63,895 nt of DNA from Pocillopora damicornis (lineage: Eukaryota): the NCBI RefSeq assembly GCF_003704095.1, contig NW_020846686.1, forward strand, positions 310,001 to 373,895. The letters run 5' to 3'. Under the pieces are notes generated by a model. It ran no database searches. It was given only the letters and a program-made list of their open reading frames with translations, and was not told the DNA's origin. Made by a program: the position numbers and the translations under genes. Shown in pieces: positions 1 to 63,895 of the stretch (positions are counted from its first letter, which is position 1; each line of letters opens with the position of its first letter).

Positions 1-24249: not shown

Positions 24250-26686
24250 TTTATAATAATAGTAATATAGGATTTCAATAGCGCTCACCCTAGAGTTCGG
24301 AGCGCTTTACAATATGTGCAATTAAAATAATTATAGATAATTAACTAAATTAACCAGGAAATAATACTAGCAAATTAGTTAATATTAATAGTCCTACAGA
24401 TCGAAAGCTTGACTAAAAAGATAGGGCTTGAGCTTTGACTTAAATGTCGCAGGTGATGGTGCCTGTCGTATGGTGTCTGGGAGCTTGTTCCACAGGTAGG
24501 GCGCAACATAACTAAATGACCTGCTTCCATAAGTCTTAAGTTTAAACTTAGGCACTTGCAAGAACTGTTTGTTAGAAGAGTGTAGAGTTCTAGCTGGTGT
24601 GTACTGCATTAGCAAGTCCGATATATTTTGAGGCGCCAAGGCATTCAAGGCCTCATATGTAAGTAGTAATATATTGAAAGATATACGTTGTTTAACAGTT
24701 AGCCAATGGAGATCCATTAAGACTGGCGTAATTCTATCATACTTGTGAGTACGGGAGACTAAGCGCATTATGAACATGCTGAAGCTTATCTATTAAGTAT
24801 TGTGGCAGCCCAGCCAATAATGAATTACAGTTATCTAGCTTGGTCGTTATGAATACATGGACCAATGTTTCCATGTCTTTTAGAGAAAGACAGTTCCTGA
24901 TCCTTGATAGACTACGTATATGGCAAAACGCCATCTTACAAATGTGATCAATATGCTGTTCAAGGTCCATAAGACTATCAAAGATTACCCCAATGTTTCT
25001 ACCTTTTATTGACTTTCCTACTTTAACACCAGCGATTGTAATCTCGTCTATTGGTGGGCATGGGCAATGTTTGGCATGTATTACTAAATACCCAGTCTTT
25101 TCACGATTGAGTTTTAGTTTATTACATACCATCCAAGCGTAGATCTCACTAGCACAATCCTCCAATTTTGCAAGAGCAGCAGATACTTCATCAAGACTTG
25201 ATTTAAACGACACATAGATTTGACAGTCATCTGCATGGAGGTGGTAAAGGAGACCAAGCTTTTGAATGATGTCAGCAAGAGGGGCTGTGGAACGTTTATA
25301 CAAAATTGGCGCAAACACAGATCCTTGAAGCACTCCCCATAGTTGCTCCGTAGAGGACGATCTGGTATTCTTTACTCGGATAAACTGTCAGCGATCGGTG
25401 AGATTGGACGCAAACCATTGAAGGGCGTTTCCCTTGATCCCATATCGAGTACGCAGTCGGTTTAACAAGATGATGTGGTTGACCGTATCAAAAGCAGCTG
25501 ATGAATCTAACAACGAAAGAAGTACATTTTCCTGTTTAGCGATTGCATTCAAGATATCTGACTGGACTTTTACGAGAGCTTTCCGTACTGTGAGCAATTA
25601 TATAGGCAGATTGGAGCGCTTCCCGCAGTCCATTAGTATTAAGGTAGTCGATAAGCTGAGAAGCAGCGGCTTTCTCAGTCACCTTGGACAATAACTTTAG
25701 GTTAGAGATGGCCTAAAGTGAGGGAAATATTCATAGTCCAGAGACTATAGTCCAGAGCTTTGGTCTTACCATTGCCTCTTTAAAATGGTGTGGTATATTT
25801 CCCGTAGTTAGTAACAGGTTTACAATTCTTGTGATGACCGGCAGCAGTACATTCAAGCATTTCCTTAATAAAATTGAAGGAAGAGGATCTAAGTCACATG
25901 TCTTAAGGCCAGAAGAAATTAAATAGTCACTAACTTCAGCACTACTCACAGTACGGAAATCTGGAAATTCCCATTGACAGCAGGGAGAATCAGGCAGTGG
26001 ATTAATCACAGAATCAGATTCAGTTGATAAGGTGCAGCGCATCTTAGATATCTTCTCATGAAAGAAAGAAGCAAAGTCATCAACAAGTTGTTCATTTGAT
26101 GATGATATAGGATAACAGAGTTCTGATTTCCTGTGTAGTAGCTGATTTCCCTTGTTTTCCGAAATGATAGAGGAATAGTGATTAAATTTTGCGTTTTTTA
26201 TCATGTCATTAGTCACACCACACTGCGTGATATATAGCTCCCGGTCAATACAGAGCCCTAACTTACGCCATTGCTGCTCTAGCTTCCTTCGTTTCTTCTT
26301 CTCTACGTCAATAGAATCATTATACCAGGGTGCATGGGGTCTAAGAATAATTGTGCGCTTCTTAGTCGGTGCGTGTGTGTCTAAGAGACTGGTCAGCGTA
26401 CTCTCAAAGTTCTCTACAAGTGGTGTAACTTCCATATCTCGATAATCAGATAGGAGCGTCGAAGACATGATGTCAGTCTGCAATAATTTAGTGTCTACTG
26501 ACCTAAGCTTCCTGTAAGTAATATCTTTTTGCTCAAGTAATGGCCTTTTGAGCTTCACTTAAGAATAAACTGCATAATGATCAAACAATATAGGGCCGGG
26601 TTGAAGTCATCATCAGCACGAATGATGAGCAGATCTAAGGTATTTCCATTCTTGTGAGTTGGTTCGCTTACATGTTGTTCGATGTT
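24250..26686 (-). mobile_element. 5'-truncated L2-clade LINE nested in BEL gag
   Basis: [45 protein letters not shown]; 3' stem-loop AGCGCTC..GAGCGCT and (ATT)n tail. Confidence 0.92.
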
Positions 26687-27015
26687 AAATGCCTTTAGCA
26701 TGCGAAGAAACTTCTTTGGATAGGTTCATTACTGCTGATGTCATCGATGACATTGACGAGGCTAATGTTTCCACGGTTTTGGCATTTTTAGAAATCAATT
26801 CATAATCATTTTGTTCCTTTTGATAGGCGGCAAATTTCAGCGCAATTTGAAGGAAATCGGCCTTCACCTGGTCTCCAAGTTTCTTAGTTAATAACAAGGA
26901 TTCATCATCTGTGGCGGTGCCTTCATCTACCAATCTGTCTAAAATTGTTTCTTTTTTGTTTTTTGGTGCTTTGTCTCTACTTGATTTAATGCCGCTTCAA
27001 GAGTTTTCTGTTCTG
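26687..27015 (-). mobile_element. Probable BEL gag N-terminal remainder
   Basis: Coiled-coil-like ORF 26685-26933, colinear with the gag on the other side of the L2. Confidence 0.5.
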
Positions 27016-27019
27016 GCTC

Positions 27020-27250
27020 ATGGATCTTTCTCGAAAGTCCCATAAACTTTCCGGGCCCGAAAAGCCACTTAAAAAACTGCGATCTACTTATTCCAGAAAG
27101 CTGGCCTTTTACTATGATTTCAAGATATGAAAGGGCAAAGTTATTGCAAAATTTTACTCCTGGAAACGTCTTCGTCTTTGAGATACATAGGAAATTACAG
27201 CACCCGAAATTGACCCAGAAAGCTTCGGGAGTTTCGAGAACGGGCTCCAG
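27020..27250. mobile_element. MITE (Harbinger-like termini); second copy at ~35795-36021
   Basis: TCTCGAAAGTCCC ... GGGAGTTTCGAGAA inverted ends. Confidence 0.65.
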
Positions 27251-27494
27251 GTGAGGCTAGCAATTCACGATTCACAACTAAAATTGAACTCTTTACACGA
27301 ATCACGACCTTTTTCCCCCTCAGATCGGGTGTCCCGAATAACCCTGTACCACCCTGTTCAAAGAAACTTTTGTTCTTGCAGGAAATCTACGAAATAGCTC
27401 ACTCGACCTAGCACTAGCTAGCTGACGGCGTATTAGACAAGATAGCTGCTGTTTGAGGAGGGATACTGCTGAGACTGAAAATGATTTGCTACAC

Positions 27495-27727
27495 CGAGAT
27501 ATCATCGACAGACGACTGACATGCTGCCGACAGCCGACCATTAGGTAGCGATCGATATGTCGACCAAGTGGTCACCGCTAGTATCGATCGACACTCGATG
27601 GAGTGTCTACGAAAAGTAGGATTCTATTCACCAACCATCGACCGACTGTCAACTGACATGTCAACCGAGTGTCGACCGACATGTCGATCGCCACTCGACT
27701 GCGGGTGCCTTTGGTACACATGATCCG
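27495..27727. repeat. GTCGACCGA-rich repeat element; partial copy at 36255-36343
   Basis: Multiple TCGAC/TCGAT motifs ending gtacacatgatcc. Confidence 0.55.
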
Positions 27728-28433
27728 AACAATCAACTTTGTGTATAAATAAGACTAGGTATGTACTGATGATGCTCAAAAGAACAATCTGTGGTAAGAG
27801 AGCAGGCTTTCCTTTCCTCATCTAAAAAAATACTGAGGTTATTATCTTTCCACAAGCTCAGTGGAACGTGAGAGTGAGAAAGACTCAATGCGACTATGTT
27901 ATTTGAGTAAATATCTAGAGAAGAATAAAAGGCAAGTTATGGCACAACTTCCTTATTTTAATGTTATAACCTATTAAGCTAAGGCATTTATATTCTTGCT
28001 TTGTGCATCATGTGAATGCCAATCAATTTAATTTTATTCATGCAGGTCAAAGTAAAAGCATGGATTAAAATAGCAGAGCCCACTTTAATTTCAGTCCTAA
28101 TTAAAGGGGTATCTTTGCTTTTCCAGTTTCAAGCCTTTTAAAACTCATGTATCTTGTGACCAATTCCTTATATCAATGTTTAGTTTGGGTACGAGTATTG
28201 GTAAGAAACACCATGCGTTAATGAATGAACAAGAGTATTTAATGCAATTCAAATAATAATATTACATGTTACAATGTGGCAACTTACCCTGCTTCAACTT
28301 TTGAGGGCTTGAGGTAGAAATAAATAAATATGGTAAACAGTTATAATTAATACAAAGTTGAAAGTTTGAAAGCTAAGAGATATACATTACAATCATTAAA
28401 TCCTATGCATTTTAGCAAAAAAGGGTCAGTTAC

Positions 28434-28534
28434 TGTGTTGGTCCTTAACTCCGAATGAGCACAAACAAGAAACTCAACCAAACGTCAACGCGACGTTTTT
28501 TCTGAAAACGCAATATTATATATCAGCGGTATTG
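28434..28534 (-). repeat. Partial LTR, inverted copy of 28796-28971
   Basis: Reverse-complement match; different flank beyond the terminal CA. Confidence 0.8.
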
Positions 28535-28634
28535 NNNNNNNNNNNNNNNNNNNNNNNNNNNNNNNNNNNNNNNNNNNNNNNNNNNNNNNNNNNNNNNNNN
28601 NNNNNNNNNNNNNNNNNNNNNNNNNNNNNNNNNN

Positions 28635-28971
28635 AAGGACCACCTGTGATTCAAACAAGATCTGGTAGAATAATTCATAGACCGGGACGACTACGAGACT
28701 TTGTTTAAGGACGTTGTTTAGGACTTTGAACTGTCGTCGTCTGACTGATTGTTTGGTTGTTTCATTGCAAATAAGTTTTTTTATGAGAAGGGAGATGTGA
28801 TGTTATTTATGAAGTAGTGGCCAATACCGCTGATATATAATATTGCGTTTTCAGAAAAAACGTTGCGTTGATGTTCTCGTCAGTTGGTTGAGGTTGATCT
28901 GTTTACTTGATTAAAAAAACTGTTTGGTTGAGTTTCTTGTTTGTGCTCATTCGGAGTTAAGGACCAACACA
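28635..28971 (+). mobile_element. Gypsy 3' end: integrase tail, PPT and LTR 28796-28971
   Basis: PPVIQTRSGRIIHRPGRLRDFV*; gagaagggaga then TGTGATG...CAACACA. Confidence 0.85.
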
Positions 28972-29720
28972 ATTGGAATCACAAGTTGATCCACAAGGAA
29001 CATGCTGACAACAAGCGAGGTGCCACCGAAAGCCCTGTAGCGCCTGAGGATCTGGTTTTACTGAAGAACACAAAAATGTCTAGCAAGCTGGAAGCAAATT
29101 TCGAGAGTGAGCCATACACAGTGCAGACTAAGGAAGGTAGTGAGGTGACTGTTAGGTCCAAGGAGGGTTTGGAATATAGGCGAAACAGTGCATTGGTTAA
29201 GCGGTACAACCCACCAGGGGAATTACTGGAAACCACAGAGGCCATTTCTCAAGAAACACCCAATACCCTTCCACTAGAGGAGAGTATAGTGACATCAAGA
29301 CCAAGGTGGACTGTCAGAATGCCGAAGAAGTACAAGGATTATGTAATTTATAAACTGAACTCTGTTGACACGTTGGACTTCTGTTGAAGTCTGTTAGATT
29401 TGGTTCATGCTACTAGATTTTATTGGACAGTTTTTTTTTTGAGATAACTCAATACGAGCAGAACAGTTTTCATGCAGATTTATAATTTTCTTTTGCTGTT
29501 ATCTGTTTGTTTCTAAAGAAAGGAAAGGATGTAATGTATTGATAGTATTGTTTGCCGGAAGTTGTGTTAGCGGAAGTTCTTAGACATTGAAAACGTGCAA
29601 AGGATCATGGATAGTTGTGTGGGCCATGCTTTCCGGGTGTCATGGTGGCCAAATAAAGTGTAGTTTCTTTCTATAGTTAAATCTAGTTTATTATACGGCC
29701 ATCCAGGCAACATCGTTACA
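28972..29720 (+). mobile_element. Second Gypsy 3' end: GPY/F-like integrase tail, PPT and LTR 29530-29720
   Basis: DLVLLKN..KLEANFESEPYTV..YRRN..RPRWTVRMPKKYKDYV; aaagaaaggaaagga then TGTAATG...CGTTACA. Confidence 0.85.
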
Positions 29721-30384
29721 AAGTCAAATTCCTGGAGGGTAGAAAAGGTGTTGTTAAGGTACAACTGCGTTACTGCTGAAAAATGGTGGATTACAAGAAA
29801 ACTTATGGGAGTACGATGGGGGATTCACACTCCTAGGAGGTAGTTCACACTAGCAATATGTGCACATGCCACAAACACTGATTCAGAAGTGCAATGCTTA
29901 TTTGTTAAATTTGCTTGTCTGTTTGATTGGTATATGAAAAAAAAGTTCATCATTAAGAGAAAATATGTGATGGTTTATTAGCACTTAATTTAAAAACAGT
30001 CTTTAAGAAGTGTACATTTTACATTTGATATGTTCCTGTTCAATAATAGAACTAATACATGATTTCTAAATACCAATTACAATTCACTATTTTGAAGCAT
30101 TTGTATCTGTTAGTCATATCCTTGCTTCATTACAGTTACATGGGTACTACAAGCTAGTACATTTAAAAGATGACATATTAAACACCATACCGAATTGTCA
30201 TAATATAACTAAACAATCAGTTTCTATTATGAATTCACTGTCAATTCTACCTCACCAATCGATACTGCAGAATCACGTGAGATTGAGCATGTGACTGGCA
30301 AACCATACATGAGCAACTAGCAAACCCTTCTATGCAGCGAGGTAATTTGTTCTTCGGGGAGGAATTTACTCTCAACAGTGCGCT

Positions 30385-30920
30385 ATGGAGGAAAACTCGA
30401 ATCTTGTACTAGAAGGAGAAACTTCCCTGTCTCCAGCATCTATCCAGCAGGAATCCAGAAACAGGAAACAGCCTCATCCATCGCAAAAAAATGAAGACGA
30501 TTTCGAAGAAGCTGAGGAAGAACCAAGATGGCATTCCCACCGAAACAGACACCAACCTTGGAAACAAAAACAAGCCAGCTGAAGACTCCACTAAAAATTT
30601 GTGGGACGAAGACAAATCACCTCAGAGGTATACTTCAACACAATTTGGATCAAAGATTGAAGCTTTAATGGCAAAATTGTTGGGAACAGTGCAAACATCC
30701 CCCCAACAACAATCAAACGGGCAATCAGAATTGAATACCACACTTGAGGCTATGGAAAAAAAGTCTTACATTTCTCAAGGAAGTAGTGTCAGCAAGTTAC
30801 TTGAACGCTGCCTCTGACAGCAAAGACAAAATGCCTGAGTCTGAAATATCACAGGAAGGTGATGATTTATCAGACAACATCACTCAAATACTAGCAGCAA
30901 AAACGAGTGTGAAAACCAGA
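30385..30920 (+). other. Frameshifted low-complexity ORF remnant, possibly gag/ORF1-like
   Basis: Overlapping ORFs 30385-30582 and 30491-30817; no diagnostic motif. Confidence 0.25.
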
Positions 30921-30924
30921 TAGA

Positions 30925-33262
30925 CTAAAATGAAGTATTTAATTGGATGCATATACAGGGCTCCAGAAGAATCCCTTGAGGTCTTTGATTATTTGAACGA
31001 TGTTATGAAGCATGCGACTAATAATAGTTTAGAAGTCATTGTTATCAGTGATCTCAACTGTGACATTAATAGCACCTCAAGGCAGACAGAGAGGCTGCTG
31101 GAATGCACCATGGCCAATAAACTTGAATAATTGATTAGAGAACCAACCCATGTGACTTCATTAACATGCTCTCTTACTGATGTGTTAATCATCTCAATGG
31201 TTGTTTAGGAAGACAGATGCAATCAATATCGCTTTTAACGACCATTATCCAATCTACAGTGTCATTCATGGCTCAGTGATGCATGCAAACAAACATTAGA
31301 TCATAACAACGCGCTCCTGGAAAGAAAAAAAATGTAAACAGTTTTATAGCAGATCGGAAGCGAGTGCCATGGAGCATGATCAACTCTTTTACTGACGTTG
31401 ACAACATGTGTTCACCCTGGGAATTGTTAATGAAATCCTTGATTGACCAACTTTTTCTGCCAAAGAAGAAGCATATTCGAAGACAGACGCACCCTTGGCT
31501 CGACAGTATTGTTCTTAAACTAATGAGAACACGCGATCAAGTATACAGGAGGGAAAAAAGTCACAACTGTCCTTGGATTGGAATGAATAGAAATCCCTTT
31601 GAAACAGAGTCATCGCTATGAACAGAAAAGCAAGGAAGAATTATTTTAGAAATAAGCTCAAGGAAAACTGCGGTAAGCCCAAGGCCTTTTGGGACACATT
31701 ACGTCAAGTCTTGCCCTCCAAGAAAAACCGCACTGAGATCAACAAGTTAGTGGTTGATGGTGAAGAGCTAATCGACAAGCGTGACATCGCAAATTCACTG
31801 AATGAGTTTTTCACGACAATTGCTTTCTTGCTGTTAGCTAGTCAGAAATCCAACAGCTATTCATTTGAGCTACAACAGGTGAGCCCTTTAACAGTTCCCA
31901 GTCACAGCTTCATCTTTTGTGCCATGAGTGAAACAACGTCTTCAAGGCTCTATGAACCATGGAGATATCTAAGGCTACAGGTGTAAACACCATTCCGCCC
32001 AAAGTCATTAGAACTGCTGCACCATACATCAGCAATGTTGTAGCTAAGTTAATCAACACATCCTTCACATGCGGCCGCTTTCTATCCAACTGTAAAACGG
32101 CTAGGGTGACTCCCTTGTTTAAAGGAGGGCCCCAGACTGAATATAATAATTACAGAACAATCTTCCCTGTATCTCAAAAGTGTATGAATCGTTTGCCAAC
32201 ACTGATCTTCAAGGATCTGCAGCAGACACTGGCCTTATCAGTGACCACCAATTTGCATATGCTTATCTTAGCCATTGTCTGTACTTTCTTGGACCTAGGA
32301 CACTTTTGATGTAATCGAACACAACATCTTGATCAGCAAATTGTCAAAACACGGAGTGACTGGAAACGAACTTGAATGATTCAAAAGTTACTTACAGGGG
32401 AGAAACCAATTCGTGTTCCATGGAAGTGTCAAGTCTGAACGTCGTTTAATCATGCACAGAGTTCCGCAAGGTTCAGTTCTTGAACCTACTCTATTCAACC
32501 TCCATATAAACGACATCACCTACACCTGTACAGATTGTGAAGTAGTGCTATACACTGATGACATGAAAATTCACGCCAGTGCAAAAGATGTTAGTGCAGC
32601 AGAAAAACAAGTCAACAAAGACCTAGAAAGTACTGTCACAAGGTGGAATAAGAACGGTTGGATAAGTAATCACAAGAAATGTGAGGCCATGTTGATATCT
32701 AAGTACACTATTAAAAACACCCGAGTGTTACAGAGTATCCTTGACGGTAAACCAATGAAACAGTCAGATTGCTTTAAGTACTTAGGAATTTATAACGATC
32801 ATTGTCTGACCTTGAGCAAACATGTAGCCTATATACAATCTAGGGTTTACCCTAAACCGAAATTGCTCAATAGGATTTAATATTTCCTTAGTAGCAATAT
32901 TTTTCTCAGAATTTACAAGCAGACTGCGCTACCTTTGTTAGACTATGGTTGTAAAGTATAGGGCAAATGTAGCGAAGTGAATTTCCAATGCTTAGAGCGC
33001 CTGCAAAACCAAGCAATGCACATAATGTTGCATGCTGACCACAAGATGTACTCAGGAGATGCGTGCTAAATTGCAATTGTTATCACTGCAAAGCCTTTTC
33101 ATCAAGCTACAGTATTTTTATAAGATTATTAACAACATTAATTGCCCTAAGCAGTTGACAGGTTACTTAATGAAACGATCACAAAGACATTGTCTATCCT
33201 TCAGAGATCAAACATTAATAGATCTACTGCACGTTAAGACTAAATATGGACAGACCTCTGTA
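30925..33262 (+). mobile_element. Degenerate CR1-clade LINE ORF2 (APE endonuclease + RT)
   Basis: IGCIYRAP, ISDLNCD, HPWLD, VTPLFKGG..NNYR, VPQGSVLEPTLF..IND, YTDD, FKYLGI. Confidence 0.92.
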
Positions 33263-33689
33263 ATGTTCATGTAAACCGGAAGTTATCGATACCGGATGTT
33301 CGTTAGGAACTATGGGATATGTAGCAGAACGATTATGGCGTCCACCGATGCTGTAACACGTCTTCTTACAACTGTTTATTAAATCGTTGTCAATCGTTTG
33401 CATCTTGTTTTGAAATCCATTCAAAGCATCACAAATGGCGACGAGGATGGGATGCATGTAATCGAAGACGGAAATCTTTGCGTTTAAAGTGTTAAATCAA
33501 CCGGAAAATCCTACCGATCAACCTTATTTTCAATTCCTGCAGATTCTTCATCAACCACTTCGCCTTCGCAGCCTTCAACAGCTTCTGCANNNNNNNNNNN
33601 NNNNNNNNNNNNNNNNNNNNNNNNNNNNNNNNNNNNNNNNNNNNNNNNNNNNNNNNNNNNNNNNNNNNNNNNNNNNNNNNNNNNNNNNN

Positions 33690-35061
33690 TGTGATCTCGT
33701 CTATTGGTGGGCACGGGCAATGTTTAACATGTATTACTAAAAACTTTTCACGATTGAGTTATAGTTTATTACATACCATCCAAGCGTAGATCTCACTAGC
33801 ACAATCCTCCAATTTTGCAAAAATTGGCCCAAGCACAGATCGTTGAGGCACTCCCCATTGTAGCTCCGTAGAGGACGATATTTGGATAAACTGTCGGCGA
33901 TCGGTGAGATAGGACGCAAACCATTGAAGGGCGTTTCCCTTAATCCCATATCAGTACGCAGTCGGTTTAACAAGTTGATGTGGTCGACCCTATCAAAAGT
34001 GGCTGATAAGTCTAACAACAAAAGAAGTACATTTTTTGTTTATCGATTGCATTCAAGATATCTGACTGGACTTTTACGAGAGCTGTTTCCGTACTGTGAG
34101 CAATTTTATAGGCAGATTGGAGCACTTCCTGGAGTCAATTAATATTAATGTAGTCGATAAGCTGAGAAGCAACGGCTTTCTCAGTCACCTTGGACAATAA
34201 CTTTAGGTTAGAGATGGGCCTAAAGTGAGGGAAACATTCATAGTCCAGAGTCCTTATTTAGCTTTGGTCTTATCATTGCTTCTTTAAAATGGTGTGGTAC
34301 ATTTCCCGTAGTTAGTGACAGGTTTACAATTCTTGTGATGACCGACAGCAGTACATTCAAGCATTTCCTTAATAAAATTGAAGGTAGAGGATCTAAGTCA
34401 CATGTCTTAAGGCCAAAAGAAATTAATAAGTCACTAACTTCAGTAGTGCTCACAGTACGGAAATCTGGAAATTCCGATTTACAGCAGGGAGAATCAGGCA
34501 GTGGATTAATCACAGAATCAGATTCAGTTGACAAGGTAAAGCGTATCTTAGATATTTTCTCATGAAGTTCAAGTTGTTCATTAGATGATGATGTAGGATA
34601 ACAGGGTTCTGATTCCTGTGTAGTAGCTGATCAGTAGTTTTGAAAAGAACTTTCTGATTTCCTTTGTTTTCCGTAATGATAGAGGAATAGTGATTAAACT
34701 TNNNNNNNNNNNNNNNNNNNNNNNNNNNNNNNNNNNNNNNNNNNNNNNNNNNNNNNNNNNNNNNNNNNNNNNNNNNNNNNNNNNNNNNNNNNNNNNNNNN
34801 NNNNNNNNNNNNNNNNNNNNNNNNNNNNNNNNNNNNNNNNNNNNNNNNNNNNNNNNNNNNNNNNNNNNNNNNNNNNNNNNNNNNNNNNNNNNNNNNNNNN
34901 NNNNNNNNNNNNNNNNNNNNNNNNNNNNNNNNNNNNNNNNNNNNNNNNNNNNNNNNNNNNNNNNNNNNNNNNNNNNNNNNNNNNNNNNNTCTTTTCGCTC
35001 AAGTGGTGGCTTTTTGAGCTTCACTTGAGAATAAACTGCATAATGATCAAACAATATAGGG
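33690..35061 (-). mobile_element. L2 LINE fragment, same family as 24250-26686
   Basis: LLDLSATFDRVDH and LDPLPSILLRKC; colinear with 25040-26596. Confidence 0.9.
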
Positions 35062-35108
35062 CTATATATCTGTTTGTTTTCTTTTTGCAGATCTGAATTT
35101 CATTAAAA

Positions 35109-35157
35109 ATGCAACATCTATGGATTCTCACACCTATCGCATTGGGTATATGTTTAG
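35109..35157 (+). CDS. VWA gene first coding exon (signal peptide), orphan subfamily 1 copy
   Basis: ttgcag acceptor, MQHLWILTPIALGICL-G|gtaaga; paralog of 44847-44895 (-). Confidence 0.85.
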
Positions 35158-37099
35158 GTAAGAATGTCTGGCTTTTTTCATCCTTCCGTCCTTTATTCGA
35201 TCTCCTACAGCGGTTTATGATTTTAAGTTTAGAGGATGACNNNNNNNNNNNNNNNNNNNNNNNNNNNNNNNNNNNNNNNNNNNNNNNNNNNNNNNNNNNN
35301 NNNNNNNNNNNNNNNNNNNNNNNNNNNNNNNNNNNNNNNNCTTTGTGTCTTGTTCTGCGATGAAATTGTCAACCGAAACGGCATCCACAAATCTTTCCGG
35401 TTTGAACTGAAACTGAACGCAGCTTGCCAGTTTTCGCGCCGAGAATGACGTAGTTTCCTCGTGCGTACGATGACTAATCATCGTCCGTCCAATCAGACGC
35501 CACGAACCATGCTTTTTCACTCTGAAATTTCGCACGTGCGATTACTATTCATCGTCTGTCCAATCAGACACCGCGAACCATGCTTTTCCACTCTGAAATT
35601 TCATCGTTGGCGTCGCTTATTGGCTGTGACTTTAAACTGAAAGACTATTTTCATCACTCTCATTTCAGGAATAAGTCTCAGTACTTATATAAAAACAGTT
35701 TATTGATCATTAGTTACTATTAGATTCTCAGTTTGCACGAAAATTTACCCATGATTCACGAATCACAATCCGCAAAACACGGATCACGTTCACGGATCTC
35801 TCTCGAAAGTCCCGTAAACTCTCCGGGCCGAAAAGCCATTTCAAAAACTGCGATCTGCCTTTTCTAGAAAGCTGGCCTTTTACTATGATTTCAAGATACG
35901 AAAGGGCAAACTTGTTGTAAATTTCACTCCTGGAAACGTCTTCGTCTTTGAGATACGTAGGAAATTACAGCACCCGAAATAAGACCCAGAAAGTCTGGGG
36001 AGTTTCGAGAAACGGGCCCCAGGTGAGGCTATCAATTCACTAATCACAACTAAAATTGAACTCTTTTCACGAATCACGAGTTTTTCGCCCTCAAATCAGG
36101 CGTCTCGAATTACCCTGTACAACCCTGTTCAAAGTAACTTTTGCTATTGCAGGAAATCTACGAAATAGCTCACTCACTAACTAGCTGACGGCGTAGTAGA
36201 CAAGATAGCTGCCGTTTGAGGAGGGATACTGCTGAGAATGAAATTATTTGCTACACTGATATATCATCGACATGCTGCCGACAGCCGACCATTAGGTAGC
36301 GATCGATATGTCGACCGTGTGATCACTGCTAGTATCGATCGACGCGAAATTTGGTTCAGCAACTAAGTTCATGTGGTAAATTGACCACGTTACAAGAATT
36401 CGACAGCTCACGTTTTGAGCTTTTACCCCAGCCTTCATCAGAGCGAATTAGGGAATTATGGGTTGTTAGCCACACCTTTGGAATGAGTGGTATTTCCAGT
36501 TATTGTGTGGTAGTTAAATTGTGCCCATTATTAAAAGATATTTTTCCGTGCTAAAACCATGAACACCGGAAGATCCAGGAGTGGCCAGGTACAGAAAGTT
36601 CGAGGAAGCGACACGAAACCAGTAAAAGAATAGACAGTTACTAGTGAGAATTGTAACTGGAATTTTAGCAAATGGGATGGGAATGTAGAGCGTAATACCG
36701 TAAAATTCCTGTTAACCCCCACCTCGAAAAAAAATTCCCCAGTCTTGTATTACAAAGATCCCTTCGATAATAGCCCCTTTTCCCCCTTCGATTAAGTTTC
36801 ATCCGAAAACAAGCCTGTCAAAAACACCCAGTATTAAGGTATTTCCCCGATACGAAACACGGTGTTCCGGCTGTTCTGCGCAGTTCACGCGCCACTCACT
36901 TAGACATGCCAGACTTTTTCCGCGAGAGACTTGCTCCTCTTATTTACTAAAATGAATTAAGGACGAAATTGGTTCTCATACATTGATTACAGAGGAAAAG
37001 GCTCCTGAAAAGAAATGTTAATTTCTCTAGATGTGCACACCGGATTAATATTATTATTTGCTGACGGGAACCCGATGGATATCAGTGGTATGTAAAAAG

Positions 37100-37790
37100 C
37101 CAGTAAATAGCAGATTATTCGCAAGGTATTTATTCCTAGCCACTAAAAAGATGAAAAGGGTTGTTTTGTGACAACAAGTATGATTGGATTGACAGGAAAT
37201 GCAACCGATGTGGACTAGTGAAATCACTCCGGAGCGGATCGTTTTTTGAAAGTAGCAGGCTCTCACTACAGCGGCAGGTTCAGTTTCTCTGGAAATGGGC
37301 TCAAAAAGATTCCTTGAGAGCCATATTTTTCAAGGGGATTGCGTCGCGCAAAGTTCTCATCAAAATAGCTCGAAAATGTAGAGAAGTGGCCTGGCAGGCT
37401 TTAATCTTACACTCAATCCCAAGGCTTGGTGGACCAGGGGGCATTATTCAAATTGACGAGTCAAAATTTAGCCACAAGTCGAAAGTGAGTAAAAAAGGTT
37501 TGAATAATTTGGTAAGTAGCCAATACTACCACTGTAGAGTGCTCATTTGATAGGTTGAACATTGAGTGCTCGTTTGATAGGCAACACGCGCAAAGCAATT
37601 GGTCGACAGCAAAAGAAATTTATGAATTTATGTGGAGGAGATGGTATGGTGATACTCACCCAAATGGATGTTTTCAGCGTCTTTTGCAAGCTATTGCTAA
37701 GCAGAATCCGCTTTGAAATTGGTGGAGTCTGCAATGCGGTGCAAGATATACCAAGAAGCACAGAAAATAAAATGTTTAGAAATTTGAAAG
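37100..37790 (+). mobile_element. Merlin (IS1595/ISXO2-like) transposase remnant, copy 1
   Basis: KCNRC..SLRSGSFFESSRLSL..LGGPGGIIQIDESKFSHKSK|gtgagt (donor at 37485); deleted second exon. Confidence 0.88.
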
Positions 37791-38157
37791 GGGAGGGGAG
37801 GAAGATTCTGAAGCTTCAAATAGACCTTTCATGTTAAATGGGCAACTGATTTTACGGTACTGAAAAGAAAATTTAATAAGACACTAACTGTTGCAGACAC
37901 TTGAGTAGGTTTACAGTAAAAACCCACAAGTAAGAACCCACTTTTTAAGAACCTGTTAGGCTGAAGTTTGCCAATTGGACCCCTTCTGTACAAGAACCTC
38001 TTTAGCCTAACATTTGAAACATGTTCTTATTTTATATAAAACTAAACATTGCACACTTCAGCAAATAAGATAGAACAACATTTTCGACCTCTTTGGAGAC
38101 ACAGATGCAATCAACTTTTCTCATTATAGTCAATTTCCCGTGAATGGTGGGAAGGAA

Positions 38158-38280
38158 GAGGGGGGAACCGGGGGGCGGGAGCCCGGGAGAGTAGAGGGCG
38201 GGAAGGGTGCGGGAGGCGGGAGAGGAAAGGGTGGGAAGCGGGAATTCTAAAAGGGCGGGAAGCGGGAGAGAAATGCAAAA
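38158..38280 (+). repeat. G-rich (GCGGGA)n repeat end; inverted copy 40447-40576, relative 39255-39375
   Basis: Repeated GCGGGA/GGG tracts. Confidence 0.7.
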
Positions 38281-41009
38281 CGCTAATTATTGTCATTTAT
38301 TACTACGTTAAAATACTGTCGAAAACAAGAACCCAAAATGTTATTTGACGCGCATTTAGCGTCTTCTGAGCAATCGAAGAAACGAAAATTCACGCTTGGG
38401 CTGAAAAACAGGCTTACTTCCGGTGAAAATGTAAACCCTTTTACGGTGGTTACGTCGAGCGGCATTAGGGCACATGTGTCGTGTATTATTATAAGCAAGT
38501 CTGAGTGCGCGACTTGGTTAGGAAAGTATCTCAACTCTATGTCGTCAAAGACCATTTTATTAGGTCTTAGTACACGTTAGTATTTTTCGGTGCGGCAGTA
38601 AAAGGTCTGCACATGGAAGACTGATAGCCGGTTGCAACTTATTGAGGAAACATTCTGCAAGATTCTTTCAGACTCAGGAGTTGAACGTGTTATGGAATCT
38701 GATGAAATGGACCTTTCCATGGTTATTTTAACTTTTTAATTCATAATCAGCTGTATAANNNNNNNNNNNNNNNNNNNNNNNNNNNNNNNNNNNNNNNNNN
38801 NNNNNNNNNNNNNNNNNNNNNNNNNNNNNNNNNNNNNNNNNNNNNNNNNNNNNNNNNNCGTATCTGCTCACGTTTCAATAACGTAAATTACGGCGCCTGG
38901 TATGTTTACAAATTTTTATTTGATTTTTCTACTACTTGCCGGCTCGCTTGTTCCGAAATTTCACTTTCAATTATCGGAATAAAGCTAAAAAAAAAAGTCC
39001 CGGAAAAGGTCGAACCTGGTACAATTTGGCAGATGGCGGAACAGCTTTAGCTCAGCCTTATGTCTATACTCTCATAGAGCACGCTCTTTCAACCAATGAC
39101 AGCGCGCGTTATATCCGAACTTTATTATAAAGCTGATTCGGGCCGCGCGCTCCTCAGCTATCACGCGATCGAAATCTCGAGCTCATAATGTAATTGTTAA
39201 ATATAGAATCTGCAAAGCAAGTAGGTATTTAGTGATTTTTTTAATGATTTAGTGGGAGGAGGGAGGGATAGGGGGGTCGGAACCTTCCACTTCCCGTACC
39301 CTGCTCTCTCGCTTCCCGTACCTTTATCGTTTATCTCCCGACTCCCGCCTTTTTCAGTCCTGCTCCCGTCCCCTGTAAATTTGAAGACTCAAAACGCAGT
39401 TCTTAGGCATTTTCATTGTTTTTAAACAATCTGCCCAAGATAAATACTGTCATATGGTCTCAGTTTAATGAAGTTTTGACTTACTCGTTTATCTTTTTTG
39501 TTTGAGAGTTTTACCATTTCAGTCCATTTTCACGTCACATTTGTTTCAGACATCCGTTTTCAGTGACGACGGTCTTAAAAGTTCTAATTTGCAGTTCTGA
39601 AACGTCCTGTGTTCTGATAAAGTTTGATAGTGACTAGATACGCGTCTCCAGCAACCAGTCCCGCGTTTGTTGGGATCATGCAATTAAAATACGGAAATAG
39701 GATATGACGGACTTGACCAAACGTCCCAGGCATATTTCTGATATTCTTTTTTATCGATTGGCAAATCTAAGTACATCTAAACGAAGTCTTACATTTGCCG
39801 AGGTGGTTGCAGTGATGTCCTTCTGCTTTAAATGGTTGTTGACTTGTCAAGTCTGTCTCCTCTTCCGAGTAATTTCGTGATTTTATCTAAATGACCTTTC
39901 CAGGATTTTTTTCCTTCAACTTTTGACTTTGATCAGGTAGCGAATATCTATGGACATTGCTAGAAAGAGCGCCTGAAAGTTAGTAAAAATAATTATATCC
40001 AGGTTTGAGAGAAAGTTTTACAGACTTGTGACGTGTGTCGTGTGTGTGCCGGGGGGCACAAACCTCCCCCCCCCACCTCGAAAAATATTTTCCGACTTTG
40101 CGAAGCTCTAACTTTGCGATTTTATAAGATATAGCTCCAAAACTTTGCCATTTCCACTAATTTTAAGGTGCTCTTTCCAGCGGTGTAGAGAGATTTTCGT
40201 TACATGGTCAATATAAAAAGTTAAAATAACCATGAAAAGGTCTATGTCACCAAATTCCCTATCACGTTCAACTCAGGAGTCTGAAAGAATCTTGCAGAAT
40301 GTTTCCCCAATAAGTTGCAACAGGCTATCAGTCCTCTATGTACAGACCTTTTACTGCCGCACCGAAAAATACTAACGTGTACTGAGACCTTATAAAATGG
40401 TCTTTGACGACATAGAGTTGAGATACTTTCCTCAAGTAGTTAGGGTTTTGCATTTCTCTCCCGCCTCCCGCCCTTTTAGAATTCCCGCTTCCCGCCCTTT
40501 CCTCTCCCGCCTCCCGTACCCTTCCCGCCCCCTATTCTCCCGGGCTCCCGACCCCCTGTCCCCCCCTTCCCTTCCCACTATTCGCGGGAAATTGACTATA
40601 ATAAGAAAAGTTGATTGCACCTGTGTCTCCAAAGAGGTCCAAAATGTTGACCTATCTTATTTGCCAAAGTGTGCACAGTTTAGTTTTATACAAGATAAGA
40701 ACATGTTTCAAATGTTAGGCTAAAGAGGTTCTTGTACAGAGGGGGTCCAATTAGCAAACTTCAGCCTAACAAGTTCTTAAAAAGTAGGTTCTTACTTGTG
40801 GGTTTTTACTGTAAACCTACTCAAGTGTCTGCAACAATTAGCGTCTTATTAAATATTCTTTTCAGCGCCGTAGAAATCAGTGACCCATTTAACATGAAAG
40901 GTCTATTTGAAGTTTCAGAATCTTCGTCCCCTCTCCTTTCAAGTTTCTAAACATTTTATTTTTTGTGCTTCTTGGTATATCTTGCACTGCATTGCAGACT
41001 ACACTAATT

Positions 41010-42296
41010 TCAAAGCGGATTCTGCTCAGCAATGTCTTGCAAAAGACGCTGAAAACATCCACTTGGGTGAGTATCACCATACCATCTCCTCCACATAAAT
41101 TCATGAAGGTATTCTATCAGAAAGTTAGTGTTTGTATTACCCTTCATTTTTTTTAACTTTTCTTTTGCTGTCGACCAATTGCTTTGCGCGTGTTGCGTGT
41201 GTACCCCAGTGACCGGATCGACGAAATGCAATGAATGATTGACTGTTCTGTGATTCAAACCCAATTGTCTCTGTATCTGGCGATATGCTGCCCACTGGTC
41301 GGTGTGCAAAAAACCGGGTTGTACTTGGCGTTATATAATGCCCAAAAGAGTGGCCGCATTTGTCGCTTACGAGCTGTAAGTATGGGTGGGTTGGCACGTA
41401 CTGCGTATCGAACAAACCAAGTACCCATTTCTCTCTTCTCGGGCGGCGTCTTCTATGAAACTGCGAAAGAAGTGCAGTCCCATATGGTCGTCAAGTTTTT
41501 AGGTGATACACCACTTAACGATACCAGACAAGTGAATAGTGCTCTTTTGAGGGAGCTATCAAATAATAGTGAACCGTTCTCTGTTTCCAAAAAATAAACC
41601 ATGTGCAGTGTTATCCCTAACAGTCAACAACCGTAGAATTTACTGGTTAATAGGCCAACTACCTGGCTGCCCGCTCCTTTTGTGAAACAATTCACTTTGG
41701 CCCTTAAAAAAAAATTAGTTATCATAATCATCGATACATAAATGTTCTGTTGTAGTTAACTGACGTGAAAATGATCTGGTTGCTATAGTTAAGTAAAATG
41801 ATAATACTACAACAGTAAACAAGAGCTTCTGAACAGAGCGAATTTTTGTTATTGGGTATAAAAATTTTCCGGAGTTCCTCACCCTTGCAACGTGATTTTC
41901 TTAGTTTGGGATTTGAAAGTTAGGAGAATGTTTAAAGTTGATTAATACTTTTAATCTTCCCTTAATATCTTCTCTTGATTTAGGGGTAAATTTGTCGATC
42001 GGACAATCACCCTTCACTTTTGTTAATGGTAATGGAACCGCGTTTTTATTCCTTTACTTTTCGGCACCAAAGCTTAGTAACAGTTTGGGATATATAGATG
42101 CACGTTCAACTTATCAAATGAGCACTCTACAGTGGCAGTATTGGTTACTTACCAAAGTATTCAAACCTTTTTTACTCACCTTTGACTTGTGGTTAAATTT
42201 TGACTCGTCAATTTGAATAACGACCTCTGGTCATCAAGCCTTGGGATTGGGTGTAAGACTAGAGCCTGTCAGTCCCCTTCTCTACATTTTCGAGCC
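41010..42296 (-). mobile_element. Intron-containing Merlin transposase remnant, copy 2 (exons ~42296-42180 and 41460-41010)
   Basis: IQIDESKFNHKSK|gtgagt ... ttcgcag|FHRRRR..WVLGLFD..HTDQWAAY..HRTVNHSLHFVDPVTGVHTQ..YLHEFMWRR; frameshifts. Confidence 0.9.
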
Positions 42297-42505
42297 ATAT
42301 CGACGCAGACAAGGGGTTATCGCGTGATAACCGTCCAACCACGCGACGTAAAGTAGCCAATTGTGTAACTAATAGGATTACGTGATAGTCACAATAAGGT
42401 GCACTGTATTTCATTCGAAGTATATAACATAAACGGAAGTTATTGGACTGGAAAGAACTTAATTAGATTCACAATTTCATTGATAGTCTCTCTTACGCCT
42501 TATAG

Positions 42506-42849
42506 TGACAGGCCTGTATCTGGGAGGAATTCACGCCCGTTATGAAGGAGTTCTGAAGATAATGAAACAGAGAAAGTGTTCCCTTGCCAAGGCTACGGAG
42601 AAATATGGAGTGGCCAGAAATACGCTGAGGGGATTCATCGGAACCTGTGAGCTAAAAATCTTGGACAGAAATAAGTTCAACACGGTTGTTTCCACGGAGA
42701 GGGAGCGTTGTGGAAAGCCGTCGCTCAAAGATATCGAGCTACGTTGCCGAGCTGCACTGTCAGAGTACAGGGCGCAGTCCAAACGATTCAAGGAAGAAGG
42801 CAGACTTCTTCCTTTCCTTCCTACAGAAAGCTTTTACACCGGAAAATAA
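42506..42849 (+). CDS. Open terminal exon encoding an HTH protein resembling the CCDC106 C-terminal domain
   Basis: cttatag acceptor (phase 1); ARYEGVLKIMK..SLAKATEKYGVARNTL..CELKILD..RC..RLLPF; recognised from memory of the family. Confidence 0.55.
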
Positions 42850-43566
42850 CAAAGAAACTCTTTAGGCGTTTCATCGACAAAGAGAGGCTAAGGATCCTCC
42901 CCTTCCCCACCCGACCACCACCACCCCATTAGTATATCAGATAAAATTTAGGAGATCTATCTAAGATAATTATGATAATGCACTCAATGTTACATACTTA
43001 CTTTGTCCGGGATGTATATCTTACAGGACTTATCCAACCTGTCCTTTGTAAAGTCCAGTTCAAATCATCACTGACATCCACTGTAGGCCTCAGTCTCAAA
43101 GATTCGGCGGTAGCGGAGCGAGATTCCTCCAGTGCGGGCTTTGATTACTAATCAGTTAACTGTGTTAATGTAATGAAAAAACTCCATCTTTAAGTGACAG
43201 CTCGGCTGAATAAAGCTATAGTAATTATCATTATTTATAAATATCGTCGTCGCTCAAAACTTGGCAATTAATATATATTTCATTCTTTGTTTCGTTCAGT
43301 ATATATTTCCAGAGAGAACCAACGAAAACGGAACACCGTTGATCCTAACCGCAGGTAAACCAAGTATAAAAGGATGGTTTTCCACCCTTTTTGGCGGGAT
43401 TGGAATTGAGAGTTTCTCTGCCTGTCCCTGATTAACACAGCCTGACTTAACAAAGCAGCTGAAGAGNNNNNNNNNNNNNNNNNNNNNNNNNNNNNNNNNN
43501 NNNNNNNNNNNNNNNNNNNNNNNNNNNNNNNNNNNNNNNNNNNNNNNNNNNNNNNNNNNNNNNNNN

Positions 43567-43620
43567 CTTAGAACGCATGCGGATAAGCGCTATATAAGTG
43601 TTAAATGTTAAATGTTGAAA
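43567..43620 (+). mobile_element. L2/SINE-type 3' tail inserted in the intron of VWA copy B
   Basis: aagcgctatataa followed by (atgttaa)n; homology to the copy A intron stops here. Confidence 0.55.
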
Positions 43621-43677
43621 AAGTCATGTCATCTACAAATTGGTATTTGCTTTCCGATATAAAATCTCATTACTTAC

Positions 43678-44895
43678 CTCCAGCGCCTTCGTTGATGTTT
43701 CAAAAGGAATGAACGTTTTCTTTTCTCTCTTTGGGATATGAGGTTTTCCATCAGTTACGATAATTAAGACGTTCTTGGCTTTGGGTATGTCCCCTCCAGC
43801 TGCTGTAAACACTTCTCTGGCAGCCAGGTCCAAAGCAAGATCTGTACGAGTTCCAAATTTCTTTGGCCTAACCATGAAGATTTCTTTTACAGCCTTCCTC
43901 AATTTGCCTGCATCGTAGTATTCTTTATTGTTAAGCTTGTTATGAATATCAGCAGTATTTGCAAAGTGCCAAGAGCAACATGACTTCCATCAGCAGAAAC
44001 GAGAGTTGAGTCGGTAACTCTTCAATAAAGTTCACCAGCTTTCTTCGTTGTTGCTTCTTCATACTCTTTGATATGTCACCAAAAATCGCTACATCCATAT
44101 TCTGTTGGTGGCACTGGTTATCTAATTTTAAGAATAGAAATCAGTGTTTAAACTCATCAGCGAGTAAATATTGAGGCTTTTAAGGCTTGAGATTAGCAAT
44201 TTTGCACCGCTTAGGCTGTTTGACTTTAGGATGTCCATAATCAAATCACAGTTCTTAGAGCAAACAGTCCGGGATTGCTTTGTTTTTGCATTACCTCGCC
44301 CATACAATCGTCCCACAAAACCGCACCACTCTCTCAACCAATCAGATGTAAAACTGAAACCAATTACGGCCTGGTCGCTCACGTTTTCCCGCGCCTCAGG
44401 CAATTCAGTTGGTGAATTTTGTGCTCTTATTGTGTCTTAAAGGTATATTCCTTTCTTCTGATTGGCCGCTCTAATTATTATAGTTTTGGTCAGTTTTTAC
44501 GAGAATTAATCAAAAAGCGTAGTAGTCCCCATATCATCAATAGGGACTATTCTATTTTCTTAAGATTATCGCCAGCGCACCTTAAGCGACCCTCAAACTA
44601 ACAAAGTCGAGTGAGCCATGCGTTTTTTCCCCATATTTTCCCAATTTAGATTAATATTAGTACTGTACCTTATTCATCGGTAACTAGATTATAAAATAAA
44701 ACAATTAACGAACCTGCTGTTACAGATACCACGCCTGAAAAAGAAAAACAGATTATGTTAATGGTCATTCTCTAAACTTAAAATCATAAACCGCTGTAGG
44801 AGATCGAATATAGGAAGGAGGGATCAAAAAAGCCAGATATTCTTACCTAAACATACACCCAATGCGATAGGTACGAGAATCCATAGATGTTGCAT
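43678..44895 (-). pseudogene. VWA gene copy B (subfamily 1): exons 44895-44847, 44734-44714, 44121-43678; two 1-nt deletions
   Basis: MQHLWILVPIALGVCL-G|VVSVTA-D|NQCHQQNMDVAIFGDISKS..TRTD..TDGKP; canonical GT-AG sites with matching phases; the large exon is 444 nt versus the 446 required. Confidence 0.9.
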
Positions 44896-46574
44896 TTTTA
44901 ATGAAATTAAGATCTGCAAAAAGAAAACCAACAGATATATAGTTTATAGAGAGGAAAAATTTCTACAGTTCAGTTTCGTCAAAAAGGTTGCAAGTACTCT
45001 TGGCGTTTCGTACGTGTTACTCTACAGAACAGCTGCATCGTCAGGACTTTTTATTTGTTGCATATCTTAAACAATTGTTAAGATATTATTTAATTTTATC
45101 AGCGTCAGCGCCAGCTTGTTTTTTACCCGCAAAGTATACCCAGCAATGTTTAATTTTGGAGATGAATTCAAAATGGTATACGTAGCGGGGTCAGTTGTTT
45201 CACATCAGGACTATGCAGCTTGTTTCCAATACCCAACAACAAAGAGCCGAAAACATCTTCTCCAATAGAAAAGTATAATTTTAATGAGAGTACAACACAG
45301 TTTCTTTGTCTCCTAATTTTCGACGGGAATCTTACTTTGACCAATGAACGTGACTTGGCATGAATTTATATTTGGCATGAATCATTAACCCTCAATGTAG
45401 TTTTTGAGTTATAAAAATTGATTAAAAGAAGCAGAAATATAGTCGTGGAGGAATGTGCATACTAATCAGCAATCAAATTTAGACGACAAAACTCTTTCAT
45501 AAAGAGCGTGAAGAAAACATAAGGCTTCAAAAATGTTTATTTAATTTACGATACAGAGATTTTCAGTAATGGTAAGTACGCGGGTACAAGGTAATCGGGC
45601 AAAAATGTGGGTTTCATAAATCCATTCCAGACTCCGCCTTCGTAACTGTTCAAAAAAAAGTTAAAATTTGCCAGTTATTCCTCATCTACATTTCTCCTAG
45701 TTCCACATACTTCACCAGCTCAGCTTCCTGTAGTCAAGGACAACTATTCGCCTTCTCATTGAGCCATTCAAAAAGACCACGTATAATCTATTAATGTGGT
45801 CGCCAGAGTAATTATAATAATAAATGTTTGGTATTTTGGCATTTTTTCTATTTTTCACGAATTATAAGAGCAAAAAGTTCAGAACATGAGGTATGAAATA
45901 CCTTTCAAAACATTTTTGTCAATTCTATGAATAAAAACTGTGTATAGCTCTCTTTTATGCAAGTAATTTTGCTCTGTTTAATTATTCAGAAAACCAACTA
46001 GGAACTGATTCTATCGGGCAAAGATATCTGTTTTTGAATAGCTTAGGAATTCGCTTATTACTTTCCTCTCGTTTGTATGAACAAGGAAAAATCAAGCCTG
46101 AAAGAGTTTAACTGTGAACACATTGTCTACACAGTGTTTCACAGTGTTTGTGCTTTATTTTTTCACTCTAAGAATATCAAGTTTAGTCAGAAAATTTTTC
46201 TTTTTTTGTGATTAGCAAGGAAAAAGACACTCTAACATGGCATCCTCAACTGGCTGAAGCACGTGGGCACATCGGAATCAAACGTTTGGCCGTAATAACA
46301 TGAGAGAGAATCTTTCACTTCACTATAATCATTACTTTTTAAAACTCAGTTCACCTTGGGAACATTCAAATTGTGTCTGGTACATTAAAAAAAAGGTACA
46401 CGTTTGGACGATGACAAAAATTTTGTTGTTATCAAATTAGATGGAACTTCCCGCACACCACCTTTCAAAATTCGNNNNNNNNNNNNNNNNNNNNNNNNNN
46501 NNNNNNNNNNNNNNNNNNNNNNNNNNNNNNNNNNNNNNNNNNNNNNNNNNNNNNNNNNNNNNNNNNNNNNNNNN

Positions 46575-48690
46575 AACGAAGAGACGCAAATTACGAGAGT
46601 AATGATATTAACATTTTTTTTTCATTTTGATCACCTGTTTTGGACGTTGCATTGCAGCTATGATTGGATTAAAAGGCACTTACCTATTCACGAGGCTTTG
46701 TTTGAATAGTTGAAATAATTCCTAGGCTGTTCTACTTAAAGGCTGTTTAATCTACACACTAGGTACACGACGTTCTACTTTTCAGAGCGAGAGCACTACT
46801 GAAAAAGATTAGGTCAGCTATCTGAGAGGGAAAGGTGAGTTTCACAGTAACTTTCGCCTTTTAACATGCACCCTTACGACTTTCACCTTATCCAGGTTCA
46901 TTACATTTAAAAAGATAAAGGACACAAATTTTTTAAATCATTCTTGTGAAATGGGAAACTACCCCTAAATAAGAAATCTTTTGAACAGCCCTTTTCAGGG
47001 GGGGAAAGGAAAAGGGTTGTATTGAACTTATTATCCCATCAGCGAAGGAAACAGAGCTAACCTAGAGTTTTTCATTCATTTCATTCCATTTAGGACAGGA
47101 TAATCCTATTATTTATACGAAAAGACTGAAAATCGTAAATGTTATTAATGTAGAAAATAAGATTCAGTTAAAATTCTTGAAACCAAAAGTTCACTAACAT
47201 TTTTTATTAGCCTAGAATGGAGTCAGATATCACGACTCTCGGAAGTTTCATGCCAGAGGATAATTTTAATTTGAAAATCTAAGCCATAATGTCGCTGATA
47301 TTTTTACTTGAATCCTTCAAACAAGCATTTTCTGGGATGAACAGGTTACACAGTGGGTATCAGACATTGACCATTTTCTAAGAGGAGTATTATTTTGAGT
47401 GCAAATTCTTTTGAAGAAGATAAACAAAATTGCAGGCCTGAGCAGCACAACCCGAAAAAATCGAAAAGAGAGAACCAATTTTATCGTCTTAAAGTGCGTA
47501 ACAGTTTTTAACCTTTCAGCTCTCGAATTTTGAAAGGTAGTGTGCGAGAAGTTCCATTTAATTTGATAACAACAAAATTCTTGTCATCGTCCAAACGTGT
47601 CCCTTTTTTTTAATGTACCAGACACAATTTGAATGTTCCCTCAGTGAACTGGGTTTTAAAAAGCAATGATTANNNNNNNNNNNNNNNNNNNNNNNNNNNN
47701 NNNNNNNNNNNNNNNNNNNNNNNNNNNNNNNNNNNNNNNNNNNNNNNNNNNNNNNNNNNNNNNNNNNNNNNNCCCAGGTCTGCAATTTTGTTTATCTTCT
47801 TCAAAAGAATTTGCACTCAAAATAATTCGCCTCTTAGAAAATGGTCAATTTTTGATACCTAGGTGTAACCTGTTCATCCCAGAAAATGCTTGTTTGAAGG
47901 ATTCAAGTAAAAATATCAGCGACATTATGGCTTAGATTTTCAAATTAAAATTATCCTCTGGCTTATAACGCAGTCTTAAAAACTCGTTGTAACGTTTGTC
48001 CATGAAACTTCCGAGAGTCGTAATATCTGACTCCATTCTAGGCTAATAAAAACTGTTAATGAACATTTGGTTCCAAGAATTTTAACTGAATCTTATTTTC
48101 TGCATTAATAACATTACGATTTTCAATCTTACCGTATAAATACTAGGATTATCCTGTCCTAAATGGAATGTTAAAAAACGTTACGTTAGCTCTGTTTCCT
48201 TCGCTGATGGGATAATAAGTTCAATGCAACCCTTTTCCTTTTCCCCCCCTGAAAATGGCTGTCCAGAAGATCTCTTAGTTAAGGGTAGTTTCCCATTTCA
48301 CAAGAATGGTTTAAAAACATTTGTCCTTTATCTTTTTAAATGTAATGAACCTGGATAAGGTGAAAGTCGTAAGGGTGCATGTTAAAAGGTTAAGCTCGTG
48401 AAAGTTACTATTAAACTCAGCTTTCCGTCTCAGATAGCCGACCTAATCTTTTTCAGTAATGCTCTCGCTCTGAGAAGTGGAACGTCGTGTACTTAGTGTG
48501 TAGATTAAACAGCCTTTAAGTAGAACAGCCTATGAATTATTTCAACTTTTCAAACAAACCTCGTGAATTGGTAAGTGCCTTTTAATCCATAGCTGCTAAT
48601 TACCAACTCAAAGCAACGTCCAAAGCAGGTGATCAAAATGAAAAAAACAATGTTGATATCATTACCTTTGTAATGTGTGTTTCTTCGTTT
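46575..48690. repeat. Diverged inverted duplicate pair (46575-47445 vs 47773-48690), plus 46325-46474 vs 47523-47672
   Basis: Reverse-complement colinearity with indels, across 100-N gaps. Confidence 0.85.
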
Positions 48691-49762
48691 TTAATCACTG
48701 TTCTTGTTTTTCTATTTGTCCCGTTAAATAGTTTTACTTCGTTTTATTTGCAGAAAGTTCGACATTGAAAAGTTAAGGTAATACCCGACCCTAGTAACCA
48801 GGAGGTCTTTTCAAAAACCAAAAAATTAGATTCTAACAACCGACTAAAAAACATAAAAATATTCCTATTTCACATAGCATACTTCTGATCTTTAACGACC
48901 CTTTAAAATTAAACGTTATTTCAACTGAAATGTAGATCAATTTTTGTGCAAAAAATACTTACCGTATGAAAAACACTGACAAATTAATATTTAGCTTGTT
49001 TCTTTTAAATATGGGTCATCCCTTTGTCTTATTCACGACATTTTATGATTTTGCATTAACCTTTACTATTTTTTCAAAAGTTTTCAGATAATTTTCCTCC
49101 CGGAAGTCTAGAAAAAAGAGCAGTATGATTCTCTCTTTGATTTCAAGTAATGGTTGAAACATGTCGTGTGATAAACAGAAAATATACATAAGCGCGTGTA
49201 CATATGGAATTTCCCTTCGACTGTTCAACTCAATAGCTCACTTGTGAGTGCATTGCAATAGCGAGTTATCGTATTGAGCACGATAACTAACACGAAACTG
49301 TGGTGTTATACAAGAATTTCCAGCCCTGAATAACGCACGTGAAAAAATACGATAACTTTTCATGTGTGTCTGATATCACCGACAGCTGCTGACACGTCAC
49401 TCGCCTTTCGCGCCACTCTGTCAGGTTAATGAATAGATGGCAAACCCTTTTACACATTTCATGTCTATTAAAACCTACTAGTGTATTGGTTAAAAGAATA
49501 ATCCAATTTTCTCTAACTTCTCTGATAAATAAATTTTTCCTGACTTAGAGTGAAATTCCCTGATTTTTCCCTAACCTTGAAGAAACTTTTTTTCCTGACC
49601 ATTTCCTGACTTGTGGTAAGATAAAGTTAAATCTTTACTCGAGCCAAGTTACCCATCTAGCTGGAGCTTATCCTTAGTATGAAGCGACTAAAAGCAAAAC
49701 TAAGGTCAACCCTCAAACGAAGCACAACACTCGATGACAGCGGGCTCTCGTTTGACAAAGAA

Positions 49763-49792
49763 CTGACGTTTCGAGCGTCAGCCCCTCGTCAG
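49763..49792 (-). ncRNA. Minimal hammerhead ribozyme motif (Penelope type)
   Basis: CUGACGA-G-GGGC(ugac)GCUC-GAAAC-GUC-AG. Confidence 0.75.
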
Positions 49793-49796
49793 AACG

Positions 49797-49937
49797 ATGG
49801 CGAAGGGCTAACATTCGAAACGTCAGCTTTTAATCTATTTAAGGTGGCCAATTTACGTTATCAACTTAGCTGATAATACCCTGTTATACTCTACCACCGA
49901 AGCAGCACCACAGTTTCTTTAGCAACTTACCCCCTTT
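49797..49937 (+). mobile_element. Penelope-type pseudo-LTR with a degenerate hammerhead at 49797-49826
   Basis: aUGgCGA-AGGGCUAACAUUC-GAAAC-GUCAG; downstream part matches 12533-12640 and ~59190-59245. Confidence 0.7.
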
Positions 49938-50635
49938 GTTCATTGAACAAAGAACTAGTTTGGTTTTGTTTAAGAAGGTTCTCTTCGGGGCAATAACAGC
50001 ACAATGAAAGGAACCATCGTTGTTTTAAAAAGGTTTCTTTAAAAACTTAGTATGGCATAGTGGTAATAAATCGTAAATTAGACAACAATGTTCAAATGAT
50101 AAACAGAAAGATTAAAAGTTTATCGTCGAAAACACAAAATGGCGGTTGGTGACTAAATTAGACGTAAATCAAGATCACTCCATGCTCTTTTTTCCTGTAG
50201 TTTGCATCACAATAACTAACAGCTGCATCGAAATTAGCTCAAGAACAGCTCCATAATTTTTTACCTTCGGAAAAATTCATTTACTAACCTAAACTTTGAG
50301 GGAAAGTTGGAAGACATACCTCGATCAAAAGTGTCATTTCAACTGTTTTCAACTGTCTTGATACTTTTGTGCCCGAAACGTCGCCTCTATCACTCCTCCA
50401 TGACCACCATCTTGAGTAAAAGCGAAGATCAGTATCTATTCACTAATTTCCAATAGAATTATTGGTACATACAACAATTAGTAACGAGTAAACAGCGAAC
50501 ATCTTCGATTTCTTAAATGGTCGCCATGTTGTGACGTCAAGAGGTTATCAAAGCTGATAAGTATCCCGGACTATTCTTGCTCTTTTCTCTCCCTCCTTTT
50601 CAGCCGCCCGATGCTGTGAAATTAGGATCCACTCA

Positions 50636-51082
50636 GTGATAACAGCCATTACCGAGGTAACAGCTATTTGCCAAGAGAAAAGCCACTGCTAAGAGAACAG
50701 CCATTACTAAGAGCACAGCCATTACCAGCATAACAGCCATTACCNNNNNNNNNNNNNNNNNNNNNNNNNNNNNNNNNNNNNNNNNNNNNNNNNNNNNNNN
50801 NNNNNNNNNNNNNNNNNNNNNNNNNNNNNNNNNNNNNNNNNNNNCCAACATAACAGCCATAACCAACATAATAGCCATTACCAACATAACAGCCATTACC
50901 AAGAGAACAGCCATTACCAACATAACAGCCATCACCAACATAACAGCCATTACAAACATAACAGCCATCACCAAGATAACAGCTATCACTAAGGTAACAG
51001 CCATTACCAACATAACAGCCATCACCAAGATAACAGCCATCACCAAGGTAACAGCCACTACCAAGGTAACAGCCATTACCAG
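50636..51082. repeat. 18-bp minisatellite (ACAGCCATTACCAACATA), spanning a gap
   Basis: About 19 visible units. Confidence 0.95.
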
Positions 51083-52639
51083 GGCATTTTGTTGTTAAAA
51101 GAGCTCGATTTTTGTGTTTTAAATCTTAAAGGAGTTACGTAACCCAGAACTATCAGGAATCTATTACTATTCGTTTTCGTTCAAAATAGCGTGTGTTGTA
51201 ATTTTCTTGTCAGTTACAGTTTAGTCATTGTACATTACACGTCTTTTCTTAAAGTGGAGTCGTTTCGCGTTTGAAAAACACAACAGTTTAATTTTCTGCT
51301 GAATTCATAAATTGTTAAAAAAGAAAGGAAAGCCCGCTTTTTTACGGCTAAAAATATTTTGTTTCCAGTTCCCTTCTACATGATTAATGACCTATCGTAA
51401 ACTTCATTGAATAAACTCTTTAGCCGCCAGAGCTGAGGAGTTTCATAAATTGAAGGGTTGGAAAATAAACTAACTTTAGTTCCGCTTTAAGGCTTTGTTA
51501 AATCTTTATACTTATTTCGTTGAAAAGCCTTAGAGAGATTAAGATTTGGGAAATTACTGTTACGCATCCATGTCATGGTCTTTACAAGGGTGTTAAGTAT
51601 TCGCAGAGGTACAGAACTCACACTGCCTTACACAGGAGTTGTGCGAACCAGGTGTGGTGTCGATTCCCGTTAACTCTAACTCTATCATAAGGGTGATGAT
51701 ACAATGTAATTAAAACAGCTGCGACTCGAGGGAAGTTCGTGTTATTGAAATTTTGTCATATCATGAACAATGATAGTAATTCACGTCTGTGAAACGCATA
51801 ATTCTTTATTATCATTCTCGGTTGCTTTTTCAAAAATGTAATTGAAAACAAAGTTCAAGATTGGCATTGAAACTAAGAAAATATTAAGATGCAAGCATTA
51901 GTGAGTTAAAGCAGAATAAAAGACCTGAGGAGGGCTTCCAGGGAAGACATGGTCAGAAAGAAGGATAAAAGATGCACACACTCTATTTCTTATTCATACG
52001 TAGTAATCAATATGAACAATTCAGTTACAATGGAACATTTTAAAAAAGAATTTCAGTAGATAAGCTTTATTGAGATACAATGCATTTTAGTTGATGGTAC
52101 ACTTGACTGGCAGATTTGACTCAGTGGACTCTATGGCGGTTTCCGTAATTCCCCAAAAAATAAAACAAAGAATATATGGCTTCATCAAAACAAATTCAAT
52201 GTTTTGACAACCATACTTTTTGTTTTCACTTGTCACATACTGACGGGCACGTTTAGAATTTTCAAGGTTAAGGTGACTTAGAAAATGTCCTTATTGGGAA
52301 AGAAAACTGCTTCGAATTAGCAGCCGGAGTCAAATTGCAGAAAGAGAGGGTGGAAATCCAGGGGAATCGATTTTAGTTCCAATTGGCGCGTATTTGGAGT
52401 AAACAACAGTTTGAGTTTGAGACTTATCGGAAGTAGACTTCTAGTCCTCGACTAGAAACACATTAATTCTCAAGAGCAAGTCTGATAAACATCTTTTCTA
52501 CGATTTTCATCGACATTTTTCCCAATGCAATTTCCATACACGAAGATCTCCATTTATTATAAGCGTATTTTTTCCCGTTCTCTTTCAATTCTATTTGAAA
52601 TAGTTCAATTCTATTTAGAATAGTTGTATTAAAACATTA

Positions 52640-53663
52640 CATCATTTACAATCTTCGGTCACCAGCCTTATCTGTTTCAATTTTTTCCACCCTGAATATT
52701 TCATTGCCATTTATGCTGACGAATTTCATTCTAAAAATCAATTTAGATGATAAAACGACAATTTCTTTCCCCCAGTGGCTTTCTTTAAGAAAACGGAGAA
52801 TGGAAAGTGAGCGTAAGAGAGAAAGAACTGGGAAAGAGCGAGTGGAGAAGGATGCTCCGCGGTCGTTTTATTGCAAATGGGCAAAGACAGCGGTTCCTTC
52901 TTTAAAATAGTTTATTTTCGGTATGTAATGCATACACAATACTTCCGTAAATTTTTGCTACTTCATACGTAGTCTACCCCCATTTGTTTTAATCCAAATA
53001 TACGGCATGTCTTGAAAAACCAGCCTCTTTATTCTACAAATCAAAATGAACACAAAAGCTTGATTTTGTGACAATCGCAGGTGAGAAAAGTTTCTCCGTA
53101 AGCATCACTGTATGGAAATAATTATAAATACTGATAATTTTTTTTAATTTTAAAAACATACGTTAAAGTCCTACAATCCTACTTACGAACTACATTATTA
53201 AAAAAAATTGAGAACTGTTTGACGTTATGGAATTTTATGAAAAGAAAAGTGTCTTCTTTGTTAAATATAACATGATAAAAGATGAAATGTTATTTAAAAA
53301 AGAAACGAGTTTCTAATTCGTAATTGCTCTATACCATGAGATGAATAAAAATATGTACAAAACCATACCATTCCAGCCGACACATAATCTAAATAGAAAT
53401 TATTCTCTTGAGTATTTAGAATACGTCTCTTTGTTCTTGTTTCTCTTAAGCATAGTAGAGCTAATAACCAGAGTTATCAGGACAAAAATAATAACAGTTA
53501 TAGTGATAATTATAGCAGTGATGGTAATAGCAGTAATAGTAATATAAATAATAATAAATTTGACCATAACGTACTTGAAGGGGATCCATTTTTCTCTCTG
53601 AGAAAGCCGGATGGATTCAAAATTGAGAGTGACTGAAGTATATGCACGATAACTTACCCGAAC
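52640..53663 (-). repeat. Inverted paralogous VWA intron with the last bases of the ..CS-G exon (subfamily 2)
   Basis: gttcg-g|gtaagtt at the contig edge; homologous to 54742-55520 and 56537-57310. Confidence 0.85.
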
Positions 53664-53763
53664 NNNNNNNNNNNNNNNNNNNNNNNNNNNNNNNNNNNNN
53701 NNNNNNNNNNNNNNNNNNNNNNNNNNNNNNNNNNNNNNNNNNNNNNNNNNNNNNNNNNNNNNN

Positions 53764-54747
53764 TTGACGTTGCAATCGTTCTCGACAAATCCCAGAGTGT
53801 TAAATTAGGTAATCTGGAAAAGGTTATCACCTTCCTGGGTAAACTGGTTGGGAACTTCGACCCTGCTCCTGAAGCAGATCACTTCGGCCTTATTACCTTT
53901 AACAAAAAGGCACAACTGTCTTTCAAATTTGGCGACTCACAATATCACAATAAAGACGCCTTACTAAAAAAAATAGCCAACGAACCCATGGTCCTACAGT
54001 ATCAAACTCGCACCGATATGGCTCTCCTTATGGCGAGGGACGAGATGTTTACTAAGGCAGGAGGAGACAGACCAGACAAACCAAATGTCATGATTGTACT
54101 CACAGATGGAAAGCCAACTAATCCAGACAAAGACTTTGACTTCAAGGCATTTTCTAAAGAGATATCGAAAGACTTCAAGGCGAGTGTAAAATAGTTATGT
54201 CGAGGCTTGATTGATGAGAACATAGGGTTAAGACAAATAAAAATGTGAACCTAATGAGTTGAATTTTTCAATTCTTGTGAACTGAAAGCTAGGACATTAA
54301 CTTCAAAGTATTTGCTGAAGAAATAAATAAAAATTTCAAGGTGGGTGTGAAGTAGTTAAAAAAAAAAAGTTTGATCAATGACAGCTGATGTTTCAACGAG
54401 TCATTCCACTGAGAACTAGAGCCCTAGTTGGGTTCCTTGTGTTGTGTTCGTTGTCATTTGTTGAGATGAATTAGCATTGCATCCTACTCACTTTATGATG
54501 CAGGATAAGTTCTAGCAGTAATGGACCCTTAAAACTAACTTAATCCTTCTCCAATCAAAAGTGACTCATGTGTCAGAGATTCTCTTCTTACAGGAAAAGA
54601 AAGTCAACATTGTAGCAGTGGGCATCGGTCCAAGAGTGGAGGAAGCCACTTTGCACGATATCGCTGGCGCAGGTCCTGTGGTTCAGGTGGAGGCGTTCGA
54701 TAAGCTTGATGAAATGATGAAAACAATCAAGGGATCGGCTTGTTCGG
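53764..54747 (+). CDS. VWA gene copy C (subfamily 2); exons <53764-54179 and 54594-54747
   Basis: DVAIVLDKSQS..HFGLITF..QTRTD..VLTDGKP..KDFK|gcgagt; ttacag|EKKVNIVAVGIG..KGSACS-G|gtaagt; open frame, full MIDAS. Confidence 0.92.
54293..54340 (+). other. 48-nt paralogous exon-end remnant or cassette (DINFKVFAEEINKNFK)
   Basis: ctag|...AAG|gtgggt; aligns with DFDFKAFSKEISKDFK. Confidence 0.7.
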
Positions 54748-56498
54748 GTAAGTTATAATTGCAAATACCTCAATCGCTCTTACTTTTGAATCCACCTGGC
54801 CTTCTCAGAGAGAAAAATGGATCCCGTTTAAGTACTTCATGGTTATATTTACCATTATTGCTGTTAGTATTACTGCTATCAAAATTATTGTACTTACTTT
54901 TGTTTCAATCATTAAAACTCTGGTTGTTAGCTTTATAAGCTCTGATCTGCTTACATTGATGCTTACCGAAAAAATTTTCTCACATGCGAGCGTCACAAAA
55001 AACAACATTTCGTGCCATTTTCTAGGATAAAGAGGCTGGTTTTTAAAGTTCAATATTATTTTAGCAATGTAGCTCATAGGTAGGTTTGTAGGAATTTAAT
55101 GTAGTGTTTTTTAAAGTTAAAAAAATATATCAATACTTATAATTATTATCATAAAGTGATGCTCATGGAGAAACTTTTCTCACATACGAGTGTCACAAAA
55201 TCAAGCTTTTGTGTTCATTTTGCAGAATAAAGAAGCTGGCTTTTCAAGACATGTCGTATCTTTGGATCAAACCAAATGGGGTAGACTATGAATGAAGCAA
55301 CAAAAATTTACGGAATTATTGTGTATGCATATCATACTGAAAATAAACTACCTTAAAGCGGGAACCTTTGTCTTTGCCCATTTCTTAAAAAAAGCCACTG
55401 GTGGAGAGAAATCGTCGTTTTATCATCCAAATTTATTTTTAGAAGTAAAAATTTGTCGGCGTAGATGGAAATGAAGTATTTTGTATGGAAAAAAATGGAA
55501 ACAGTTATCAGTTATTTTGGATGTGGACTTTTTGAGCGTCGCCATGTTGAGTCTCTAAGTCTCCAAGGTTGCTGCAATCTCCGTATTATCCCCTGTGGAC
55601 CACTGTGGACAAAATACTATTGTTCAATGATAGCAGCGGAAACTGAATGACGTCATGCAATCCAAAATGGCGCCTGCCGAGAAAGTCAGACATCGATATT
55701 GCTTTTATTTGTTTCCAGTTTCAAATATTTGGTTCCTGTATCCCATGTTTTCGCCCAAATTTTTGAAATGACATTTTCATCTATTTAATGCCAACTCATT
55801 CTACCAGTGGAGGTTTCCTTTTTGATCCTGTCTCTTACAATTTAAATTCAATGCTTCATCTTCTTGTCCACTTTCTCATCCACCTCCGCGCGCGTTATAA
55901 GGAATTCTTCTCGAGCTTGCGGTTGACATAGTTTTAACCATGACTATTTTTGCTTTGAAAGTTTACTAGAAATTGTATTGTTTTCGGATAAAAACTAACT
56001 GGTATGATCTCCCGCCCAAAGCGTGGGTAGGTTATTCTCTGCTTGCTGGCTTCACATTTCTTAGCCCAAGTGAAGACCGTGTAATGCCAAAGCATGCGCC
56101 AGTGGTACGCTGTACCAAGCCCTGGACTTCGAGTACGCGTAATGGATAGATTTGTGCCGCCCGCAATACAATTTTTTGTGCATGCTTTAAAAGAGCAACT
56201 TGTACGCACAGACGGAGAGGCGTGCGATAGCGCAGCGCCGCGTGATCTTTTCCTCAAAACGCACCAATCACAACTTTTAAATCCTAGCCATTCACAGCTA
56301 AGCACGATGCTTCATAAGGTGACAACTATCCAGTTGATCTTCAAGGCATCGCTAGATAAAGACTAGCTGAATGCTACAATACGCTCTCAGTTTCAATANN
56401 NNNNNNNNNNNNNNNNNNNNNNNNNNNNNNNNNNNNNNNNNNNNNNNNNNNNNNNNNNNNNNNNNNNNNNNNNNNNNNNNNNNNNNNNNNNNNNNNNN

Positions 56499-56542
56499 GC
56501 TTGATGAAATGATGAAAAAAATCAAGGGATCGGCTTGTTCGG
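56499..56542 (+). CDS. VWA gene copy D, end of the second VWA exon
   Basis: LDEMMKKIKGSACS-G|gtaagt; 56499-59048 duplicates 54705-56398 with an extra ~830 bp. Confidence 0.85.
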
Positions 56543-59500
56543 GTAAGTTATCATTGCAAAAACCTCAGTCGCTCTTACTTTTGAATCCACCTGGCCTTCT
56601 CAGAGAGAAAAATGGATCCCGTTTAAGTACTTTATGGTTATATTTACCATCACTACTGTTAGTATTACTGCTATCAAAATTATTATTGTTACTTTTGTTT
56701 TTATCATTAAAACTCTGGTTGTTAGCCTTTATAAGCTCTAATCTACTTACATTGATGCTTACGGAAAAAATTTTCTCACATACGAGCGTCACAAAAAAAA
56801 ACAACAATTCGTGTCATTTTCTAGGATAAAGGGGCTGGTTTTTCAAGTTCTCTATACTTTTAGCAATGTAGTTTGTAGGCAGGGTTGTAGGACTTTAATG
56901 CAGTGTTTTTTAAAATTAAAAAAAAATCAATATTTATAATTATTGTCATACAGTGATGCTTACGGGGAAACTTTTCTCATGTGCGAGTGTCACAAAATTA
57001 AGCTTTTGTCTTCATTTTGCAGAATAAAGAGGTTGGTTTTTCAAGACATGCCGTATCTTTGGATCAAAACAAATAGGGTAGACTATGAATGTAGCAACAA
57101 CAATTTACGGAATTATTGTGTTGGCCTACCATACTGAAAATAAACTATCTTAAAGGGGGAACCTCTGTCTTTGCCCATTTCTTAAAGAAAGCCCCTGGTG
57201 GAGAGAAATCGTCCTTTCATCATCCAAACTGATTCGTAGAAATAAAAATTTGTCGGCATAAATGGAGATGAAGTATTTTGTGTGGAAAAAAAATTGAAAC
57301 AGATATCAGTTATTTTAAATGTGGACTTTTTGAGCGTCGCCATGTTGAATCTCCTAACTCTCGAAGGTACGTTACAACAATCTCCGTATTATCCCCTGTG
57401 GACCACTGTGGACAAAATGCCATTGTTTAATGATAATAGCGGCAACCGAATGACGTCATTTAATCCAAAATGGCGCCTGCTGAGAAAGTCAGACATCGAT
57501 ATTGCTTTTATTTGTTTCCAGTTTCAAATGTCTGGTTCCTGGATCCCATGTTTTCGCCAAAATCATTGAAATGACATTTCCATCTATTTAATGCTAACTT
57601 ATTCTACCAGTGGAGGTTTCCTTTTTGATCCCGTCTCTTACAATTTAAACTCAATGCTTCATCTTCTTGCCCACTTGCTTATCCACGCCCGCGCGCGGTA
57701 TAAGGAATTCTTCTCGAGCTTGCAAACTGCACTGGACAAGTAGCCTAGCCTTCATAGCTTTTCATCCGCTCTTATCGGTCGTTAGGCGTTTACCAGTTGG
57801 TAATGGACGCTCGATTATGAGGTCACAAACAAATTTTCTCCGCTTTATGGATTTCTAAATTTTCTTAGTACTGGTGCTAAGTAAAGTCTTTAAACTATTA
57901 AGATATTCACGATTCTAAATTAAATTTCATTTTGGATTTTGCGACAAAAACAATCACCGTTCATGAAAACAATCCATGATGATACCATTTAAAATTAATA
58001 AGTCTAATCTAACCCTATTTGAATGCTAAAAAATCCAAAATCTTATTGACCTGCAGCTGGTTTGGAAAAACCTCAATGTCTTTTTCCTGCTACCATTATT
58101 TTACATATTTAAAACCAGTGACAATACCAAATCTCTTTCCAAATTTCATCTATTTTTAGCATGTTTATTTATCTTTATTTCATCTTCCTAGCATTTTAAG
58201 CATTTTAAGTATCAAAGCAAAGCAATTCCAAAAGCAAGCTTTGATTAACCTGAAATCTGAGAAGAATAATTTCTACACTAGTAATCTGACACATTGTAGG
58301 CAAACCCTATAACTGACTAACCTTATCTGATGAGAGAATGAAAGGCTACGAAGGAAATAAGTTAGCACAATTCAATTTTGTCTTCTAGCATTCTGTGATC
58401 TTTTTCCTAACAAATGGTAAAGTTTATAATAACGGTAAAGTTTATATTTAGCGACCACTTTTCTCCTGAATCGATCTACATCTGTTGATTCTTGCTCTTT
58501 TTATATTTCAAGCTTATTTTCACACAAACCCTGTTAAAATGATTCTTCCGGTTGACATAGTTTTAACCATGACTATTTTTGCTTTGCAAGTTAACTAGAA
58601 ATTGTATTGTTTTCGAATAAAAACTAACTGGTATGATCTCCTGCCCAAGGCGTGGGCTGGTTATTCTCTGCTTGCTGGCTTCACATTTATTAGCCCAAGT
58701 GAAGACCGTGTAATGCCGAAGCATGCGCCCGTGGTACGCTGTACCAAGCCCTGGCATTCGAGTATGCGTAATGGCTAGATTTTTGCTGCCCGCAATGCAG
58801 TTTTTTGTGCATGCTTTAATAGAGCAACTTGTACGCACGGACGGAGAGGCGTGCGATAGCGCAGCACTGCGTGATCTTTTCCTCGAAACCCAACAATCAC
58901 AACTTTTAAATCCTAGCCATTCACAGCTAGGCACGATGCTTCATAAGGTGACACCTATCCAGTTGACCTTCAAGGCATCGCTTGATAAAGACTAGCTGAA
59001 TGCTACAACAAGTTTGTCAATCGTCGTGATACGCTCTCAGTTTCAATAGCGCTCTTTTTTTTTTACAGTGACACGACGAGATAGCATTATGTAGGTGATT
59101 AGAACTTTTGAGGATTTCCTTGAAACTTTGCAGGTGAGTTAACCTTGATCAGGTTCTCTTCTGGATACTTTTTTTTGATAATTTTGTTTTATCAACTGAG
59201 TTGATAATACGAATTGACCACTGTAAAGAGTTACTAAAGCTGGCGTTTTGAGCAGAGCTGATGGAAGAATTGTGCATGGGTTTTGTTTGGTTTATATACA
59301 AAAAAATGGAGTTACGCTATTGGTGGGAACATGGCAACGTGAAAAAAGAGAGCCGATTTGAAGGACACTTGAAGGCCGCAGACTATCATATGTTGCTAAG
59401 AACGATTTGGGAGATTAAAAGTGTCTAGCGATTGGTTTGAATTCCTTTCTACGCCACGAATGTGTTCTCAGAATCGGTCGCCTCGTCGTCTTCCTTTTTC

Positions 59501-59906
59501 GCCGATGTATAAATTTTTGTAACACGTTGTACAAGTTATGCAATGGATGACGTTGGCTGTATTACGCCATTCTGAAACAACTGACTTTTGTTATCGCAAC
59601 AGTAAAAGAATCATGTTACGAATTAAGTAAATAAAAAGTGCTTAGTTTTCCGTTACATATACCCAATTTAGTGTGTTTTTCAGTGGATCTGGTAGTCTAA
59701 AGTTGCTGACGAATTCATTACCTATATTTGTCGGAGCTAGGTTATGAGCTGGGAGCATGGTTACAAGCTTAAAACATGGCTTCGTTCAGCTAGTTAGAAG
59801 GCATGAAATTAAATAACCGTACACCAGTTTTTACCAAAAGCATAAATAAAGTTCTCTTAAGTAAAATGATAAACATCATGAACAAATTACTTTTACTGGG
59901 ATGAAT

Positions 59907-59912
59907 TTTATT
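59907..59912 (-). terminator. Polyadenylation signal AATAAA for copy E
   Basis: About 125 nt downstream of the predicted stop. Confidence 0.5.
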
Positions 59913-60035
59913 TATCCATCTGTGAGTATCATCAATATCATCTGCAGATAAAGAATGTCTTGAAAGTAAAACTACAATAGCCCTGCACCATTATACCCCT
60001 CTTGATGGGCGTCATGTTCTGCTTGTCAAACGTCT

Positions 60036-62525
60036 TTAGCCTGAAAAGTAAGTAAAAACAGCTCTGTTTAATTCACTCAAGGAAAGCTAGAACCGAAAAA
60101 ATCCACAGAAGCAATTGTGTTTTATGCAGTGATTCCGGCTGATAACAATGATATATGAATTCTATTCCAGACCTAATCGTTTGCCCTTGCTCAACGTGCA
60201 CAGTCAGGCATAAGAATGTGCTATATTCTATGTATTACATCACGTCAAAATACTCACGACATACAAATGTTATGAAAAATGGCCTGTGCTAAGCGTTAAG
60301 TAATTAAAACGGAGCGAAATGATAAATGGTATGATAGAAGCGGCAGAGTCAAAAAAGGGAGGAAGGTCTGGGTCGGTTCAGCTAACCCGGAACGGTACGG
60401 GTAATCCAGAAATGAAAGAAAAAATTGACGCTATCCAGTACTAAGCCCGCGAAATAAGCCGCGGAGTTAAAAAAAGAGGGATGTCTGGGTCGGTTCGGGT
60501 AACCCGGAAATGAAAGAAAAGATTTAGTTCATCCAGTTCTAAGCCCGCGAAAGAAGCGGCTTAATTAAAAAAGGAAGGGAGGTTTGGGTCGGTTCGGAAC
60601 GGTTCGGGTAACCCGGACAAGTAAGAAGAAATTTGCTTTATCCAGTACTAAGCTCGCGAAAGAAGCAGCAGAGTTAAAAAGGGAGGGATTTCTGGATCGG
60701 TTCGGGTAACTCCTGAAATGAAAGAAAAAAATTTAGTTTATCCAGTACTAAGCCCGCGATAGAAGCAGCGAATTGAAAAATGGAAAAATGCTTGAGTCGG
60801 GTTACACGAACCCTCAAAAAGCTCCTCAACGTGATTAAAATGGGCATCAGTTTGTCGTGGGATTTTGCCGACAAATGATTCAATTTAGGCGTCTAAATAC
60901 TCACCGGAACAAGCCAATCCTTTGATTGTGTCCAACATTTCGTCCAGCATACTGAAGTCCTCTACTTGCACCACTGGGTTACCTTCACCCGCAATTTCCC
61001 GTAAGGTTCCCTCCTTCACACCTGAACCAATCCCGACAGCAACAACACTGACGTCTTTCGCCTAAAACGAAGACCAAAATATGAAGTTAATCATCAGCTA
61101 TTGTTACAACTCCAGTTGATTGAAAACCGCGCTTTGTGATTCCGAGAAATCGGTGTTTTATTCTTTGGTGAAATATATGTGGCTTATTTGAGCTGTTTCC
61201 GCGTCCGAAGTCAAATTTCTCAGCATATTTGAAGTTAATTTTCGAAAGAAAAACCGCAGTGGTGTAGGGATTCAAGTCGTTAATCAAAGCCTGACATAAC
61301 TCGTTTGTCAAAACTAAAGCAATCAATGTTACCTTCGGTACTTGATTTCTCTACGTCCTAATTAGTTAAGTGAAAGAGCGAAGCAAAGGGGAGCACTTCA
61401 ATTGTGTGTACTCAACAAAGTATTGCAAGTTTGTATATGAAGTATATTCATTCGTCTCACAATAAAACCTCTTCTGTTGTAGATCGCGACGTTACGATTT
61501 CATGCTAGTTTTCTTTAAGCGATAATGTCGACTGGGCACGCCGATACCCCTGTTATGCTTCTTGATCCTCTCTCATTGAGGTCCGAGTGCCGATTTAAAC
61601 TTTGCCAGACTCAGAGAGAATCCCGTAAAAACCACGCTATCTTGTTTAGATGAGTCAACCACATCCAATAGCCGTTTTATGCATGATCGTAACGTAGTCT
61701 CCGAATTGAAAACGGTCCGTGTTCCTTATAGCTGCAGGCAGAGGGGAAGTTGTTCAGAAAGACCTGTGACATCTGACAAATCTGCCGTAGATTTGAACTC
61801 GATGGAGGCTAAACAAGAAGGCGTTGTTTACAGGATTCTTCAGTATCACTTGAAGAGAACTCACAGTTCACAGTCAGTTACAGTTGAAACGAAACGCTGC
61901 AATCCCTACTGGAAGTGACTACGTCGTGAGATGAATGACTATACTTTACATACAAGTGAATTCACCACTATGAATAACCGCATCCTAAGTTTAAAAATCT
62001 GTCTTCACTGACTCTGACGAAACCTTCTGAAAACAGTGTTCACACCCTAACGCTCCATTTCAGTTAAAGTTCTCGATGGAATTCAAATCAGTGTAGCCGG
62101 TGATGGTAGATATTACGCAGATTGACATATTCTACGTTTTATATGAAACAACCTGTTAACGTATCACAAAAAAAGAGAAAAATACTTCCTTATTTATTAC
62201 AGGTTTTTCTCGAAATAAATCAATGTTGCTCTTTTTCAGTTGTGATTTCAATGCTTTGTCATACCTCTCGTACTCTTCTTATTATCAATGTCTTAACTTT
62301 CAGTTCAATTGGATTGAAAAATTAAACTCAATAAGTTCAAGTTTCCATTGTTTTACCCTTCCGTTCTTATCAATCAAGCCTCAACCTAGCCTATTTACAC
62401 TCGCATTGAAATCCTTCGATATCTCTTTAGCAAATGCCTTGAAATCAAAGCCTTTTTTTGGATGAGTTGGTTTTCCATCTGTGAGTACAATCATGACATT
62501 TGGTTTGTCTGGTCTGTCTCCTCCT
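60036..62525 (-). CDS. VWA gene copy E (subfamily 2): exons >62525-62405, 61061-60905, terminal 60040-60036 (Gly-stop)
   Basis: GGDRPDKPNVMIVLTDGKP..KDFN; tttag|AKDVSVVAVGIGSGVKEGTLREIAG..KGLACS-G|gtgagt; ttttcag|GC TAA. Confidence 0.85.
60337..60810. repeat. ~100-120 bp tandem repeat (4+ units) in the last intron of copy E
   Basis: Core GGGTCGGTTCGGGTAACCCGGAA..ATCCAGTACTAAGCCCGCGA. Confidence 0.9.
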
Positions 62526-63404
62526 NNNNNNNNNNNNNNNNNNNNNNNNNNNNNNNNNNNNNNNNNNNNNNNNNNNNNNNNNNNNNNNNNNNNNNNNNNN
62601 NNNNNNNNNNNNNNNNNNNNNNNNNNNNNNNNNNNNNNNNNNNNNNNNNNNNNNNNNNNNNNNNNNNNNNNNNNNNNNNNNNNNNNNNNNNNNNNNNNNN
62701 NNNNNNNNNNNNNNNNNNNNNNNNNNNNNNNNNNNNNNNNNNNNNNNNNNNNNNNNNNNNNNNNNNNNNNNNNNNNNNNNNNNNNNNNNNNNNNNNNNNN
62801 NNNNNNNNNNNNNNNNNNNNNNNNNNNNNNNNNNNNNNNNNNNNNNNNNNNNNNNNNNNNNNNNNNNNNNNNNNNNNNNNNNNNNNNNNNNNNNNNNNNN
62901 NNNNNNNNNNNNNNNNNNNNNNNNNNNNNNNNNNNNNNNNNNNNNNNNNNNNNNNNNNNNNNNNNNNNNNNNNNNNNNNNNNNNNNNNNNNNNNNNNNNN
63001 NNNNNNNNNNNNNNNNNNNNNNNNNNNNNNNNNNNNNNNNNNNNNNNNNNNNNNNNNNNNNNNNNNNNNNNNNNNNNNNNNNNNNNNNNNNNNNNNNNNN
63101 NNNNNNNNNNNNNNNNNNNNNNNNNNNNNNNNNNNNNNNNNNNNNGAATTGTTTTAATATCCACATACAATGGATGTTTCCCTATGTTCTACCTAAGCTA
63201 GTCTTAAAATCACACTTCCAGGCGTTGCAATGACTAATTTTTCTCAAGAAAATAGTTTTAAAAATACTTACGGCACTTCTTTTCAGCTGGTCCTAGTTCA
63301 CTGCNNNNNNNNNNNNNNNNNNNNNNNNNNNNNNNNNNNNNNNNNNNNNNNNNNNNNNNNNNNNNNNNNNNNNNNNNNNNNNNNNNNNNNNNNNNNNNNN
63401 NNNN

Positions 63405-63895: not shown

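What the first reader, a model, noticed from the sequence alone, without database searches (positions are those of the whole stretch)
54132..54747. Copy C looks like a chimera with a fossil recombination junction
Seen: copies C and E match at 35/40 aa over the visible end of the first VWA exon and share ~115 bp of intron, up to gacatt (54298 vs ~62287). Exactly there, C switches into a second, diverged version of the same exon end (DINFKVFAEEINKNFK|gtgggt) with its own homologous intron start. The next exon is only 34/52 identical to E (hand counts). Inference: out-of-register recombination fused an E-type 5' half onto another paralog's 3' half, shuffling VWA half-domains. A local tandem duplication is the alternative explanation.
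Basis: partly seen in the sequence, partly recalled or inferred. Interest (0 to 1): 0.75.

Follow-up and report, generated by a model that had tools for sequence, protein, structure and literature searches.

The report
Spliced-out exon relic in coral gene
In a Pocillopora coral's cluster of adhesion-type (VWA-TSP1) genes, one copy carries about 200 bases that match a neighbouring paralog plus a 48-base leftover exon end inside its intron, likely the scar of a short gene-conversion event; the sequenced RNA splices the leftover out, so this is an ordinary fossil and not a shuffled half-domain protein.

Summary
The counts are right (35/40 and 34/52 aa). The 48-nt second exon end stands far above background, and the junction is bridged in 4 of 4 public runs laid and recurs in a sister copy on another scaffold.

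The half-domain chimera is not supported. C's exon 1 5' part and its exon 2 both group with paralog G and the Stylophora orthologue (congruent trees; 87-88% nt to G, 68-70% to E/F). Only the last ~60 nt of exon 1, the GC donor and 112 nt of intron are E/F-type. No separate donor paralog for the second exon end was found.

All 3 RNA runs splice GC donor to exon 2 and skip the relic; none shows it used.

Best reading (0.55): a ~175-225 nt E/F-to-C conversion tract that began in a block conserved across the paralogs and ended out of register at an AAGAC microhomology, stranding C's old exon end in the intron. Main rival (0.3): an older intronic duplicate shared by both lineages, since E/F show a faint relic at the same place. 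A known kind of event, with little effect on the protein.

The parts
53766..54179 (+). C: first exon of the C-terminal VWA domain (its start lies in the gap 53664-53763); nt 1-293 are G/Stylophora-type
   Evidence: Pfam VWA 98.8 bits, profile 1-119 of 174; identities; tree; covered by RNA contigs
54059..54119 (+). Block near-identical in the paralogs (GGDRPDKPNVMIVLTDG); inferred homologous start of the tract
   Evidence: C-E 60/61, C-F 59/61, C-G 59/61; max-chi2 break between 54071 and 54101, 0 of 5000 permutations
54120..54298 (+). E/F-type patch: last 60 nt of exon 1, GC donor, 113 nt of intron, gacatt
   Evidence: Exon end C-F 52/60, C-E 51/60, C-G 41/60; intron 87-90/112
54180..54593 (+). 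414-nt GC-AG intron that contains the relic
   Evidence: Joint skipping 414 nt in 3 of 3 RNA runs, listed as 54177>54592 with 3 letters fitting either side; moved 2 on it reads GC..AG (sequence)
54273..54295 (+). Decayed form (15/23) of a 23-nt intron piece that in E matches F-type exon 1 nt 220-242 at 21/23
54293..54340 (+). Relic exon end, 48 nt, DINFKVFAEEINKNFK; in frame, TAG before it, GT after it; not seen in mRNA
54341..54593 (+). Second donor (gtgggt) and rest of the intron; inferred to be C's original intron
   Evidence: No alignment to E or F past ~18 nt (326 and 341 of 500 shuffles reach the score); 159/162 to the C2804 copy
54594..54747 (+). C: second VWA exon, G/Stylophora-type
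55226..55230 (+). Start of the last exon; supplies the final codon and stop (protein ends SACSE)
   Evidence: Loose ends at 54747 in 3 RNA runs; sequence; P0007 ends the same
62290..62525 (-). E: visible exon-1 end (62525-62405), GC donor and shared intron start, ending in the 23-nt exon-like piece (62312-62290); likely donor lineage with F
60905..61061 (-). E: second VWA exon, sister to F's
   Evidence: 141/157 nt to F; tree 95/88
19094..19936 (+). Copy A, an N-terminal-type VWA; likely the front of the same gene type as C (the TSP1 exons between are not in the window)
   Evidence: 72-86% to the N-terminal VWA of Stylophora P0006, whose C-terminal VWA is C-type; linkage inferred

Best explanation
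Copy C is an expressed coral VWA-TSP1 gene whose intron holds a 48-nt leftover exon end that the sequenced RNA splices out, likely left when a short gene-conversion tract copied from the E/F paralog ended out of register. Inferred steps: repair of a break in the C-type gene invaded an E/F-type neighbour in the ~60-nt block that is near-identical in the paralogs, copied the exon end, the GC donor and 113 nt of intron, then rejoined C at a short AAGAC microhomology 48 nt before C's own donor. The copied exon end became the working one; C's old exon end and GT donor were left in the intron and are decaying. The event predates the split of C from its sister copy. The protein changed at a few of the last ~20 codons of exon 1 at most.
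For: Shown: both flanks are C/G/Stylophora-type. Informative sites switch from 70 G-type:16 F-type to 1:13 (0 of 5000 permutations). Non-coding intron identity to F (90/112) is higher than coding identity to F in exon nt 1-293 (203/293; Fisher p 0.026). The GC donor is shared by C, E, F and absent from G, H, I, J. The intron after the relic is unrelated to E/F. RNA skips the relic in 3 of 3 runs, and the P. verrucosa model P0007 (99% to C) does too. Pointers to direction, both weak to moderate: (a) the last 23 nt of the shared intron in E match F-type exon 1 at 21/23, the top score among 260,696 23-mers, and only 13/23 to the C exon, so that intron likely arose in the F lineage; (b) the relic has Asn in I-N-K as the Stylophora orthologue does, a state in 3 of 120 homologous exon ends, 2 of them isoforms of that one gene. 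E intron vs F exon match 10/11 at the junction.
Against: E and F introns at the relic's position score weakly as exon ends even without the first 8-11 columns (4-50 of 5000 shuffles over 16 profile/column settings, best at offset 0 of nine; rank 9 of 1296 and 14 of 1613), which suggests they too once had a relic. The relic is not closer to G's exon end (31/48) than to C/E/F's (34-36/48), and C's second intron part does not align with G's intron (20 of 200 shuffles), though G is C's close relative. Many of the 13 late F-type sites look like changes in G alone when read against the outgroups (judged by eye). The Asn codon sits in an AAAT-like run and could be slippage. The microhomology is short: 77 of 590 E-intron 11-mers reach 9/11 and 15 reach 10/11 somewhere in the F exon. 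No outgroup genomic DNA for the C orthologue was obtained (one search gave 6 loci, none C-type).
Confidence: 0.55

Rival explanations
1. Older shared duplicate. A duplicated, internally deleted piece of exon 1 (nt 220-242 joined to the exon end at a repeated AAGACT) arose once in an F-type intron and reached C by conversion, or an old tandem duplication was followed by conversion of the first unit only. The relic then decayed faster in E/F than in C.
For: Faint exon-end signal in E/F at exactly the relic position. The F exon has AAGACT both after the 23-nt piece and at the relic start. C intron part 1 aligns weakly with part 2 (47/71; 0 of 500 shuffles past the first 18 nt).
Against: Ages do not fit: in E the 23-nt piece is 21/23 intact but the next 40 nt only 14-21/40; C relic vs E/F at that place is 23/48 beside an intron at 78-80%. 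The part 1/part 2 likeness drops to 32 of 500 with the sister copy's part 1 and to chance with E and F.
Confidence: 0.3
2. One reading: an E-type 5' half fused to another paralog's 3' half, shuffling VWA half-domains.
For: 35/40 aa and shared intron start. E's own 5' half lies in a gap and was not seen, so E could itself be C-type upstream.
Against: Congruent trees: C with G and Stylophora in both exons (97/99 and 87/92), F apart. An ENA ORF with an E-like intron start (P0050) has an F-type 5' exon, though its exon end is F-like, so it is not E itself. No third paralog carries the relic as a real exon end. Stylophora has the same exon 1/exon 2 pairing as C.
Confidence: 0.04
3. Plain local tandem duplication of 161 nt within C, with no exchange between paralogs.
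For: The next intron holds a decayed ~200-nt-period duplicate of the last exon's acceptor (78%), so local duplications do occur here; the relic is as close to C's exon end as to any (36/48).
Against: It does not explain why 112 nt of intron match E/F at 78-80% while the exons differ by 30%, and the second unit should then match E/F's intron equally well; it does not.
Confidence: 0.06
4. Assembly artefact in a gappy scaffold with many near-duplicate stretches.
For: 25 gaps; 29,158 of 63,895 bases lie in self-matches of 200 nt or more at 76-94%.
Against: The junction lies inside one contig, recurs at 95% on C2804 and is bridged by single contigs in 4 of 4 runs from 4 studies, with 0-5 differences. 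These are contigs of public runs, not long reads.
Confidence: 0.01

Closest known systems
Gene conversion ending by non-canonical, microhomology-mediated termination (Hartlerode et al. 2016, PMC5104497; abstract only)
   Same: Homologous start, end in non-homologous sequence joined at microhomology, possible templated scraps at the breakpoint.
   Different: That work used a mammalian cell reporter with kilobase sister-chromatid tracts; here it is an inferred ~200-nt germline event between paralogs, and the mechanism is read from a fossil.
Partial and intronic (degenerate) exon duplications (Exonize, PMC12343006; passages)
   Same: A decayed partial copy of an exon lying in an intron; the paper reports such events in more genes than full-exon duplications (4-7% of vertebrate genes).
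   Different: Here the working copy likely came from a paralog and the relic is likely the original.
Tandemly duplicated gene arrays of corals (Noel et al., bioRxiv 10.1101/2022.05.17.492263; passages)
   Same: An old array with conserved exon lengths and diverged introns.
   Different: The authors call gene conversion very rare in corals, judged from whole exon/intron structures; this is a short local tract that such a test would likely miss.
Coadhesin-like coral proteins (database label of P0005-P0007; coadhesin as skeletal matrix protein in PMC3748352 and PMC8086859, passages)
   Same: VWA and TSP1 domains.
   Different: No FA58C domain found in the four relatives scanned; presence in the skeleton untested.

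Membership tests
VWA domain (PF00092) | Score above Pfam's curated cut-off | tested here: met
   98.8 vs 23.8 bits for exon 1; full domain in P0007
Coadhesin | VWA plus TSP1 repeats | tested here: met
   P0006, P0007, P0176, P0216
Coadhesin | FA58C carbohydrate-binding domain (as stated in PMC8086859) | tested here: not met
   0 of 5 proteins scanned, including P0039, which its source names coadhesin; so only 'coadhesin-like' is used
Coadhesin | Found in the skeletal organic matrix | not testable with these tools
   No proteomic data for this gene; paper supplements were not read
Non-allelic gene conversion tract | Local segment closer to a paralog than its flanks are | tested here: met
Non-allelic gene conversion tract | Both flanks of recipient type | tested here: met
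   Congruent trees; 256/293 and 135/154 to G
Non-allelic gene conversion tract | One-way transfer, with direction fixed by an outgroup | tested here: inconclusive
   Internal pointers only; no outgroup DNA; E's 5' half missing
Microhomology-mediated termination | Microhomology at the rejoining point | tested here: inconclusive
   10/11 to the F exon, 9/11 to the C exon, but such matches are not rare
Chimeric gene from unequal crossing-over | 5' and 3' parts descend from different paralogs | tested here: not met
Alternatively spliced duplicated exon | In frame and flanked by AG and GT | tested here: met
   48 nt, phase 0-0, tag before and gt after in C and the C2804 copy
Alternatively spliced duplicated exon | Included in mRNA | tested here: not met
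   0 of 3 RNA runs list a joint at either end of the relic; contigs drop rare forms, so low-level use is not excluded
Alternatively spliced duplicated exon | Purifying selection on the copy | tested here: not met
   5 of 5 differences between the two relics change the amino acid; the C2804 copy may be a pseudogene

The most novel reading that the evidence does not exclude
The scar created a new cassette exon: the junction gained a TAG acceptor, the relic is in frame with its own GT donor, and in some tissue or life stage not sampled here it is spliced in, adding a second 16-residue copy of the exon-end segment to the VWA domain. That would be exon birth by faulty termination of gene conversion, in an array where the conserved GGDRPDKPN block acts as a conversion hot spot despite the published view that conversion is very rare in corals.
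Probability: 0.07. Interest if true: 0.55.

Novelty: new member of a known kind. Interest (0 to 1): 0.22.

Why it matters
Little for function: the protein is an ordinary VWA-TSP1 protein and the relic is spliced out. Modest value for coral genome evolution: it is a clear case of short sequence exchange between paralogs that differ by 30%, in a group where conversion has been called very rare (bioRxiv 10.1101/2022.05.17.492263, passages), and it keeps a readable breakpoint. It also warns annotators: the GC donor is mis-called in at least two database models (P0162 and P0229 insert AS). I found no paper on this locus in seven searches; the library lacks most subscription journals and I read no supplements.

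Tried and rejected
Donor paralog for the relic: a genome search with 54285-54600 gave 2 matches, C and the C2804 copy; a protein search gave 32 VWA matches, 8 of the C-terminal type, none ending like the relic; these searches score only the best candidates.

Outgroup DNA: the metagenome scan gave 6 loci at 45-70% identity, one a transcript, none C-type, none sharing C's intron. No Stylophora genomic ORF was among the best 120 of 161 short hits.

The idea that the whole first intron part is a decayed exon: of 77 intron-exon comparisons only E-F (0 of 200) and the controls I-H (0 of 200) and G-C (1 of 200) stood out; cheap-gap alignments were unconvincing; only the 23-nt piece survived a genome-scale null. 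Its length was chosen after seeing it.

Source of intron nt 19-92: no hit beyond C, E, F and the C2804 copy in 171 kb.

A possible VWA scrap at 59937 (minus strand, 19/23) was read and left as likely chance.

Contig depths (689/196/56 for the spliced joint, 12.6/3.6/2 in the intron) were not used as expression levels; the tool warns against it.

Earlier findings of the scan: none. No fold or complex was run, as the relic does not reach the protein. My notebook gives the last exon's start as 55227; one search shows 55226.

Full report
WHAT THE LOCUS IS. The window is G000:C3321:310001-373895, a gappy scaffold (25 gaps) of a Pocillopora coral: exon 1 of copy C matches a P. verrucosa protein labelled coadhesin-like at 99% and a Stylophora one at 83%. 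These proteins are VWA-(TSP1)n-VWA. C is the C-terminal VWA, split into exon 1 (to 54179; Pfam positions 1-119 of 174) and exon 2 (54594-54747). Extending to 141 kb of the scaffold showed the array: E (62525, minus, exon 1 mostly in a gap), F (69666, minus), G (83972, plus), H and I, plus a sister copy of C on C2804 and a distant copy J on C4179. Coordinates above 63895 continue the window's numbering. The copy names F-J are mine.

The hand counts are exact: 35/40 and 34/52. The 113 nt after C's first donor match E at 87/112 and F at 90/112, with 0 of 200 shuffles as good, and match G, H, I, J no better than chance. The second exon end (54293-54340) scores 35.5 on a profile of the six true ends; the best of the other positions among 262,828 scores 8.3. 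Its 'own intron start' is homologous for only about 18 nt. The junction is real DNA: the C2804 copy has it at 95%, and single contigs bridge it in 4 of 4 runs laid, three RNA and one probably DNA, from four studies, with 0, 5, 4 and 3 differences. These are assembled contigs, not long reads.

THE CHIMERA READING DOES NOT. F supplies the part of exon 1 that E lacks; E and F are 1502/1658 identical across exon end, intron and exon 2. Over exon nt 1-293, C is 256/293 identical to G and 203/293 to F. Over nt 294-354 all copies are alike (59-60/61), which is why E's visible end looked so close. Only nt 355-414 favour E/F (51-52/60 vs 41/60). Informative sites switch from 70 G-type:16 F-type to 1:13 between 54071 and 54101 (0 of 5000 permutations), though many late sites look like changes in G alone. 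Exon 2 returns to G-type (135/154 vs 105-108/154). Trees of 19 rows for each part are congruent: C, G, Stylophora P0006, P0007 and P0176 together (97/99 and 87/92), F (and E) apart. No third paralog owns the relic. So C is one gene type on both sides of an internal E/F-type patch of about 175-225 nt. E's own 5' half remains unseen; this is the one gap in the argument.

WHAT THE RNA SHOWS. All three RNA runs have one joint over this intron, skipping 414 nt; read with the cut two places on, it runs from the GC donor to the exon-2 acceptor. No joint starts or ends at the relic, and the low-depth intron contigs run straight through it. P0007 and P0176 skip it as well. Contigs drop rare forms, so minor use is not excluded. 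Use of the second donor alone would meet a stop four codons into the intron. The relics of C and the C2804 copy differ at 5 of 48 nt and all five change the residue, against 7 of 113 and 3 of 162 in the flanking intron: no sign of coding constraint, though that copy lacks the first 180 nt of exon 1 and may be a pseudogene.

HOW IT MOST LIKELY AROSE (inferred, 0.55). A conversion tract began in the shared block, copied the E/F exon end, GC donor and 113 nt of intron, and rejoined C at a short AAGAC microhomology 48 nt before C's own donor. This explains at once why homology to E/F ends where the relic starts, why the intron after the relic is unrelated to E/F, and why GC is shared by C, E and F but not G, H, I, J. 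Two pointers favour E/F as donor. The last 23 nt of the shared intron in E match F-type exon nt 220-242 at 21/23, the best of 260,696 23-mers (the other scores of 20 are the F equivalent, overlapping E windows and true VWA exons), and the C exon at only 13/23. The relic shares a rare Asn with the Stylophora orthologue (3 of 120 exon ends). Homologous start with microhomology end and templated scraps is a described outcome of recombination in mammalian cells (PMC5104497, abstract). The patch is older than the C/sister-copy split: both 5' types carry the same intron start in ENA ORFs.

WHAT TELLS AGAINST IT. E and F show a faint exon-end signal at exactly the relic position even without the microhomology columns (4-50 of 5000 shuffles; E and F are not independent). 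With the repeated AAGACT in the F exon this allows an older, internally deleted duplicate shared by both lineages (0.3), although the intact 23-nt piece beside a half-decayed 40 nt fits that poorly. The relic is not closer to G than to E/F, and C's second intron part does not align with G's. The microhomology is too short to be proof. Outgroup DNA would decide this and was not obtainable.

COMPARISON AND VERDICT. Degenerate partial exon copies in introns are common (PMC12343006, passages). Coral arrays are described as birth-and-death families in which conversion is very rare (bioRxiv 10.1101/2022.05.17.492263, passages); this short tract is a small counter-example. The protein is coadhesin-like by label but lacks the FA58C domain named for coadhesin (PMC8086859, passages). 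Seven searches found no paper on this locus; supplements were not read. A real, tidy fossil of a known kind with little effect on the protein: interest 0.22.

Noticed in passing
Each gene lies in one gap-free contig. Likely exchange within the TSP1 repeats.
   Followed up: partly
window 54059-54119: Codons for GGDRPDKPNVMIVLTDG keep the same synonymous codons across paralogs (C vs others 14-18 of 18-19) and other corals (11-15 of 19-20), more than in the rest of the exon; conversion hot spot, splicing signal or codon bias.
   Followed up: partly
window 54180-54181; L002 1735-1740: The donor is GC in C, E, F but GT in the C2804 copy, and both forms occur among ENA ORFs of C type (ASIK/ASVK vs VSIK). 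Exon-end variants also mix freely between the two C-type 5' forms, suggesting ongoing conversion.
   Followed up: partly
window 54957-55048 vs 55157-55248: A decayed ~200-nt-period duplicate (78%) of the last exon's acceptor in the next intron; RNA uses the second copy at 55226.
   Followed up: partly
L002 1490-1510 (G000:C2804 ~5600): The sister copy's exon 1 starts at nt 181, joined directly to intron sequence: a deletion allele, pseudogene or misjoin.
   Followed up: no
P0162, P0229, P0180, P0160: Database models mis-handle this GC-AG intron: two insert AS, one adds intron residues before exon 2, one splices on into the next gene.
   Followed up: no
window, whole: 29,158 of 63,895 bases lie in self-matches of 200 nt or more at 76-94%, often inverted and gap-bounded; divergent haplotypes or paralogs not told apart. 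No TSP1 exon lies between copies A and C; the matching ones are on C2804.
   Followed up: no
P0075: A second F-like exon-1 type (49 members) whose frame ends just after the A-run at HPKK; could be E's missing type.
   Followed up: no
window 62404-62220 (E intron) and F intron: The motif AACTGAAA...ACATTGAT at the junction recurs about 64 nt further on in E and F; seen by eye, not tested.
   Followed up: no
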